64,000 nucleotides of DNA from assembly GCA_963662335.2 (NCBI GenBank), contig CAXXVD010000002.1, forward strand, positions 480,001-544,000, written 5' to 3'. Positions 1 through 64,000 of the stretch are shown piece by piece (positions within the stretch are counted from its first letter, which is position 1; each line of letters starts with the position of its first letter). The stretch comes from Chloroflexota bacterium (GTDB taxonomy: Bacteria > Chloroflexota > UBA11872 > VXOZ01). A program made the translations under genes and the position numbers. The notes under the pieces were generated by a model. It saw nothing but the letters and a program-made list of their open reading frames with translations, made no database searches and was not told the DNA's origin.

Positions 1-261
1 TTTGGAGGGTTCCGCGAAAGGGGCCTTGGACCGAGCGGATTTGAGGAAACGCTTAAGCACATAGTGGCGGCGCTGGAAGAAGACACGGAAAACCCAAATG
101 GGCCGGCAAGGGCGCGCTATGCCCGCCCTGGAAGAGGGCATCGTGCGCGGCGACGAAGTTCTCGCCGTGGTGAGCGACGCGTGCGCCGAAATAGATAGTT
201 GACAGTGAGATGAATTGAGCGCGCTGCGCTCAACCGGAACGTCACTGTTGGGCGCTGTTGC

Positions 262-1245
262 TCATTTGGAGACGCGGTAGTGGACGACGCCGGGGCGTGA
301 CGGGCCTTGTGGAATGCCTAGGTCGTCGTGCATGAGCGGGGCGGTTTCGCTGAACGCGCATGGGTCGGGGTCAACGGGCGCGAGCGGGGCGTCCGGCCGC
401 AGGAAATCCCCTGGCAGCCAGATTGTGCCCTCGGTGTCCCACGACCAGAGCATGGAAATTCCGGCCGCCGTGGTGTGGCGCACGAACGGCGCGGTCAAGA
501 GACCCAGGAACGTCAGGTGAACGCCGTCCCACCGCGCGCCGACGCGGCGCCAGTCCGGCGATAGCGAACCGGCGCCCGCCGGGCTATTGGGATCCTGATT
601 GACGCTGGGAAACGCAACGCAGAGCGCGTGCCAGCCGGCGGGCCCGTTGATTTCGCAGACGCGGGCGGACTGGTCGATCTCCGCAGCGAATCTGCGCTGC
701 AATTCTACTTCCGGCCAGTCACCGACGCCGGAGGCAATGGCTGTGTCAAGACACGAATACCCGCCCCTTAGGGTGGAAGTGATGCGCCATTCCGTTGGAC
801 GTTGCGCGTAATCCTCCCAGCGGGTATTTGACGGGGACGCCGCCGCGCGGGAGGGAGGCCGCTTGACCCGGCGAGATACGCGCGCCAACATGCGGCTTGC
901 CAGCGTTTGGCGGGCGGGAGGCGGAGGCGGCGTGTCGTCCCGCACGAGCGCCTGGCGGGCGCGGTCCAGCGGCTCCGTCCACCAGCGGCTTGCCGGATGC
1001 GCCGCCGCGTCCCGCGCCAGGTGGGTCAGTTCCGCGCCGCGAGAAAGCGCGGCGGTGACGGCCTCATCGAAATCCACCGACCACGGATTGAGCGCGTTCA
1101 GGGCTACGGCGGCGCGGGCGAAGGCCTGCGGCGGCGTGACGGCGCGCGCCACGGGAATGCCATCCCGCGCGATGGTCAGCAGAAAGGCGCACCCCACCGG
1201 GCAGCGCAGCAGCCGGGCGGCAATGTCGTCGGTGTGGGATTCCAT
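262..1245 (-). CDS. Hypothetical protein (327 aa)
   Basis: Long ORF with GC-rich third positions; C-terminal PDWxxVxxxWDGVHL...WDxE motif recalled from actinobacterial hypothetical proteins. Confidence 0.7.
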   Translation of the reverse strand: MESHTDDIAARLLRCPVGCAFLLTIARDGIPVARAVTPPQAFARAAVALNALNPWSVDFDEAVTAALSRGAELTHLARDAAAHPASRWWTEPLDRARQALVRDDTPPPPPARQTLASRMLARVSRRVKRPPSRAAASPSNTRWEDYAQRPTEWRITSTLRGGYSCLDTAIASGVGDWPEVELQRRFAAEIDQSARVCEINGPAGWHALCVAFPSVNQDPNSPAGAGSLSPDWRRVGARWDGVHLTFLGLLTAPFVRHTTAAGISMLWSWDTEGTIWLPGDFLRPDAPLAPVDPDPCAFSETAPLMHDDLGIPQGPSRPGVVHYRVSK

Positions 1246-1338
1246 GGTTCACCGCTCTTTCGGCTGGGATGCGCCGTCTTCCCCCGTTTTTCAAGGCAAG
1301 AGGATTCATCCCCGACATGCGGGCGCACGCTGCCGGAG

Positions 1339-1431
1339 GCGGGGGACAAGCCCCCGCGCTACGCAAAGGCGTCACCATAGGCCCAAGGCCGCGCGCTATG
1401 CCCTAGATTCCTCGCTGCGCTCGGAATGACA
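1339..1431. repeat. Two REP palindromes (GTAG-type GCGGGGGACAAGCCCCCGCGCTAC at 1339-1362; AGATTCCTCGCTGCGCTCGGAATGACA at 1405-1431)
   Basis: Both sequences recur many times in intergenic DNA of this window. Confidence 0.9.
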
Positions 1432-1483
1432 GTCACGGACAATATGCAAATTGCGCGGAATGGCGCTTAGGGTCAAATTCTGC

Positions 1484-3079
1484 CTAGCCGCGTTCGACGA
1501 ACACCGGCGCGAGCATGTTGTCCACCGGCGCGTAGCTGTCGGTGAGGATGACGGCGGAACTGTTGTCCACGTACGCGCGCAGGCGGGCGGGGTCGAGCAT
1601 GGTGCTCACCGGGCCCTTGGGCAGCAGGCCGGCCACCCGGTCGTGCAGGGCCGCTTCCGTGAGCGGCTGCGCGCCGGCCACCAGCACGAACGTATTGCGG
1701 CCCTCCTGCTCCCAGCCCGGGCCTTCCGCCAACAGGTAGACGTGGGGAAAGACCTGCTCCAGGGTCAGAATCAGCGACGGCAGGAAGCGGCCGTGTTCGA
1801 ACGTATCCACCACGTTCAGCATGTAGTAGCCGTCCGGGGTCAGCAGCGCGCGCACTTTCTCGGCGAACTCCCGGGTGGTCAGGTGATAGGGCACCGAGAG
1901 GTCGTTGAAGGCGTCGCCGATCACCGCGTCGTACCGGCCGGCTTCCAGGCGTTTCACCACCAGGCGCGCGTCCTCGTTGTAGGTGATTACGCGGGTGTCG
2001 CGGGGGAGGCCCATCTTGGCGTGGGCCATTTCCGTGACCGCCGGGTCGATCTCCGCCACCTCGATCACCGCGCCGGGATAGACCGCCTCCAGGTAGCGGG
2101 GAAAGGTGTAGCCGCCCCCGCCAATGGAGAAGGAGCGGATGCCGTCCCGGTCACCGGCGATATAGGAAATTAGCTCGGCGTATATCTTTACGTAGTCATA
2201 GTCAAGCCGCGTGGGGTCTTCCAGGATGCTGTAGCTGTGGATCAGGTGGTCCAGCACCAGGCGGCGTTGGGTGACGTTTTCTTCCAGTTTCTTTTCGCTC
2301 ACCCGGATGCAGAAGTAGTTGGTCTCCACGTCGCACGGCGCGGCAAACGCGCCGCGCGGCTGCAAGGTCACGGCGTCCTGCGCCAGATTGCGCACGTAGT
2401 TCCAGCCCAGGGGCATGGAATAGGCGTTGCGCCCGTAGCTGACGACGCTCAGTCCCACGAGCAGCAGCGCGCCGCCGCCCAGCAACAGACGGCGGTTCCA
2501 GAGGTCGCCGAAGACGATCGCCACCAGCAGCAGAATCACGGCCACGAGCAGGATGACCGTGCGCGTGCCGAAGAACGAGACCAGGAAGAAGCCGGTGGCA
2601 AAGGTGCCGGCGATCGCGCCCACCGTGGAGAGGGCGTAGATGCGGCCCACCACGCCGCCGGTGCGGGAAAGATCGTCCAGGATGAGGCGCACGACTACCG
2701 GCGTGATGGTGCCCATGAACACGCTCGGCAGGAAGAAGACCGCGGCGGTGAAGAAGAGGATCTTCAACATGAGGTGCACGGGCAAGTCCTGCGCGATGCC
2801 GGAAATGACGGCCGTCAGCGGCAGGATGGCGAGCGTAAAGACGCTGGAGATGAGAAAGAGCACGCCCAGCGTGGAGACCGCCGGAAAGCGGTCGCCGATG
2901 CGCCCGCCGGCGTAGTTCCCCAGGCTGATGCCCGCCAGCATCACGCCGATCACGCTGGTCCAGGTGTAGAGCGAGACGCCCAAGTACGGCGCGATCATGC
3001 GCCCGGCCGTGAGTTCCACGACCAGCGTGCAGAAACTCGCGATGAAGACGATCGTGCCCGCCCGCCAGGTGCCGCGCAT
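1484..3079 (-). CDS. Fused MFS-like membrane domain / spermidine synthase-like SAM-dependent protein
   Basis: N-terminal TM helices with ELTAGRMIAPYLG..YTW; C-terminal IGGGGYT, EID, DAR, DAF and LTDSYAP motifs. Confidence 0.9.
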   Translation of the reverse strand: MRGTWRAGTIVFIASFCTLVVELTAGRMIAPYLGVSLYTWTSVIGVMLAGISLGNYAGGRIGDRFPAVSTLGVLFLISSVFTLAILPLTAVISGIAQDLPVHLMLKILFFTAAVFFLPSVFMGTITPVVVRLILDDLSRTGGVVGRIYALSTVGAIAGTFATGFFLVSFFGTRTVILLVAVILLLVAIVFGDLWNRRLLLGGGALLLVGLSVVSYGRNAYSMPLGWNYVRNLAQDAVTLQPRGAFAAPCDVETNYFCIRVSEKKLEENVTQRRLVLDHLIHSYSILEDPTRLDYDYVKIYAELISYIAGDRDGIRSFSIGGGGYTFPRYLEAVYPGAVIEVAEIDPAVTEMAHAKMGLPRDTRVITYNEDARLVVKRLEAGRYDAVIGDAFNDLSVPYHLTTREFAEKVRALLTPDGYYMLNVVDTFEHGRFLPSLILTLEQVFPHVYLLAEGPGWEQEGRNTFVLVAGAQPLTEAALHDRVAGLLPKGPVSTMLDPARLRAYVDNSSAVILTDSYAPVDNMLAPVFVERG

Positions 3080-3275
3080 GGGGATGTCCCTTTCGTTGCC
3101 GTGGTACGTGCTGCTTTGTGTGTTCGTGAGCGTGTGGGTGTCGAGCGCAGAAAAGGCCTGATTCCACTACGTTTCTATTGTAGCCCTCAGCTTGCCCCGC
3201 TCGCATCCCCGCTGGCGCTCGGCTACACTATGTGAGAGGCGCATGCAGACGCAGACGGCATGAAGAGCAACGGCT

Positions 3276-4613
3276 ATGGCAGGCATTACGGCGGCACAGC
3301 GCGGCGACATGATGGCGGTGTTGGCGGCGGCGCTCAAGGCCGTGGACCCGGCGCAGGCGGTACGGAACCGCGTGCGGCGGGAGGGCGCGCGGTTGACGGT
3401 TGGGGACGCGGTGTACGACCTGGACTCGTACCGGCGGGTTCTTGTGGTAGGCGCGGGCAAGGCGAGCGGGCCGATGGCGCAGGCGCTGGAGGAGATTCTG
3501 AGCGACCGCCTGGCCGGCGGCGTGGTCAACGTCAAGGAGGGCTACGCCGTTCCCACGCAACGAATCGAGTTGATCGAGGCGGCGCACCCGGTGCCGGATG
3601 AGAACGGCGTGCGCGGCACCGAACGTATCTTGCAGATGGCGGCGGACGCCGGCGCGGACGATCTGGTGTTCTGCCTGATTTCCGGCGGCGGCTCGGCGCT
3701 CATGGAATTGCCGACAGCCGGCATTACGCTGGACGACGTGCAGCAACTCACCGACCTGCTCCTGCGCAGCGGCGCGACCATCAATGAAGTAAACACCATT
3801 CGCAAGCACATCTCGCAGGTGAAAGGCGGCGGCCTGGCGCGCGCCGCCGCGCCCGCCACGCTCATCGCGCTCATTCTCTCCGACGTGGTGGGCAATCCGC
3901 TGGACTTCATCGCCTCCGGGCCGACCGTGCCGGACACGACGACATTTCAAGACGCCTGGCAACTCCTGGGGAAGTTCCGCTTGCAGGACGCCATACCGGC
4001 CAGCGTGCGCGCGCAACTCCGGCGCGGCCTGGACGGCGCGATACCGGACACGCCCAAAGCGGGCGACCCGCTCTTCGCGCGCGCGGCGAGCGAGTTGGTG
4101 GGCAGCAACGAGATCGCGGCGCGCGCCGCGCTGGACGCGGCCACGGCCTTGGGGTATAATACAGTCCTGGTCACCACGTGGGTGGAAGGTGAGGCGCGTG
4201 AGGTTGCCAAAGTGATGGCCGGAGTCGCCAAGGGTCTGATTCGCCACCACTCCCCCGTCCCGCCGCCGGCGTGCCTTATCTTCGGCGGTGAAACCACGGT
4301 CACGGTGCGCGGCGATGGGCAGGGCGGGCGCAGCCAAGAAATGGCACTGGCCGCCTCTCTTGCGCTGGACGGCTGGGAAGACGTGGCGGTGATGGCGGTG
4401 GGCACCGACGGCACCGACGGCCCGACCGACGGGGCCGGCGGCATCGCCGACGGCGCGGTGCGCGGCCGGGCGCAGGCGCTGGGCCTGGACCCGCTTGCTT
4501 TCCTGGACCGCAACGACTCCTACCACTTCCTGCGGCAGACCGACGCGCTGCTGGTCACCGGACCGACCAACACCAACGTGAACGACCTGATCTTCGTCTA
4601 CGCTTTTGGCTAG
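3276..4613 (+). CDS. Glycerate 2-kinase / hydroxypyruvate reductase-like (TtuD/MOFRL family)
   Basis: GAGKAS, ISGGGSAL, RKHISQVKGG, SDV, IASGPT, GGETTV, GGRSQE, TDGTDG, TGPTNTNVND. Confidence 0.92.
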   Translation: MAGITAAQRGDMMAVLAAALKAVDPAQAVRNRVRREGARLTVGDAVYDLDSYRRVLVVGAGKASGPMAQALEEILSDRLAGGVVNVKEGYAVPTQRIELIEAAHPVPDENGVRGTERILQMAADAGADDLVFCLISGGGSALMELPTAGITLDDVQQLTDLLLRSGATINEVNTIRKHISQVKGGGLARAAAPATLIALILSDVVGNPLDFIASGPTVPDTTTFQDAWQLLGKFRLQDAIPASVRAQLRRGLDGAIPDTPKAGDPLFARAASELVGSNEIAARAALDAATALGYNTVLVTTWVEGEAREVAKVMAGVAKGLIRHHSPVPPPACLIFGGETTVTVRGDGQGGRSQEMALAASLALDGWEDVAVMAVGTDGTDGPTDGAGGIADGAVRGRAQALGLDPLAFLDRNDSYHFLRQTDALLVTGPTNTNVNDLIFVYAFG

Positions 4614-4695
4614 GGGAATGCCCTAGCATCCTCGTTCGTTCGTCTCCTCGGTTCAGCTTATCCTCCTCTCGCAGTCTACGGCAGGTGATTCCCCC

Positions 4696-5163
4696 ATGGA
4701 ACTGAAAGAAAGAGTCCGCCCTCCTCTGCATTCGTCGCTTCTCTCTTCCGCCCCAGCGCAGCGCTGGCACTCGGTGAGCCGGCGCAGCGACCTGCGGCCG
4801 TTGTCCCGGGGCCGCAGCCAAACGGCGCTGCTTGGGTTTTGCCTGGTGTTCGCGGTACTCGCGCTCAGCGGCGGCGTGCTGCTGTGGTGGGCGGGTCAAG
4901 CCGCTAACGCCGGCGAGCAGAGCCCCCAGGTTAGCGAGGCGTTGCAGATTACGCCCGTGCCCCCCACTCCCAGCCCGCTTCCCGCCGAACCGACGGCAAC
5001 GCCCATGCCCACGTCCCACGTCGTGCGGCCGGGCGAGTCGCTCACCGCCATAGCCGAGCGGTATAATACGACCGTGGCGGTCCTGGCGGAACTGAATGGC
5101 ATCGCGAATCCGAATGCGATCCGGGCCGGCACGGAACTGCGCCTGCCGTCCGCGCAGCCGTAG
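4696..5163 (+). CDS. Membrane-anchored LysM peptidoglycan-binding protein
   Basis: TM helix, Pro/Thr linker, C-terminal [29 protein letters not shown] LysM. Confidence 0.88.
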
Positions 5164-5208
5164 GACGCGCGCGGGGGCGCGGAATCCATTCGGGAGGCCC
5201 GCGAAGAT

Positions 5209-5530
5209 AGATTCCCGCTTTCGCGGGAATGACGGAGTTGCTACCCGCTTTCTTCGCCGTTCACCCTTCGACGTTGCTCAGGGCGAACGGCTTGGTTGCG
5301 CTATCTTCATGGTAACGACGGAGTTAGACGTGCCGTTTTCCTGGTAATCACCATGGCCCCACGACGGCCACGCGAGGGAATGAAAGTGAACGCACCTCTC
5401 TCCGTTCGTGCTGAGCCTGTCGAAGCATGAACGGAGAGAGGTGCGTGCGGAGTTGCTGCCCGCCTCCTCCACCGTTCACCCTTCGACGCCGCTCAGAGCC
5501 TGCCCCGTACTCGATACGGGGGCGAACGGT
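5209..5530. repeat. Composite cluster of REP-like palindromes (ATTCCCGC-N-GCGGGAATGAC; CCCTTCGAC..GCTCAGGGCGAACGG types)
   Basis: Several short hairpins; the ATTCCCGC type recurs at 26846-26870 and, as an ATTCCGGC variant, at 31532-31556. Confidence 0.75.
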
Positions 5531-5553
5531 ATGAGTGCCTATTTTTCATAGAA

Positions 5554-7245
5554 ATGACGGAACGTGGAAATGATGGAACGTGCGGGATAGGCGGCGGTTG
5601 GGGGAGTGACGGCGTGGATGAGACATGGTCGCAGTGGCGGCAGGCGGCACGGATCTTTCCCCGCGCGGCGCATCTCTGGCGCGCCGGGTTGGTGGCGCTG
5701 GCGCTGTGGCTGAGCACGGTGGGCGCCGCCGGCGCGGCGTCTGGGACCCCCTGGCATTCCGGCAGCGCCGCGCCGGCGGGCGCCATGCTGCCGGTCTGGC
5801 AGCTTTGGGTGAACGCGCTCGACCCCGGCGCGTGGACGCAAGCGGAGCAGTCGTGGGTGCCCAGCAGTCCGCCGTGGCTCGTCGCGCCGCACCCCAGCGA
5901 CGCGAGCCGGGCGCTGGCGGCCGGCCCGCTGGGGCTGCATCGCACCACCGACGGCGGCGCAACCTGGACGCGCCTGCCGGGCATCGTGGCGCCGGTGCTG
6001 GCCATCGCCTACAATGCGCTGAACCCGCAGGTCGTCTACGCCGGGACCGAGTTGGGCGGCATCTACCGCAGCGTGGACGGTGGCCGCTACTGGCGGCGCA
6101 GCGACACCGGCCTGCCGCGGGACGGGCTCGGCCACGTGGCCGGCGCGGTGGCCCTGGCGGCCGATCCGGACCGCTCGTTTACGCTCTACGCGGCGACCAC
6201 GCTCAGCGGCGGGCTCTACCGGTCGCTCGACGACGGCAGCGCCTGGGGCCTCGCGAGCGCCGGCTTGCCGGAGGAGCCGGTGCTCGGCCTCGCCGTCACC
6301 GCGAGCGGGCCGCCCCGTCTCTATGCCGCCACGCCGCGCGGCCTCTTCCTCTCCACCGACCGCGGCGGCCAGTGGTCGTTGCTCGGGGCCTTGCCTCTGG
6401 AGGCGCCGACCTCGTCGCAGACACCGACCTCGTCGCAGACGTCGACTTCGTCGCAGGCACCGACGCCATCGCAGACCTCGTCGCAGACGCCGCACAAGTT
6501 GTTGGTAGAGCCGGATGCGTCGGGGCAAGGAATGCTGCTGGTGGCCGCGGATGCGCTCTATCGCTCGACGAACGGCGGGGTGTCGTGGGTCACGATAGAC
6601 CTGCCCGCTGCCATGCCGCCCATCCGGGACGCCGTGTTCGTGGCCGGGCCGGCCTACACGCATCTCTTCGTGGCGGGCGCGGACGGCCCCTACTGGCAGC
6701 GGTTCACGCCGGCCTCGCCGCAGTCGCCGCCGCACGGAGAGTCGGATTCGGAAATCTACGTCGCCATCACCGGGCATACGATTAGAGAGCCGTTTCTCAG
6801 CTTCTTCGCTACCCACGGCGGCGTGGCGCGCTTCGGCTATCCGCGCACGGATGCTGTCAGCGAGGACGGCAAGACGGTACAATACTTCCAACGGGCGCGG
6901 CTGGAGATCGTGACGGACGAGGCCGGCGAGCGCGTGGCGCGGTCGCCGCTCGGTGCGATGCTGCGCTTTGGCGCGCCGTCCGCCGCCGGTGAGTCGTCGA
7001 ACGGGTCGCAAATGCAGTACGCCGTAGACCGGGTATTTGCGAACTTCTACGCCAGCAACAACGGACGCGAGTCGTTCGGCAGGCCAATCGCGCCGGCGGC
7101 GGACGAGGAGCAACGAAACGGGCATACTGTGTATACCCAGTATTTCGAGTTCGCGCGCCTGGAACACTATCCGAATGCCGAGACGCCGGTGCTGCTGGGG
7201 TTGATCGGCGATGAGTACCTGATACGCATAGGTTGGCTGGAGTAA
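5554..7245 (+). CDS. Secreted BNR/Asp-box beta-propeller protein with C-terminal Chloroflexi-type surface repeat domain (true start possibly ~5614-5626)
   Basis: Repeated S/T-x-DGG-x-x-W Asp boxes; two C-terminal FGxP...QYFxxARLE repeats. Confidence 0.8.
   Translation: MTERGNDGTCGIGGGWGSDGVDETWSQWRQAARIFPRAAHLWRAGLVALALWLSTVGAAGAASGTPWHSGSAAPAGAMLPVWQLWVNALDPGAWTQAEQSWVPSSPPWLVAPHPSDASRALAAGPLGLHRTTDGGATWTRLPGIVAPVLAIAYNALNPQVVYAGTELGGIYRSVDGGRYWRRSDTGLPRDGLGHVAGAVALAADPDRSFTLYAATTLSGGLYRSLDDGSAWGLASAGLPEEPVLGLAVTASGPPRLYAATPRGLFLSTDRGGQWSLLGALPLEAPTSSQTPTSSQTSTSSQAPTPSQTSSQTPHKLLVEPDASGQGMLLVAADALYRSTNGGVSWVTIDLPAAMPPIRDAVFVAGPAYTHLFVAGADGPYWQRFTPASPQSPPHGESDSEIYVAITGHTIREPFLSFFATHGGVARFGYPRTDAVSEDGKTVQYFQRARLEIVTDEAGERVARSPLGAMLRFGAPSAAGESSNGSQMQYAVDRVFANFYASNNGRESFGRPIAPAADEEQRNGHTVYTQYFEFARLEHYPNAETPVLLGLIGDEYLIRIGWLE
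6403..6492 (+). repeat. In-frame 18-bp tandem repeat (xPTSSQ x ~5)
   Basis: gcgccgacctcgtcgcag / acaccgacctcgtcgcag / acgtcgacttcgtcgcag / gcaccgacgccatcgcag / acctcgtcgcag. Confidence 0.85.
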
Positions 7246-7250
7246 GGCGT

Positions 7251-8744
7251 ATGCGACGCACCCGCATCGTGGCCACGATTGGCCCGGAAACCGCGAATGA
7301 GGATACGCTCCGCGCCATGCTGGAGGCTGGCTTGGACGTGGCGCGCGTCAACTTCTCCCACGGCGATCACGAGTCGCAGGGGCGCTCGATCGGCTTGCTG
7401 CGCCGGTTGGCGGCCGCGGCCGGCGCCACCCTGCCCATCATGGCCGATCTGCAAGGCCCGAAAGTGCGCGTGGGCACGATTGCCGACCCGCCGCTGCGTC
7501 TGGCGCCGGACAGCCTGCTGGTGCTCACGGTGGACGGCGACGGATTTGACGCGGGAGCGCGCCAACGGCTGCGGGACTACGCGCAATCGCTCGATCCCGA
7601 CGCGCCCGGCGTGGCCGACGCGCCGGTGCGCTTTGCCGGACTGGCGGCGGAGACGCGGCCGGGCGATACGATTCTGCTCGATGACGGCTTGATCGCGGTG
7701 GAAGTGCTTGCCACGCGGGTCGAGACCGGGCAGGCGGCGGTGGTGGCACGGGTGACGCGCGGCGGCGATTTGATCAGCGGCAAGGCCGTGGTGGTGCGCG
7801 GGCGCAGCCTGAGCCTGCCCAGCCTCACCGCCAAAGACTGGGAAGACGTGCGCTTTGCCGTGGAGCAGGAGGTGGATTGGGTAGCGCTCTCCTACGTGCG
7901 CGCCGCCACCGACGTGGAGATATTGCGGCAACTCATGCTCAACTACGGCGCGACGATCCCCATCATTGCCAAAATCGAGACGCAAGAAGCCATCGAACAC
8001 TTCGATGAAATCCTGGCGGCGGCGGACGGCATCATGGTGGCGCGGGGCGACCTGGGCGTGCAGGTGCCGCCGGAAGAGGTGCCGCTGCACCAGAAGTCCA
8101 TCATCCAGAAGTCGCGCGAGCGGGGCAAGCCGGTCATTACGGCCACCCAGATGCTCGAATCGATGATGCAGCATCCGGTCCCCACCCGCGCCGAGGCCAG
8201 CGACGTGGCAAACGCCATCCTGGACGGCAGCGACGCGGTGATGCTCTCCGGCGAAACGGCCGTCGGCCCCTATCCGGTAGAGGCCGTGTCGGTTATGGCG
8301 CGCATTGCCACAAAGGTGGACCCCCATGTGGAAAGCTTTGGCTCCGTGGATGCCAGCGATACCACCGACGCGATCGCGGAGGCCACGCATCGCATTGCCG
8401 AAGAGCTTGACGCAACGGCTATCTTTGCGCTCACGCAGTCCGGCTACACCGCCCGCATGTTGGCCCGCCTGCGCCCCCACGTGCAATTGCTGGCGGTGAC
8501 GCCGGAGAAACCGATTTGGCGCCAACTCGCGCTGTGCTGGGGCACGGAGCCGCTGCTGGCAACCGTGAAGACCGATACCGACGCGGCCATGCGCGAGGCC
8601 GTGGCGCTGGCGAAGGAGGCCGGCCACGTGCGGGACGGCGATACGGTGGTCTTTACGGCCGGCATGCCGTTCGGCGTGGGCGGCACGACGAACCTGATCC
8701 GCATCCACGAGATCGGCCAGCCGCTCAGCTTGAAAGGGGACTAG
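7251..8744 (+). CDS. pyk: Pyruvate kinase
   Basis: TRIVATIGP, ARVNFSHG, DLQGPK, IIAKIE, DGIMVARGDLG, ATQMLESM, DAVMLSGETAVG. Confidence 0.97.
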   Translation: MRRTRIVATIGPETANEDTLRAMLEAGLDVARVNFSHGDHESQGRSIGLLRRLAAAAGATLPIMADLQGPKVRVGTIADPPLRLAPDSLLVLTVDGDGFDAGARQRLRDYAQSLDPDAPGVADAPVRFAGLAAETRPGDTILLDDGLIAVEVLATRVETGQAAVVARVTRGGDLISGKAVVVRGRSLSLPSLTAKDWEDVRFAVEQEVDWVALSYVRAATDVEILRQLMLNYGATIPIIAKIETQEAIEHFDEILAAADGIMVARGDLGVQVPPEEVPLHQKSIIQKSRERGKPVITATQMLESMMQHPVPTRAEASDVANAILDGSDAVMLSGETAVGPYPVEAVSVMARIATKVDPHVESFGSVDASDTTDAIAEATHRIAEELDATAIFALTQSGYTARMLARLRPHVQLLAVTPEKPIWRQLALCWGTEPLLATVKTDTDAAMREAVALAKEAGHVRDGDTVVFTAGMPFGVGGTTNLIRIHEIGQPLSLKGD

Positions 8745-8788
8745 GCGGGGCTGTCAAGAGCGAAGATGCCCCGCTCCCCGGGGAGAGG

Positions 8789-8936
8789 CTGAACGGGGGT
8801 ATGCATTCTACGTCCAACTTCGCGCGTCATTCCGAACGGAGCGCAGCGGAGAGAGGAATCTAGGGAACAGCCCGGCAGAGTCCGTGATTCTAGATTCCTC
8901 GCTGCGCTCGGAATGACATTTGCAAGCCCCGGTTTG
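8789..8936. mobile_element. Degenerate copy of the ~147-bp MITE-like element carrying a REP doublet
   Basis: Same internal layout as 31347-31493; left end CTGAACGGGGGTA, right end decayed. Confidence 0.6.
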
Positions 8937-9101
8937 TTGGGAAGAGGGCCGGGCGCAAGAACCCCCTCTCCCTGGAGGCCTCTGTATAACCCCCTTCCAC
9001 CTTTGAGGGGGAAGGTTGGGATGGGGAAGAGGGGCATCGAAACTGCCCATCTCCGATAGTTCTGCGGAATCGCGCAAGAACTCTTGCAGGGGAGTTGAAC
9101 T

Positions 9102-10847
9102 TTGCACCCAGGCGTCCAACCCATCGGCGTCTATCTGCAGGATGGCGGCCATGCGCCGCGCAGCGCCTACGTGCTGGAGATTCTCGCCCACGCGGGCATT
9201 CCGTTTACGCGCGTGGACGCCGCCGCGCTGCCGGAGGCGCTGGCGACGCTGCACGTGCTCATCCTGCCGCACCACGAGGTCACCACGCCGGAGATGGGGC
9301 GGCTCTATGGCTTCGTGACGGCGGGCGGCGTGCTGATCGGGCTGGGCGGTACCAGCGGCTTGGACGACCTCTTTGGCGTGCGCGCGCAGGCGGGCACGCA
9401 CGAAGGGTTTCTGCGGGTCGCGCAGCCGGAACATCCGCTGGTGCGCGGTCTGCGCTCGTCGTTGCACGTGTGGGACGCCGCGGCGGCGCGGGCGGCCGGG
9501 GCCGGTGTGCTGGCCAACCTCTGCGACGCGGAAGGGAAGCGCATCGGCGTGGGCGTGAGCGTCTACCGCCTGCAACGGGGCCTGAGCATCTTCTGCGCCG
9601 CGGACTTGCCCTGGTGCATCCTGCACCTGCTGCAAGGGCGGCCCGTGCGACAGGACGGCGCGCCCGCGCCGGACGGCACGGCCAACGTGGACGACGGCAT
9701 CCTGAAGTGCGACGACGGCGTCGTGCTGGATTGGGAAGCGGACCGCGCCAGCGATACGGCTCTGCCGTTCTTCCGCGAGGCGATTGGCGATGAACTGCGC
9801 GCCATTCTGCTGCGCAGCGTCTTCTACGGCGCGCAGCACGCGCAAACCGCGCTGCCGCTGCTGTGGTACTGGCCCGGCGCTTTGGAAGCCGTGGCCCACC
9901 TTTCCCACGATTCCGACAACAACGTCCTCGACCGCGCGTTCCAACTCCTTGAAAATACACGCGGCCTCGACGTGCGCTCCACGTGGTGCATCCAGTATCC
10001 GGGCTACACGCCGGCGCTCTACGCCGCCGTGGCGGATTACGGCAGCGAGATTTGCCTCCACTACGACGCGCTCTCGGGCACGGAGCCGAACCGCTGGGAA
10101 TACGATGATATGGTCTTCCAGTGGGAGCATCTGCGGCGGGAGGCCGGGTTGGACGCCATTACGACCAACAAGAACCACTACACCCGCTGGGAGGGTTCGC
10201 TGGAGTTCTTCGGCTGGCTGGAGCGCGTCGGCATTGCGCTGGACCAGTCGAAAGGCCCCTCCAAGCACGGCAACACCGGCCACCTCTACGGCAGCACGCA
10301 CCCGTGGTTTCCCATGGACCCGGCTACCGGCCGCCGCTACGACGTGTTGGAGGTCAACTTCCTGAGCCAGGACATGGTGAATCCGGCCAACCATCCCGAC
10401 GCGCCGGTGGATGAGTACGCGCCGTACGCCATTGCCGAACCGCTGGTAGACCGGGTGAAGCGGCACTACGGGGTTGCCCACTTCCTCTTCCATCCCCACC
10501 ACTGCCGGCGGCCCGGCGTGCCCGCGGCCCTGGCGGACGTGGTGCGCTACGCGCGGGAACAAGGTCTGCCGTGGTGGACGGCGGCGCAAATCAACGCCTG
10601 GGAGCGCGGCCGGCGCGCGGTGTCGTTCGCGGACGTGCGCGGCGGCGGCGCGGACCTGACGGCCGGCGCGCCGCTGGAGGACGCGACGCTGCTCGTGCTG
10701 CGCGTTGGCGATGAAGAACGCGGTCTGCAGATCGACGGCCGGCCCGCGGCCGCGCGGAGTGTCGCACGCTACGGCTTCCGGTTCCACGCGGTCACGCAGA
10801 CGCTGGACGCCGGCGCGCACACGCTGCGGTGGGACGGCTCTCCTTGA
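9102..10847 (+). CDS. Putative polysaccharide deacetylase (NodB-like) with N-terminal GATase-like domain
   Basis: SHDSD, LHY, NHYTRW and FLFHP motifs; TTG start after GGGAG RBS. Confidence 0.65.
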   Translation: MHPGVQPIGVYLQDGGHAPRSAYVLEILAHAGIPFTRVDAAALPEALATLHVLILPHHEVTTPEMGRLYGFVTAGGVLIGLGGTSGLDDLFGVRAQAGTHEGFLRVAQPEHPLVRGLRSSLHVWDAAAARAAGAGVLANLCDAEGKRIGVGVSVYRLQRGLSIFCAADLPWCILHLLQGRPVRQDGAPAPDGTANVDDGILKCDDGVVLDWEADRASDTALPFFREAIGDELRAILLRSVFYGAQHAQTALPLLWYWPGALEAVAHLSHDSDNNVLDRAFQLLENTRGLDVRSTWCIQYPGYTPALYAAVADYGSEICLHYDALSGTEPNRWEYDDMVFQWEHLRREAGLDAITTNKNHYTRWEGSLEFFGWLERVGIALDQSKGPSKHGNTGHLYGSTHPWFPMDPATGRRYDVLEVNFLSQDMVNPANHPDAPVDEYAPYAIAEPLVDRVKRHYGVAHFLFHPHHCRRPGVPAALADVVRYAREQGLPWWTAAQINAWERGRRAVSFADVRGGGADLTAGAPLEDATLLVLRVGDEERGLQIDGRPAAARSVARYGFRFHAVTQTLDAGAHTLRWDGSP

Positions 10848-10908
10848 CGGCGCGGAATCTAGCGCCGTACCCGCCTAATCCGGTAGGATAGAGCGGAAGG
10901 GAGCCGCG

Positions 10909-11400
10909 ATGCGGATTGTAATCGGCGCCGACCACAACGGTTTCGACAGCAAAGAGGCGGTGCGGCAGTGGCTGGAGGCCGCCGGCCACGCCGTGGTTGA
11001 CGTTGGGCCGCACGAACTAGATCCGGACGACGACTATCCGGACTTCGCCCGCCTGGTCGGCGAGACCCTGCAACGCGGCGAGGCCGACCGGGGTATCCTG
11101 CTCTGCGGCAGCGGCGTGGGCGCGAGCATTGCGGCCAACAAGCTGCGCGGCATTCGCGCCGGCCTCTGCCACGACGCGTACTCCGCGCACCAAGCGGTTG
11201 AGCACGACAACGTCAACGTGTTGTGCTTGGGCCCCCGAGTGGTAGGCCCGGCGCTGGTGGAGGAGTTGGTGGCGGCCTTCTTGGCCGCCGAGTTTACGGG
11301 CGAAGAGCGGCATGAGCGCCGCCTGGCGAAAGTGACGGCCCTGGAGCAGGCGGAACGAGAGGCCGGTCTGGGCCGGGCGGCGGAAGCGGAAGTTTCCTAG
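10909..11400 (+). CDS. rpiB: Ribose-5-phosphate isomerase B
   Basis: GADHNG, DDYPD, CGSGVGASIAANK, EHDNVNVL, RHERR. Confidence 0.97.
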   Translation: MRIVIGADHNGFDSKEAVRQWLEAAGHAVVDVGPHELDPDDDYPDFARLVGETLQRGEADRGILLCGSGVGASIAANKLRGIRAGLCHDAYSAHQAVEHDNVNVLCLGPRVVGPALVEELVAAFLAAEFTGEERHERRLAKVTALEQAEREAGLGRAAEAEVS

Positions 11401-11486
11401 GGTGTGTCAGTGAGGCTCCTTTGGGGATTGCACAAACGGACTACACGAACAAATCGCTAACCGCGCGGTAGCGAGAGGAGGCAACG

Positions 11487-12614
11487 ATGGCGGCGCAGAA
11501 TAGACTCGTGCAGTTGCAGGACTACGACCAGAGCGTGTGGCTGGACAGCATCAGCCGGGGGTTGATCCAATCGGGACAACTGCAGGACCTGGTGGACAAC
11601 GATGGCCTGCGGGGCATGACGTCGAACCCGGCCATCTTCGAGAAGGCGATCAGCGGCAGCGACGACTACCGCGACCAGTTGCGCGCGCTTCACGCCGGCG
11701 GCAAGAGCACGGCGGCAGTCTACGAAGCGGTGGCGGTCACCGACATCCAGGCGGCCTGCGACGTGCTGCGCCCGGTCTACGACGCCAGCGACGGCGAGCA
11801 CGGCCTGGTCAGCCTGGAGGTCTCGCCGGAACTCGCCTTTGACACGGCGGGCACGATTGCCGAGGTGCGCCGGCTGTGGCGGCAGGTGGACCGCCCTAAC
11901 CTGATGATCAAGATTCCGGCCACGGACGAGGGCATTCCCGCGGTGCGCCAGATGCTCACCGAGGGCTACAACGTCAACATTACGCTGATGTTCTCGCTCA
12001 CCGACTACGATAACGTGGCCGAGGCGTACATTTCCGCCTTGGAAGCGCGCGCGGCGGCCGGGCAGCCGATCGACCGGATTGCGTCCGTGGCGAGTTTCTT
12101 CGTGAGCCGCATCGACACGCTGGCCGACGAACTGCTGGAGGCGCGCGTCCAGGCCGGCGAATCCCGCGCGCAGGAACTCATGGGAAAGGTGGCGATTGCC
12201 AACGCGAAGATCGCCTACCAGCACTTCCTGGACTTCTTCAAGTCGGAGCGCTTCGCCAAACTGGAGGCGCACGGCGCGCGGGTGCAGCGCGTGCTCTGGG
12301 CCAGCACCAGCACGAAGAATCCCGCGTACGCCGACGTGATGTACGTGGACAATCTGATCGGCCCGCATACGGTGAACACCCTGCCGGACGAGACCATGGA
12401 CGCCTTCCGCGACCACGGTACGCTGGCGCAGACGGTGGACACCGGCGCGGCGGAGGCGCAAGCCGTGCTGGATGCGCTGGCGGACGTGGGCGTGGATTAC
12501 GCCGCCATGACGCGGCAACTCCAGCAGGAAGGCGTGGATAAGTTCGTGCAGCCCTACCACGCGCTGCTGGAACGCATCGAGCAGGTGTGCGCGGAACTGG
12601 TCGCCGCTACCTAA
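11487..12614 (+). CDS. tal: Transaldolase (long actinobacterial/cyanobacterial type)
   Basis: QSVWLD, GMTSNPAIFEKA, MIKIPAT, NVNITLMFS, SVASFFVSRID, LWASTSTKNP. Confidence 0.97.
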   Translation: MAAQNRLVQLQDYDQSVWLDSISRGLIQSGQLQDLVDNDGLRGMTSNPAIFEKAISGSDDYRDQLRALHAGGKSTAAVYEAVAVTDIQAACDVLRPVYDASDGEHGLVSLEVSPELAFDTAGTIAEVRRLWRQVDRPNLMIKIPATDEGIPAVRQMLTEGYNVNITLMFSLTDYDNVAEAYISALEARAAAGQPIDRIASVASFFVSRIDTLADELLEARVQAGESRAQELMGKVAIANAKIAYQHFLDFFKSERFAKLEAHGARVQRVLWASTSTKNPAYADVMYVDNLIGPHTVNTLPDETMDAFRDHGTLAQTVDTGAAEAQAVLDALADVGVDYAAMTRQLQQEGVDKFVQPYHALLERIEQVCAELVAAT

Positions 12615-12674
12615 GCGCCTGGAATCGGTTGATGTTCTCGTGCCACGAGTACGCCCGCTGCGTGCAAACTAGCC

Positions 12675-12698
12675 GTAGCGCGGGGGCTTGTCCCCCGC
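12675..12698. repeat. GTAG-type REP between tal and pgi
   Basis: GTAGCGCGGGGGCTTGTCCCCCGC. Confidence 0.9.
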
Positions 12699-12768
12699 CT
12701 CCCCGTGTCGGGGCGCGGGGCAGGCTTGACCCGAAGCGTAAACACCATCTTGGGCAAGGCGCTTAGCA

Positions 12769-14451
12769 ATGGCGGGGCAAACCGGTAGCACGGAGGCCGC
12801 GCTTGCGCAGGCGCTTGAGTCGCTCGCGCAGGGAGAAGTAGGCAAGCGCCTCTGGCGGAAAGACGCCAGCCTCTGGACTGACGAGCCGCCGGTGCAGGCG
12901 GCAATTCGCGACCGCCTGGGTTGGCTGAACGTGGTCGCGGACGTGCGGCGCGCCGGGCTGGACGAGATCAACGCCGTGGCGCGCGCGGCGCGGGCGGACG
13001 GCTTTACCGACGCCGTGATTCTCGGCATGGGCGGCAGCAGTCTTTGTCCGGACGTCTGCCGCGTCACGTTCGGCAGCGCGCCCGGCTGGCTGCGGCTGCA
13101 CGTGCTCGACAGCACCCATCCCCGCGCCGTGCGGGCTATTCGAAACGGCGTAGACCCGGCGCGCACGCTCTTCGTGGTCTCCAGCAAGTCCGGCACGACC
13201 GGCGAATCCAACGCCTTCTTCCACTACTTCTGGGAACAGGTGGTGAAAGCCGGTGTCGCGCAACCCGGCGCCAACTTCATCGCCGTCACCGATGCCGGCA
13301 CGCCTCTGGATGAAGAAGCCGCCGCGCGCGGCTTTCGCCACGTCTTCCGCAATCCCGCGGACATCGGCGGCCGCTATTCGGCGCTTTCGTTCTTTGGGCT
13401 CGTGCCCATGGCACTGATTGGCATGGAGGTGGCCGGCTTTCTGGAGCGCGCCGGGGACATGGCGCGCCGCTGCGGGCCCGGCGTTGCCGCCGCAGATAAT
13501 CCCGGCCTTGCGCTGGGCGCGCGGCTTGCGGTTCATGCCCGGCAGGGCCGGGACAAGCTGACGCTGGTCTGCGCGCCGGAGATTGCCACGCTGGGCTGGT
13601 GGCTGGAGCAACTCGTGGCGGAGAGTCTCGGCAAGCAGGGCGTGGGCATCGTGCCGGTAGAAGGCGAGGAACTTGGTCCGCCGGAAGCGTACGCGAATGA
13701 CCGCGTGTTCGTGCACGTCACGCTTGCGAACGCGGATGAAGGTGACACCGAACAACGCCTGTGCGCGCTGGCTGCGGCGGGCCAGCCGGTAATCCGCTTG
13801 GAGACGGCGGCGCCGCTGGACGTGGGGCAAGAATTCTTCCGCTGGGAGACGGCAACGGCGGTCGCCGGACACCTGCTCGGCGTCAATCCCTTCGACGAGC
13901 CGAACGTCCAGGAGAGCAAGGACAACACCGCCGCGCTCCTGCGGACGTATGAAGAGGAAGGAAAGCTCCCCGCTGAGAAGCCGGCCATCGCTGATGGTGT
14001 TCTCTCCCTATACGGGGAGTGCGCGGGCGAAAGCGTCACCGCCGCGTTGCGCCGTTTTGTCGGCCAGGCCGGGCCTCGCGATTACGTCGCGCTGATGGCG
14101 TACCTGCCACAGGAAGAAGCGATCCAAGGCGGTTTGGACGCCATTCGCCGTGCCGTGCGCGCCGCCACGGGCGCGGCGACCACGGTGGGCTACGGCCCCC
14201 GCTTTCTCCACTCCACGGGACAATTGCACAAGGGCGGGCCGAACACCGCGGTGTGCCTGCAACTTACGGTTGACATTGCCGAGGACCTGCCAATTCCCGG
14301 CGCGCCGTACTCGTTCGGCGCGTTCCTCCAGGCGCAGGCGCTCGGCGACCTGCGCGCCCTGCAACGCCACGGCCGGCGGGCGCTGCGCGTGCACCTGGGC
14401 GCGGACTGCGCGGCAGGTCTCGCCGCGCTGGAACAGGCGCTGGGCGGATAG
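12769..14451 (+). CDS. pgi: Glucose-6-phosphate isomerase (type found in Tal-Pgi fusions)
   Basis: RLGWL, GMGGSSL, SSKSGTT, GGRYSAL, EQLVAESLGK, NPFDEPNVQESK, YGPRFLHSTGQLHKGG. Confidence 0.93.
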   Translation: MAGQTGSTEAALAQALESLAQGEVGKRLWRKDASLWTDEPPVQAAIRDRLGWLNVVADVRRAGLDEINAVARAARADGFTDAVILGMGGSSLCPDVCRVTFGSAPGWLRLHVLDSTHPRAVRAIRNGVDPARTLFVVSSKSGTTGESNAFFHYFWEQVVKAGVAQPGANFIAVTDAGTPLDEEAAARGFRHVFRNPADIGGRYSALSFFGLVPMALIGMEVAGFLERAGDMARRCGPGVAAADNPGLALGARLAVHARQGRDKLTLVCAPEIATLGWWLEQLVAESLGKQGVGIVPVEGEELGPPEAYANDRVFVHVTLANADEGDTEQRLCALAAAGQPVIRLETAAPLDVGQEFFRWETATAVAGHLLGVNPFDEPNVQESKDNTAALLRTYEEEGKLPAEKPAIADGVLSLYGECAGESVTAALRRFVGQAGPRDYVALMAYLPQEEAIQGGLDAIRRAVRAATGAATTVGYGPRFLHSTGQLHKGGPNTAVCLQLTVDIAEDLPIPGAPYSFGAFLQAQALGDLRALQRHGRRALRVHLGADCAAGLAALEQALGG

Positions 14452-14533
14452 TGTTGACACCTCAGCCGCTAGAGTCCTTCATCCCGATCCTCTCCTCAGC
14501 TATTGGTAATTGTATTCGATGGGCGACTTAACG

Positions 14534-14760
14534 TGTCATTCCGAGCGCAGCGAGGAATCTAGGGCACATCCTCCACGCAGTCTCATGGCCTCAGCACGCT
14601 AGATTCCTCGCTGCGCTCGGAATGACATTTACGAATTTCCCGTTAGCCTCTCCCAGGGAGAGGGAGATGTGCGGCGAGCGAGGCGGGGGACAAGCCCCCG
14701 CGCTACGTCGGAGCGACCGCATTGCCCCCTCACCCCGGCCTTCTTTCTGAAGGAGAGACA
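14534..14760. repeat. REP cluster (GTCATTCCGAGC doublet, CCTCTCCC hairpin, GTAG REP)
   Basis: Inverted pair 14534-14627, hairpin at ~14647-14664, GTAG REP 14683-14706. Confidence 0.8.
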
Positions 14761-14907
14761 GTTTACTTGCGCTGGCGGCTAATGCGGAAAGTTTGGCAGC
14801 CGCACGCGCTATAATGTGGGGCAAGCGCTGTTCCTGGCGCTGTGCAGCGGGAAGTCCAGTTGAGCGGCGGAAATCGAAGTTGAGCCGCGGGATGAGGAAA
14901 GCAATTC

Positions 14908-16455
14908 ATGCAAATCACGCCGCCCGCCGATGACAGGGAAACGGGCGCGCCCACGCCGCGCGGGCCGGAAGGCTGCGTCATCGTGATCTTTGGCGCGACC
15001 GGCGACCTGACCGGCCGCATGATCGTGCCGGCGCTCTATAGTTTGCGCCAACGCGGCCTGCTGGGAGACGACTTTGCGATCGTCGGGTTCTCCCGCAGCA
15101 AGTGGGACAGCGGCAAATTCCGGGACGAGATGAAGTCGGCCGTGCGCGAGTTCGGCGGCGAGGAGCGGCTGGACGATGCAGCCTGGGGGCGGTTTGCGCA
15201 GCGGCTGCACTACATCTCCGGCAACTATGACAATACGGAGGACTTCCGGCAGCTTGCGGCGCTGCTGGGCGCGGTTTGCGCTGAAATCAACTGCGGCGGC
15301 AACTACGTGTTCTACCTTTCCACGCCGCCCAGCGTCTATTCCGACATCATCGCGCAACTGGGCGCGGTGGGGCTGCACCAGGCGCAGGCGGACGCGTCGT
15401 CCTGGCGGCGCGTAGTCATCGAAAAGCCGTTTGGCCGGGACCTGGCCTCCGCCCACGCGCTGAACGCGCAACTTGCCAGCGTCTTTGCCGAAACCCAGAC
15501 CTACCGCATCGACCACTACCTGGGCAAGGAGACCGTGCAGAACATCCTGGTCTTCCGGCTGGCGAACCACATCTTCGAGCCGCTCTGGAACCGGCGCTAC
15601 GTGGACCACGTGCAGATTACGGCATCGGAAAGCATCGGCATCGAGCACCGCGCCGGCTACTACGAAGAGTCGGGCGCGATGCGCGACATGTTCCAGAACC
15701 ACCTGCTGCAACTCTATTCGCTGGTGGCGATGGACCCGCCGGTGGTGTTCGACGCCGAGGCGGTGGGCGCGGAAAAGGTCAAGGTGCTGCGCGCGACGCG
15801 CCCGATCCCGCTGATGCAAATCGACCAGTGGGCGGTGCGCGGGCAATACGGGCCCGGCTGGGTGCGCGGCGAATACGCAAAAGGGTACCGCGAAGAGGAG
15901 AATACCGACCCGAACTCGAACCGCGAGACCTTTGCCGCGCTCAAGCTCTACATCGACAATTGGCGCTGGGAGGGCGTGCCGTTCTATCTGCGCTCCGGCA
16001 AGAGCATGACGAAGAAGGTGACCGAGATTGCCATCCAGTTCAAGCGCGTGCCGCATTTGCTCTTCGGGCTGACCCCCGCCGATACGCTGAATCCCAACGC
16101 AATTGTCATTCGCGTGCAGCCCAACGAGGGCTTCTCGCTGCAATTCCGCGTGAAGTCGCCCGGCCAGACAATCCGGGTGCATCAGGTCAGCATGAATTTC
16201 GATTACGAGTCGCTCTTCAATGGTGAAGCGCCGCCGGCGTACGAAACGCTCTTGCTGGACATCATGCGGGGCGATCGGACGCTCTTCGCCCACGGCGAAT
16301 GGATCGAATACGCCTGGGACTTGATTACGCCTATCATCGAGACTTGGGAATCCCGCCCGGCCAACAACTTCCCGAACTATGAAGCCGGTAGCTGGGGGCC
16401 GCCTGAGGCCGATGCCCTCATCGCCATGGACGGCCGCTCCTGGCGGCGGCCGTAA
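14908..16455 (+). CDS. zwf: Glucose-6-phosphate 1-dehydrogenase
   Basis: IFGATGDL, EKPFGRD, RIDHYLGKE, RDMFQNHLLQ, PFYLRSGK, YEAGSWGP. Confidence 0.98.
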   Translation: MQITPPADDRETGAPTPRGPEGCVIVIFGATGDLTGRMIVPALYSLRQRGLLGDDFAIVGFSRSKWDSGKFRDEMKSAVREFGGEERLDDAAWGRFAQRLHYISGNYDNTEDFRQLAALLGAVCAEINCGGNYVFYLSTPPSVYSDIIAQLGAVGLHQAQADASSWRRVVIEKPFGRDLASAHALNAQLASVFAETQTYRIDHYLGKETVQNILVFRLANHIFEPLWNRRYVDHVQITASESIGIEHRAGYYEESGAMRDMFQNHLLQLYSLVAMDPPVVFDAEAVGAEKVKVLRATRPIPLMQIDQWAVRGQYGPGWVRGEYAKGYREEENTDPNSNRETFAALKLYIDNWRWEGVPFYLRSGKSMTKKVTEIAIQFKRVPHLLFGLTPADTLNPNAIVIRVQPNEGFSLQFRVKSPGQTIRVHQVSMNFDYESLFNGEAPPAYETLLLDIMRGDRTLFAHGEWIEYAWDLITPIIETWESRPANNFPNYEAGSWGPPEADALIAMDGRSWRRP

Positions 16456-16595
16456 CAGGTGTTTACGAGCGCCGCCGCTCCGCGCGGTCACGCTTGGGTG
16501 AGCGAGATTCTGCTACACTGAGAACACTTGCCTTGGCAGCGCCATCGCTTGATTCTCTGGATAGAGACTGCCACTGTGGAGTACTCATAGGAATC

Positions 16596-18350
16596 ATGAG
16601 ACGTTCAATCCTACTCTGCGAAACCCTGCGTGACGATCCCGCGGAAGCGGACGTGCCCAACCACAAGCTGTTGGCGCGCGGCTGCTATATTCGCCAGCTT
16701 GCCTCCGGCATCTATAGCCTGCTGCCGCTGGGCGCGCGGGTGGCGGCCAAGATCGAGCGGGTCTTGCGCGCGGAGATGGACGCCATCGGCGGGCAGGAAC
16801 TCATCATGCCGGTGGTGCAGCCGGCCGAGATTTGGCAGCAGTCGCGCCGCTGGTACGACATTGGCGACGACCTGGTGCGGCTGAAAGACCGCGCCGACCA
16901 CGACCTGGTGCTGGCGATGACCCATGAGGAAGTCATCACCAGTCTCATCGGCTACAACGTCCACTCCTACCGCCAATTGCCGGTGATGCTCTACCAAATC
17001 CAGACCAAATTCCGGGATGAGCCGCGTCCGCGCGCGGGCGCAATCCGGCTGCGCGAGTTCACCATGAAGGACGCCTACAGCGCCCACGTCTCGCAAGAGG
17101 ACCTGGACCGCTACTACCCGGCGGTCTACCAGGCCTACTTCAACATCTTCCGCCGCTGCGGGCTGGACGTGATGTCGGTAGATTCCGACGTGGGCATGAT
17201 GGGCGGCACCATGGCGCATGAGTTCATGTCGCTAACGCCGGTGGGCGAGGACACGCTGGCGCTCTGCGACGCCTGCGGCCTGAGCGCCAACCGGCAGATC
17301 GCGACGTTTCGCAAGGACGTCGTGGACGGCGGCGCGCCGCTGCCGCTGGCAGAGGTGGCCACGCCGGACACCAAGACCATTGCCGCATTGGCGGACCTGC
17401 TGGACATTCCCGAGACGAGCACCGCGAAAGCCGCCTTCTTCATGGGCGATAGCGGCCTGATCTTCGCGGTGGTGCGCGGCGACATGGAGGTGAACGAGAC
17501 CAAGCTGGTGAACGCCACAAAGACCACGGCGCTGCGGCCCGCTACCGAAGGCGAATTGCGCGAACACGGCATTGTGGCGGGCTATGCCTCGCCGATTGGC
17601 GTGACCGGCGTGCAGGTGGTGGTGGACGACCTGGCGGCGGAGTCGGCCAATCTGGTGGCCGGCGCGAACCGGGAAGGCTACCACCTGCGCAACGTGAACT
17701 ATGGGCGCGACTTTTCCGCGGACGTGGTGGCGGACATTGCCAGCGCGTACGACGGCGCGCCCTGTCCCCGCTGCGGCGGGCCGCTGCGCCTGGAGCGCGC
17801 GATCGAGGTGGGCAACATCTTCAAGCTGGGCACGAAATACGCGGCGGCGCTCAAAGCCCAGTACCGCGATGAGGCCGGGCAGCAACATCCCATGGTGATG
17901 GGCTGCTACGGCATCGGCGTGGAACGGCTGATGGCGGCGATCGTGGAGGCCAGCCACGATGAGCGCGGCATCATCTGGCCGGTTGCGGTCGCGCCGTATG
18001 ACGTCTACCTGGTCGTCTTGAACCAGAACGACGAAGCCGTAATGCACGCCGCCGAGCAACTCTACGCCGACCTGGGCGCGGCCGGTATCACCGTGCTCTT
18101 CGACGACCGCAACGAAAGCCCCGGCGTGAAGTTTACCGACGCGGATCTCTTGGGCATGCCGCTGCGCCTGACCGTCAGCCGCCGCACATTGAAGAACGAG
18201 GCGGTGGAATTGAAACACCGCACGGACAAAGACTTTACGCTGGTGCCGCTGGCCGAGGCTGTGGCGCGGGCGCAAGCGCAGATTGCGGCCTTGCAGGCGG
18301 CCATCGACGCGACGGTAGTGGCGGAAGCATTTCCGGCGCCCGCCGGCTAG
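16596..18350 (+). CDS. proS: Proline--tRNA ligase with INS editing domain
   Basis: THEE, QIQTKFRDEPRPR, REFTMKDAYS, IEVGNIFKLGTKY, MGCYGIG; ATG at 16596. Confidence 0.97.
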   Translation: MRRSILLCETLRDDPAEADVPNHKLLARGCYIRQLASGIYSLLPLGARVAAKIERVLRAEMDAIGGQELIMPVVQPAEIWQQSRRWYDIGDDLVRLKDRADHDLVLAMTHEEVITSLIGYNVHSYRQLPVMLYQIQTKFRDEPRPRAGAIRLREFTMKDAYSAHVSQEDLDRYYPAVYQAYFNIFRRCGLDVMSVDSDVGMMGGTMAHEFMSLTPVGEDTLALCDACGLSANRQIATFRKDVVDGGAPLPLAEVATPDTKTIAALADLLDIPETSTAKAAFFMGDSGLIFAVVRGDMEVNETKLVNATKTTALRPATEGELREHGIVAGYASPIGVTGVQVVVDDLAAESANLVAGANREGYHLRNVNYGRDFSADVVADIASAYDGAPCPRCGGPLRLERAIEVGNIFKLGTKYAAALKAQYRDEAGQQHPMVMGCYGIGVERLMAAIVEASHDERGIIWPVAVAPYDVYLVVLNQNDEAVMHAAEQLYADLGAAGITVLFDDRNESPGVKFTDADLLGMPLRLTVSRRTLKNEAVELKHRTDKDFTLVPLAEAVARAQAQIAALQAAIDATVVAEAFPAPAG

Positions 18351-18370
18351 TTTCCCTGAACTCCCGGCGC

Positions 18371-18510
18371 CAAGCCGTAGCGCGGGGGCTTGTCCCCCGC
18401 TCCTTCGTGCGCAACGCACACATCACTTCTGGCACAGGCCCAAGCCGTAGCGCGGGGGCTTGTCCCCCGCTTCTTTGCGCGGTGCATACGCTTCCTCTCT
18501 GGCACGGCGC
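18371..18510. repeat. 70-bp tandem duplication, each unit holding a GTAG REP
   Basis: caagccgtagcgcgggggcttgtcccccgct at 18371 and 18441; both units end in ctggcac. Confidence 0.85.
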
Positions 18511-19428
18511 TTAGGTGAACGAACGCGGGGAGTGCACCTCCAGTTCGATGCGCAAATCGAGCGTCCAGCGCGCTTGGTTGAGATAGGCGGCAAAGTCCAT
18601 TGGCCGGAAGCCGAGCGTCTGTTCCATTGTTTCCACGTTCGCCGTGAAGCCTGCTTGCCAGAGCCAGTCGTAGTACGCCGCGTAGTCCGCGCCCATGCTC
18701 TCGGCAACCCACTCCGGCGGCAGGGGATAGAAATCCACCGTACGGCCAATGGCGACACCGATCGCTGCGGCAATACCCTCCCACGTGAGCGCATCGCCGG
18801 CGAGGTCGAGGGTCTTGCCGGCCCAGACCTCCGGTTCGCTCAGAATCGTAGCGGCGGCGCGGCCTATGTCGTCCACGGCCACCAGTTGGGTGGCGATATG
18901 CGGCGGCATGGGCGCGTGCAGCCGTCCCGCCAGCAGATTGCCCGCCAGCGCGCCGGCGCCAAAGTTGTCCATGAAGAAGACCGGCCGCAAGATTGTCCAG
19001 GCAAGGCCGCTGGCTTGCAGATACGCTTCCGCGCGCTGTTTCTGCGCGTAGTGGGGCACGTGCGCCAGGTCTGCCGCGCGCTGCACCGAAGAATAGACGA
19101 CGTGCTCTACGCCTGCGTTCCCCGCCGCGTCGATGCACGTTTCAAGCTGCCGCCACTCCGTTTCCGGTCCGGCCGGCTGTGTGGGAGACGCGGCATAGGG
19201 CGTGCCCATGAGAAAGAGGGAGTCTACGCCCTGGCAGGCGCGCCGCATTTCCTGGTGCGCGGTCATGTCGCCGACGACCACCTGCGCTCCGGCTTCGATG
19301 AGCGTTTCGGCGCGGGCAAAGTCGCGGGTTAGGGCGCGCACGGTGTGTCCCGCCGCCAATAGCGCCCTAGCCACCGCGCCGCCTTGCTGGCCGGTAGCGC
19401 CGGTCACGAGCGTCACCGCTTTGGACAT
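18511..19428 (-). CDS. NmrA/HSCARG-family NAD(P)-binding protein
   Basis: LVTGATGQQGGAVARALL, HVVYSSV, PHY..K, ILRPVFFMDN. Confidence 0.92.
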   Translation of the reverse strand: MSKAVTLVTGATGQQGGAVARALLAAGHTVRALTRDFARAETLIEAGAQVVVGDMTAHQEMRRACQGVDSLFLMGTPYAASPTQPAGPETEWRQLETCIDAAGNAGVEHVVYSSVQRAADLAHVPHYAQKQRAEAYLQASGLAWTILRPVFFMDNFGAGALAGNLLAGRLHAPMPPHIATQLVAVDDIGRAAATILSEPEVWAGKTLDLAGDALTWEGIAAAIGVAIGRTVDFYPLPPEWVAESMGADYAAYYDWLWQAGFTANVETMEQTLGFRPMDFAAYLNQARWTLDLRIELEVHSPRSFT

Positions 19429-19511
19429 TGGGAGCAACCCCCCTTCTCTGCGCCTGTGCGCTCGTGAATGGTACCACGCCCGGTGGTATAGTGGTGATGG
19501 GAGGGATTGCA

Positions 19512-19952
19512 ATGGAAGTCTACCGGCAGACGAGCGCGGACGAGCACGCGGCGCTCAGCCGCCGGTTCGCGCCTCAGGCGCAAGAAGAATTCGATAACGG
19601 CGATCCGCTGCAGGCTTCCGAGAAGGCCTGGGGCGCGGCGGCGCACGCGGTGAAGGCCGTGGCCGCGGCCCGCGGCTGGAACCACAACACGCACCGGCTG
19701 CTGTCCGACGTGGTAGACCAAGTGTCTCGAGATACGGGCAATCTTGCGTTGGGCGCGTGGTTCCGAGAGGCCAACTCCTTGCACCAGAACTTCTATGAGA
19801 ACTGGCAGCCGGACTTTTCGGTGCAAGAAGGCATCAAGGCGGTGAAGCGGTTTGTGGACCTGCTGGAAGACATTCGCAGCCGGCCCGCGCCGCCGTCGGT
19901 TGTAATCGACCCCAGGCAGTGGGATCGGCTTACGCGCGCGCCAGCGGAATAG
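19512..19952 (+). CDS. PaREP1-family (HEPN-like) protein
   Basis: GDPLQASEKAWGAAAHAVKAVA...GW...H...ANSLHQNFYE signature. Confidence 0.88.
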   Translation: MEVYRQTSADEHAALSRRFAPQAQEEFDNGDPLQASEKAWGAAAHAVKAVAAARGWNHNTHRLLSDVVDQVSRDTGNLALGAWFREANSLHQNFYENWQPDFSVQEGIKAVKRFVDLLEDIRSRPAPPSVVIDPRQWDRLTRAPAE

Positions 19953-20002
19953 CCTAGTTCGCGATAAAGGCGCGGGCGAGTCTGGGTGAAGGGGAAAGTG
20001 GG

Positions 20003-20060
20003 ATGGAGAAATACAGACACGCGCGGGTGGACGAGCACGCGGCCCTCAGCCGCCATCTAG
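20003..20060 (+). pseudogene. 5' fragment of a second PaREP1 paralog, truncated at the IS
   Basis: MEKYRHARVDEHAALSRHL versus MEVYRQTSADEHAALSRRF of the upstream gene. Confidence 0.75.
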
Positions 20061-20874
20061 GGTCTGTTTATACTAAGCGCAAAGCATCGACGATGATGGC
20101 AAAGACAATGAAGGCGGCGTAGATGCTGTCGAGTTTGTCGTAGCGGGTATAGATCTTGCGGAACCGTTTGAGCCTGCCGATGAAGCGTTCCACCTCGTTG
20201 CGTCTCTTGTATACCTCCTTGTTGTAGGCCCACGGCTCTCTGCGGTTCCGTTTCGGCGGCACGACCGGTTCATACCCCAGACGCCGTGCCAGCGCTCTGG
20301 TGGTCTCCCCTTCATAGGCGCGGTCCATCGCCAGATAGGGTGTGCCTGCCTGTGTGCCCACCGCGCGCAGCAACTTCTCCCCTTCCGGGGCGTCGTGCGC
20401 CTGCCCAGGCGAGAGGCAGAACTGTACCGGACTACGCTCGTCGACAACCAGCACGTGGCTCTTGGTGGTCACTCCCCCGCGCGAGCGGCCAATGGCCTGG
20501 GGTCCGTCTTTTCCGCGCCCCAGTGCCCTGTGGGTGCACCGTGACCGTGGTGCTGTCCAGGGCGGCCACGACCACCTCGGTGCGGAGCACTCCCTGCTCA
20601 CGCAAGGCCGCCAGCACACGATCCAACACCCCAGTCCGCGCCCAGCGGCTCAGCCGTGCGTAGATGGTGCTCCACTTGCCGTAGTGGGGCGGCAAGGCAC
20701 GCCACTTGCAGCCGTTCTCCGCCATGTAGAGCACGGCATTGAGCGCCTGCACGTTGGATACCCTGACGTTCCCGCGCGGCACCGGAAACAGATGTGCGAT
20801 ATGCTCGTACTGCGCTTGTGTGATTCCACAATGCCACTAGAATACCACAGTAATCTGCTTAGTTTAGACATGCC
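20061..20874 (-). mobile_element. IS5-family (IS427-like) insertion sequence with frameshifted transposase
   Basis: Flanked by CTAG (20057-60, 20875-78); imperfect IRs GGTCTGTTTATACTA / GGCATGTCTAAACTA (11/15); OrfA GCKWRALP..YGKWSTIY; OrfB GRSRGG, MDRAY, YKRRNEVERFIGRLKRFR. Confidence 0.92.
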
Positions 20875-20907
20875 CTAGTTTCGCGGCCCTTCGGCTGGCA
20901 CTCTGTA

Positions 20908-21564
20908 TCAAGACGAGAAGAACAGGCGCGCGCCGTGCCAGATGAAGTAGAACCCAAAGAGCGCCAGCAGGACGCCGAAGAGGTAGAGGGCCCAGCGGTA
21001 CACCCGGTCCGTGATGAAGCGCCGGCCGGTGGCAAAGACGATGGCGACGAGCGTGAACCAGGCGAAGTCACTGGCCACGTGGCCGATGGTGAACGCGGTG
21101 AGACCGAGCGCGCCGCGCGGCAACGCCAGCGTGGTAATCGTGGAAATGCCGACGGTGGCCCACCAGAACGACCAGTAGGGATTCGCCAGGCTGAGCACGG
21201 CGCCGCCGAGCATGGGGTTGCCCGCGTGGCGGCCGGAAATAGACTCGGTGAGCGTAGCGCCTTCCCGCCGCACGCCGCTGACGATCTTCCAGCCCATCCA
21301 CAGCATCACCAGGCCGCCAACCACGCCGATTGCGGCCAGCACCGGGTCCCATTGCAGGACGCGGGCGAGACCCAGCCACAAGAGCACGACCAGCGCGACT
21401 TCCAGCAGCCCGTGCCCCAGCGAGGCGAGCGGGCCGGCCAACACGCCGTGGCGGGCGCTCTGGCTCATGACGAAGATCGTTAGCGGCCCGGGCGACATCG
21501 CGCCGGAGAGGCCGATTGAGAATGAGGCGGCAAAGACGAGAAGGAACGATTCGAGGGCTGCCAT
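20908..21564 (-). CDS. LysE-family exporter
   Basis: SGAMSPGP, GHGLLE, ANPYWSFWW; multiple TM helices. Confidence 0.88.
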   Translation of the reverse strand: MAALESFLLVFAASFSIGLSGAMSPGPLTIFVMSQSARHGVLAGPLASLGHGLLEVALVVLLWLGLARVLQWDPVLAAIGVVGGLVMLWMGWKIVSGVRREGATLTESISGRHAGNPMLGGAVLSLANPYWSFWWATVGISTITTLALPRGALGLTAFTIGHVASDFAWFTLVAIVFATGRRFITDRVYRWALYLFGVLLALFGFYFIWHGARLFFSS

Positions 21565-21633
21565 TGGCGTTGGGGTTGGGATGTGTGGACGCGGGCTTGC
21601 CTTCTTTGTGGACCGTTAGCCGGAGACGCGGGC

Positions 21634-22389
21634 CTAGTCCATGATCATGCCGCCGTTGATCGCCAGCGTGTGGCCGGTAATGAAAGCGGAGGCGTCACTG
21701 ACAAGATAGAGCGCGCCGTAGGCGATTTCCTCCGGTTTGCCCAGGCGCGCCAGCGGCGTGCGGTCGAGCACTGTGCGCAGGCGGTCTGCCGGAATGCGGC
21801 TCATGCCGGTGTCGATCTGGCCGGGCGCGATGTTGTTGGCGCGGCCCCAGGGCGCCATCTGGCGTGCCAGCGCCTTGGTGAAGGCGATCATGCCGCCTTT
21901 GGAGGCGGCGTAGTGCACGCGGGCGCTCTGGCCGCCGTTCTGGCCGCTGATGCTCGCCATGTTGACGATGCTGCCCCGCCGCCGCCGCTCCATGTGCGGA
22001 AAGACGGCCTTGCTGCACAAGAAGGCGCTGCGCAGGTTGTTGCCGAGCAGGTCGTCCCAATCCGCGGCGGAGGTCTCGCCCATGGCGCCGTGCCGGCCGG
22101 ATTCGCCGGCGTTGTTCACCAGCGCGTCCACCGCGCCAAACGCCGCCAACGCGCGCTCCACCAGCATCTCGGCGTCTTCCGGCACGTTCACGTCGGCGCG
22201 CACGGCCAGCGCCGTGCCGCCGGCGCTGGCGATTTCCTGCGCCAACGCGGCGATGGCGCTCTCGGTGCGCGCCGCGGCTACCACGTTCGCGCCCGCCGCC
22301 GCGAGCACATCCGCCGTGGTGCGCCCAATACCCCGGCTCGCGCCGGTGACGATGACGGTGCGGCCCGTGAGGTCGAATGCGTCGAGCAT
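21634..22389 (-). CDS. Short-chain dehydrogenase/reductase (FabG-like)
   Basis: TGASRGIG, NNAG, YAASK, NIAPG.IDT. Confidence 0.93.
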   Translation of the reverse strand: MLDAFDLTGRTVIVTGASRGIGRTTADVLAAAGANVVAAARTESAIAALAQEIASAGGTALAVRADVNVPEDAEMLVERALAAFGAVDALVNNAGESGRHGAMGETSAADWDDLLGNNLRSAFLCSKAVFPHMERRRRGSIVNMASISGQNGGQSARVHYAASKGGMIAFTKALARQMAPWGRANNIAPGQIDTGMSRIPADRLRTVLDRTPLARLGKPEEIAYGALYLVSDASAFITGHTLAINGGMIMD

Positions 22390-22578
22390 GAAGAATGCCT
22401 CTCTTGCTGTGTCTTGGATTGCGCTGATCTTGCTAGGAGTTTCTCACAGAACAAACACGACCAGTCGCTGAACAGTGCCCGTAGTCGAGAAGCGCGTAGA
22501 CTACCGTCCGCATTGTGCAGGGAGATTGCGCATGACCCCCAAGTGTCTAGCACTCGAAATTAAGGCTACGGCCCGCTT

Positions 22579-22926
22579 CTATGGTTCAACGATCACTCGC
22601 TGCCCGTGGTCGAGTGTGATCTTGAATTGGTCGGCTACTGCGCGGCCAAGTATTGGCTCGTTGCCTAGAGCTATCACTATCGTGGTCACGGGTGGTAGCG
22701 AGCCAACTTGCACGGTTGCAAGATATGCGGGAGCGTCCACCCGGGAACCATCGGCCAATTCAAAGGCGATGCTCCACTTGAGGGATCGCCCGTAGGCAAC
22801 GGTGCTTGCGGATACCGCCAAACCGGCATCGCACCCAGTGTCGAGGAGAGCTTCCAACTCGGTCTTGCGGCCCTGAAGTGAGAGACTAACAGGGAGGTAG
22901 GGATAGCGATCGCTTTCGACACGCAC
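22579..22926 (-). CDS. Clan AA (retropepsin-like) aspartic protease
   Basis: ALLDTG catalytic motif, LADG flap, ILGR motif; 115 aa. Confidence 0.85.
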   Translation of the reverse strand: MRVESDRYPYLPVSLSLQGRKTELEALLDTGCDAGLAVSASTVAYGRSLKWSIAFELADGSRVDAPAYLATVQVGSLPPVTTIVIALGNEPILGRAVADQFKITLDHGQRVIVEP

Positions 22927-22941
22927 GGCTGTAGCGCCTCG

Positions 22942-23196
22942 TCATCTCCACTTCATGGCACAGCGGTCGGCGGTGAGCCTGAACACGAAACTGCCCGGGC
23001 CAAGCTGTTTCAATGACTCGTCGAGGACTTGCTGCAGTGTAGGCGCAAGTACAACCTTCCCCTGAGTAGAGATCGCTATGAATTCGCCATGGTGTTTCGC
23101 TTCAAGCGGCTTGCCGTAGCGCTCATAGAGGTCTTCAGCCTGCTGGCTAAATCTATGTTTGGTGGATTTGCGCGTACTCTGGGCATCAACTGCCAT
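22942..23196 (-). CDS. Small hypothetical protein (DUF5678-like)
   Basis: LEAKHHGEFIAIS..GKVV pattern; GGGAG RBS; 15 bp upstream of the protease. Confidence 0.7.
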   Translation of the reverse strand: MAVDAQSTRKSTKHRFSQQAEDLYERYGKPLEAKHHGEFIAISTQGKVVLAPTLQQVLDESLKQLGPGSFVFRLTADRCAMKWR

Positions 23197-23351
23197 TGCG
23201 TCTATCTCCCTTTACTTCACCGGTGGCTGTGTCCCATTGCCACCGCACTGGTGTTGAAGTCGGTCGTGCACTCAGCGTGCTCGACGACACTGCTCAAACT
23301 GCTGCCGGGGCATAGCGGTATTCTATATCTCTTGCTCCGATTTGTCCCGCA

Positions 23352-24653
23352 TCAGGAGGCCGCGACCGCCGCGCCGTTGCGCGTCGCCTGGGTGAACATC
23401 CCCTGCGCGTCGAACGAAATCTCTTCCGGCTCGCTCACCGGGCGCACGCGCCCGGTGGCTTCCATCTGCGGCAGCAGCGGCTCCGAGACCCAGAGGTCTT
23501 CCAGGCGCTTGGTATCCTGGATGCGCATGATGCGCGCCGTCTCGTTCTCGGTCTGCAGGCAGCAGGCCAGCGCCACGTAGAGCGCCTCCCGGTCGTTGGC
23601 GACCGTGAGCGGAATGCGCGCGCCTTCCGGCCCCTTGGCGGTGATGGTGTTCATGTAAGTCTGCACCGGGTCCAGCTTATCCACGACCTGTTGCAGCACC
23701 ACGTCGCCCAGGCCGATGCCGCAGGCGTTGCCCTCCGTATCCTTGGTCAAGTCGCGCATGACGAGACGCTGGATGCGCGGCGGCTGGGGCAGCGGGCCGC
23801 TCCAGTAGCGGTTGACCACGTTGGTATCCGCGCCGATGCCGCTGATGTCCTTGCCGAACTGATCGACGATGAGCACGTCGATCTCCTCGCCGGGCAGGCG
23901 CGCCATGCGCTCGCGGGCGACCTTGAGCAACTCCTGCTCTTCTTCCAAAATGCGGTCGGCCGGCACGGCCTGGATTAGCGAGAGGCGGGAGTGGCCGTCC
24001 TCTACCAGCGCCAAGCCGAAGGGAATCGGCACGTTTTGCAGCGTAAACTGGCCCACCGCCGGAATGAGCGTGGGAAATTCGGCGAAACTGCGGCCATGGA
24101 ACGTGTCGGCCCCCTTTTGCTTGCCCAGGCCGATGGCGAGCAACTTCATCAGGCCGGATTCGATGTGCCCGTGAAAGTCGGTGTGGGGCTTGACGCGGTT
24201 GATGGGGATGGTTACGTCGGCCTCTTCATAGGCCGTCTTGTCGAACCAGACCGGCACGCCGCCTTCCACGTGGCCGAGCAGCACGGTCTCCATGCTGGAG
24301 CGGATGGGGCAGCCCATGGCTTCTTCGGTAACACCGTAGTGGGCGAGCAGTTCGACTTGGCCCTGCGCCGTCGCGCCGCCGTGGCTGCCCATGGCCGGCA
24401 CGATGAACGGCTCCGCGCCAAGCCGTTTGACCTCATGGGCCGCGGCTTTCAGCACCTGGTCGATGCGGTCGATGCCGCGGCTGCCGCCGGTGAGCGCCAC
24501 GCGCTGCCCGGCCTGGATTGTCTGGCCGATTTCGGGACGGGCGAATTCCTGGGCGACGGCGGCCGCCACGTCTTCGATGGTGGCGGTGAAGAGACTCTGC
24601 CGCACCCGCACCCAACGCGGGAGCTTGCCCCGCTCGAATATATCCAGAGACAT
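23352..24653 (-). CDS. Lactate racemase-domain (LarA-N/DUF362-like) protein
   Basis: GSRGI, VPAMGSHGGAT, NRVKPHT, ESGLMK..IGLGK..GA, GKDISG. Confidence 0.8.
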   Translation of the reverse strand: MSLDIFERGKLPRWVRVRQSLFTATIEDVAAAVAQEFARPEIGQTIQAGQRVALTGGSRGIDRIDQVLKAAAHEVKRLGAEPFIVPAMGSHGGATAQGQVELLAHYGVTEEAMGCPIRSSMETVLLGHVEGGVPVWFDKTAYEEADVTIPINRVKPHTDFHGHIESGLMKLLAIGLGKQKGADTFHGRSFAEFPTLIPAVGQFTLQNVPIPFGLALVEDGHSRLSLIQAVPADRILEEEQELLKVARERMARLPGEEIDVLIVDQFGKDISGIGADTNVVNRYWSGPLPQPPRIQRLVMRDLTKDTEGNACGIGLGDVVLQQVVDKLDPVQTYMNTITAKGPEGARIPLTVANDREALYVALACCLQTENETARIMRIQDTKRLEDLWVSEPLLPQMEATGRVRPVSEPEEISFDAQGMFTQATRNGAAVAAS

Positions 24654-24837
24654 GGTTCTGCTCTCCTTTGCGTTGCGGCGCTGCGCGGCAATCTTGACAA
24701 GCGCCGGCGCGCACGGCTCGTTTCAGCCTCAACTTCTCCTGGTTAATGTACCACTGCCCCGCGCATGCTGTCTGCTTCCTGGCGTTATGCCGCTGCTGAA
24801 CCACGAGTGGGTGGCCCTCGGTGTGTCCTTGCGGCGG

Positions 24838-26553
24838 TCACTCGGCGGGCGGCGGCGTTTCTTCAGCGGATTCTTCAAACGTAATGTCGCCGTGGAAGAG
24901 CCGCTGCGCCGCGCGCACCACCGGGTCCTGGGCGGGGTCTTTGGCGTTGAGGTTCGTGGACGGCGGCTTCTGCGCCAGGGTGCATTCGATGGCGTAGTGG
25001 CGGCCCAGGGTTTGCGCCACGGCTTTTTCCACCAGGATGAGATTGTCCGGCTGGCGCACCTTGTCGCGGTGCCAGGCGTGGGCGAACTCCAGCGTGAGCG
25101 CGCGGTCGTGCACGGCGACCGGCGTGCAATCGCGCAGCACGCCGCGCAGATGGACGTTGGGACGGCGGAAGGAGTCGACCACCGCGTCCCAACGCTGCTG
25201 GATCTCCGCCAGCGGTGTGTCCGCCGCGGCTGGGGGCGCGTCCGCCGGAGAATCCGCAGCTTGCGTTGGTGCGGCCGGGGCGTCGGCGGTAGGATTCGGT
25301 GGCTGCGCGGCGCCGGGACCGGCTGGCGGCGAATCCCCGGCAGGAGCCGCGCTTGGCGAAGGGGCTGCGCTCGCGCCGGCGCCTTGGGCCGCAGGGGCGG
25401 TCGCTGCGCGCGGGGCGCTTGCTGCCGGTGCGGCGGCAGGCGCTGTCGTCGGCGCGGTCGCAACCTCTTCCGCGGCGCAAAACTCCACCAAGGCCAGTTC
25501 CACCGGCAATTGCGGAAAGACCCCCAGCCGCAGCGCCTGTTCGGCTTCCGAGAAGAGCCGGATCGCCTTCACGATCTCGGCCAGCGAGATGCGCCCGGCC
25601 AGGCCGTCCATCAGCGCGGCCTCTTCCTCGCTCATTTCCAGCAAGGCGGCGGCCTCCATGCCGCTCTTGTGGAGCAACGTGCCGCGCAGGTAGCGGATCG
25701 TCTCCCGGGCGAACTGGCGCATGTCCAGCCCCTGGTCGGCGGCCTGTGAGAGGACGCGCAGGCCCTCGCCGGTGTCGCGCCGCGCCAGGGTATTGACGAA
25801 CTCGGCTACAACCGCCGTGTGGGCCAGGCCGAGCATCTCGCGCACCGCGGCCGCGGTCACGCCGCTTTCGGCGTAGATGGTGGCCTGGTCGAAGAGGCTC
25901 ACCGCGTCGCGGGCGCTGCCGCCGGCCATGCGCGCCAGGATGTTCAGCGCCTCCGGTTCGGCGCTCACCTTCTCCGCGTCGGCAATTTCCTGCAAGCGCC
26001 CCACCAGCGCCGTGACGGGAATGCGGCGGAAGTCGAACCGCTGGCAGCGCGACAAGATGGTGGGCAAGACGCGGTGGATTTCCGTGGTCGCCAACACGAA
26101 GACGGCGTGTTCCGGCGGCTCTTCCAGGGTTTTCAGCAGGGCGTTGGAGGCTTCCGGCGTGAGCTGGTGCACCTCGTCGATCAAGTAGAATTTGTAGCGG
26201 CCGTTAACAGGGGCAAAATTGACCCGCTCGCGCAGGTCGCGAATGTCCTCGATGCCGCGGTTGGAGGCGGCGTCCAGTTCCACCAGGTCCAGGAAGCGCC
26301 CGGCCACCACGTCCGCGCAGGCGTCGCACTTGCCGCACGGTTCCGGCTGGACGCCTTGCAGACAGTTAAGCGCCTTGGCCAGGATGCGCGCCAACGAGGT
26401 CTTGCCCGAGCCGCGCGGCCCGGCAAAGATGTAGGCGTGCGCCACCTGCCCCGACGCCAGCGAGTTCTGCAGCGTGCGCACCGTCGGCTCCTGGCCGACC
26501 ACGTCCGCAAACGTCTGCGGCCGCCACTTGTTGTACAACACGACCCGCGACAC
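24838..26553 (-). CDS. dnaX: DNA polymerase III subunit gamma/tau
   Basis: KWRPQTF, GPRGSGKT, Zn-binding Cys cluster, DAASNRG, IDEVH, SRC, Ala/Pro-rich linker. Confidence 0.97.
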   Translation of the reverse strand: MSRVVLYNKWRPQTFADVVGQEPTVRTLQNSLASGQVAHAYIFAGPRGSGKTSLARILAKALNCLQGVQPEPCGKCDACADVVAGRFLDLVELDAASNRGIEDIRDLRERVNFAPVNGRYKFYLIDEVHQLTPEASNALLKTLEEPPEHAVFVLATTEIHRVLPTILSRCQRFDFRRIPVTALVGRLQEIADAEKVSAEPEALNILARMAGGSARDAVSLFDQATIYAESGVTAAAVREMLGLAHTAVVAEFVNTLARRDTGEGLRVLSQAADQGLDMRQFARETIRYLRGTLLHKSGMEAAALLEMSEEEAALMDGLAGRISLAEIVKAIRLFSEAEQALRLGVFPQLPVELALVEFCAAEEVATAPTTAPAAAPAASAPRAATAPAAQGAGASAAPSPSAAPAGDSPPAGPGAAQPPNPTADAPAAPTQAADSPADAPPAAADTPLAEIQQRWDAVVDSFRRPNVHLRGVLRDCTPVAVHDRALTLEFAHAWHRDKVRQPDNLILVEKAVAQTLGRHYAIECTLAQKPPSTNLNAKDPAQDPVVRAAQRLFHGDITFEESAEETPPPAE

Positions 26554-26676
26554 TGGTAGGGCATCTCCTGGTTTGCGCTAACGCCCGCCGTCTGTCAGCA
26601 GGCGCACGCGGTTGCGGCAAGCGACCGTCACGTCCGGTCAACCGAGACTGCACGCACTCGCTGTGTTGAATTGTAC

Positions 26677-26870
26677 GTCATTCCGAGCGCAGCGAGGAAT
26701 CTGGAGCTTACGATAGCAGGGCTTGATAGTGGTGCGGCAATCAAGAGGCTGCGGGCGGGACAGTGCGTATTTTGGCGCTGCTGGCAATCGGCAACCGGCG
26801 CTGCTGGCGCTGCGGATGAGGAGAATGGTAAGAGCCCCAGAGTCCGTCATTCCCGCGCACGCGGGAATCC
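26677..26870. repeat. Two isolated REP palindromes
   Basis: GTCATTCCGAGCGCAGCGAGGAATCT (26677) and GTCATTCCCGCGCACGCGGGAATCC (26846). Confidence 0.8.
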
Positions 26871-27041
26871 ATCTGCGCCTCTTTCAGGACAGAGTGACGA
26901 GCGAAGAGCCAACCGCCGGTATTCGCACAAGCGAGCTAAGACGGATCAGCCCGGAGCACGGGCAAGAACGGCGCGCCGGAAACCGCCTGGAACGTCCAGA
27001 TGACGTAGGAACCCGGCAATCCGTGGCAAGGAAAGCGCAAA

Positions 27042-27316
27042 GAGGCCGCGCCTTTCCATCGATTCCGCCCCCTGAAGCGCCCACGCGGCGCTAGCTCCGG
27101 CCAAGCTTCCTTGCGGCACCCGAAAGTAACCGCTTACCGCTGCTTCCTTCCGGACCTGACGGGGTTCACGGCCTCTCGCCGCGCAAGACCCAGCCATCAA
27201 CGCCGCAGACCACGCGGCAGCCTCCAGGACGCGCAAACCTCACGGAAAGCTGTCAACCCCGCTATAGCGGATTGCGGGTAACAGGGCACCGCTAACTCCC
27301 CGCCTAGCACGGCCTC
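27042..27316 (-). ncRNA. ffs: Signal recognition particle RNA, large (Alu-domain) bacterial type
   Basis: Minus strand has CCGTCAGGTCCGGAAGGAAGCAGCGG (domain IV), the 5' Alu part GGGGAGTTAGCGGTGCCCTGT..CCCGCAATCCGC, and a 5'/3' closing helix; lies upstream of dnaX. Confidence 0.95.
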
Positions 27317-27323
27317 GGGTTTA

Positions 27324-27353
27324 ATGCTACGCAAACTCAAGCCACAGCGTCAA
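27324..27353 (-). promoter_or_regulatory. Sigma70-type promoter of ffs
   Basis: TTGACG-18-TAGCAT just upstream of the RNA 5' end. Confidence 0.6.
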
Positions 27354-27464
27354 GCGCTGCCGGTTGAAGTTGGTGGGATCAAGCAATGGAGAAAATCGAC
27401 GAGACGCGATGGCGGTGGAATTACAAGTCGTAGGCTTTACTTTTCTATTGCCACTCTGGTCTCC

Positions 27465-27791
27465 CCACGTCTGACTGCGTCGTACATCAGTGCTTTCCAG
27501 AATCACAACATTGATCCGCGCGCAATCCTCATGATGGACTATTCCACCGGCTTCAACGGAGTTCTTGACCAAGTGCTGCACCTGCGCGTCAACCATAGCG
27601 AGCGCTATGCAGATAGCGCGATTCGCGCCAGCACCATTGAGAGATTATGGTCATTGGTGAAGCGTGCGATTGCCGGCCGCCACTACACGGTAGAGCACAC
27701 TGCGTCCTACATTGATGAGGTGGCGTACAAGTACAGTATTGGGAAGTCTGAAACGCCCTGGGACGACTTCATGCAGAGGGGTGTGGCTTAG
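27465..27791 (+). pseudogene. IS1595-family (ISXO2-like) transposase C-terminal remnant
   Basis: LMMD..H..VNHS..Y....STIERLWSLVKR...Y.DE..YKY; zinc ribbon and first catalytic Asp missing. Confidence 0.78.
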
Positions 27792-28071
27792 TATCTTGGT
27801 TCTTGCGACTGTTTTCGAGCTCTTCAATGCGCTTCTCAAGGGCCTGTATCAGGTGAAGGCAATCGCGCAATACTTCGGCTGCGGCGAGATTGAGAAAAGG
27901 CACAAAGGTGACTCTGCTATCAACGTACTTTTCGGGTAGATACTCTTTCAGACTCCAGTGCACGTCCTTATTGGGCATCTCGTCGTCTGGCACGGGCCAC
28001 ATCCACGACCATTTTTGATAGGTTGCAATCAACTCCTCCGCTCTTTCCGATACGGTTTTCTCAGTTGCCAT
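27769..28071 (-). CDS. Hypothetical protein in AT-rich island
   Basis: ORF with AAGGA RBS and C-terminal coiled coil. Confidence 0.5.
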   Translation of the reverse strand: MATEKTVSERAEELIATYQKWSWMWPVPDDEMPNKDVHWSLKEYLPEKYVDSRVTFVPFLNLAAAEVLRDCLHLIQALEKRIEELENSRKNQDTKPHPSA

Positions 28072-28073
28072 TC

Positions 28074-28274
28074 TCAATCCTTTCGCCAGGTAAGGGAATG
28101 ATTCAGGGTAGTAATCCTATGGTCGAGTATCCCCGTAAGCTGCATGTACTCAGTGAGGCTTTGCCTCCTTGTAGTGCGTTCCGGTGTTCTGCGTGCGGTC
28201 TGTTTGCGCAAGTGAGCGACTTCAAGCCTCAGTCGCTCTTTCTCTTCGTCTAAATCGTCCACCTCTTCGCACAA
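28074..28274 (-). CDS. Small hypothetical protein (start uncertain)
   Basis: Open frame extends up to an AAGGAG RBS near 28335 but has no clean start codon. Confidence 0.35.
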   Translation of the reverse strand: MCEEVDDLDEEKERLRLEVAHLRKQTARRTPERTTRRQSLTEYMQLTGILDHRITTLNHSLTWRKD

Positions 28275-28469
28275 CCAGCTTGAGGCATCATCGTTGACGC
28301 CATCGCTGAACTCGTGTAACGTAAGTCTAACTCCTTTGCAAGTATTATGAGTCGAAGCGGGCTGGTGTCAGCGCACCAGTCCGATTTGCCTAATCCTATT
28401 GATGTTGCGATCGACTGTCGATTCTATGGGAATAACGTACTTGACTTGAATCTGGCGTTCAATGTCGAG

Positions 28470-28697
28470 TTACGACTCTCCGTACGGTCCTAGAAACGAC
28501 TCAATCTCCTCGTGGTCACACTCCAAAAATGCAAGCCATGTCCGGACATAGAGGTCAGCCAAGAACTCCCCTCTAGGTATTGGCACGTAGATTGTGCTTC
28601 CGCTTTTGCGCCACACGTCTGTGCGGTCATTTGAAGTCACAAAATAGCAGCCTAAGTCCTTGATTTTATTGATGAAGTGCTGCCGACGTATACGCAT
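28470..28697 (-). CDS. HicA-like toxin (dsRBD-like fold)
   Basis: 75 aa, FINKIKDLG.YFV.....W......VPIP pattern; overlaps the hicB-like stop; canonical GSH His not seen. Confidence 0.55.
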   Translation of the reverse strand: MRIRRQHFINKIKDLGCYFVTSNDRTDVWRKSGSTIYVPIPRGEFLADLYVRTWLAFLECDHEEIESFLGPYGES

Positions 28698-28983
28698 GGT
28701 TGTCTACCTGTTGTGCAATAAAGGGCATATCGATCGGTGTGCCTACTTCCAGTCCTGGCGGCTTTGTCCATCCGCGATCAGAAAAGAACTCGTCAATCTC
28801 TCCCTCAATGAGCAGGCTCAGGAAAAGCAGGCTCATTGCATCCCCAATGTTCTGCATTAGTTGCGACCAAGTCTCGCCCTGGGTTGCCATGGTCAAGCCT
28901 TCGCAGAACGCCACATAGTAGCCGGACTCAGTATCTGTAACAAGCCACTCCACTGATGCGTCTATAGTCACCTTGTCGATCAC
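28666..28983 (-). CDS. HicB-like antitoxin
   Basis: YVAFCEGL...TQGETWSQLMQNIGDAMSL motif; GTG start after GAGGAG. Confidence 0.7.
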   Translation of the reverse strand: MIDKVTIDASVEWLVTDTESGYYVAFCEGLTMATQGETWSQLMQNIGDAMSLLFLSLLIEGEIDEFFSDRGWTKPPGLEVGTPIDMPFIAQQVDNHAYTSAALHQ

Positions 28984-29104
28984 GGCATTTTCTCCTCTAG
29001 GGTTGCCTTGATCTGAACACAGTAGCAGACTTGCGTCACGCGAAAGTCCGCTACTTCTGGTTCCACAAGTTACCGCACAAAATTGTGCAAATGAACCTAG
29101 ACCC

Positions 29105-29135
29105 ATTATAGCGTTATACGCTAGAAAGGAGTCAA
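29105..29135 (-). promoter_or_regulatory. Promoter of the hicB-hicA-like pair with internal palindromic operator
   Basis: TTGACT-19-TATAAT; TAGCGT-TAT-ACGCTA inverted repeat at 29109-29123. Confidence 0.5.
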
Positions 29136-29306
29136 GGGTTATCAGACTAAAATCCTAGGAAATCTATTCTTTCAGAGCCGGACGATGTGATCAATGCGGT
29201 TCCAGCGGCTCTTCCCCGTCCAATAGCAGCGGTATAGGTGAGAGAAAGAGACCAGCTAGAATCAAGCTAAGTACGTTATTCCGGATTCTATCCAGGAGCG
29301 GTAGTT

Positions 29307-30242
29307 TCAACTAAGGGAGAAGATAGCAGAGTATTGCGACATGTCCTTTTGGTCGTCGTCCATATGTATTACAAGGACAACGTTCATACCTTTCCAAATA
29401 CGCCAAGCTTGCCAGCCGACAACGGAATCGCCAATGCTTAGATAAGGCACCCATTCAATTGGATTGCCGACGAAATCAGGGTAAGGGTGGACTGATCCTT
29501 GACTGCCACTCTCCATAATGAGGCTAGTTGGTTGGGCACTGCTGCATCGAACGATCCATGTACCTACGCATATGTGATAGTTGAAGAATGCCTTGTTCTC
29601 TCCTAGTGTATTGATGCCTGCGAGCTTGACCCTGTACTTCACGGCTACGTCTTCTTCGTCGTGTTTAGGTGCCGTATAATCAATATATTTGTTGCTTCGC
29701 TTTAGGAGATTAGCTTGATCAACTACTGCCTGACCTCTCATGACCTCCAGTACAGTCACCTCCCAGGTTTCGCCATCGTGAGTGAAGCGATGCGGCACAC
29801 CCACAGGCACGGTTGATACACCAGGCCATGCCACTGGTGCAGGCGTGGGTGTGGATAGTGGCACTGGCGTTGGCTGCGGTACCGGCGTTGCGACACCGCC
29901 CCCTGGCGCGTAATCTGCCTCCCAGGGGAAACGCTCGGTGTTGAGCCGCACCACTAGCCCGTTCGGGCCGTTGATCCACGTGCGGTAGCCGTCGGTGAAC
30001 GCAGTCCAATTGTCGGCCTTGCGCCACGCCATGAGGCCGCCAGTGGTCTGTTGATTGCTGTCGCCAATATGGTTGTAGTGCTCGTTCTCCAGGCAGTCGC
30101 CGACAATGTCATGCCCAATTAGATCCCGCAGGGTTGCGAAGCCGAGCCGGAACTCGCAGTGATTGGTGGCGGTTGTTGGAGTGGATAGTAGCAAGAACAA
30201 AAACGCGGACAGAATGAGAGATCGTTGGACTAAGGAACGCAT
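29307..30242 (-). CDS. Secreted protein: signal peptide, Chloroflexi-type N-terminal domain, Pro/Thr linker, AT-rich C-terminal domain
   Basis: AAGGAGG RBS; CEFRLGF..L...VGDCLE...QQTTGGLMAWRKADNWTAFTDGYRTW domain. Confidence 0.8.
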   Translation of the reverse strand: MRSLVQRSLILSAFLFLLLSTPTTATNHCEFRLGFATLRDLIGHDIVGDCLENEHYNHIGDSNQQTTGGLMAWRKADNWTAFTDGYRTWINGPNGLVVRLNTERFPWEADYAPGGGVATPVPQPTPVPLSTPTPAPVAWPGVSTVPVGVPHRFTHDGETWEVTVLEVMRGQAVVDQANLLKRSNKYIDYTAPKHDEEDVAVKYRVKLAGINTLGENKAFFNYHICVGTWIVRCSSAQPTSLIMESGSQGSVHPYPDFVGNPIEWVPYLSIGDSVVGWQAWRIWKGMNVVLVIHMDDDQKDMSQYSAIFSLS

Positions 30243-30281
30243 TGCTGGTGCCTCCTTGCGACACGCTACATAGTGAACGGG

Positions 30282-30389
30282 TTGCTACAGCCTGACACCA
30301 GAGTGGGCCGCAAGGAGACGTGCAAGCACGTCACTACGAGGGTGTCTCGATCTGAGACCCACTGCTGGTGCGTATTCAAGCTGTAGCAA
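30282..30389 (-). ncRNA. Candidate structured RNA / 5' leader (three-way junction), unassigned family
   Basis: 14-bp closing helix, two further helices, gCUUGc tetraloop; G-U pairs only work on the minus strand; promoter directly upstream. Confidence 0.55.
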
Positions 30390-30394
30390 GTTGC

Positions 30395-30423
30395 AAGGTA
30401 GCAAGAGGCAAAATGCTAGTCAA
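30395..30423 (-). promoter_or_regulatory. Sigma70-type promoter inside an IS1595-like end
   Basis: TTGACT-17-TACCTT; predicted start site near 30388. Confidence 0.5.
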
Positions 30424-30522
30424 GTTTAAGTCTGCCTACTCCGGGAAGCGCCGCCATTGACAAGCTAGCACTCGCTGGCTAGGATTAAGGGGAGTTTGAG
30501 GCAGGCTTGAGGAGGAGCGGCA

Positions 30523-30711
30523 GTGGCGGCGATTGACGAGAGGGTTGCGCGGATTGAGGGCGGCTACGAGCACTTGGTGACGAAGGCTGACATCGCACGG
30601 CTTGAAGGCGAAATGAAGGCGATGGAAAGCCGGCTCATTCGCTGGATAGTGGTAGTGATGGTACTGTGGGGCGGGGCGCTGATAGCCGCGATGCAGTTTA
30701 TCCCGGTCTGA
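30523..30711 (+). CDS. Small coiled-coil plus TM protein (DUF1640-like)
   Basis: GAGGAGG RBS; HLVTKADIARLE..ESRLIRW then a TM helix. Confidence 0.75.
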   Translation: MAAIDERVARIEGGYEHLVTKADIARLEGEMKAMESRLIRWIVVVMVLWGGALIAAMQFIPV

Positions 30712-30871
30712 TGCGGTTCTTCGCATTCTGACAGGCTGCGGGTAGTTGAAAGAGACCGATATCTGCATCTTCCGAGTTGCTGGCAGCGAGATTGCTTGAC
30801 CAATAGGCTTGGAATCAGTACGATAGAAGCAGTGGCAGGCGCCGTAGCGTTGAGTGGGTAGGATGTCATTT

Positions 30872-31231
30872 ATGTTATCTGTGACACCGACGGCGGTTGA
30901 GCATTTGAAGGGGTTGTTGACGCAGCAGGGGAATCCTGAGGCGGGGTTGCGGGTATTTGTGTCGCCGGGGGGGTGTTCGGGATTTCAGTACGGGATGTCG
31001 ATGGAGGAGCGCGCGGACGACGGTGACGAGGTGATCGAGGAGGCGGGTGTGCGTGTGTTCGTGGACCCGTTCAGCCTGATGTACCTCAGCGGCTCGGAGA
31101 TCGACTTTAGCGACGCCTTGATTGGCGGCGGGTTTACCATCCTGAATCCCAACGCGGAAAAGTCGTGCTCGTGCGGGCAGTCGTTCGATACGGCGGAGAG
31201 CGCCGGCGAGGCGCGGCCTTGTAGCACGTGA
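30872..31231 (+). CDS. erpA: A-type Fe-S carrier (ErpA/IscA/HesB)
   Basis: GGCSGFQY, NPNA..SCSCGQSF. Confidence 0.9.
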   Translation: MLSVTPTAVEHLKGLLTQQGNPEAGLRVFVSPGGCSGFQYGMSMEERADDGDEVIEEAGVRVFVDPFSLMYLSGSEIDFSDALIGGGFTILNPNAEKSCSCGQSFDTAESAGEARPCST

Positions 31232-31260
31232 CTGACGGGATAGTAAAGGCCGGTTCGTGA

Positions 31261-31293
31261 AGTCCCACTTGTGGTGAGTGGGGCTTTTCTCTT
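31261..31293 (+). terminator. Rho-independent terminator after erpA
   Basis: AGTCCCACTT..GAGTGGGGCT stem followed by TTTCTCTTT. Confidence 0.65.
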
Positions 31294-31346
31294 TCTATAG
31301 ATGGTCTTCCTGTGGCGTAGCGCGGGGGCTTGTCCCCCGCTGGCCT

Positions 31347-31493
31347 CTGACATGGGTACGTCTTCAGTGATCGACTTCACGAGTCATTCCGAACGGAGCG
31401 CAGCGGAGTGAGGAATCTTAGGCGCTGCCCCACAATGTCAACATCTCTAGATTCCTCGCTGCGCTCGGAATGACATTTATGTACCCCTGTCAG
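31347..31493. mobile_element. 147-bp MITE-like element (CTGACA.GGGTA...TACCCCTGTCAG) enclosing a REP doublet
   Basis: Terminal IRs; inverted homolog of 43927-44073 and 48554-48699. Confidence 0.75.
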
Positions 31494-31742
31494 CCCGCAC
31501 GGGTGGTGGGGTGCGCCGGCAAAGAGAAGATGGATTCCGGCTTGCGCCGGAATGACGGAGAGAGGCGCGGCCGTGCGGCACGTGACGTGATTCCGCACGG
31601 TTTGGTAGGGGAAGTCCCGCTCCACCGGAGCGGGGCTTGCTTCATTAGTTGGGTAGACGACTTTGTGGGGTTTGGATTCGCCGTTTTTGCCACCAGACGC
31701 GGTGGCGGAGACGCGCTTGGGCACGTGTAAGCTCTCTCAGAG

Positions 31743-32182
31743 GCGGGGGACAAGCCTCCGCGCTACAAGGTGTGAGGCCCCATGCTTCGGACCAAGAGCG
31801 GGGGACAAGCCCCCGCGCTCCAGGGCGTGAGGCCTCATGCTTCAGACCAAGAGCGGGGGACAAGCCCCCGCGCTACAGGGCGTGAGGCCCCATGCTTCGG
31901 ACCAAGAGCGGGGGACAAGCCCCCGCGCTACAGGGTGTGGGGCCTCGTGCTAGGGAGCAAGAGCGGGGGACAAGCCCCCGCGCTACAAGGTTTGAGGCCC
32001 CATGCTTTGGACCAAGAGCGGGGGACAAGCCCCCGCGCTACAAGGTTTGAGGCCCCATGCTTTGGACCAAGAGCGGGGGACAAGCCCCCGCGCTACAGGG
32101 TGTGGGGCCTCGTGCTTCGGACCAAGAGCGGGGGACAAGCCCCCGCGCTACGGGGATTGAGGCCTCGTGCTACGGTCTAAGC
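31743..32182. repeat. Tandem array of 8 x 55-bp units (24-bp GTAG REP plus 31-bp hairpin linker), BIME-like
   Basis: REP starts at 31743, 31798, 31853, 31908, 31963, 32018, 32073, 32128. Confidence 0.95.
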
Positions 32183-32337
32183 GATGTGCCGGTGGCAGGC
32201 TAAGTCAAGCGGTGGTGGGGTCTCAATTAGAGTCCAAGGGGCGTGCGTTCCGCTTTCATTCTCACCCCGTTGCAGGTATCCTTAATCGTACTACACTCCC
32301 CTTGGCGCGAACGACATTCCAGGAGCGACTTCACTGC

Positions 32338-35300
32338 ATGAAGCAATTCACCCACCTGCATCTGCACTCGCACTACAGCCTGCTGGACGGCATGAGCCGC
32401 ATGCCGGAGTTGATGGAGCGCGCGAAGGAACTCGGCTTCGCGGCGATCGGCCTCACCGACCACGGCGTGCTCTACGGCGCGATCGAGTTCTATGAGGAAG
32501 CGCGCAGCCGGGGCATCAAGCCGATTATTGGCTGCGAGGTCTACGTGGCGGCGCGCACGCGCCACGACAAGGAGCCGAAGCTGGACGACCGGCAGTACCA
32601 CCTGACGCTGCTGGCCAAGAATAACCAGGGCTACAGCAACCTGGTCAAGTTGGCCACCCAGGCCCAGTTGGAAGGCTTCTACTACAAGCCGCGGGTGGAC
32701 CGCGAACTGCTGGAGCAGTATCACGAGGGCCTCATCTGCCTCTCCGGTTGCCCTTCCGGGGAGATTCCGCGCGCGTTGCAGGACGGCAACGAGGAAAAGG
32801 CCCGGGAGACAGCGCAGTTCTACCGCGAGTTATTCGGCCCGGAGAACTTCTACATCGAAATCCAAGACCACGGCATGGCGTGGGAGCAGGAGGTTGCCAC
32901 GAAACTCGTCGCGCTGGCGCGGGAACTCGACCTGCCGCTGGTGGCCACCAACGACGGCCACTACACCCGCCGCGAGGACGCCGAGGCCCACGACGTGTTG
33001 ATGTGCATCCAGACCAACAGCAAGGTCACCGACGAGAACCGCATGCGCATGGAGACGGAAGAATTCTACCTGCGCAGCGCGGACGAGATGTGGGAGCGGT
33101 TCGCGGACTTGCCCGAAGCCCTCGAGAACACCATGAAGATCGCGGAGGCGTGCAACGTGGAGTTGGCGCTGGACCAGCGCATCCTGCCCCACTTCGAGGT
33201 GCCGGCCGGGCATGACGAGCGTTCATATCTGCACGAGATCTGCACGGCGGGCCTGGCGAAACTCTATCCAGAAGCCGACGCCAACGCGCAGGAGCGCCTG
33301 GAATACGAGCTTGACGTAATTGGCGAGATGGGTTTTTCGTCGTATCTGCTGATTGCGGCGGACTTCGTGAACTGGGCCAAGGAGCAGGGCATACCCACCA
33401 CCGTGCGGGGTTCCGCGGCCGGCAGTCTCGTCTGCTACACCGCCGGCATCACCGACATCGACCCCTTGCACTACGGCCTCATCTTCGAGCGTTTCCTCAA
33501 TCCCTCACGCTACACCATGCCGGACATCGACGTGGACCTGATGGACGTGCGCCGGGACGAGGTCATCGAGTACGTGACGGCGAAGTACGGCGCGGATCAC
33601 GTGGCGCAGATCATCACCTTTGGGACCATGAAGGCGCGGGCGGCCGTGCGCGACGTGGGCCGGGCGCTCGGCATGTCCTACGGCGAGGTGGACCGGGTCG
33701 CGAAGTTGATTCCCATGATGTCAACGGTGACCGAGGCGCTGCAAGCCGCGCCCGAACTGAAAGACCTGATGGAAGACGAGCCCCAGGTGAAACGACTGCT
33801 GGGCCTGGCCGAGCGGCTGGAGGGCGTGGCGCGCCATGCCTCCACCCACGCGGCCGGGGTGGTGATTTCGCGGGAGCCGCTCACCGAGTACGTGCCCTTG
33901 CAGCGCAACGTCGGCGACGACGGCGTCATGACCCAGTTCGAGATGAACGCCATCGAGAAGATCGGCCTGCTCAAGATGGATTTTCTCGGCCTGCGCAATC
34001 TCACCGTGCTGGACCGGGCGGTGCGCTTCATCGCCCAGACGCGCGGCGAGGCGCTCGACCTGAAGCAAATCCCGCTGGACGACGGCACAACCTTCGAACT
34101 GCTCTCGTCGGGTGAGACCACCGGCGTCTTCCAGTTGGAATCGGACGGCATGAGGCGCTACGTAAAAGAATTGCAGCCGGACCGCATCGAGGACGTGATG
34201 GCGCTGGTGGCGCTCTACCGGCCGGGGCCGATGGCGTACATTCCCCAGTACGTGGCGCGGCGGCACGGGCGCGAGGAAGCCTCGGCGCGGCATCCGCTCA
34301 TGTCCGCGGTGCTGGAGCGCACCTACGGCATCATGGTCTATCAGGAGGACGTGATGGCGGTGGCGCAGGCAGTGGCCGGCTATACCCTGGCCGAGGCCGA
34401 CAAGCTCTGCTACGCCGTGCGCAAGAAGATCGCCCACGAGTTGCAGGAGCACCGGCAGCGGTTTGTGGCCGGGGCGGTGGAGAACGGCCTGGCGAAGCGG
34501 TTGGCGGAGGCCATCTTCGACGACTTCGAGCCGTTCGCGCGCTACGGGTTCAACCAGGCGCACGCCACCTGCTACGGCACGATTGCCTACCAGACCGCCT
34601 ATCTGAAAGCCAACTATCCCACCGAGTACATGACCGCGGTCTTGAGCACCGAGCTCGGCAACACGGACAGGATCATCGAGGTGGTGCGCGAGTGCGGGCG
34701 CCTGGACGTGAAGGTCTCGCCGCCGAACGTGAACGAAAGCGAATCCAGTTTTGCGGTGAGAGAGGGCACGGTCTATTTCGGGCTGGCCGCGGTGAAGAAC
34801 GTGGGCACGGCGGCGGCGGAGGCGATAGCCGCCGAGCGCGCGGAAGGGCCGTACCAGGATTTCTACGACTTTTGCGTGCGCATCGACCAGCGGGTGGTGA
34901 ACCGGCGCGCCCTGGAGAGCCTGATCAAGGTGGGCGCGTTGGACACCATGGGCGAGCGAGCGGCCCTGCTAGCCAGCCTGGACGACGTGCTGCCGGCCAC
35001 GCAGCGGGCGCAGAACGCCAGCAACCAGGGCCCCACGCTCTTCGAGACGTTCCTGGGCGAGGAGCAGGCCGCTGAACTCACCAGTTTTACGCTGCCCAAG
35101 ACGGACCCGGCGACGCCGGAAGAGAAGGGTCTCTGGGAAAAGGAACTGCTGGGCGACTACCTCTCGGAAAGCCCGTTCAAGGCGCATAGCGCGCAATTGC
35201 GCGCCGCCGCTGATACCACGGCGGCGGAGATTACGCGGGAAAAGGAAAACCGGCGGGTCACGGTGGCCGGGCGCATCGAGTCCGTGCGCAGGATATTCAC

Positions 35301-36051
35301 GCGCAAACAGGAGTACATGGCGGCGGTCGTGCTGGAAGATGAAAGCGGCCAGATTGGGGTGACGGTCTTTCCCAAGGCCTACGCGGAACACGCCGCGCTG
35401 CTGACGAACGGCGCGTTCGTGGTGGTGCGGGGGCGGGTGGAGTTGGATAGCCGCGACGACGTGCTGCGGGTGTTGGCGGAGAACGTGCGGCCTTTGGACG
35501 ATGCCGCTGCGGCCGGGGAGCCGGTGGCAAAAGAAAGTGGCGCCGCGCAACCGGCGTGGAACAACGCGCAGCCGCCGGCGGAGAGCGCGGCGGCTACACC
35601 GTCCGCGCGGGAAGACGGCCTGCCCGATTGGGTGCTGGACGGCAACGAAACTGCGGCGGAAGCGCCCGCCGCCGGTAACGAAGCCGGGGCCGGTGAACCG
35701 GAGCCTGCGCCGGCCGAGGAGGAAACCGCCGCGCCGGCCGCGCCCGCAGAAAGCTATCAGGATGTCTCACCGGATACCCAGCCGGCAGCAGCGGCGCCCG
35801 CGTCCAATGGGCCGGAGGTGGAACTGGTGCTCCAGCGCACTGACGATGACGCGCGGGACTTGCAGCGCTTGCAGCAGCTTGCCGAGGTACTGACCCGCAA
35901 TCCCGGCGACCTGCGCGTGACGTTGCGGATCGTGCTCAACGGCGTGCAGGCGCGTATCGACACGCACGATCGCATCGCGCTCACGCCGGCGGTGGAGGAC
36001 GAGATCGAGGGGCTGCTGGGCACCGCTCCCATGCGAAAGCCGGGCGCGTGA
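32338..36051 (+). CDS. dnaE: DNA polymerase III alpha subunit
   Basis: PHP HLHLHS..SLLDG, RGSAAGS, PDIDVD, KMDFLGL, YGFN..H, OB fold; ATG at 32338. Confidence 0.98.
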   Translation: MKQFTHLHLHSHYSLLDGMSRMPELMERAKELGFAAIGLTDHGVLYGAIEFYEEARSRGIKPIIGCEVYVAARTRHDKEPKLDDRQYHLTLLAKNNQGYSNLVKLATQAQLEGFYYKPRVDRELLEQYHEGLICLSGCPSGEIPRALQDGNEEKARETAQFYRELFGPENFYIEIQDHGMAWEQEVATKLVALARELDLPLVATNDGHYTRREDAEAHDVLMCIQTNSKVTDENRMRMETEEFYLRSADEMWERFADLPEALENTMKIAEACNVELALDQRILPHFEVPAGHDERSYLHEICTAGLAKLYPEADANAQERLEYELDVIGEMGFSSYLLIAADFVNWAKEQGIPTTVRGSAAGSLVCYTAGITDIDPLHYGLIFERFLNPSRYTMPDIDVDLMDVRRDEVIEYVTAKYGADHVAQIITFGTMKARAAVRDVGRALGMSYGEVDRVAKLIPMMSTVTEALQAAPELKDLMEDEPQVKRLLGLAERLEGVARHASTHAAGVVISREPLTEYVPLQRNVGDDGVMTQFEMNAIEKIGLLKMDFLGLRNLTVLDRAVRFIAQTRGEALDLKQIPLDDGTTFELLSSGETTGVFQLESDGMRRYVKELQPDRIEDVMALVALYRPGPMAYIPQYVARRHGREEASARHPLMSAVLERTYGIMVYQEDVMAVAQAVAGYTLAEADKLCYAVRKKIAHELQEHRQRFVAGAVENGLAKRLAEAIFDDFEPFARYGFNQAHATCYGTIAYQTAYLKANYPTEYMTAVLSTELGNTDRIIEVVRECGRLDVKVSPPNVNESESSFAVREGTVYFGLAAVKNVGTAAAEAIAAERAEGPYQDFYDFCVRIDQRVVNRRALESLIKVGALDTMGERAALLASLDDVLPATQRAQNASNQGPTLFETFLGEEQAAELTSFTLPKTDPATPEEKGLWEKELLGDYLSESPFKAHSAQLRAAADTTAAEITREKENRRVTVAGRIESVRRIFTRKQEYMAAVVLEDESGQIGVTVFPKAYAEHAALLTNGAFVVVRGRVELDSRDDVLRVLAENVRPLDDAAAAGEPVAKESGAAQPAWNNAQPPAESAAATPSAREDGLPDWVLDGNETAAEAPAAGNEAGAGEPEPAPAEEETAAPAAPAESYQDVSPDTQPAAAAPASNGPEVELVLQRTDDDARDLQRLQQLAEVLTRNPGDLRVTLRIVLNGVQARIDTHDRIALTPAVEDEIEGLLGTAPMRKPGA

Positions 36052-37082
36052 GCAGCGGCGCGCTCTATTCGCGACCGTTTGACTGCGGCGCGGCGGCGCT
36101 CCGCATCGGCGCGTTGTGCGTCTTGCTGGTGTTCTGCGGCGCATTCCCGCCGCCGCTCGGCGCATCCGCGCGCGCAAACGCCGCGGCAACCGCGGTAGGC
36201 GAGGAAGCGCGCTCTCCCAGGCAAGAGGGACGGGGTGAAGGCGCCGCGCGCTCGGCCCGGCCCGACCTGCGCGCCGGGGAGCGCTTCACCGTATTGCTGG
36301 TCGGCCTCGACCGGCGGCAGCCCACGGAACAGTCGCGCAGCGACGTCATCATGCTGCTCAGCATCGAGCGCAAGAGCCGCTCGCTCTCGCTGCTCTCGAT
36401 TCCGCGCGACCTCTGGGTAACCATCCCCGGCTATGGCTGGTACCGGGTCAACGCGGCATATTTCTTTGGCGAGGTCTACCAGGGCGATGGGCCGGCGTTG
36501 GCGCGCCGGACGGTTGAGGCGGTCTTCGACGTGCCTATACATGCCGTGGCGGCGGTTGACTTTGCTTCCTTCACCGCCCTCGTCGACGCCTTTGGCGGGG
36601 TTGACGTAACGGTTGCCAAGACCCTCGTCGACGACCGGTATCCCACGCTGGACTACGGCTACACGCGCATCGTCATTCCCGAGGGCGTGCAGCACATGGA
36701 CGGCGCCACGGCGCTGGTCTACGCCCGCACGCGCCACCCGGACAACGACTTCAAGCGCATGGGCCGCCAGCAAAACTTCATGCTCGCGGCGCGGACGAAA
36801 CTCTTTGCGGAAGAGTCGATCCGCGCGTTCCCCCTCCTCTACAAGCAGTTCAATGAGGTAATCGAGACCGACCTCACGCCGGGCGAGCAACTCTACTTGC
36901 TGCGCGACCTCTACCTGCTGCGCGACGCGCCGGTCAAGGCGCGTGTCATCGAGCCGCCTTTGGTCTACAACTACGTGACGGCCGGCGGCGCGCACGTGCT
37001 GCTGCCGGATTGGGAGCGCGTGCGGCCGATCATCGACGAGCTATTCGGCGGCGCGGTTGAGGAGCCGGCGGCCGCGGAGTGA
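36048..37082 (+). CDS. LCP (LytR-CpsA-Psr) family protein
   Basis: LLVGLD, RSDVIML, SIPRD, YARTR, DFKRMGRQQ. Confidence 0.92.
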   Translation: MSSGALYSRPFDCGAAALRIGALCVLLVFCGAFPPPLGASARANAAATAVGEEARSPRQEGRGEGAARSARPDLRAGERFTVLLVGLDRRQPTEQSRSDVIMLLSIERKSRSLSLLSIPRDLWVTIPGYGWYRVNAAYFFGEVYQGDGPALARRTVEAVFDVPIHAVAAVDFASFTALVDAFGGVDVTVAKTLVDDRYPTLDYGYTRIVIPEGVQHMDGATALVYARTRHPDNDFKRMGRQQNFMLAARTKLFAEESIRAFPLLYKQFNEVIETDLTPGEQLYLLRDLYLLRDAPVKARVIEPPLVYNYVTAGGAHVLLPDWERVRPIIDELFGGAVEEPAAAE

Positions 37083-37190
37083 AAGACGATGCGGCTGCCG
37101 CCTGAATGCCGCGCGTTGCGTAACCGTCGCTGCCCCGAAAACAGCGGCGGTTACGCAAAGCTCCTGGCGTTGAACCTCTGGCGGGATGGG

Positions 37191-37218
37191 GTAGGGGCAC
37201 GACATGTCGTGCCCCTAC
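37191..37218. repeat. GTAG REP, second family
   Basis: Perfect palindrome GTAGGGGCACGACATGTCGTGCCCCTAC; identical copy at 59079-59106. Confidence 0.9.
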
Positions 37219-37284
37219 CCCGTCCCTGGCGTGGGACAACCTTTCGCGCGACCAGGATGGGATAGGCGGGCGGGGGACAAGCCC

Positions 37285-37498
37285 CAATGTTGTCGCATTA
37301 ACGTAGCGCGGGGGCTTGTCCCCCGCCGGTGTGCAAGGCACGGAGGGCGATCGCCGAAGGTTTCCCTCCGGCGGATGACGCCAACCTCTTGACCTTAGGA
37401 AGACGCAGGTTGCAAACCTGCGCTACCGGAGAAGACCTGCGCTACCGGAGAATTTGTACGCGAGCTTTGCCGTAGTTCTGTTTAATGCCACAGCATTG
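37285..37498. mobile_element. IS4-type MITE copy A inserted in a REP
   Basis: TIRs CAATGTTGTCGCATTAA / TTAATGCCACAGCATTG; exact 11-bp TSD GGGACAAGCCC (37274-84, 37499-509). Confidence 0.85.
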
Positions 37499-37592
37499 GG
37501 GACAAGCCCTGGCGCTACGGGGATGCGCAACGTAGGCGGGGGACAAGCCCCCGCGCTACGAGGATGCGTGAGGCAGTGGCGTCCAAAGGGGG

Positions 37593-37665
37593 AGCGGGAG
37601 ACGGGACTCGAACCCGCGACATCCAGCTTGGAAGGCTAGCGCTCTGCCAACTGAGCTACTCCCGC
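37593..37665 (-). tRNA. tRNA-Gly (TCC)
   Basis: GCGGGAGTAGCTCAGTTGGCAGAGC-CTAGC CT TCC AA GCTGG-GCGGGTTCGAGTCCCG-CTCCCGCT; CCA not encoded. Confidence 0.97.
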
Positions 37666-37833
37666 AGTGCGCTCCGCGCCTCTCCAGTATAGCCCAGCGG
37701 CCGGCGCGGTGAAATGGGATTCGGCGCGCCGGGCGGGTGTTTCACGGCTCTCCCGCCGCGCGACGGTTCGCGCCGCCGCTCTGCCGGCGAGGCGGCTTGC
37801 GGCGGCGGCGCGATGCGGTATAATCCAGATACT

Positions 37834-38187
37834 ATGAAACGGCAATGGTCCGGACAGCGTCGCTGGGGCGCGTACGTCTTGCGGCTCCTCACGGAGCGCC
37901 CGCGCGAACTCATCGAGCCGTCGATCGACGAGAGTCCCGTGCCCGGGTGGGTGTTGATCTGGTCGTTGATCCTCATCAAGCTCTTCATCGGCGGCGCAAT
38001 TCTCTTCTTCTTCAGCGCGGAAGAATCACTCATCTTCGTCATTGGCACCCATTGGATGGCGCCGGCGGCGATCGTGGCGCTGCTCTTGCCGCTGGGCGTC
38101 TATTGGGCGCGGCTGTGGCGAATGCGGCTGCGGCGCGCTGAGTTGCAGCGCGCCGAATGGCACGTCGAGCGGCCGCGCAAACGGTAG
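37834..38187 (+). CDS. Small hypothetical membrane protein
   Basis: Two TM segments, C-terminal R..R..L.RAEW; TATAAT upstream. Confidence 0.7.
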   Translation: MKRQWSGQRRWGAYVLRLLTERPRELIEPSIDESPVPGWVLIWSLILIKLFIGGAILFFFSAEESLIFVIGTHWMAPAAIVALLLPLGVYWARLWRMRLRRAELQRAEWHVERPRKR

Positions 38188-38288
38188 GATTCCATTTCGT
38201 ATCGCGCTCGGGAATGCCGCCGGCAAGAGATTGAGTTTCACTCGCCGCGCCGTACAAGCGCCGCAAAGCGGCAATAGCCGCTCGCCAC

Positions 38289-38317
38289 TTGACTACCGCG
38301 CCCGCTTAGACTATGCT
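38289..38317 (+). promoter_or_regulatory. Sigma70-type promoter of the SBP gene
   Basis: TTGACT-17-TATGCT. Confidence 0.55.
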
Positions 38318-38451
38318 TACGCTGCAAGCATGGGGTGAATCCCATGTGTGGTTGTTTGTGGAGAAGACCCCGTTTGTTAGGGGTACATCCTCTGTTCTCA
38401 GGTGCGAGTGTGGAAACAGGGGAAGCGTATGCCACTACAGGAGGTTTGAGC

Positions 38452-39810
38452 ATGCGAAAGAGGTTGTCCCGCCGGACGTTTCTCGGCGGAAGCGCGCTGA
38501 CCGGCGCGGGGCTGCTGCTGGCGGCCTGCGGCGCGCAGCCGGTGGCAATGGAAGAGGCGCCGGCTGAGGAAGAGGCGAAGGAAGAGCCGAAGCCCGCAGC
38601 GCAGGAAGAGGCCAAGGCGCCTGAAGCCGCAGTGGTCAACTACCTGCACGTGGACCTGGCCCAGAACGAGATCTGGCAGAACTCCTGGGGTAACATCTTC
38701 GATACCTTCGCGGAGAAACATCCGGACCTCGAACTGACCGTAACCGGCACGAGCTTTGGCGAACTGCCGGCCAAGGCCGGCGCGGCACAGGCCGGCGGCA
38801 TCGCGTTCGACGCGGTGTACGGCTACTTTGCCTGGTTGGGCCCGTTCATCGAATCCGAGATTATTACGAATCTCGACCCCTTCCTGGCCGCGGACGCCGA
38901 CGTCTCTGCCGATGACTTCTATCCGGCCACGACAGAGAAATACCAGGGCAAGATCTACGGCTTTGCCTGGTTCAGCAACGGCAAAGAGATTTGGTTCAAC
39001 AAGAATCTCTTCACCGAAGCCGGCCTGAAGAATCCGGCCGAGAAGGAAGCCGACGGCGAGTGGACCTGGGATGCGCTGCTGGAAGACGCCAAGTTGCTGA
39101 CCAAGATGGAAGGCGACGAAATCGTGCAGGGCGGCGTGCGGCTCTACGCCGGGTACACGTCCTACCTTTGCATGTACGTCTGGGCGTACGGCGCGGACTT
39201 TTGGGACGAGGGCTGCACGGCCCCGACGTTTACGTCCGACGCGTTCCGCGAAGCGGTGCAGTTCCACGTGGACGTGGCCCTGAAGCACAAGGTCATGGGC
39301 GGCTCGTACACGGAGGGCACCCAGGCCATGTTCAACACCGGCTCGTTCAACGTGCGCACCTTCGAGGCGCAGATCACGCCGAACAATCTCTTCGAGATTG
39401 GCATGGCGCCGATGCCGAACGGACCGCAAGGGCGCGTCATCGCGCTGGCGAACAACGCCATGTACCTCGGCGGCTCCGGTGTGAATCCCGACGGCGGCTG
39501 GGAGTTCCTGAAGCATACGTTCAGCGCCGACGTGGTTGACGCCGTGGCGGCGATGGGCGGCGGGCGCTACGTGGCCAACAAGAACGTTACGCCGGCCACG
39601 ACCACCGACTACGAAAACGTCGACGTCTATCTCATGCAGGCTGCCAACAGCCGCATTACCCCCACGATCCTGAAGCAGTCCGAGTTCAACGCGGGCTGGC
39701 GGGAGACCTGGGACGAGATGGTCGCCGGCACGCTGACGGTGCCCGAGGGCCTGGAGCGCACGCAGGGTCAGTTGGAGAACTGGCTGGCCGAGGGCGGCTG
39801 CATCCAGTAA
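38452..39810 (+). CDS. Carbohydrate-type ABC substrate-binding lipoprotein (Tat), orphan
   Basis: AGGAGG RBS; SRRTFL Tat motif, LAAC lipobox, WFNKNLF, WTWD. Confidence 0.9.
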   Translation: MRKRLSRRTFLGGSALTGAGLLLAACGAQPVAMEEAPAEEEAKEEPKPAAQEEAKAPEAAVVNYLHVDLAQNEIWQNSWGNIFDTFAEKHPDLELTVTGTSFGELPAKAGAAQAGGIAFDAVYGYFAWLGPFIESEIITNLDPFLAADADVSADDFYPATTEKYQGKIYGFAWFSNGKEIWFNKNLFTEAGLKNPAEKEADGEWTWDALLEDAKLLTKMEGDEIVQGGVRLYAGYTSYLCMYVWAYGADFWDEGCTAPTFTSDAFREAVQFHVDVALKHKVMGGSYTEGTQAMFNTGSFNVRTFEAQITPNNLFEIGMAPMPNGPQGRVIALANNAMYLGGSGVNPDGGWEFLKHTFSADVVDAVAAMGGGRYVANKNVTPATTTDYENVDVYLMQAANSRITPTILKQSEFNAGWRETWDEMVAGTLTVPEGLERTQGQLENWLAEGGCIQ

Positions 39811-39847
39811 GCGACGAAGACTGTTCGACGCCTAATGCGCCGAAAGC

Positions 39848-39888
39848 AGAGGCGGAGCACCCCCGCATGGGGGCGCTCCGCCTCTTTC
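39848..39888 (+). terminator. Rho-independent terminator
   Basis: AGAGGCGGAGCACCCC..GGGGCGCTCCGCCTCT followed by TTC. Confidence 0.7.
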
Positions 39889-39982
39889 ACTTGATGTCGC
39901 GGCGGTTAGGAGTGATCCTGGCGGCCGGGTGTAGCGCGGGGGCTTGTCCCCCGCCGGGATGGTGTAGGGGCGGTTCGCGAAC

Positions 39983-40177
39983 TAATGCTGTCGCATTAGA
40001 CAGAACGACGGCAAAACTCGCGTCCAGAATCCCCGGTAGCGCAGGTTTGCAACCTGCGTCATGGTAGGGTCAAGAGGTTGGCGTTGTCTGCCGGAGGGAA
40101 ACTTTCGGCAATCGCCCTTCGTGCCTTGCACACTGGCGGGGGACAAGCCCCCGCGCTACGTTAATGCGACAGCATCA
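39983..40177. mobile_element. IS4-type MITE copy B (inverted relative to copy A) inserted in a different REP
   Basis: TIRs TAATGCTGTCGCATTA / TAATGCGACAGCATCA; exact 10-bp TSD GTTCGCGAAC (39973-82, 40178-87). Confidence 0.85.
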
Positions 40178-40249
40178 GTTCGCGAACCGCCCCTGCGTCT
40201 TGGCAAGGAAAATGGCGCGTAACCCCACCCTAGAAGCGGTTTCTCGAAC

Positions 40250-40320
40250 TGTCATTCCGAGCGCAGCGAGGAATCTAGGGACGCTAACACCCTAGACTCC
40301 TCGCTACGCTCGGAGTGACA
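40250..40320. repeat. Inverted REP doublet (GTCATTCCGAGC family)
   Basis: TGTCATTCCGAGCGCAGCGAGGAATCTAG ... CTAGACTCCTCGCTACGCTCGGAGTGACA. Confidence 0.85.
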
Positions 40321-40378
40321 TGACACGCAGCCCCGCAAAGCTATCACGTCTGGCTCTATTGAATCCGCGAAAATCCCA

Positions 40379-40408
40379 CGTGACTTTATTCACAATCTTC
40401 GCTATAAT
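40379..40408 (+). promoter_or_regulatory. Promoter of hisC-hppA with a CRP/Rex-like site over the -35
   Basis: GTGACT-17-TATAAT; CGTGA-N6-TCACA at 40379-94. Confidence 0.45.
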
Positions 40409-40548
40409 GCCTCAGTTGTAAATGCGCCGGCTTGGACCGGTTTGTACGCCTGTGGATTCTTTCCCTTGGCGCCGCTCATGGCTGCCGGGGAACTTCAGCG
40501 AACGAGCGAGAGACCGGCGCGGCGCGTGCAAGGGAGGCGAGGTAAACA

Positions 40549-41631
40549 GTGATTCCGGCTGCGCGAAAAGCCGTCCAGGAGATGTCGCCCTATGTGCCTG
40601 GGGAGCAGCCCCAGGGCGCGGGCTGGACGAAACTCAACACGAACGAGAATCCCTACACCTCGCCCAAGGCGCTGGCGGCGCTGGAAGGCCAGGCCTCGCA
40701 GGCGCTTTCGCGCTATCCCGATCCGTTGGCGCGGGACTTGCGGCAGAAGTTAGCCGAAATCTACGAAATCGACGTCGACTGGATCTACGTTGATAACGGC
40801 TCGGACCAGATTCTCAACCTCACCTTTCGCGCCTACGTAGACCGGGGCCAGACCGTGGCCTACACCTTTCCCACGTACCCCTATTACGAAGTGTGGGCGC
40901 ACATGCAGGACGCGGAAATCCAGACGGTCGCGCCGGGGCCGGAATTTGCCGTGCCCATCGACGAACTGGCCGGTTTGCAGGCCACGCTTACGGCAATTTC
41001 CAACCCGAATTCGCCCACCGGCACGTTCACGCCGCCCGCGGACATCGAGCGTTTGGCGCAGCAGTGTGACGGTTTGGTGGTCGTGGACGAGGCGTACGTG
41101 GACTTCGCGGCGGCCTCCGTCTTGCCCCTGGTGCGGCAGTATGACAACATTATCGTGTCGCGGAGCATGTCCAAGTCGTTCGGTCTCGCCGGAGTCCGTG
41201 TTGGATTTGCCTTCGGACAGCCCGAACTCCTGGAGCCGCTGTGGAAGCTGCGCGACTCATACAGCGTCAGCCGCCCCAGCCAGGCAATTGCGGTGGCGAC
41301 GCTGGACGACTACGACTGGATGCGGACGGTCTGCGCGGAGATCGGCGCGCGCCGGGAGCGGGTGGCGCGGCGGCTGGCGCGGGAGTTTCCCTGCATTGTC
41401 TATCCCTCGGACGCGAACTTCCTCTTCGTCGAGCCGACGCAGCACGCGGCGGCGGACGTTTTCGAGGCCTTGAAAGCGCAAAAGGTGCTGGTGCGCTACT
41501 TCCGCCAACACGGTTTGGAGCGCTACCTGCGTATCACGATTGGGACCGAAGAAGAGATGGAAACATTCTTCAGCGCCCTCAATGCGGTGTTGGAGCAAAG
41601 TCTAGTGCCAATCACGGGAGGTACAGAGTAA
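40549..41631 (+). CDS. hisC: Histidinol-phosphate aminotransferase
   Basis: PYVPGEQ, KLNTNENPY, RYPD, NGSD, NPNSPTG, VDEAY, RSMSKSFGLAGVRVG. Confidence 0.93.
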   Translation: MIPAARKAVQEMSPYVPGEQPQGAGWTKLNTNENPYTSPKALAALEGQASQALSRYPDPLARDLRQKLAEIYEIDVDWIYVDNGSDQILNLTFRAYVDRGQTVAYTFPTYPYYEVWAHMQDAEIQTVAPGPEFAVPIDELAGLQATLTAISNPNSPTGTFTPPADIERLAQQCDGLVVVDEAYVDFAAASVLPLVRQYDNIIVSRSMSKSFGLAGVRVGFAFGQPELLEPLWKLRDSYSVSRPSQAIAVATLDDYDWMRTVCAEIGARRERVARRLAREFPCIVYPSDANFLFVEPTQHAAADVFEALKAQKVLVRYFRQHGLERYLRITIGTEEEMETFFSALNAVLEQSLVPITGGTE

Positions 41632-41632
41632 C

Positions 41633-43744
41633 GTGGAACTTGTCTGGTCAGTGCCGATCGCCTGTCTGATTTCGGTAATCTTCGCCATTTGGCTCGCGTA
41701 CGACGTGTTGCGCCGCGACCGCGGTTCGGCGCAGATGCAGGAGATTGCCGGCATGATCTACGAAGGCGCAACCGCCTTCCTCAACCGGCAATACCGCACT
41801 ATCGCCGTTTTGGCGATAGTGGCGGCAATCGTGATTGGCGCCATCATCGGCTACTTCGCGTCCGACACGGAACTCGGCATCAAGACTGCGGTAGCCTTCC
41901 TGGTTGGCGCGATTTGTTCCGGCATCTCCGGCTTCGTCGGCATGCACATCGCGGTGCAGTCCAACGGCCGCGCCGCCAACGCCGCCCGCTCCAGCCTGGA
42001 AGAGGCGCTGAAGGTCTCGCTGCGCGGCGGCGCGGTCTCCGGTTTTCTCGTCGTGGCGCTGAGCCTGATTGGCGTCGGCGCGATGCTGCTCATCTACGGC
42101 GGCAATAACCTCACCCCGGAGAATTCCCTCTCGATTGTGAGCAGCATCGTAGGGTTCGGCTTTGGCGCGAGCTTCGTGGCGCTGTTCGCGCAGCTTGGCG
42201 GCGGCATCTACACCAAAGCCGCCGACGTGGGCGCGGACCTGGTCGGCAAGGTGGAACAGGGCATCCCGGAAGACGACCCGCGCAACGCGGCTGTGGTGGC
42301 CGACCTGGTGGGCGACAACGTGGGCGACTGCGCCGGCCGCGGCGCCGACCTCTTCGAGTCCACGGCCGCCGAGAACATCGGCGCGATGATCCTCGGCGCG
42401 AGCCTGGCGGTGGCGACGAATAACCTGGCGTGGGTGCTCTTCCCGCTCATCGTGCGCGCGTTTGGGCTGGTGGCGTCTATCGTCGGTGTCATATTGGCAC
42501 GAGGGGCTAATCCCGAGAACCCCATGAATGCCCTCAACAAGGGCTACTACGTCATTACGGCGCTTTCGATCGTCTTCATGTTCGTCTCGGTCTACTACCT
42601 GCTGGAAGACCTGATGTTCTTCTGGGCGGGTACCGTCGGCATTCTGACCAGCCTCGCATTTGTGTACATCACGCAGTACTACACCTCCGGTAGCTGGCGG
42701 CCGGTAAAGGAAATCGCGGAGGCCTCCCGCACTGGCCCGGCCACGAACATCATCAGCGGCTTTGCGATCGGCCTGGAAACTACTGCCACGTCGGTGCTGG
42801 CGATTGCCGTGGCGCTGGGCCTCTCGTTCTGGCTCGGCACGCTGGCCGAGGTGGAGGGCGTGAGCGCGGCGGTGAAGGGCATCTACGCCACTGCGGTAGC
42901 GACCATGGGCATGCTCATGAGCGCGGCCTACGTGCTCTCGATGGATACCTTCGGGCCGATTACGGACAACGCCGGCGGCATCACCGAGATGTCCGACGCG
43001 CCGGAAGAGGCGCGGGTGATTACCGACCAACTGGACTCGGTCGGCAACACGACCAAGGCGCTCACCAAGGGCTACGCCATCGGCTCGGCCGGTCTGGCGG
43101 CGTTCCTGCTCTTCCAGGCCTTTCTGGATGAGGTGCGCCACAAGCTGGACCTGCCCCACGAGGCGATCCAGGTGGACCTGGTGAAGGTGGAGGTCTTCAT
43201 TGGCGGCTTCATTGGCGCGATGGTGGTCTTCCTCTTTAGCGCGCTGGCGATTCGCGCCGTGGGGCGCGCGGCCAGCGACATCATCGAGGAGGTGCGCCGC
43301 CAGTTCGCTGAGAACCCCGGCATCATGGAGGGCACGGAGCGGCCCGACTACGCCCGCTGCGTGGACATTACGACCCGCTCGGCCCTGCGCGAGATGATTG
43401 TGCCGGGCGTGCTGGCGGTTGCCGCGCCCATCGTCGTCGGCGTCGCTTTGCGCTGGGAGGCGGAGGCGGCCTTCCTGATGGTGGGTACCATGTCCGGCAT
43501 CATCCTGGCAACTATCCTCAACAACGGCGGCGGCGCGTGGGACAACGCCAAGAAGTTCATCGAGGCGGGCAACCTCAAGGACGCCGACGGCAACGTAATC
43601 GGCAAGAACACCGTGGCGCACCACGCGGCGGTGGTGGGCGATACCGTGGGCGATCCTTTGAAGGACACGGCGGGTCCGTCGTTGCACGTGCTCATCAAGC
43701 TCTTCTCCACGATTACGCTGGTGCTGGCGCCGCTGTTCATCTAG
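41633..43744 (+). CDS. hppA: Membrane-integral ion-pumping pyrophosphatase (K+-independent signature)
   Basis: DVGADLVGKVE, DLVGDNVGD, FGPITDNAGGI, GNTTKA, GDTVGDPLKDT. Confidence 0.96.
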   Translation: MELVWSVPIACLISVIFAIWLAYDVLRRDRGSAQMQEIAGMIYEGATAFLNRQYRTIAVLAIVAAIVIGAIIGYFASDTELGIKTAVAFLVGAICSGISGFVGMHIAVQSNGRAANAARSSLEEALKVSLRGGAVSGFLVVALSLIGVGAMLLIYGGNNLTPENSLSIVSSIVGFGFGASFVALFAQLGGGIYTKAADVGADLVGKVEQGIPEDDPRNAAVVADLVGDNVGDCAGRGADLFESTAAENIGAMILGASLAVATNNLAWVLFPLIVRAFGLVASIVGVILARGANPENPMNALNKGYYVITALSIVFMFVSVYYLLEDLMFFWAGTVGILTSLAFVYITQYYTSGSWRPVKEIAEASRTGPATNIISGFAIGLETTATSVLAIAVALGLSFWLGTLAEVEGVSAAVKGIYATAVATMGMLMSAAYVLSMDTFGPITDNAGGITEMSDAPEEARVITDQLDSVGNTTKALTKGYAIGSAGLAAFLLFQAFLDEVRHKLDLPHEAIQVDLVKVEVFIGGFIGAMVVFLFSALAIRAVGRAASDIIEEVRRQFAENPGIMEGTERPDYARCVDITTRSALREMIVPGVLAVAAPIVVGVALRWEAEAAFLMVGTMSGIILATILNNGGGAWDNAKKFIEAGNLKDADGNVIGKNTVAHHAAVVGDTVGDPLKDTAGPSLHVLIKLFSTITLVLAPLFI

Positions 43745-43791
43745 GGACGCCGGTTCTCGTGGGGTGACCTTGACAATAATATGGCAATTGC

Positions 43792-43819
43792 GTAGGGGCG
43801 GTTCGCGAACCGCCCCTAC
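43792..43819. repeat. GTAG REP, third family (uninterrupted form of the MITE-B target)
   Basis: GTAGGGGCGGTTCGCGAACCGCCCCTAC. Confidence 0.9.
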
Positions 43820-43926
43820 GTTGCGTTTGTCCACCCTTGCCCGGCCCAGATCGGCGGGCGAGACAAACACCTTTCCCCTGGCAAGGGATCGGTGAGCAAA
43901 AAAGTCAGCATCTCCCAGGGGAGAGG

Positions 43927-44073
43927 CTGACAGGGGTAGGTAAATGTCATTCCGAGCGCAGCGAGGAATCTAAAGATGCTGGTCTTGCATCGCTGTGCTT
44001 TAGATTCCTCACTCCGCTGCGCTCCGTTCGGAATGACAGGTGAGGTCGATTGTTGAATGCTTACCCCTATCAG
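43927..44073. mobile_element. 147-bp MITE-like element enclosing a REP doublet
   Basis: CTGACAGGGGTA...TACCCCTATCAG; flanking 11-mers CAGGGGAGAGG / CAGGTGAGAGG. Confidence 0.8.
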
Positions 44074-44124
44074 CAGGTGAGAGGGCCGGAGTGAGGGGAA
44101 AGTCCTACAAGACGGGGTACTCTA

Positions 44125-45678
44125 ATGCCTGAATTGCACTTCTACGGCGGCGCCAACGAAATTGGCGGCAACAAGATCCTGCTGGAGGACGGCGCTACCC
44201 GCCTCTTCTTCGACTTCGGCATCTCCTTCAAGGTGCGGAGCCTCTACTTCGAGGAGTTTCTCAATCCCCGATCGGGCTACGGCCTGAACGACTACTTTCA
44301 CACCGGTATGTTGCCGTTGCTGCAAGGTATCTACCGGACTGCATTGGAGCCGGACGACGCTTTCTGGTCGCGCTGGCAAACGGATTCCCGCTATCGCCCG
44401 CTCGACCACGTGGACGGCGTGCTGTTGAGCCACGCCCACGTGGACCACACCGGTTCGGTATCGTTTCTGCGGCCCGACATTCCGCTTTACACTACGGCGC
44501 TGACGGCGCTCATTTCCAAGGCGATTCAAGATAGCGCTCCCTCCGACATCGAGCGCGAACTTGTGTACGCCGTACCGCGCGAGAGCAAAGACGGCGTGCT
44601 GCGCACCGTCTCGAAAGCCCCATTGCAGCAGCGTCCGCTGCGTGTGCTCAACGGGCCGCTTTCGCTTGAGGCGGAGCGCTTCTGGCACGAATCGCCGCAG
44701 GCAACACGGAGCATGGAGGTAACGCCTGTTGAGGCGGCCGGTGAGACCGTTGGCGCGGGCAACAAGCTGCGCTGGTACCCGGTAGACCACTCAATCTACG
44801 GCGCGGCGGCCTTTGCGGTGGAAACGTCGTCAGGCTGGGTGGCCTATACCGGCGATCTGCGCCTGCATGGCCTGCGCGGCGAACAGACGCGGCAGGCGGT
44901 GGCGGCGCTGGCGGCGCTGAAACCGGCCGTCCTGCTCTGCGAGGGCACGCGCGGCGCAAACGGCGGTGACGCCACCGAGCAGGACGTCCAGGCCACGGCG
45001 GCGGAAATCGTCAAGGGGGCCGCAGGCAAACTGGTCTTTGCCGACTTTGGGCCGCGCAACGTGGAGCGGCTGCTCATATTCCGTGAAATCGCGCGGGATA
45101 CCGGACGCCGCCTGGCCGTGCTCAACAAGGACGCCTACCTGCTCGAGGCCATGCACGTAGCCGCGCCGGCCGAGGTGCCCGACTTTGGCACGGAAACGGG
45201 CTTTGCGCTCTACCAGAAGGGCCGCGCGCGCCTGAGCGGCTGGGAAAAGAACCTCGTAGAGCGCCATAGCGCCCTATTGGTAGACGCGGACGCCGTGCGC
45301 CGCAACCCCGGCGGCTACATCCTCTGCTTCTCGTTCTGGGACATCAACGAACTTGCCAGCCTTGCGCCCGTGCCGGCGGTCTACGTCTACTCCAGCAGCG
45401 AGGCGTTCAATGAGGAGATGGAGATGGACCGAAAGCGCCTGCGCAATTGGCTGGAACACTTTTGCGTGGAGATGCACGGTCTGGACGAAGGGCAGGACGG
45501 CCCGCTGCACGCCTCCGGCCACGCCAGCGGTGAAGAGCTCATCGACATAATTCGCCAAGTGCGACCGCGCACGCTCATTCCCATTCACACTGAGAAGGCG
45601 CGTTACTTCGAGGACGCGCTGGCAGGCGACGACATTGACGTTGTGCTGCCCTCGCACTGCCGCTCTTTGCAGTTTTGA
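44125..45678 (+). CDS. MBL/beta-CASP metallo-hydrolase, RNase J-like
   Basis: EIGGNK, SHAHVDH, DHS, YTGD, HASGH, PIH motifs. Confidence 0.87.
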   Translation: MPELHFYGGANEIGGNKILLEDGATRLFFDFGISFKVRSLYFEEFLNPRSGYGLNDYFHTGMLPLLQGIYRTALEPDDAFWSRWQTDSRYRPLDHVDGVLLSHAHVDHTGSVSFLRPDIPLYTTALTALISKAIQDSAPSDIERELVYAVPRESKDGVLRTVSKAPLQQRPLRVLNGPLSLEAERFWHESPQATRSMEVTPVEAAGETVGAGNKLRWYPVDHSIYGAAAFAVETSSGWVAYTGDLRLHGLRGEQTRQAVAALAALKPAVLLCEGTRGANGGDATEQDVQATAAEIVKGAAGKLVFADFGPRNVERLLIFREIARDTGRRLAVLNKDAYLLEAMHVAAPAEVPDFGTETGFALYQKGRARLSGWEKNLVERHSALLVDADAVRRNPGGYILCFSFWDINELASLAPVPAVYVYSSSEAFNEEMEMDRKRLRNWLEHFCVEMHGLDEGQDGPLHASGHASGEELIDIIRQVRPRTLIPIHTEKARYFEDALAGDDIDVVLPSHCRSLQF

Positions 45679-45722
45679 AAAGCGCCCAGCTAACTTTGGG
45701 CCGCGAAACGCAGCTTGGTCGG

Positions 45723-45746
45723 GCGCAGGTTGCAAACCTGCGCTAC
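45723..45746. repeat. GTAG REP, fourth family
   Basis: GCGCAGGTTGCAAACCTGCGCTAC; also near 48456 and inside both IS4-type MITEs. Confidence 0.85.
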
Positions 45747-45802
45747 CGGACGGCATGGGGCTCTCGAACGAATGAACGGTGAGTGGCAAACCGCAAACGG
45801 GT

Positions 45803-46894
45803 TCACACTTCTACCGGGCCTGTGAACACGTCTGCGGGAATGAAGCTGGCTCGTGCGCTTGAATGCACGTGGTCGACGCCTTCGGTGGTGACCTGGGCGA
45901 GGGCGGTGAAGTGGGTGTTTTCGCCGCTGACGCCGCTGCGGTTGCCGCCGCCGTGGCCGCGCAGCCAGTGGGGGTCGATGAGTTGCTTGCCCTGCCAGAG
46001 GCCCCGGGTGGCGAGCAGGTGGCCGAAGCGGGCGATGTCGGCGGCGCACATCACCGCCCAGCCGGGGCCGCTGCGCACCGGGTGTCCGGCGACGCGGTAC
46101 GGCGGGTCGAGGTAGGTGTAGGAATCCGGGATCGTGGGGTAGAAGTACTGCTGGGATTGCACGGTCTCGCCGGTGTACCAGTCCCAGTTGTCCGGCGCGA
46201 TGCCGATTGTGCCGAAGAGCCGTTCGTCCAGCACCTCTTTGAGGTCGCGTTGCCAGACGTGCGTCAGCGCCTGTCCCATGCGCCAGAAGCCGGCGCTGCT
46301 GTAGTGCTCCTGGGTGCCGGGCGGCACGTGGGCGTAGAGATCGTAGAAGGGGTCGCCGGTCCAGTTCGCCCAGGCGGGACAGGTCTTGTCGGCGTCTTCT
46401 TGGGTCTTGCCCGCGCGTCCGGCGGCATAGTGGCTGCCGATTTCCATGGGAAAGCCGCCCTGATGGGTGCGGCCAAACTGCGTGCCGATGATGTGCCGCC
46501 AGGTGAGATTCTTATGATTGCCCTCGTTTAGATGCTTGTGAGGATGCGAGAGTTCGCCCGCGCCCGTCCACGATTCATGGATGGGCGCGTCCACGTCCAG
46601 TAGGCCGTCCGCCGCCGCGAAACCGAGCAAGACCCACATGAAGGCCTTGCCCATGGAGGCGGTCTGGAAGCGGTAGCGCGGGTCGCCCCAGGTGTGCACG
46701 CAGTAACCGCCGCGGGTGAGCATCACGCCCCACTTATTGCCGGTGTGGTCTTCGCCGCCGAATTTCGCGCCGTGGAAGCCGAGCGTGCGCAGCCAGGCCT
46801 CGAACCGGCGGGGGTCTAGGCCCGCCTTTTGCGGGGTGATGGTAACCCAGTCTTCTTCGGGATAGGTTACCCAAGAAGGGATATTCCTACTCAT
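45803..46894 (-). CDS. Serine hydrolase, beta-lactamase/PBP-like fold
   Basis: SMGK (SxxK), PGT..HYSS, ADIARFGHL...G.WQGKQLI. Confidence 0.75.
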   Translation of the reverse strand: MSRNIPSWVTYPEEDWVTITPQKAGLDPRRFEAWLRTLGFHGAKFGGEDHTGNKWGVMLTRGGYCVHTWGDPRYRFQTASMGKAFMWVLLGFAAADGLLDVDAPIHESWTGAGELSHPHKHLNEGNHKNLTWRHIIGTQFGRTHQGGFPMEIGSHYAAGRAGKTQEDADKTCPAWANWTGDPFYDLYAHVPPGTQEHYSSAGFWRMGQALTHVWQRDLKEVLDERLFGTIGIAPDNWDWYTGETVQSQQYFYPTIPDSYTYLDPPYRVAGHPVRSGPGWAVMCAADIARFGHLLATRGLWQGKQLIDPHWLRGHGGGNRSGVSGENTHFTALAQVTTEGVDHVHSSARASFIPADVFTGPVEV

Positions 46895-46944
46895 GCGTGT
46901 TGTCTCTCCCGATCAAGTCTGTGGCGCCTTTTGCAAAGCCGGAG

Positions 46945-47105
46945 GCGGGGGACAAGCCCCCGCGCTACGGTGATGCGGTACCGCGCGGGGCGCGCTACGG
47001 TGATGCGGCCGCGCGCGGGGTAAGGCCCCACTGCGATTTACGTTCCTTGCTGTGCCATTAGAATTTTCGGTGCGCACTAGATTCCTCGCTGCGCTCGGAA
47101 TGACA
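46945..47105. repeat. GTAG REP with a 30-bp tandem duplication (46961-47020), plus a GTCATTCC REP
   Basis: cgcgctacggtgatgcgg...cgcgcgggg occurs twice. Confidence 0.8.
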
Positions 47106-47176
47106 TGTGAGTGCGACCACGTGAGTGATAGATTGAATTGACAACGCAGGGCGCGACACATTTGGCTTCGGCTGAG

Positions 47177-48343
47177 CTACCTGGGCATCTCGCCTTTGCG
47201 CCGGTTGGGGCCGGGCCGGAAGTCCGGCACGTGCATGAGTTTGCTGCCTTGCGCAATGGATTCGGACGCCAGGACGGCCGGTGCGGCGGTGTCCATGGCC
47301 TTGTAGAGGTCGAACTCCAGCGGCGTGCCGTGCAGCACCGCGTCGCGGAAGGTGGCGTGGATGTAGTAGTCGGTATCGCTGTGGCCGCTGCCGCGCGCTT
47401 CCGCCGGCGCGTCGGTGCGCTGCGGGCGCCAGTCCACCTCGGCGTGGTCGTGCATCTGGGCGTCGGCCAGCCAGAGCTTGGGCTTATCCCGCAGCGAACG
47501 CGCCAGTTCCACCGAACCCTTGGTGCCCATGATGTGGCACCAGTGGTTGTCGCGGGGCGGCGTGGGCTGGGTGTAGGCCACGGCCAGGCGCATGAGCGTA
47601 TCTTTGGCCGTCTTCATGATGGCCAGTTGGATGTCCGGCTGCCGGATTTCCTCGTGGATGTAACTGGGCGAGCGGGTGCTCATGGCGGTGACCTCGGTCA
47701 CGCGGTCGTCGAGCACCATCAGGATCGGGCTGAGTTCGTGGGGCAGGTAGTGAATCGGCGGCATGAGGTTGATCCACGACGGTTCCGCGTCGGGGGTATT
47801 GGGCAAGTCGGCTATGGGCACGTGTTCCGCCGTGCCGCGCCTGCGGTGGTAGCGATACGACTCCTTATAGCCAATGTACTGGCCCTCGCAGAACGTAATC
47901 TTGCCCAGCTTGCCCTCCCGCACCAGGTCGCGCCAGGCGGCAAACTCGCCGGAGTGCCGCCGCTGCTCGCCAAGCTGGTAGACCTTGCCGCTGTGCTCCG
48001 CCGCCAGCACGATGCGCCAGCAGTCCTCCAGGGTGTGCGCGGCCGGAACCTCGGAATTGACGTGCTTGCCGGCCTCCAGCGCCTGCGCCGCCAGCGCGCC
48101 CTGCTCCTGGCAGCGCACCGTGAGCGCCACCGCGTCCACGTTGTCATCGGCCAGGAAGTCTGCGTAATTGTCGTAGGCGGCAATCGACTGCGGGTCTTGC
48201 AGCGGTTCGAGCGACCGTTCGTGCAATTCGGTGAGCGGGTCGCAGATGGCGGTGACGCGATAGCCGTTGAAATCGTCCAGCATCTTCAACCAGTGGCGGC
48301 CGCGCGGGCCAAGTCCGGTCAGGCCGATGCGAATCTCTTCCAC
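47177..48343 (-). CDS. Gfo/Idh/MocA-family oxidoreductase
   Basis: IGLTGLGPRG, AGKHVNSEVP, YxxH. Confidence 0.9.
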   Translation of the reverse strand: MEEIRIGLTGLGPRGRHWLKMLDDFNGYRVTAICDPLTELHERSLEPLQDPQSIAAYDNYADFLADDNVDAVALTVRCQEQGALAAQALEAGKHVNSEVPAAHTLEDCWRIVLAAEHSGKVYQLGEQRRHSGEFAAWRDLVREGKLGKITFCEGQYIGYKESYRYHRRRGTAEHVPIADLPNTPDAEPSWINLMPPIHYLPHELSPILMVLDDRVTEVTAMSTRSPSYIHEEIRQPDIQLAIMKTAKDTLMRLAVAYTQPTPPRDNHWCHIMGTKGSVELARSLRDKPKLWLADAQMHDHAEVDWRPQRTDAPAEARGSGHSDTDYYIHATFRDAVLHGTPLEFDLYKAMDTAAPAVLASESIAQGSKLMHVPDFRPGPNRRKGEMPR

Positions 48344-48553
48344 GTTTTTCTTCTCCAGTTTACGAATAGTAGATGCACGGTTGCGGTTCTGTTCCGCATA
48401 CGAGTCTACAGGCTTGGCGAGATTCTTGCATGACCCGCAGCGGCGGGCGGAAGGACGCAGGTTGCAAACCTGCGCTACCGGGCAAGAAGGCGAGATGGAG
48501 AGAAGACAATCGGGCGAGTTTTCCCCTTACGCCGGCCCTCTCCCCAGGGAGAA

Positions 48554-48699
48554 CTGAAAAGGTATATAAATGTCATTCCGAGCGCAGCGAGGAATCTAAA
48601 GATGCTGACTTTGTAGGGCTGTGCTCTAGATTCCTCACTCCGCTGCGCTCCGTTCGGAATGACAGGTGAGGTCGACTATAGAATGCCTACCCCTGTCAG
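48554..48699. mobile_element. 146-bp MITE-like element enclosing a REP doublet
   Basis: High similarity to 43927-44073; flanked on both sides by CCTCTCCCCAGGGAG. Confidence 0.8.
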
Positions 48700-48788
48700 C
48701 CTCTCCCCAGGGAGGGGGAGTGAGTGCCCGCGGCGGTTTGGGACGCTCAACCGGCGGCAGTGGCTAGGAGCGCGGCGGCGGCCGGGGC

Positions 48789-49304
48789 TTAGTAGCGGCC
48801 GCGGGCGTACTCTTTCGCCACCCGGTCCACCTCGCGTTGGGCGTCTTTGGCGGCCAGGGTCTGGCGCTTGTCGTAGAGTTTCTTGCCGCGGGCCACCGCG
48901 ACTTCCACCTTCACCCGGCCGTTGCGCAGGTAGAGGCGCAGCGGGATGACGGTCTGTCCCTTCATCTGGGCGTGCTGGCGCAGCGTGGCGATTTGGTCCC
49001 GGTGGAGCAGCAGTTTGCGCGGTCGCGTGGCCTCGTGATTGACGTAGCCGCCGCGTTGATAGGGCGAGATGTGCGCGTTCCAGAGCCAGGCCTCGCCGTC
49101 GATGACGCGCACGAAGCCTTCAGTCAGATTGACGCGGCCGGCGCGCACGGACTTAACCTCAGTGCCCAGCAGCGCCAGTCCCGCCTCGAAGGTGGCGTCT
49201 ATGTGATAGTCGTGGCGGGCGCGGCGGTTCGTGGCCACCACCAGGTTGTTGGGGTCGTGGACTTTGGCGGCCCGGCGCGCTTTCTTGGTCTTGGCGGAAG
49301 GCAT
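48789..49304 (-). CDS. smpB: SsrA-binding protein
   Basis: NRRARHDY, EAGLALLGTEVKS, RKLLLHR, GKKLYDKR. Confidence 0.98.
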   Translation of the reverse strand: MPSAKTKKARRAAKVHDPNNLVVATNRRARHDYHIDATFEAGLALLGTEVKSVRAGRVNLTEGFVRVIDGEAWLWNAHISPYQRGGYVNHEATRPRKLLLHRDQIATLRQHAQMKGQTVIPLRLYLRNGRVKVEVAVARGKKLYDKRQTLAAKDAQREVDRVAKEYARGRY

Positions 49305-49394
49305 AGGTAGAGCCTGTCATCGGAGCGGCGCGCCGGAAGCCCAATGCCGGAACGTACCGTGGGGCCGGGGGCGCGCAAAGTTGCGGAACGCGCG

Positions 49395-49913
49395 TCACGA
49401 GGCGGCGTGTTGTTCCCGCGCCCACTGCTTCAGGTAGTCCCGCGCCTCCTGCGTGCGCGGATAGCGGTTCACGATCTCCCAGAAACGCCGGTTGTGCGAC
49501 GGTTCCAGCAGATGCGCCATCTCGTGCATCAGCACGTAGTCGCGCACCCACGCCGGAAACTCGGCCAGTACGTGCGAAAGGCGGATGGTCTTGCGGTGCA
49601 CGCTGCAACTGCCGAAGCGGCTGTTCTGGTTGGTGACGTAGGTTGCGGAGGCGATTTCCAGCTTGCCCCCGAAGTATTTGGCGTTGAGTGCGGCGGCGCG
49701 CTTGCGCAGCGGCTCGCCGTCATTGAGCAGCCGCTTGGTTTCGTGCCGTTCCACCTGCGCGCGCACTTTGGCCACGTAGTGCGCCTCTTCATCCTTGCTC
49801 AGGTGCGCCGGCACCAATACGCGCAGTTTACCGTCTCGAAACTGGGCGCTGACGGTCTTGACGCGCTGGCGGCTGCGGACTATTTCGATGTCGCGCGGGT
49901 CAATGGTGTACAT
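49395..49913 (-). CDS. YgjP/DUF45-type M48 metallopeptidase
   Basis: RFGSCS, DYVLMHEMAHL...H...FW. Confidence 0.88.
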   Translation of the reverse strand: MYTIDPRDIEIVRSRQRVKTVSAQFRDGKLRVLVPAHLSKDEEAHYVAKVRAQVERHETKRLLNDGEPLRKRAAALNAKYFGGKLEIASATYVTNQNSRFGSCSVHRKTIRLSHVLAEFPAWVRDYVLMHEMAHLLEPSHNRRFWEIVNRYPRTQEARDYLKQWAREQHAAS

Positions 49914-50025
49914 GCAGGGCGTGTGGAAGCGCGAGTTTGCTTGGCGGGCCAAGGGAATACGTTAAGGTGTGACGATGTTGCCCGGGGCGCATTACTGCCC
50001 GGCGCATGTGTCCGCGCGCGGCAGC

Positions 50026-50307
50026 CTACGGCACGTCGACGCCCGTCTTGGCCTTGATCATGTCCGAGAAGGTCATCTTGGCCGGCACCATCTCGCCGAG
50101 AATGCGCTCCAGCGCCATGCCGTGGCTGCACAGTCCGTAGATCGTGAAGAAATCGCAGTCGCAGCGCCATTCGCCGTCCTGGAAAGAAACCACGTGCTCG
50201 TTATTATCGCCGCGCACGCGCACGGTGAAGGCGGTAAAACTGAAGCGGTCCCGCTCTTCCGTGTAGCGGTTCGCTTTCTCCACTTTTCCTATCAGACTGG
50301 AGTACAT
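50026..50307 (-). CDS. Small SWIM zinc-finger protein (Chloroflexi-type)
   Basis: IGKVEKA.RY, CDC-x8-CSH. Confidence 0.85.
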   Translation of the reverse strand: MYSSLIGKVEKANRYTEERDRFSFTAFTVRVRGDNNEHVVSFQDGEWRCDCDFFTIYGLCSHGMALERILGEMVPAKMTFSDMIKAKTGVDVP

Positions 50308-50645
50308 GCAAGCCCCCTTTTTGCAAAGCCGAGACGATCAGCAGCGTGGGTCTCCCACAAACGCGCCGCTAAACGGCGGCATACATGCTGCGCGCGGGTT
50401 GCGGCAAGGACGTTAGCAACGAGGTAGAGAAGAGACGCGCGGCGGACGCACAGAACGATGCCCGTATCTACCAGTATAGTCAGATTCGCGCTGTGGGTCA
50501 ACGATATTGTGGATAGTCCGCCAGCGGGTTAAAATACACCAAAGGGAATTGCGGGCATTGCTCCGCGCGGCGGAGAGCGCGGGCGCCGCCGCGCGAGGCG
50601 CAACGAGACCCCTTGTCAAGCGCTTAGGACACGGTTGTTCCGCTC

Positions 50646-51176
50646 ATGAACGGCATAAACAAGCGCGTGCTGGTGCTCAACCTCGACTACCGGCCGCTGA
50701 ACATCTGCAACGTGCGGCGGGCGTTCGTGCTCCTGCTCAACGGCAAGGCGGAGATGGTGGAGCAGTACGCCGACGACCTGGTGTCCGCCGAAACGCGGCA
50801 CTCGCGCCCCTCGGTAATCAAGCTGCACTACCTGGTGAAACGGCCGCCCGGCGGGCCGCGCCTGGTGCGCCAGGAGGTCTTCCGGCGCGACGGCCATACC
50901 TGCCAGTACTGCGGCGTGCGGACGCGGGAACTGACGCTGGACCACGTGCTGCCCCGCCACCGCGGCGGTGGCCATACGTGGGAGAACCTGGTCTCCGCCT
51001 GCAAGGACTGCAACCACCGCAAGGGCGGCCGCACCGCGGAAGAAGCCCGTATGCGACTGCGCGCCAGCCCCGGCAAGCCCCGCCTGAACGGCTACCTGGC
51101 CCACCTCCGCCAAGTGCCCATAAGACCCCACGAGACGTGGGTGCCGTTTCTCTATCCTGCCGGCAAGCCGAGTTAG
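50646..51176 (+). CDS. HNH endonuclease
   Basis: VLVLN..Y.PL, RDGHTCQYCG, TLDHVLP, WENLVSAC..CN..K. Confidence 0.92.
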   Translation: MNGINKRVLVLNLDYRPLNICNVRRAFVLLLNGKAEMVEQYADDLVSAETRHSRPSVIKLHYLVKRPPGGPRLVRQEVFRRDGHTCQYCGVRTRELTLDHVLPRHRGGGHTWENLVSACKDCNHRKGGRTAEEARMRLRASPGKPRLNGYLAHLRQVPIRPHETWVPFLYPAGKPS

Positions 51177-51250
51177 TATGTTAGGCTTCTGTCTTGCCGC
51201 CAAAATGGAGACAAGAATTCCGCCGTCAGTCTGTCATGTCCTGTTTGACA

Positions 51251-51352
51251 TGTCATTCCGAGCGCAGCGAGGAATCTAGAGTCCATACCGCATGGGCCCA
51301 ATGGAGAAAACACCCTAGATTCCTCACTTCGCTGCGCTTCGCTCGGAATGAC
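51251..51352. repeat. Inverted REP doublet (GTCATTCCGAGC family)
   Basis: TGTCATTCCGAGCGCAGCGAGGAATCTAG ... CTAGATTCCTC..GCTCGGAATGACA. Confidence 0.85.
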
Positions 51353-51482
51353 AACAGACGACCCTTGCACTTACTGTTCTGGGACGTAGCACACGGAACT
51401 CCCGGCGTTGTAGATGGGCAGGCAGCCGCGCGACTGTAACCGGTGTGTCTGAAGATTCCCCCAGAAAATCCCCTGCCAGCCC

Positions 51483-51550
51483 TTGACAAAGTTCACCGAC
51501 TACTCTTTAATGAGATGCGTTCTCATTAGTATATGAGAATGGTTCTGAGT
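51483..51550 (+). promoter_or_regulatory. Promoter overlapped by Fur-like boxes
   Basis: TTGACA-17-TTTAAT; perfect TAATGAGA-N5-TCTCATTA at 51508-28; second ATGAGAATGGTTCT box. Confidence 0.7.
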
Positions 51551-51573
51551 AGTGATAAACTTAAGCAGGAGGC

Positions 51574-52590
51574 TTGGTGCAGATGACTCGAATTCGACCC
51601 ATGACTCGACGAACCGTATTGGTTGCCGGTCTGGCCGGCGTGGGCGGTGCTTTGCTCGCTGCCTGCGGTACCGTGGCGGTGCAGCCGGCGGAGGCCCAGC
51701 CGGAGCCGGCGGCGGAAGCAGCCTACGCGCCGGTAACCATTGAGAACTGCGGCGTTACCATTACGTACGACCAGCCGCCGCAGCGCGCCGTGTCGATGGC
51801 GCAGCACGCTACCGAAGTGATGTTGACCTTGGGGCTGCAAGACCACATGGTCGGCACGGCCTACCTTGAAGATCCGATTCTGCCCGATGTCGCCGAGGCG
51901 TACGCAACGATTCCCGTGCTCTCGGACACGTATCCGTCCCGCGAGGTGTTCCTGGCAGCGGAGCCTGACTTCGTCTACGGCGGTTGGGTGAGCGCCTTCC
52001 GCGACGAGGTGGCCGGCTCGCGCGAGAGCCTAATGGAACTGAACATAGGCTCGTATCTTGCCCATGCGAACTGCCTGGAAGCGAAGGCCACCGTCGAGGA
52101 TGTCTTTGCCGACTTCCTCAACATCGGCAAGATCTTCGGTATTTCGGACCGGGCGGAAGCGTACGTGGCCGAGAAGCGAGAGCGCCTGGCGGAAATCAAC
52201 GCAAAGACCCAGCCGGCGGACCCGAAGGTCAAGGTCTTCGTCTTCGACAGTGGCGACGAAGCCCCGTATACGGCGGCGGGCACGGGTATCGTGAACGCGC
52301 TGCTGGAAGCGGCCGGCGGCGTCAACATCTTCGCGGACGTGGAAGGCGGCTTTGCCACGGTGAACTGGGAAACCGTCATCGAGCGCGACCCGGACGTGAT
52401 CGTGCTGCACCATGCCACGTGGTCCACGGCGGAAGAGAAGATTGAGTACTTGAAAGACACCGAGGTACTCGCGGCGCTAAGGGCTGTGCAGGAAGAGCGC
52501 TTTGTCATCGTGCCCTTCACGGCCACGCAGCCGGGTCCCCGCAGCATCGACGTCATCGAGACACTGTTCCAGGGCTTCTATCCTGAGTAG
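51574..52590 (+). CDS. Iron-complex/corrinoid ABC substrate-binding lipoprotein 1 (TroA-like)
   Basis: TRR Tat-like motif, LAAC lipobox, TIENCG..ITY..PPQRA, AGGVNIF, VNWE. Confidence 0.9.
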   Translation: MVQMTRIRPMTRRTVLVAGLAGVGGALLAACGTVAVQPAEAQPEPAAEAAYAPVTIENCGVTITYDQPPQRAVSMAQHATEVMLTLGLQDHMVGTAYLEDPILPDVAEAYATIPVLSDTYPSREVFLAAEPDFVYGGWVSAFRDEVAGSRESLMELNIGSYLAHANCLEAKATVEDVFADFLNIGKIFGISDRAEAYVAEKRERLAEINAKTQPADPKVKVFVFDSGDEAPYTAAGTGIVNALLEAAGGVNIFADVEGGFATVNWETVIERDPDVIVLHHATWSTAEEKIEYLKDTEVLAALRAVQEERFVIVPFTATQPGPRSIDVIETLFQGFYPE

Positions 52591-52614
52591 CCAAGTAGCC
52601 GACAGGCGCAGCAC

Positions 52615-53727
52615 ATGGGGGCAGCAGTAGAACGAGCGACCCAGGACCAAAGCGAAACGCGCCCGGCGCCGCTTCGTTCCAAGCGCCGGGACGCGCGCTT
52701 TCCTTTGATTCTGCTCGCTCTGGCGGCGGCCTTAATGTTGACGCTGACACTGGCCGTCACCATTGGGCCGGTGGCGATCGCGCCTCTATCGGTGTGGCAG
52801 ATTGCCTTTTCGCGCCTGACCGGCCTTGCCGCGGGCGAGTGGTCTGCCGCCCACGAGAACATCGTGTGGCTGATCCGCTTGCCGCGCGTCCTCTTGGCGG
52901 CCCTCGTTGGCGCGGGGCTTGCCGTAGTCGGCGTCGCCATGCAGGCTGCCGTGCGCAATCCCCTGGCGGACCCCTACATTCTGGGGATTTCGTCCGGGGC
53001 GTCGCTGGCCGCGGTGCTGGTGATTCTGCTGGGCGTCTTCACGTTCTTTGGCATCTATTCACTCTCGGTAGCGGCGTTCCTGGGCTCGGTGATGGCCTTT
53101 GTCATCGTGCTTGTGCTCGCGCAGAACCGGGGCACGCTCTCACCGGTGCGGCTGATCTTGGTTGGCGTGGCGCTATCGTACGTGCTTTCGGCGGGCACGA
53201 GTTTCATCATCTTTCGCGCCGACGACGCCGAGGGGATCCGGTCGGTTCTCTTCTGGCTCATGGGGAGCGTGGCGGGCGCCAAGTGGAGCTACCTCACCAT
53301 ACCCTCGGTTGCGGTGCTGATAGGAACGACGTATCTGGTCTTGCAGGCGCGGCCGCTCAACGCCTTGATTGCCGGGGAGGAAACGGCTATCAGCCTCGGC
53401 GTGAACACAAATAGGTTTCGCCGCGTGCTGATGGTGGTGGCGGCCATGATCACCGGCGTGATGGTCGCTCTGGCCGGCGCCGTCGGCTTTGTGGGCCTGA
53501 TGATGCCCCACACGGTCCGGCTCTTCGTTGGGTCAGACCACCGCCGGGTTTTGCCGGTCAGCCTGCTCGCAGGCGCGATCTTCCTCGTGTGGGTGGACGT
53601 GCTCGCGCGCACGATTGTGCAACCTGAGGAGATGCCCCTGGGGGTGATTACGGGATTTATCGGCGGCCCGTTCTTCATCTGGTTGATGCGCCACCGGCGG
53701 GACGCACTGGGAGGAGGCCGTTCATGA
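52615..53727 (+). CDS. FecCD/BtuC-family ABC permease
   Basis: IRLPRV, RNPLADPYILGISSGA, GEETA.SLG, GFVGL..PH. Confidence 0.95.
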   Translation: MGAAVERATQDQSETRPAPLRSKRRDARFPLILLALAAALMLTLTLAVTIGPVAIAPLSVWQIAFSRLTGLAAGEWSAAHENIVWLIRLPRVLLAALVGAGLAVVGVAMQAAVRNPLADPYILGISSGASLAAVLVILLGVFTFFGIYSLSVAAFLGSVMAFVIVLVLAQNRGTLSPVRLILVGVALSYVLSAGTSFIIFRADDAEGIRSVLFWLMGSVAGAKWSYLTIPSVAVLIGTTYLVLQARPLNALIAGEETAISLGVNTNRFRRVLMVVAAMITGVMVALAGAVGFVGLMMPHTVRLFVGSDHRRVLPVSLLAGAIFLVWVDVLARTIVQPEEMPLGVITGFIGGPFFIWLMRHRRDALGGGRS

Positions 53728-54557
53728 CGTTGCACGTTGAAAACGTAACCTGGCGCGTGGAGGAGCAGACAATCCTGCGGGACGTGGCAGTGGACGTGGC
53801 AGCGGGAGAGCTTGTGGGAGTGCTGGGACCCAACGGCAGCGGCAAGTCCAGCCTGCTGCGGTGCATTTACCGCGCGCTAAAGCCCAATGCGGGATACATT
53901 GCCCTGGACGGCGACAACGTGTGGGACCTCGATCCGCGAGAGGCCGCGCGGCGCACGGCTACCGTCCTGCAGGAGACGCCCGGCGAATTTGAATTTGTGG
54001 TCTGGGAAATGGTGCTGATGGGCCGCACGCCGCATAAGAGCATGTTCGCGCGCGAAAACGCGGAGGACCACAACCTGGTGGAGAGCGCCCTGGCGCAAGT
54101 CGGTATGCTCTCTTTCGCGGACCGCTCCTTCGTGACGCTATCCGGCGGCGAAAAGCAGCGAGTCCTGATTGCCCGCGCTTTGGCGCAACAAGCGCGTTTT
54201 CTTATCCTCGACGAACCGACCAATCACCTGGACGTGCGCTACCAACTGGAAATTCTCGATCTCGTGCGCGGATTGCGGGTGACGACCTTTACCGCACTTC
54301 ATGATCTCAACCTGGCCGCAACGTACTGCGACCGCCTCTACATCATGTCGGAGGGAGAGATTGTGGCGGCAGGAACGCCGGAGGACGTATTTCAGCCGGC
54401 GCTGTTGCGCAAGGTCTTCGGCGTAGAGGCCGAGGTGCAAGTCCATCCCCGCACCGGCAAACTCCACATTGTCTTCCTGCCCGCGCACGCCGCCGCGCCG
54501 ATGGCGACGGCGTCCAATGAGACGCTGGCTGCGGCTGTGCTGGTTGGTGAGAGCTAA
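53724..54557 (+). CDS. FecE/BtuD-type ABC ATPase
   Basis: GPNGSGKS, LSGGEKQR, LILDEPTNHLD, LHDLNLA. Confidence 0.95.
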   Translation: MTLHVENVTWRVEEQTILRDVAVDVAAGELVGVLGPNGSGKSSLLRCIYRALKPNAGYIALDGDNVWDLDPREAARRTATVLQETPGEFEFVVWEMVLMGRTPHKSMFARENAEDHNLVESALAQVGMLSFADRSFVTLSGGEKQRVLIARALAQQARFLILDEPTNHLDVRYQLEILDLVRGLRVTTFTALHDLNLAATYCDRLYIMSEGEIVAAGTPEDVFQPALLRKVFGVEAEVQVHPRTGKLHIVFLPAHAAAPMATASNETLAAAVLVGES

Positions 54558-54589
54558 AACGCCAGCACACACAGTGAAGGTGTTCCGCC

Positions 54590-55429
54590 ATGTCAGAGCC
54601 CCAGAGTGAGCAAGGGACGGACGATACGTCCCCGAGGGCCGCAGCAGAAACCAACGGCACGCCGTTTGATACGGTTGTAATCGTGGGTCGCGGCGGCTAT
54701 GGCGCCGCGCCGCGTGAAGAACTGGAGCGGGTTGTTGCTACGGTAGCGGGTTCCGGATGCTATCGGGATGTGCGCTACGCATTCATGGAGCAGGGCAAGC
54801 CGGCCTTGCCCGCGATGCTGGCAGAGTGCATGGCCGCGGGCGCGCGCCGCCTGCTGATTGTGCCCGCCCTTGTGCCAATGGATGGCACGCTGCGTTGGTG
54901 GCTGCCGCTCGCAATCCGTGACTGGGTGCGGGAGAACGTCGCGGATGGCACGATGGAAGTTGCGCTGGCGCCGCCGCTCGGCGACAGCGAACACTTGGCA
55001 GACGCGGTGAGCGCTGCGGTCGCGGACGCGGGCGGCTGCATGGAAGTCCGTGAGAATCCGAACATTTCGGACCGAAAACGCTCCTGGAACCTCATACCTG
55101 GACATCGCCATCAGGTGTTTCTCTGCCACGGGCCCCGCTGCACGTTGGCGAACGCCCCGGAGACGTGGGCGTATTTCCAGGAGAAGCTCAGAGAGAATAA
55201 ACTGCGGGGCAAGCGGGGCGTGATGACCGTGCGCACCGGTTGTCTGTATCCGTGCGACTTGGGGCCAGTCATGGTGGTGCACCCGGACGGCACCTGGTAC
55301 GGCGGCGTGGACGAAGCCGCCGTGGACCGCATTGTGGCCGAGCACCTCGTGGACGGAGAAGCAGTGCCGGAATATGCGTGCGTTCCCGGCGCGCCGGCTC
55401 GAAGCCGGCCGGGCTCTGAGGGCAGCTAG
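54590..55429 (+). CDS. CbiX/SirB-like domain fused to a thioredoxin-like [2Fe-2S] ferredoxin
   Basis: YAFMEQGKPAL..IVP chelatase-like N-terminus; CHGPRC..TGCLYPC.LGP..VVHPDGTWY. Confidence 0.82.
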   Translation: MSEPQSEQGTDDTSPRAAAETNGTPFDTVVIVGRGGYGAAPREELERVVATVAGSGCYRDVRYAFMEQGKPALPAMLAECMAAGARRLLIVPALVPMDGTLRWWLPLAIRDWVRENVADGTMEVALAPPLGDSEHLADAVSAAVADAGGCMEVRENPNISDRKRSWNLIPGHRHQVFLCHGPRCTLANAPETWAYFQEKLRENKLRGKRGVMTVRTGCLYPCDLGPVMVVHPDGTWYGGVDEAAVDRIVAEHLVDGEAVPEYACVPGAPARSRPGSEGS

Positions 55430-55539
55430 TTTTCCCACCGGTCTCGTGTGTGGGCCGCGCGCCGTGAGGTTAGACGTCTCCGTTCTTGGCGGTGGTTGAG
55501 GCAAACCACCGGTCTACGCTTCGGCTCTATCACTAGAGG

Positions 55540-55573
55540 GACGCCTTGTTCTCCAGGGAACGGGGCGTTTTTT
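55540..55573 (+). terminator. Rho-independent terminator of the ABC operon
   Basis: ACGCCTTGTTC..GAACGGGGCGT followed by TTTTT. Confidence 0.7.
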
Positions 55574-55769
55574 GCATCCGGGATCGGTTGCTGCTTACGC
55601 ATGGGTGGCGGCGCCTTGCGCTGGGGATGTGTCACAGGAACACCGAAGGTTGCGGCCCACTGACGCCAGCCGCCCAAGGCGCCGTCGTGGCGGCCACCTG
55701 CCTCCAGGACGCATAGCCGCTGCAACTTTCGGCAAGAACCGGACAACTCAATTTGACTCCGCCTGCCCC

Positions 55770-55820
55770 TTGACAAAGCTATTGCAAACTGTTTTACTTT
55801 AAATGAAACGCATTCTCAAG
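55770..55820 (+). promoter_or_regulatory. Promoter with Fur-like box upstream of SBP2
   Basis: TTGACA at 55770; AAATGAAACGCATTCTCAA at 55801; related AATTGATACGCATTCCAAA at 56897. Confidence 0.55.
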
Positions 55821-55875
55821 AAGGTTGAGATTGTGAGTGAGAGGTAAACGTGCAATTGCGGAAAGGACTTTGGAA

Positions 55876-56898
55876 GTGACCAATTCTCGTCGCATGACCC
55901 GACGCGGCCTTCTTGCCATCGGTGTGGCAGGCGCGGGCAGTCTCCTGCTAGCAGGCTGTGGCACGGTAGCTGCCCCGCAACCGGCGGCGGAGCCGGCAGA
56001 GCCGGCGCCAGAGGCCGAGACCGCTTACACGCCCGTAACCATCGAGAACTGCGGCTTTACCATTACGTACGACCAGCCGCCGCAGCGCGCCATTACGCTC
56101 TCTCAGGAAGCGACGGAACTGATGCTGGCGTTGGGTCTGCAAGACAGCATGGTTGGCACATCGTATCTCAGAGACTGGGTGCACCCTGATTTCCAGGCGG
56201 CCTACGACCAGATTCCGGTACTTGCCGAGAAATATCCTTCACATGAGGTCACTCTGGGAACGGAGACCGACTTCGTTTACGCTGCCTTTGTAAGCGCCTG
56301 GAATCGTGAAGATGTGGCAGGGCCGCGCGATGCGCTCTTGAAGCTTGGCATCGCGTCGTACCAGTCGGCCGCCAATTGTAAAGAGGGCAAGGTGACCGTT
56401 GAGGATGTATTCGAGGACTTCCTGAAGATCGGGCAGATCTTTGGCGTGTCGGAGCGTGCCGAAGCGTACGTTGAAGAGCAGCGGGCGCGCTTGGCGGAAA
56501 TCCGCGCCAAGGCGGGACCGCGCGACCCGAAGGTCTCGGTCTTCATCTATGACGGTGGCACTGATTCGCCATACGCCGCGGTTGGCACGGGCATGGGGAA
56601 TGCGTTGGTCGAAGAGGCGGGCGGGGTCAACATCTTTGCTGACGTCGAAGGCCTCTACGCGACAGTGAACTGGGAGACCGTGGTCGAACGGGACCCCGAC
56701 GTCATCGTGCTGTTCGATATGCCTGGATGGTCTACGGCTGCAGAGAAGATTGAGTACTTGGAAAGCACCGAGGCGCTTCACTCAATCAAGGCCGTGCAAA
56801 ACAAGCGCTACGTGGAAGTGCGCTTCACGGTCGCGAACCCGGGCATTTACACCATTGACACCATTGAATTGCTCGTGAATGCTTTCTATCCCGAGTAA
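55876..56898 (+). CDS. ABC substrate-binding lipoprotein 2 (paralog)
   Basis: AAAGGA RBS with GTG start; collinear with SBP1. Confidence 0.9.
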   Translation: MTNSRRMTRRGLLAIGVAGAGSLLLAGCGTVAAPQPAAEPAEPAPEAETAYTPVTIENCGFTITYDQPPQRAITLSQEATELMLALGLQDSMVGTSYLRDWVHPDFQAAYDQIPVLAEKYPSHEVTLGTETDFVYAAFVSAWNREDVAGPRDALLKLGIASYQSAANCKEGKVTVEDVFEDFLKIGQIFGVSERAEAYVEEQRARLAEIRAKAGPRDPKVSVFIYDGGTDSPYAAVGTGMGNALVEEAGGVNIFADVEGLYATVNWETVVERDPDVIVLFDMPGWSTAAEKIEYLESTEALHSIKAVQNKRYVEVRFTVANPGIYTIDTIELLVNAFYPE

Positions 56899-56970
56899 TT
56901 GATACGCATTCCAAACTTGCTGTGAATGCGTGGTAGTAGCTTTCGCGTAATTGCGGAAAGGACATTGAAC

Positions 56971-57993
56971 GTGATCAATGCTCAGCGTATGACCCGACGC
57001 GGCCTTCTTGCCATCGGTGTGGCAGGCGCGGGCAGTCTCCTGCTAGCAGGCTGTGGCACGGTAGCCGCCCCGCAACCGGCGGCGGAGCCGGCAGAGCCGG
57101 CGCCAGAGGCCGAGACCGCTTACACGCCCGTAACCATCGAGAACTGCGGCTTTACCATTACGTACGACCAGCCGCCGCAGCGCGCCATCAGTCTCTCCCA
57201 GCAATCGACGGAACTGATGCTGGCGTTGGGTCTGCAAGACAGCATGGTGGGCACGGCGTTTCTCAGAGACTCGGTTCCCTCTGATCTCCAGGCAGCCTAC
57301 GAGCGGATTCCGGTACTTGCCGAAAAGTATCCTTCACATGAGGTTATTTTGGGAGCGGAGCCCGACTTCATCTACGCTGCTTTCGTAAGCGCCTGGAATC
57401 GCGAAGACGTGGCAGGGCCGCGCGATGCGCTCATGGAACTCGGCATTGCGTCGTACCAGACGGCCTCCAACTGCAAAGAGGGCAAGGTGGTCGTTGAGGA
57501 CGTTTTCGAGGACTTCCTGAACATCGGAAAGATCTTTGGGATAGCGGAGCGTGCCGAAGCGTACGTCGAGGGGCTGCGGGCGCGCTTGGCGGAAATCCGC
57601 GCCAAGACGGCGCCCGCCGACCCCAAAGTTTCGGTTTTCATCTATGACAGTGGGGGTGATACGCCGTACGCCGCCGTTGGATCGGGCATTCTGAATGCAT
57701 TGGTCGAAGAGGCCGGCGGGGTCAACATCTTCGCTGACGTCGAAGGACTCTTTGGGACAGTGAACTGGGAGACCGTGGTCGAGCGGGACCCCGACGTCAT
57801 CGTGCTGCTCGATGCCCCAGGGTGGTCTACGGCTGCGGAGAAGAGAGAGTACCTGGAGAGCACTGAAGCGCTTGCTTCCATCAAGGCAGTGCGGAATAAG
57901 CACTTCGTGGAGGTGCTCTTCACGGCCACGCAGGCGGGCATACGCACCGTAGACGCCATTGAAACGCTGGCGAACGGTTTCTATCCCGAATAG
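56971..57993 (+). CDS. ABC substrate-binding lipoprotein 3 (tandem duplicate of SBP2)
   Basis: Same RBS context, same length, near-identical 5' part. Confidence 0.9.
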   Translation: MINAQRMTRRGLLAIGVAGAGSLLLAGCGTVAAPQPAAEPAEPAPEAETAYTPVTIENCGFTITYDQPPQRAISLSQQSTELMLALGLQDSMVGTAFLRDSVPSDLQAAYERIPVLAEKYPSHEVILGAEPDFIYAAFVSAWNREDVAGPRDALMELGIASYQTASNCKEGKVVVEDVFEDFLNIGKIFGIAERAEAYVEGLRARLAEIRAKTAPADPKVSVFIYDSGGDTPYAAVGSGILNALVEEAGGVNIFADVEGLFGTVNWETVVERDPDVIVLLDAPGWSTAAEKREYLESTEALASIKAVRNKHFVEVLFTATQAGIRTVDAIETLANGFYPE

Positions 57994-58046
57994 ACGTAGG
58001 AGAGGGTGTTTGCCCGCCCGGACAGCGACGGGGATTCAAGATTGAA

Positions 58047-58096
58047 GCGCGAACCGGCGCTTGGCAAGTTCCAAGCGCCGGTTCGCGCCACTTTTT
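58047..58096. terminator. 18-bp perfect hairpin between convergent genes
   Basis: GCGCGAACCGGCGCTTGG-caagtt-CCAAGCGCCGGTTCGCGC, then CACTTTTT. Confidence 0.7.
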
Positions 58097-58124
58097 CCAC
58101 TCCCCACGGCCGCGGCGCATCCCT

Positions 58125-58940
58125 TCAGCGTGTTGGTTTACGGCAGCGGAGGTGGAGGAAGCAGGCGACGGCACGGGTGGCGGCGAGTTTGGGGTGGATG
58201 GCGATGGATTCGTCGCTGGCGTACGGTTCGGCGGATGCTTCTAGCGCCAGGCCGGCGGCGGTGAGCATGTTCAGCCAGTCGCTCAGGGTATGGAAGAAGC
58301 GGGGGATGCGAAACTTGGGAAAGCGCGCTTTCAGTTTGTCGGGCGCGGAGCCGAAAATCCACTCTTCGATCGTGCCCTGCTCCGAGGCAAAGTAGTCGCC
58401 GCACTCCATGGCCACCCGCCGGCCGCTCTCGTCCAGCACCCACTTGAAGCGCGGCGTCAGGAAGCACGGGTGGAGGATCGAGAACTGGAAGAAGCCGCCG
58501 GGCTTGAGGACCCGCGTCACTTCCTGGAGCGCGGCCGCCTGGTCGGGAATGTCCATCAGGCTCATAGTGGCCATGGCGAAGTCGAAACCGGCGTCGGCGA
58601 ACGGCAGGGCGACCCCGCTGGCCTGGAGGTATGCAATGCCCAGCGGCTCGGCACTTTCGGCTTGTTGGGCGTAGCGCACGAAGCGGCCGGCAATGTCCAG
58701 GGCGGTGAGGCGCGCGCCGCGTTGCGCGACCAGGCGGGTGTTGTGGCCTTCGCCGCAACCCACGTCCAGCCCGCGCAGTCCGGCCACGTCGGGCAGCATT
58801 GCCAGGAAGGCGGGCGTGTTGATGTGGTCGCGGTACTTGTCGTAGCCCAGGCGGGTGAGGGTGGTCCAGGCCTCGGCGTTTGCGTCCCAGAGTTCGCCGA
58901 CCGCGCGGTGGTCAGTGACTCTTTCGTCGTCCTTTCCCAT
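58125..58940 (-). CDS. Class I SAM-dependent methyltransferase
   Basis: LDVGCGEG, LPFADAGFD, RVLKPGG, SILHP. Confidence 0.92.
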   Translation of the reverse strand: MGKDDERVTDHRAVGELWDANAEAWTTLTRLGYDKYRDHINTPAFLAMLPDVAGLRGLDVGCGEGHNTRLVAQRGARLTALDIAGRFVRYAQQAESAEPLGIAYLQASGVALPFADAGFDFAMATMSLMDIPDQAAALQEVTRVLKPGGFFQFSILHPCFLTPRFKWVLDESGRRVAMECGDYFASEQGTIEEWIFGSAPDKLKARFPKFRIPRFFHTLSDWLNMLTAAGLALEASAEPYASDESIAIHPKLAATRAVACFLHLRCRKPTR

Positions 58941-59078
58941 GCGTGTTCCTCTTCATGCGGGTCTACGATTAGGGTGATTCAGGAGAGGGACAAGAGCAAA
59001 TGCTAGCGCATGAGCCGCCGGGCTGTAAACTGAGACGGCCGCGCACGATCTGGGGGCCTAAGTCTCTAGCGCAACGGT

Positions 59079-59333
59079 GTAGGGGCACGACATGTCGTGC
59101 CCCTACACCTGTTGGCGAGTCCCATGAAGGCGCTTTTGCGGCGCCCTGCCACGTCGCTGTAACCGCAATGGGGACAAGCCCCCGGGATACGGCGCCGGCG
59201 GGGGACAAGCCCCCGCGCTACGCTGATTCGACACAAGCCCCTGCGCTACGCTGACTCGACGCAAGCCCCCGCGCTACGCTGACTCGACGCAAGCCCCCGC
59301 GCTACGCTGATTTGACACAAGCCCCCGCGCTAC
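59079..59333. repeat. REP cluster including 5 x 28-bp half-REP tandem units (59206-59333)
   Basis: caagcccccgcgctacgctgaYtcgacR units at 59206, 59234, 59262, 59290, 59318. Confidence 0.9.
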
Positions 59334-59336
59334 GGG

Positions 59337-60899
59337 TCAGCCGCGCAGCGCGCCCCAGAAGCGGACAAGGTCCTCACGCGGCAGCGCGCGGAGGGCGATG
59401 ACAAGACCGAGATAGACGGCCCCGGCCAGCGCCATGCCGGCCATGGCGGGAAAGTCGCGCGCCAGCCAGGCCACGGCGAACATGCCAACCCCGGCCAGCA
59501 GCGGCCGCCACGCCGCGCCGGCGATGGGCAGCGCAACGCGCTGGCGGCGGGCCACGACGACGAACGGCGCGAGCAGCACGATTTCGGAGAGCACCGTCGT
59601 CACCGCCGCCGCCGCATAGCCGTAAAGCGGAATCAGGACGGCGTTGGCGGCCAGGTTGAAGGCCGTGGCGAGCGCGAAAGCAATGAGGATCCATTTTTGC
59701 TGGTCCAGGGCAATCAGGACGTATTGCGTGATGGCGTTGACATAGCTGAAGGGCAGGAACCAGATGAGAATCGCCAGCGCCGTTGCGCCGTGGGGCAGAA
59801 ACTCGTCACCGCCCAGCAGCCAAATGAAGGGCGCGGCGTAGACGCTGAAGCAGACGGCGCCGCCCACGGCCAGCACGAGCATGAATTGCAGGGCCCGATT
59901 GAGAATGCCCTGCAGGGCGGCGCGGTCGGTCTCGGCAACGCGGGAGAGCGCCGGAAAGAGCGCCAGCACGAGCGTTGACGGCAACAGGGCAAAGGCTTCG
60001 ACGTATTTGTAAGCCGCGCCGTACACGCCCACCTCAGTCTCGCCGCGCAGCAAGTGCAGCATCTGGACGTCGATGCGGAAGAAGAGGAGGTTGAGCAGGG
60101 CGTTGAGCATGAGCGGCAGGGACGCCAGCATCAGCGCGCGGGCCCGTTGCCCGTCCCAGGGCGCGGCGGCGGTCGTATCGCTGGGCAGCGCGCGCAGCAG
60201 GGCGGCGGCGGTGACGACGTTGGCGAGCAGCGCCGTGACGCCCAGTCCCACGTAGCCCCAGCCGAGGCTAATCGCCACCGTGCCCAGGCCTACCGTGAAG
60301 AGCGCGGTGGCAACCTGCACCAGGGCGGTAAAGTCCATGCGCTCGCGGGCGGCAAAGAGGGAACTGGCGGTACCGGCGGCGTTGGCCGGGATGAGCGCAA
60401 CCGCCAGCAAGCCGGCGGTGACGATGGTGGCAACCTCCGCGCGCCCGGCGTACCAATAGGCCAACATGATCAGCAGCACAGTCGGCACGGCGGCCAGCGA
60501 GAGCAGGAACCGGATGCGCCGCACCAGCGCCAGGTATGCGGGGGCCGCGTCCGGGCGCCGGCTCACGTCCCGCGTGAGCAGCACGCCGAGGCCAAAGTCC
60601 GTAAGCGGGCCAAAGTAGCCAATTACGTTGACGGCCACGGCGTAGAGGCCGTAGTCCTGCGGCCCAATGACGCGCAGGTAGTAGGCGGCAAACGCCCACG
60701 AGAGGATGCGCGCCACGACCACGGCCAGCAGCGGCACGAGCGCGTTGCGGGCTATGCGCCGCAGAAAGGCCGGCCCGGCATGAATTGCTGATTCGGCCGT
60801 TACCGTGCGCCGGGCGAGCCACCCGAACATGAGCAAGGCAAGCGCAGTGAGCGCCGCGCCGCCGCCGAGGAACAGTGCGAAGGGAATCTGCTGAATCAC
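59337..60899 (-). CDS. Wzx/RfbX-type polysaccharide flippase
   Basis: YYLRVIGP.DYG.Y, DFGL...LTR, RID..ML, VG.YGAAY; many TM helices. Confidence 0.9.
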   Translation of the reverse strand: MIQQIPFALFLGGGAALTALALLMFGWLARRTVTAESAIHAGPAFLRRIARNALVPLLAVVVARILSWAFAAYYLRVIGPQDYGLYAVAVNVIGYFGPLTDFGLGVLLTRDVSRRPDAAPAYLALVRRIRFLLSLAAVPTVLLIMLAYWYAGRAEVATIVTAGLLAVALIPANAAGTASSLFAARERMDFTALVQVATALFTVGLGTVAISLGWGYVGLGVTALLANVVTAAALLRALPSDTTAAAPWDGQRARALMLASLPLMLNALLNLLFFRIDVQMLHLLRGETEVGVYGAAYKYVEAFALLPSTLVLALFPALSRVAETDRAALQGILNRALQFMLVLAVGGAVCFSVYAAPFIWLLGGDEFLPHGATALAILIWFLPFSYVNAITQYVLIALDQQKWILIAFALATAFNLAANAVLIPLYGYAAAAVTTVLSEIVLLAPFVVVARRQRVALPIAGAAWRPLLAGVGMFAVAWLARDFPAMAGMALAGAVYLGLVIALRALPREDLVRFWGALRG

Positions 60900-60915
60900 G
60901 AACCTGCCGGGTGCA

Positions 60916-61257
60916 TCACTGCAAGAGAGCGTTGACCTTGCCTAAGACCGCGCTTACGACCTGCGTAGAAACCTGGCACGCGCAGCGAGCGCGCCTGGCC
61001 CGCCAGTCGAGGCTCTTGATTTGGTCGGCGAGCACGACACCGGTAATTTCGCCGGTAGGAGGAAGAGTGACCTCAAAGGGGTATCCTTTGACTTGCGAGG
61101 TAATGGGGCAGAACAGTGCGAGGCCGGCTTTCTCATTGTAGGCCGCCGGACTCAGCACCAGAGCGGGACGGCGGCCGGCCTGTTCGTGCCCAGACTGTGG
61201 ACTGAAGCGCAGCCGAACTATTTCGCCTCTGGCGGGAATATAGTCGCTGTCTACCAT
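60916..61257 (-). CDS. mazF: MazF/PemK endoribonuclease toxin
   Basis: P..GHEQAGRRPALVLS...YN, CPITSQ.KGYPFEV, LADQIKSLDW..R. Confidence 0.96.
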   Translation of the reverse strand: MVDSDYIPARGEIVRLRFSPQSGHEQAGRRPALVLSPAAYNEKAGLALFCPITSQVKGYPFEVTLPPTGEITGVVLADQIKSLDWRARRARCACQVSTQVVSAVLGKVNALLQ

Positions 61258-61490
61258 GCTTCGCCGCCCTGGGCCGGACCGGAATCCTGTTCAGAATGGA
61301 GATTGTCGGCTGTCACCTGAGCCAGCATATCAGCAAGATCATAGGACTCCTTGCGCAGTACGATATGATCGCCGCGCGGGATGATCTCGATCGCGGAGCC
61401 CTCGCGCACGTTCCACCGGCGCGCCACAGTCTCAGGAATGCGGATGATGAGGCTGGCGCCCAATTTGGAAACACGTAAGCGTGTGCTCAT
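61251..61490 (-). CDS. mazE: MazE/AbrB antitoxin
   Basis: KLGASLIIRIP AbrB fold, YDLADML..VT..NLH.E.D.G...G.E.W; overlaps mazF start. Confidence 0.9.
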   Translation of the reverse strand: MSTRLRVSKLGASLIIRIPETVARRWNVREGSAIEIIPRGDHIVLRKESYDLADMLAQVTADNLHSEQDSGPAQGGEAW

Positions 61491-61616
61491 GAGAACGTCT
61501 CCTTTCAGGTAATGGCACACTTTGGCGGCTGCTAGGCGGTAAGTAGAGTAGGCGCCCTCGCAAGACCGAACGCCGTGTGCGGAACAAGCGCTCTTCCCGT
61601 ATTTGAACTCGCTAGA

Positions 61617-62192
61617 TTACCGAGGAGAGGCGACGCCCTGGTACAAATCAGTCAGGTTGAGGTTGAATCCGGCCAGCGTGGGCGAAGTCAACACCTGTCC
61701 TTCGCCGTAGACGTCCACAACCCGGTAGCGCTCTTCGCGCAGAAGCAGCACCGTCACTGTCCACGCAACGGGATCCACCAACCAGTATTCGCTTACGCCG
61801 TGCCGCGCGTACAGGTCCCGTTTGCTCGTCCAGTCAGTCCTGGCAGTGGAATCGGAGAGAACTTCGACGACGAGAGCCGGCGCTCCCTGGATGTTGGCGG
61901 CGGTGACAATGTGCGCCCGCTCATTGGAGACGAAAAGCAGGTCGGGCTGCGTCACGACGGTTTCCGAGAGCACGACGTCGCAGGGAGCAAGGAGGACTTC
62001 CCCGAGACCGTTCGCTCTGACAAATGCAGAGAGCGCCCACCCGAGTTCGCGGACGACCCGCTGGTGGGCAATGTTCGGCGCGGTCTTTTCGACTAATTCT
62101 CCGTCAAGCAGTTCATAGCGGCGGTCGTCCGGCGTTTGCGCATAGTCTGCATAGGTAAGCACGGCCTTGGGCTGTGCGCTAGCCGCTTTCAT
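61617..62192 (-). CDS. Uma2-family PD-(D/E)XK endonuclease
   Basis: TYADY, RYELLDG, QPDL, P.LVVEVLS, D...K..LY...GV.EYWLVDP. Confidence 0.93.
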   Translation of the reverse strand: MKAASAQPKAVLTYADYAQTPDDRRYELLDGELVEKTAPNIAHQRVVRELGWALSAFVRANGLGEVLLAPCDVVLSETVVTQPDLLFVSNERAHIVTAANIQGAPALVVEVLSDSTARTDWTSKRDLYARHGVSEYWLVDPVAWTVTVLLLREERYRVVDVYGEGQVLTSPTLAGFNLNLTDLYQGVASPR

Positions 62193-62312
62193 TGGAACTC
62201 CTCCTCGTGACGGGGCCAACTCGTTAACTGAGATTGAGTTCGCGCCGCCTGATTGCTCCACTCTCGCTATCGAGAATAGCCGCCGCGTGGGTTGAAGGCC
62301 CGCGCATAACGG

Positions 62313-62669
62313 TCAGTCCGTTTGCGGCGGGCCGGCTTCCAGCGGATAGCCGTCTTGCTGCCAGCCGACGATGCCGGGGCCGAGGTTGTAGAGGTCTTCA
62401 AGGCCCATGGCGGCGGCGATTTCGCAGGCAACCTGGCTGCTCTGGCCCACGTCGCAGACGAAGATGATCTTGTCGTCTGCTAGAAACTCCCACGGCTTTT
62501 GCAGGAGTTCGGGCAAGGGGGCCAGGGTGGAGTTGGGGATGCGAGCCTGGGCGAATTGGATGGGCGTGCGCACGTCGATGACCTGGTACTCGCCGCTGTC
62601 GATCATCTGCCGCGCTTCCGCGCTGTCCACCGTGCCAAAAGGAATGTCGGTATCTGCTTGCTGCGCCAT
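62313..62669 (-). CDS. Rhodanese-like domain protein
   Basis: VIDVR, IP, C..G.SS, L..GI..W. Confidence 0.85.
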   Translation of the reverse strand: MAQQADTDIPFGTVDSAEARQMIDSGEYQVIDVRTPIQFAQARIPNSTLAPLPELLQKPWEFLADDKIIFVCDVGQSSQVACEIAAAMGLEDLYNLGPGIVGWQQDGYPLEAGPPQTD

Positions 62670-62986
62670 AGAGAGCCTCCGGAAAGTTAAATGCTACCGT
62701 ATCCATTCTATACGAACCGGCGCCGCTCGACACCGTTTGCGCGCTATGCCAGTTTAGCGGCCTCTTATGCAAGTAAAGGCGCTCAGGAGAGATTGCGCGG
62801 CGCGTATTTCCGGTGCGGCAGGATGGATTCGCGAGACCAATCCGCTTGCGCCGCGCCGACGCGGCCTGCGCCATTTCTCTATACTGTATGGCAATTGCGG
62901 CGACGTGGCTCATTGCTCGGACAAACGCGTAGCATGGCCGCCGTTTGGCGCATCGTCCCAATAGACATGAAAGGGAGAGTGCTCTC

Positions 62987-64000
62987 GTGAGTGACGTGTT
63001 CGATTTCGATACGTACATCATGGCGTACTACGACAAACATCCGCCTTTAATGCACTTTGCCGGCGAGAGCCGGGATGAGTGGTACGTCTGGCAGCAACGC
63101 TTACGTACCAAACTGCTTGAACTCATGGAGCCGTTTCCCGAGCAGACGCCGCTGGACGCGCGCGTCGTCGAGGAGCGGGAACAGTTCGGCGTGCACTACG
63201 AGAAAGTGGTGTATACCACCGCCGAAGACGTGCAGGTCCCGGCGTGGTTGCTCATCCCGGAGAACGTGGCAACGCCGGCGCCAGGCATCATTTGTCTGCA
63301 CGGCCACGGGGGGCCGTACGGCAAAGATCCCGTGGCGCACGTGGATCATGGCAAAGAGGAACTCGCGCGGGCGATCAAGAACTACAACTATGACTATGGC
63401 CTGCAGCTAGCCAAACGCGGCTTTGTAACGCTCTGTCCCGATGCGCGCGGCTTTGGCGAGCGCAGAGAAGGCTTTCGGCGTTTCGGCAATCGGGACGGCT
63501 GCAACGTGAACGGCATCATGACCTTCCTCTTCGGCATGAACCTCACGGCGTTGAACACGTGGGACGATATGCGCGGTCTTGACTATCTCGGGAGCCGCCC
63601 GGAAGTGGACGGGGACCGGCTCGGTTGCATCGGCTTATCCCTTGGCGGCACGCGCTCGATGTACCTCTCGGCGGTCGACGAGCGCGTAAAAGCGTCCACC
63701 GTGGTCTGCTATTTGACCACCTTCAAGCAGTACGCCCTGAAGCAGGGGAACTTCTGCGGCTCGCAGTTCGTGCCGGGGGTCTTGCGATACGCGGAAGTGG
63801 CGGACATATGCGGCCTGGTCGCGCCGCGGCCCCTCCTCATCGAGTCCGGCATACAAGACGGAGGCTTTCCGATTGAGGCGGCGCGTGAGGCGTATGCACA
63901 CTTGGAAACCATCTACGCGGCGGCGCAGGTATCGGAGAGCCTCTGGCTAGACGAATTCGACGGCGGGCACCGGTTCAGCGGCGCCAAGGCCTTCGATTTC
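62987..64000 (+). CDS. Alpha/beta hydrolase (dienelactone hydrolase / Abhydrolase_7-like), runs off the window end
   Basis: GTG at 62987 after GGGAGAG; frame reads CLHGHG, DARGFGER, GCIGLSLGG, APRP, GGH; absent from the ORF track because it has no stop in the window. Confidence 0.85.
   Translation, partial: MSDVFDFDTYIMAYYDKHPPLMHFAGESRDEWYVWQQRLRTKLLELMEPFPEQTPLDARVVEEREQFGVHYEKVVYTTAEDVQVPAWLLIPENVATPAPGIICLHGHGGPYGKDPVAHVDHGKEELARAIKNYNYDYGLQLAKRGFVTLCPDARGFGERREGFRRFGNRDGCNVNGIMTFLFGMNLTALNTWDDMRGLDYLGSRPEVDGDRLGCIGLSLGGTRSMYLSAVDERVKASTVVCYLTTFKQYALKQGNFCGSQFVPGVLRYAEVADICGLVAPRPLLIESGIQDGGFPIEAAREAYAHLETIYAAAQVSESLWLDEFDGGHRFSGAKAFDF

Follow-up and report, generated by a model that had tools for sequence, protein, structure and literature searches.

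The ompA, aprE and ermC leaders are 5'-terminal stem-loops that stabilise their mRNAs, and the rpoS leader is self-inhibitory and is operated by DsrA, RprA and ArcZ. Thermometers of the ROSE and FourU types carry a weak, mismatch-rich helix at the Shine-Dalgarno (SD) sequence, and the transposase mRNAs of IS10 and IS50 are subject to fold-back inhibition. According to the passages cited here, the psl leader is self-inhibitory and operated by RsmA (PMC2984543), and platforms of the preQ1-II, preQ1-III and SAM-II type hide the SD in a pseudoknot (PMC9410914, PMC10622847). In this study, a structured RNA was investigated on the minus strand of a 64,000-nt stretch of Chloroflexota DNA from contig CAXXVD010000002.1; the whole stretch is called the window, and its numbering is used throughout unless a homologous locus is named. 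The structured leader most likely is the 5' part of a secreted-protein mRNA and belongs to an RNA family not described before, its type of regulation being familiar.

The gene that follows the leader encodes a signal-peptide protein, in agreement with the surface protein proposed in an earlier first-pass annotation of the same DNA (Table 1). The protein has 1,449 homologs at E ≤ 0.001, in which a near-invariant N-terminal domain is combined with swapped C-termini. Searches with the 311-aa protein gave no match in Pfam or NCBIfam, and a profile search against the PDB gave matches on the low-complexity linker region only, at E-values of 0.012 or worse. The AlphaFold model (pLDDT 64) was too poor for a structure search. 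The ESM Atlas returned hypothetical Chloroflexota clusters only; LGFP repeats, annotated for 22% of the members of one of these clusters, are an unconfirmed lead for relatives of the N-domain.

Table 1. Features of the leader, its gene and their surroundings in window coordinates.
Feature	Position	Strand	Basis or remarks
-35-like hexamer TTGACT	30418..30423	-	TTGAC invariant in the window, L001 and L015
TGC + TACCTT, extended -10-like	30395..30403	-	17-nt spacer from TTGACT; TACCTT at 30400-30395
P1 5' strand, 13 nt	30377..30389	-	MFE; pairs with 30282-30294; same helix from RNAalifold
P2 5' strand, 13 paired nt and one bulged C	30358..30371	-	MFE, covariation, RNAalifold
L1 apical domain, 38 nt, predicted hairpins including GACGUG-CUUG-CACGUC	30320..30357	-	MFE
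Anti-SD GUCUCCUUGCGG, abutting the P2 3' strand	30308..30319	-	Pairs with 30250-30261 in 72/72 cells
P2 3' strand	30295..30307	-	MFE, covariation, RNAalifold
P1 3' strand	30282..30294	-	MFE, inverted repeat, covariation, RNAalifold
L3 linker, 20 nt	30262..30281	-	Invariant in the window class; 17-21 nt across six distinct leaders
Shine-Dalgarno strand UCGCAAGGAGGC	30250..30261	-	Sequence reading; duplex and covariation analyses
Regulated gene, 311 aa	29307..30242	-	Signal peptide, ~85-aa CEFRLGF-type N-domain, Pro/Thr linker, variable C-terminal domain
Low-GC island	27313..30445	.	Leader, gene, inverted-repeat-flanked two-ORF unit, IS1595 remnant
Truncated IS1595-family transposase, convergent with the gene	27324..27791	+	Pfam PF12762 (3.8e-13); tblastn match

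Rfam 15 was searched with covariance models over positions 30000-30700, and no match was obtained at E-values up to 10; at the gathering score the whole window yielded the SRP RNA and one tRNA only. The leaders of the homologous loci L001, L003, L004, L015 and L044 gave no Rfam match at E-values up to 1, so that the earlier failure to recognise an Rfam family is confirmed. Blastn searches of plasmid and phage collections with 11-base words found no match to 30240-30445, nor was the family found in a full-text literature search. If the present reading is right, covariation supports the leader as a new RNA family that Rfam 15 lacks.

Homologous leaders were sought upstream of paralogous genes, for which the best 80 of 306 genome matches were kept. 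Blastn and nhmmer located the leader in three of 72 loci, and a second covariance model located it in six of the 72 in addition to the window. Seven of 73 paralogous secreted-protein genes are therefore preceded by it (the window, L001, L003, L004, L015, L016 and L044), and these seven members provide six different sequences, which fall into four classes. The genes downstream encode secreted proteins with unrelated C-termini. The covariance model built from the window class recovered L003, and the rebuilt model recovered L004 and L044 at coordinates predicted beforehand. Leaders scored 166-192 bits as opposed to 15-24 bits for the reverse strand, and among 436,831 bases searched no other sequence scored above the family's own reverse strands. 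Within the window, the covariance models gave no second credible match (59077-59140 scored 13.8 bits, E 0.81), and a 14-mer search for further copies with up to three mismatches returned the two arms and chance matches (6 against 3.0 expected). The idea that the leader is a general feature of N-domain genes was rejected, with seven of 73 genes carrying it and the upstream regions falling into many unrelated classes.

The island that holds the leader and its gene has a GC content of 51.5% compared with 64.6-65.3% in the flanks. Its transposase remnant also matches NCBIfam NF033547, below the cut-off of that model. Five of the seven leader loci have an IS1595 transposase gene downstream, as opposed to three of the 66 others. 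One genome carries the leader unit in duplicate, the copies being 99.97% identical for more than 3 kb from a point 58 nt ahead of the RNA. Homology with L001 and L015 was found to begin at about 30408-30433 and, in a separate comparison, approximately 20 nt before the -35 element. The low-GC island and the IS1595 association thus support the mobile cassette suggested earlier. A transposon defined by terminal inverted repeats around the unit was considered and dropped, as no such repeats matching the left boundary were found in the window or in L001.

The promoter proposed in the first-pass annotation, TTGACT-17-TACCTT, is present in its elements and spacing, but its -10 is weak and a two-hexamer promoter scan did not list it because TACCTT matches at only 3/6 positions. 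In L015, L001 and L003 the same scan did call a promoter, with 5-6 nt between its end and the base of the helix; the homologous -10 elements of the first two, TACCAT (L015) and TAGTAT (L001), both have the TG and were both called. No promoter was called for L004 or L044. Judged from the position of the -10-like element, the transcript would start some 6-8 nt past it, at the base of P1.

By direct reading, every helix and motif of the first-pass annotation was located in the sequence of the minus strand. A repeat search returned a 14-nt inverted repeat with 93% complementarity, UUGCUACAGCUUGA (30389-30376) and UCAGGCUGUAGCAA (30295-30282), and CACCAG/CUGGUG, AGUGG/CCACU, GUCUC/GAGAC and GACGUG-CUUG-CACGUC are each found in the leader. 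The segment CUCCUUGCG (30317-30309) is complementary to CGCAAGGAG (30260-30252) at 9/9 positions, and the duplex reaches 12-13 bp with G-U pairs. Positions 30282-30389 (108 nt, minus strand) fold with a minimum free energy (MFE) of -57.4 kcal/mol compared with -33.4 ± 3.5 kcal/mol for shuffled sequences (z -6.9; 0/200 as stable), and the plus strand of the same segment folds less well (-50.4 kcal/mol, z -4.8). Segments of 110 nt whose first nucleotide lies 145-150 nt ahead of the start codon gave E of -54 to -58 with z ≤ -6.7 in six of the seven members. Among the six distinct leaders, 26 of 221 cells are G-U and fix the RNA strand; the claim of a strand-specific, unannotated structured RNA is thereby upheld.

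The apical domain L1 behaves differently from the rest of the structure. The segments GUCUC and GAGAC of the hairpin proposed there are present and complementary, but the MFE structure forms CGAG/CUCG in their place, and the three-way junction is therefore a single-sequence prediction only. Alignment of L1 (32-43 nt) across the four sequence classes, namely the window class, L003, L004 and L044, is not possible, and the junction proposed in the first-pass annotation is not supported. Within the window class, L1 shows one compensatory change from U-A to C-G, and the loop changes from CUUG to UUCG.

P1, P2 and the SD/anti-SD helix co-vary, as counted in a sample of only six distinct sequences from four classes. 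Changes on both sides were found in 7/13 pairs of P1 and in 12/13 pairs of P2; these counts lean towards the structure because the covariation alignment was fitted to P1 and P2, both of which were predicted independently by RNAalifold. The SD/anti-SD helix was left out of the covariance model and was counted also on a plain MAFFT alignment, where slid controls paired in 41-56% of cells; the model-based alignment gave identical counts for this helix. All 72 cells of its 12 bp are paired, with three compensatory pairs and three that alternate between G-C and G-U. For the three helices together, 99.1% of the 221 cells pair, compared with 37-44% with slid partners, and 22/38 pairs changed on both sides. 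The covariation among homologs that the first-pass annotation called for is thus present, and the built-in anti-SD is its best-supported claim, with three compensatory double changes in six leaders. Its two further alternative pairings, GGCACCAG/CUGGUGUC and UGUAGCG/UGCUACA, were not borne out: they occur in the near-identical window class only, and the aligned positions in L003, L004 and L044 pair in 2-3 of 7-8 cells.

The strongest duplexes between an SD and its upstream region among the 73 leaders point to the same set of genes, the top seven being exactly the seven members (-24.8 to -26.9 kcal/mol). In these the anti-SD lies 72-81 nt before the start codon, and the geometry is conserved, with 11-13 bp in P1, 10-13 bp in P2, 32-43 nt in L1, an anti-SD that abuts P2 and 17-21 nt in L3. 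With the rod of P1 and P2 folded, the only unpaired stretches conserved between classes in the six distinct sequences are the anti-SD and the SD. A start-stop AUG-UAG in the linker is missing in L003, L004 and L044. Purifying selection acts on the leader, with identities of 94-97% in the 3' half and 83-87% in the 5' half as opposed to 52-64% at third codon positions in the neighbouring N-domain. In the SD/anti-SD helix, an upstream segment pairs with the SD and is kept by selection, as is characteristic of an SD-sequestering leader.

When the rod and the SD/anti-SD helix are both formed, an H-type pseudoknot is needed; otherwise the two are alternative states. With an intact rod, engagement of the SD is favoured over the apical fold by 3-11 kcal/mol, the pseudoknot penalty excluded. 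After the cost of opening the SD and the usual pseudoknot penalty, the pseudoknot is estimated to be roughly isoenergetic with the hairpin state. Nested refolding that hides the SD is 10-17 kcal/mol worse than the MFE, with a pairing probability of 0 (window class and L003). An SD mimic in the apical domain that could occupy the anti-SD was compared with shuffled sequences (p 0.83, 0.31, 0.45, 0.36, 0.096 and 0.034). The duplex was no better than shuffles, so the mimic is not claimed as a third switch element and, lacking a significant mimic, neither is a designed toggle. A second, promoter-proximal anti-SD (p 0.128, 0.08, 0.03, 0.006, 0.598 and 0.088) was significant in two of six leaders (L003, 0.006; L015, 0.03). 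Silencing of read-through transcripts by this element, as in IS fold-back inhibition, is not claimed, the other four giving p of 0.08-0.60. In L004 a terminator-like match covers the anti-SD at 2410-2425 of that locus and could reflect a different control mode there.

Since a conserved rod is combined with a segment that pairs with the mRNA's own ribosome-binding site, the leader most likely throttles translation. That it does so in cis, as a leader in the mRNA of the secreted N-domain protein that hides the ribosome-binding site, is held with moderate confidence. In the model inferred for the transcription start, the coexistence of the helices as a pseudoknot rather than their alternation, the direction of control and any trigger, transcription would begin at the base of the 26-bp rod formed by P1 and P2 or only a few nucleotides away from it. 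The rod would fold once nucleotides 83-108 emerge, burying the 5' end, and the 12-nt anti-SD would be placed on top of it, continuous with the 3' strand of P2. The SD region would emerge after the 17-21-nt linker and pair with the anti-SD. The resulting H-type pseudoknot would have P1 and P2 as stem 1, the variable apical domain as loop 1, no loop 2, the linker as loop 3 and the anti-SD/SD helix as stem 2. This fold may throttle translation initiation, and opening of stem 2 by breathing, by a factor on the apical domain or by loss of the competing fold would raise expression.

A rather doubtful alternative is a 5'-terminal stem-loop that purely stabilises the mRNA, with a functionless SD complementarity. 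The rod is very stable and starts about 5-6 nt past the called -10 elements of L015, L001 and L003, and a secreted product could be abundant, as this explanation would have it. It leaves unexplained the fully paired 12-bp SD/anti-SD helix with its compensatory changes, the invariant linker and the conserved distance from the anti-SD to the start codon; the two roles are compatible, and a throttle may stabilise its mRNA as well. A leader operated by a protein or a trans-acting RNA, which would bind the apical domain or the linker and decide whether the SD is captured, is about as doubtful. Within the window class the 20-nt linker does not vary and no supported helix needs it, its motif CCGUUCA is found again in the linker of L004, and only a minority of the paralogs examined, seven of 73, carries the leader. 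No candidate partner was found, however, nor a conserved regulator as neighbour, the latter because the upstream DNA is unrelated among the homologs. A metabolite riboswitch would use the apical domain as its aptamer and the anti-SD as its expression platform; the closing helix, the junction and the sequestered SD resemble translational riboswitches, and the energies estimated for the two states differ little. This possibility is improbable, as no Rfam aptamer matched even at E 10, the apical domains of the four classes (six distinct sequences) share no alignable conserved unpaired nucleotides, and the downstream genes encode secreted proteins rather than the enzymes or transporters of one pathway.

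The remaining explanations place the function outside the leader of this mRNA. An independent small RNA, be it a C4-like antisense RNA, a type-I antitoxin or a processed 5'-UTR RNA acting in trans, would profit from the rod as a stable RNA species and could find targets in leaderless paralogs such as L010, L028 and L034, which have a CGCAAGG-type SD too. It is very improbable: a terminator-like site is lacking downstream of the structure in the window, L001, L003, L015 and L044, no Rfam C4 or toxin-antitoxin RNA matched, and the best, co-varying partner of the anti-SD is the SD of its own mRNA. Nor is a small ORF conserved on the opposite strand, because the upstream DNA is unrelated among the homologs, and the C4-like or type-I toxin-antitoxin antisense element entertained in the first-pass annotation finds no support, given the missing terminator in the window and this missing ORF. 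Least probable of all is an element that acts as DNA, such as an IS1595 or transposon end, a recombination site of the attC kind or an operator palindrome, even though the low-GC island, the near-perfect duplication and the IS1595 enrichment would suit it. The 26 G-U cells and the pairing changes that fit the minus strand only would be mismatches in duplex DNA, the reverse strand scores far below the leaders, no terminal inverted repeat matches in L001 or the window, and the SD complementarity would be unexplained. The R' core of attC has the consensus GTTRRRY, and no such core was seen at the arms in the window sequence.

A rod-plus-pseudoknot leader that forms a new class of sensor is an unlikely extension of the cis-acting throttle. 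A signal, be it a protein, an RNA or a ligand, would be read by its variable apical domain and would gate the translation of one paralog in a large family of secreted N-domain proteins mobilised by IS elements. In the boldest version of this idea, the processed rod would also be a trans-acting RNA whose anti-SD targets paralogs with the extended CGCAAGG-type SD, and it would set a hierarchy among surface-protein variants. If the throttle is real, the secreted Chloroflexota proteins whose translation the leader controls form one branch of a very large family, and the leader, which shares a mobile low-GC unit with its gene and moves with it, would be a portable expression-control module. The regulation of a polymorphic set of surface or secreted proteins in uncultured Chloroflexota would then become testable, as would the question whether a long rod stacked on an SD helix is a fixed throttle or a switch.

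With the ompA, aprE and ermC leaders the present one shares a stable helix that begins near the predicted 5' end; complementarity to the SD is not required in those elements, whereas here the SD/anti-SD helix co-varies. Occlusion of the SD by pairing inside the leader is common to the ROSE and FourU thermometers, but the helix found here consists of 12 consecutive standard pairs (-20 to -27 kcal/mol) and gave no Rfam match. The IS10 and IS50 transposase mRNAs resemble it in their mobile-element context and in an upstream sequence able to pair with the ribosome-binding site, yet the gene in question encodes a passenger-like secreted protein and not a transposase. Pairing of the SD with an anti-SD segment farther upstream in a long 5' UTR is shared with the rpoS and psl leaders; unlike in these, the anti-SD here sits atop a separate, co-varying rod and is not one arm of a hairpin. 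The preQ1-II, preQ1-III and SAM-II riboswitches would resemble it in topology, as cis-acting 5' leaders in which the SD pairs upstream in an H-type arrangement and translation is controlled. In contrast to them, the present leader matches no aptamer model and has no ligand pocket conserved between its classes, and its stems, a 26-bp rod and a 12-bp stem 2, are far longer than those of the small preQ1 and SAM-II pseudoknots.

The leader lies on the minus strand, ahead of the gene for a secreted N-domain protein, and on reading the sequence all elements named in the first-pass annotation were found to be present. The 108-nt structured segment has a minimum free energy (MFE) of -57.4 kcal/mol, compared with -33.4 +/- 3.5 kcal/mol in dinucleotide shuffles (z -6.9; none of 200 shuffles as good), and its opposite strand folds more weakly (-50.4 kcal/mol, z -4.8). 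An inverted-repeat search recovered the outer arms (I12, 14 nt, 93% complementary) and also the pair formed by the Shine-Dalgarno (SD) strand and the anti-SD (I11).

Features of the leader, its surroundings and homologous loci (window positions unless a locus is named)
Feature	Position	Strand	Details
TTGACT, 17-nt spacer, TGC-TACCTT	upstream end of 30423-30240	minus	sequence reading
108-nt structured segment	30389-30282	minus	begins six bases past TACCTT
Anti-SD	30308-30319	minus	pairs with SD strand
SD strand	30250-30261	minus	pairs with anti-SD
39-nt stretch with CGCAAGGAGG	between 108-nt segment and ATG	minus	sequence reading
311-codon ORF (N-domain protein)	29307-30242	minus	ATG directly after 39-nt stretch
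Low-GC island	27313-30445		51.5% GC vs 64.6-65.3% in flanks
Inverted repeats around two-ORF unit	28429-28456 and 29255-29282		28 nt, 86% complementary
Small ORFs of two-ORF unit	28470-28697 and 28666-29106	minus	no match in Pfam or NCBIfam
SRP RNA gene	27046-27312	minus	Rfam 15, gathering score
62-codon membrane-like ORF	30523-30711	plus	divergent
Promoter-like site of 62-codon ORF	30457-30485		TTGACA-17-TAGGAT
Tandem array	31743-32175		7.9 copies of a 55-nt unit, 90% matches, each unit with GC-rich palindrome GCGGGGGACAAGCCCCCGC; just upstream of dnaE
Inverted copy of array palindrome	31316-31341		single; 400 nt from array
tRNA	37593-37665		Rfam 15, gathering score
L015 promoter	ends 5-6 nt before rod		TTGACT-17-TACCAT with TG; promoter tool
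L001 promoter	ends 5-6 nt before rod		TTGACG-18-TAGTAT with TG; promoter tool
L003 promoter	ends 5-6 nt before rod		TTGACC-17-TAGACT; promoter tool
L004 terminator-like match	2410-2425		5-bp stem, then T-rich tail, over anti-SD
L015/L016 duplication	2251-5279 in both		99.97% identical, at least 3,029 nt

The ORF product consists of a signal peptide, a conserved N-domain of about 85 residues, a Pro/Thr linker and a C-terminal domain, and matched nothing in Pfam or NCBIfam. A protein search yielded 1,449 homologs at E <= 0.001 from 3,628 candidates, the named ones being proteins of Chloroflexota metagenome-assembled genomes (MAGs). The N-domains of the homologs are 70-89% identical and the C-termini differ. 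The family is very large and secreted, its near-invariant N-domain carries two conserved Cys residues, and the C-termini swapped after the linker include DUF4352, LRR, PD40 propeller and, by eye, HExxH-containing domains. Relatives of the N-domain were sought in Pfam, NCBIfam and the PDB and none were found; an ESM Atlas lead linking it to LGFP repeats is unconfirmed. A genome scan gave 306 encoding stretches, the best 80 of which provided 72 loci (L001-L072, each with its N-domain gene at about position 2501) from Chloroflexota MAGs, several per genome and up to ten from a single one. The gene at one of these loci, L047, has an in-frame stop at the conserved W of the GGLMAWRK motif inside the N-domain and is likely a pseudogene.

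Blastn sorts the regions upstream of the 73 genes into many unrelated classes, and by sequence the leader is found in three of the 72 loci, L001, L015 and L016, the last two being identical and from one genome. A local-structure scan showed that the leaders of L003 and L004 share the geometry of the window leader (110-nt windows that begin 145-150 nt upstream of the start codon, -54 to -58 kcal/mol, z -6.7 or lower). When SD-to-upstream duplexes were scanned, the seven top leaders were those of L044, L004, the window, L001, L015, L016 and L003, with duplexes of -24.8 to -26.9 kcal/mol and, in each, the anti-SD located 72-81 nt upstream of the start codon. A covariance model built from three close sequences scored L003 at 26.4 bits (E 0.001) and L004 at 16.3 bits (E 0.22); rebuilt with L003, it scored L004 at 21.4 bits (E 0.008) and L044 at 20.4 bits (E 0.015), both at coordinates predicted beforehand from the motif. 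Over 436,831 bases the rebuilt model gave no further match above the family's own reverse strands. Membership is therefore set at seven of the 73 leaders (loci from the best 80 of 306), representing six distinct sequences in four sequence classes: the near-identical window class (window, L001, L015/L016), L003, L004 and L044.

Two other leader classes were seen. The leaders of L010, L028 and L034 (before about 2468-2471) have UUGCGGC, CUGGUG and UGUCGCAAGG in common with the 3' half of the window leader; they lack the rod, their anti-SD-like CUCUUGCGGCA and the SD make up a short local hairpin, and they may be a truncated relative. The unrelated class of L018 and L033 has its own 12-bp SD-complement, CUCCUACCGUUCG with GAAUGGUAGGAG, about 60 nt upstream of the start codon (equalled by none of 200 shuffles in L018; p 0.035 in L033), and SD occlusion may therefore recur independently in the N-domain gene family.

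The promoter tool made no call for the window, where TACCTT matches at three of six positions, or for L004 and L044; by eye, TGATACAAT stands at the matching place in L004 and TACTAT in L044. From this arrangement we infer a transcription start near the base of the rod. No terminator-like site was found after the structure in the window, L001, L003, L015 or L044. The terminator-like match of L004 is peculiar to that member.

The rod consists of helices P1 (11-13 bp) and P2 (10-13 bp), which close off a variable apical domain, 32-43 nt long. In the model-based alignment A9, 99.1% of 221 cells are standard pairs, compared with 37-44% in controls with the partners slid 1-3 columns out of register, and both sides have changed in 22 of 38 pairs. 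Both sides changed in seven of the 13 P1 pairs (one side in two) and 12 of the 13 P2 pairs (one side in one), counts biased towards the structure because A9 was fitted to P1 and P2. Unguided RNAalifold gives the same two helices with a covariation term of -6.1, and the rod forms in each class's own single-sequence fold. The SD/anti-SD helix, which was excluded from the covariance model, has both sides changed in three of 12 pairs and one side in three more in A9. It was counted also on a plain MAFFT alignment, where it is paired in 72 of 72 cells (slid controls 41-56%), with compensatory U-A/C-G exchanges at three positions and G-C/G-U at another three. P1, P2 and the SD/anti-SD helix all co-vary among the homologs. 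A9 contains 26 G-U cells; the pairing therefore works only as minus-strand RNA. Similar changes are seen inside the window class, where GACGUG-CUUG-CACGUC is replaced by GACGCG-UUCG-CGCGUC, C-G/U-G in the outer stem by U-G/C-G, and GAGAC by GAGAU.

Among the window, L001 and L015, identity is 94-97% in the 3' half of the leader and 83-87% in the 5' half, against 52-64% at third codon positions of the adjacent N-domain and 56-74% in the signal-peptide region. The constraint on the leader equals that on first and second codon positions.

The anti-SD sits immediately next to the 3' strand of P2, and between the rod and the SD strand lie 17-21 nt of linker. The pairings of the rod and of the SD/anti-SD helix cross, so that both could be present at once only in an H-type pseudoknot lacking loop 2; failing that, the two would be alternative states, as in the two-state switch proposed at first. 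Nested refolding is costly in most members: forcing it puts the fold 10-17 kcal/mol above the MFE in the window class and L003 and 6 kcal/mol above it in L004; in L044 the forced fold is the MFE. With the rod intact, SD engagement is predicted to beat the apical fold by 3-11 kcal/mol if the pseudoknot penalty is left out; with the SD-opening cost and the usual penalty counted, the two states lie within a few kcal/mol. The energy calculation does not discriminate between them. The pseudoknot is here taken to be the more economical reading, because all three helices are under selection.

Two further alternative pairings in the first-pass annotation are confined to the window class, the aligned positions in L003, L004 and L044 pairing in 2-3 of 7-8 cells. 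Its apical three-way junction was predicted from a single sequence, and the apical domain is unalignable between classes, which speaks against a conserved pocket for a ligand. An SD mimic in the apical domain was no better than chance (p 0.03-0.83), nor was a promoter-proximal second anti-SD in four of six leaders (below 0.05 only in L003, p 0.006, and L015, p 0.03). The best-supported role of the leader is to hide its own Shine-Dalgarno sequence, as a fixed throttle or a switch.

The leader follows the N-domain rather than the C-terminus. One C-terminal type is common to the window and L015 genes, those of L001 and L004 carry DUF4352, that of L003 is of another type and that of L044 has PD40 propeller repeats. 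The N-domain is of the CEFRLGF form in every one of the seven leader genes, and the leader precedes seven of 19 CEFRLGF genes vs none of 54 others (Fisher p 3e-5; 73 genes, loci from the best 80 of 306). A single 19-row clade, with support under the starred level, contains six of the seven.

The low-GC island sits between the SRP RNA gene and the divergent membrane-like ORF, and holds a truncated IS1595 transposase, the two-ORF unit, the N-domain gene and the leader. With its flanking inverted repeats, the two-ORF unit looks like a small mobile two-gene unit within the island. A convergent IS1595-type transposase gene lies downstream in five of seven leader loci vs three of 66 others (Fisher p 7e-5). 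The L015/L016 duplication begins 58 nt before the RNA and reaches the locus end, taking in the leader, the N-domain gene, further ORFs and an intact IS1595-type transposase gene. The mobile-cassette setting that had been suggested is therefore supported; a search for terminal repeats delimiting a transposon, in the window and L001, found none.

Rfam 15 at gathering score matched only the SRP RNA and the tRNA in the whole window, and at E up to 10 gave no match within 30000-30700, in agreement with the initial impression that the leader belongs to no Rfam family. A search of five homologous loci at E up to 1 gave no match on their leaders; its sole hit was a sub-threshold alpha_tmRNA elsewhere in L004. 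No second copy of the leader was found in the window, nothing resembling it in plasmid and phage collections, and the abstracts retrieved by full-text literature searches held nothing on such an element in Chloroflexota. The leader is judged to be a genuine RNA, conserved and strand-specific, from a family that has not been described.
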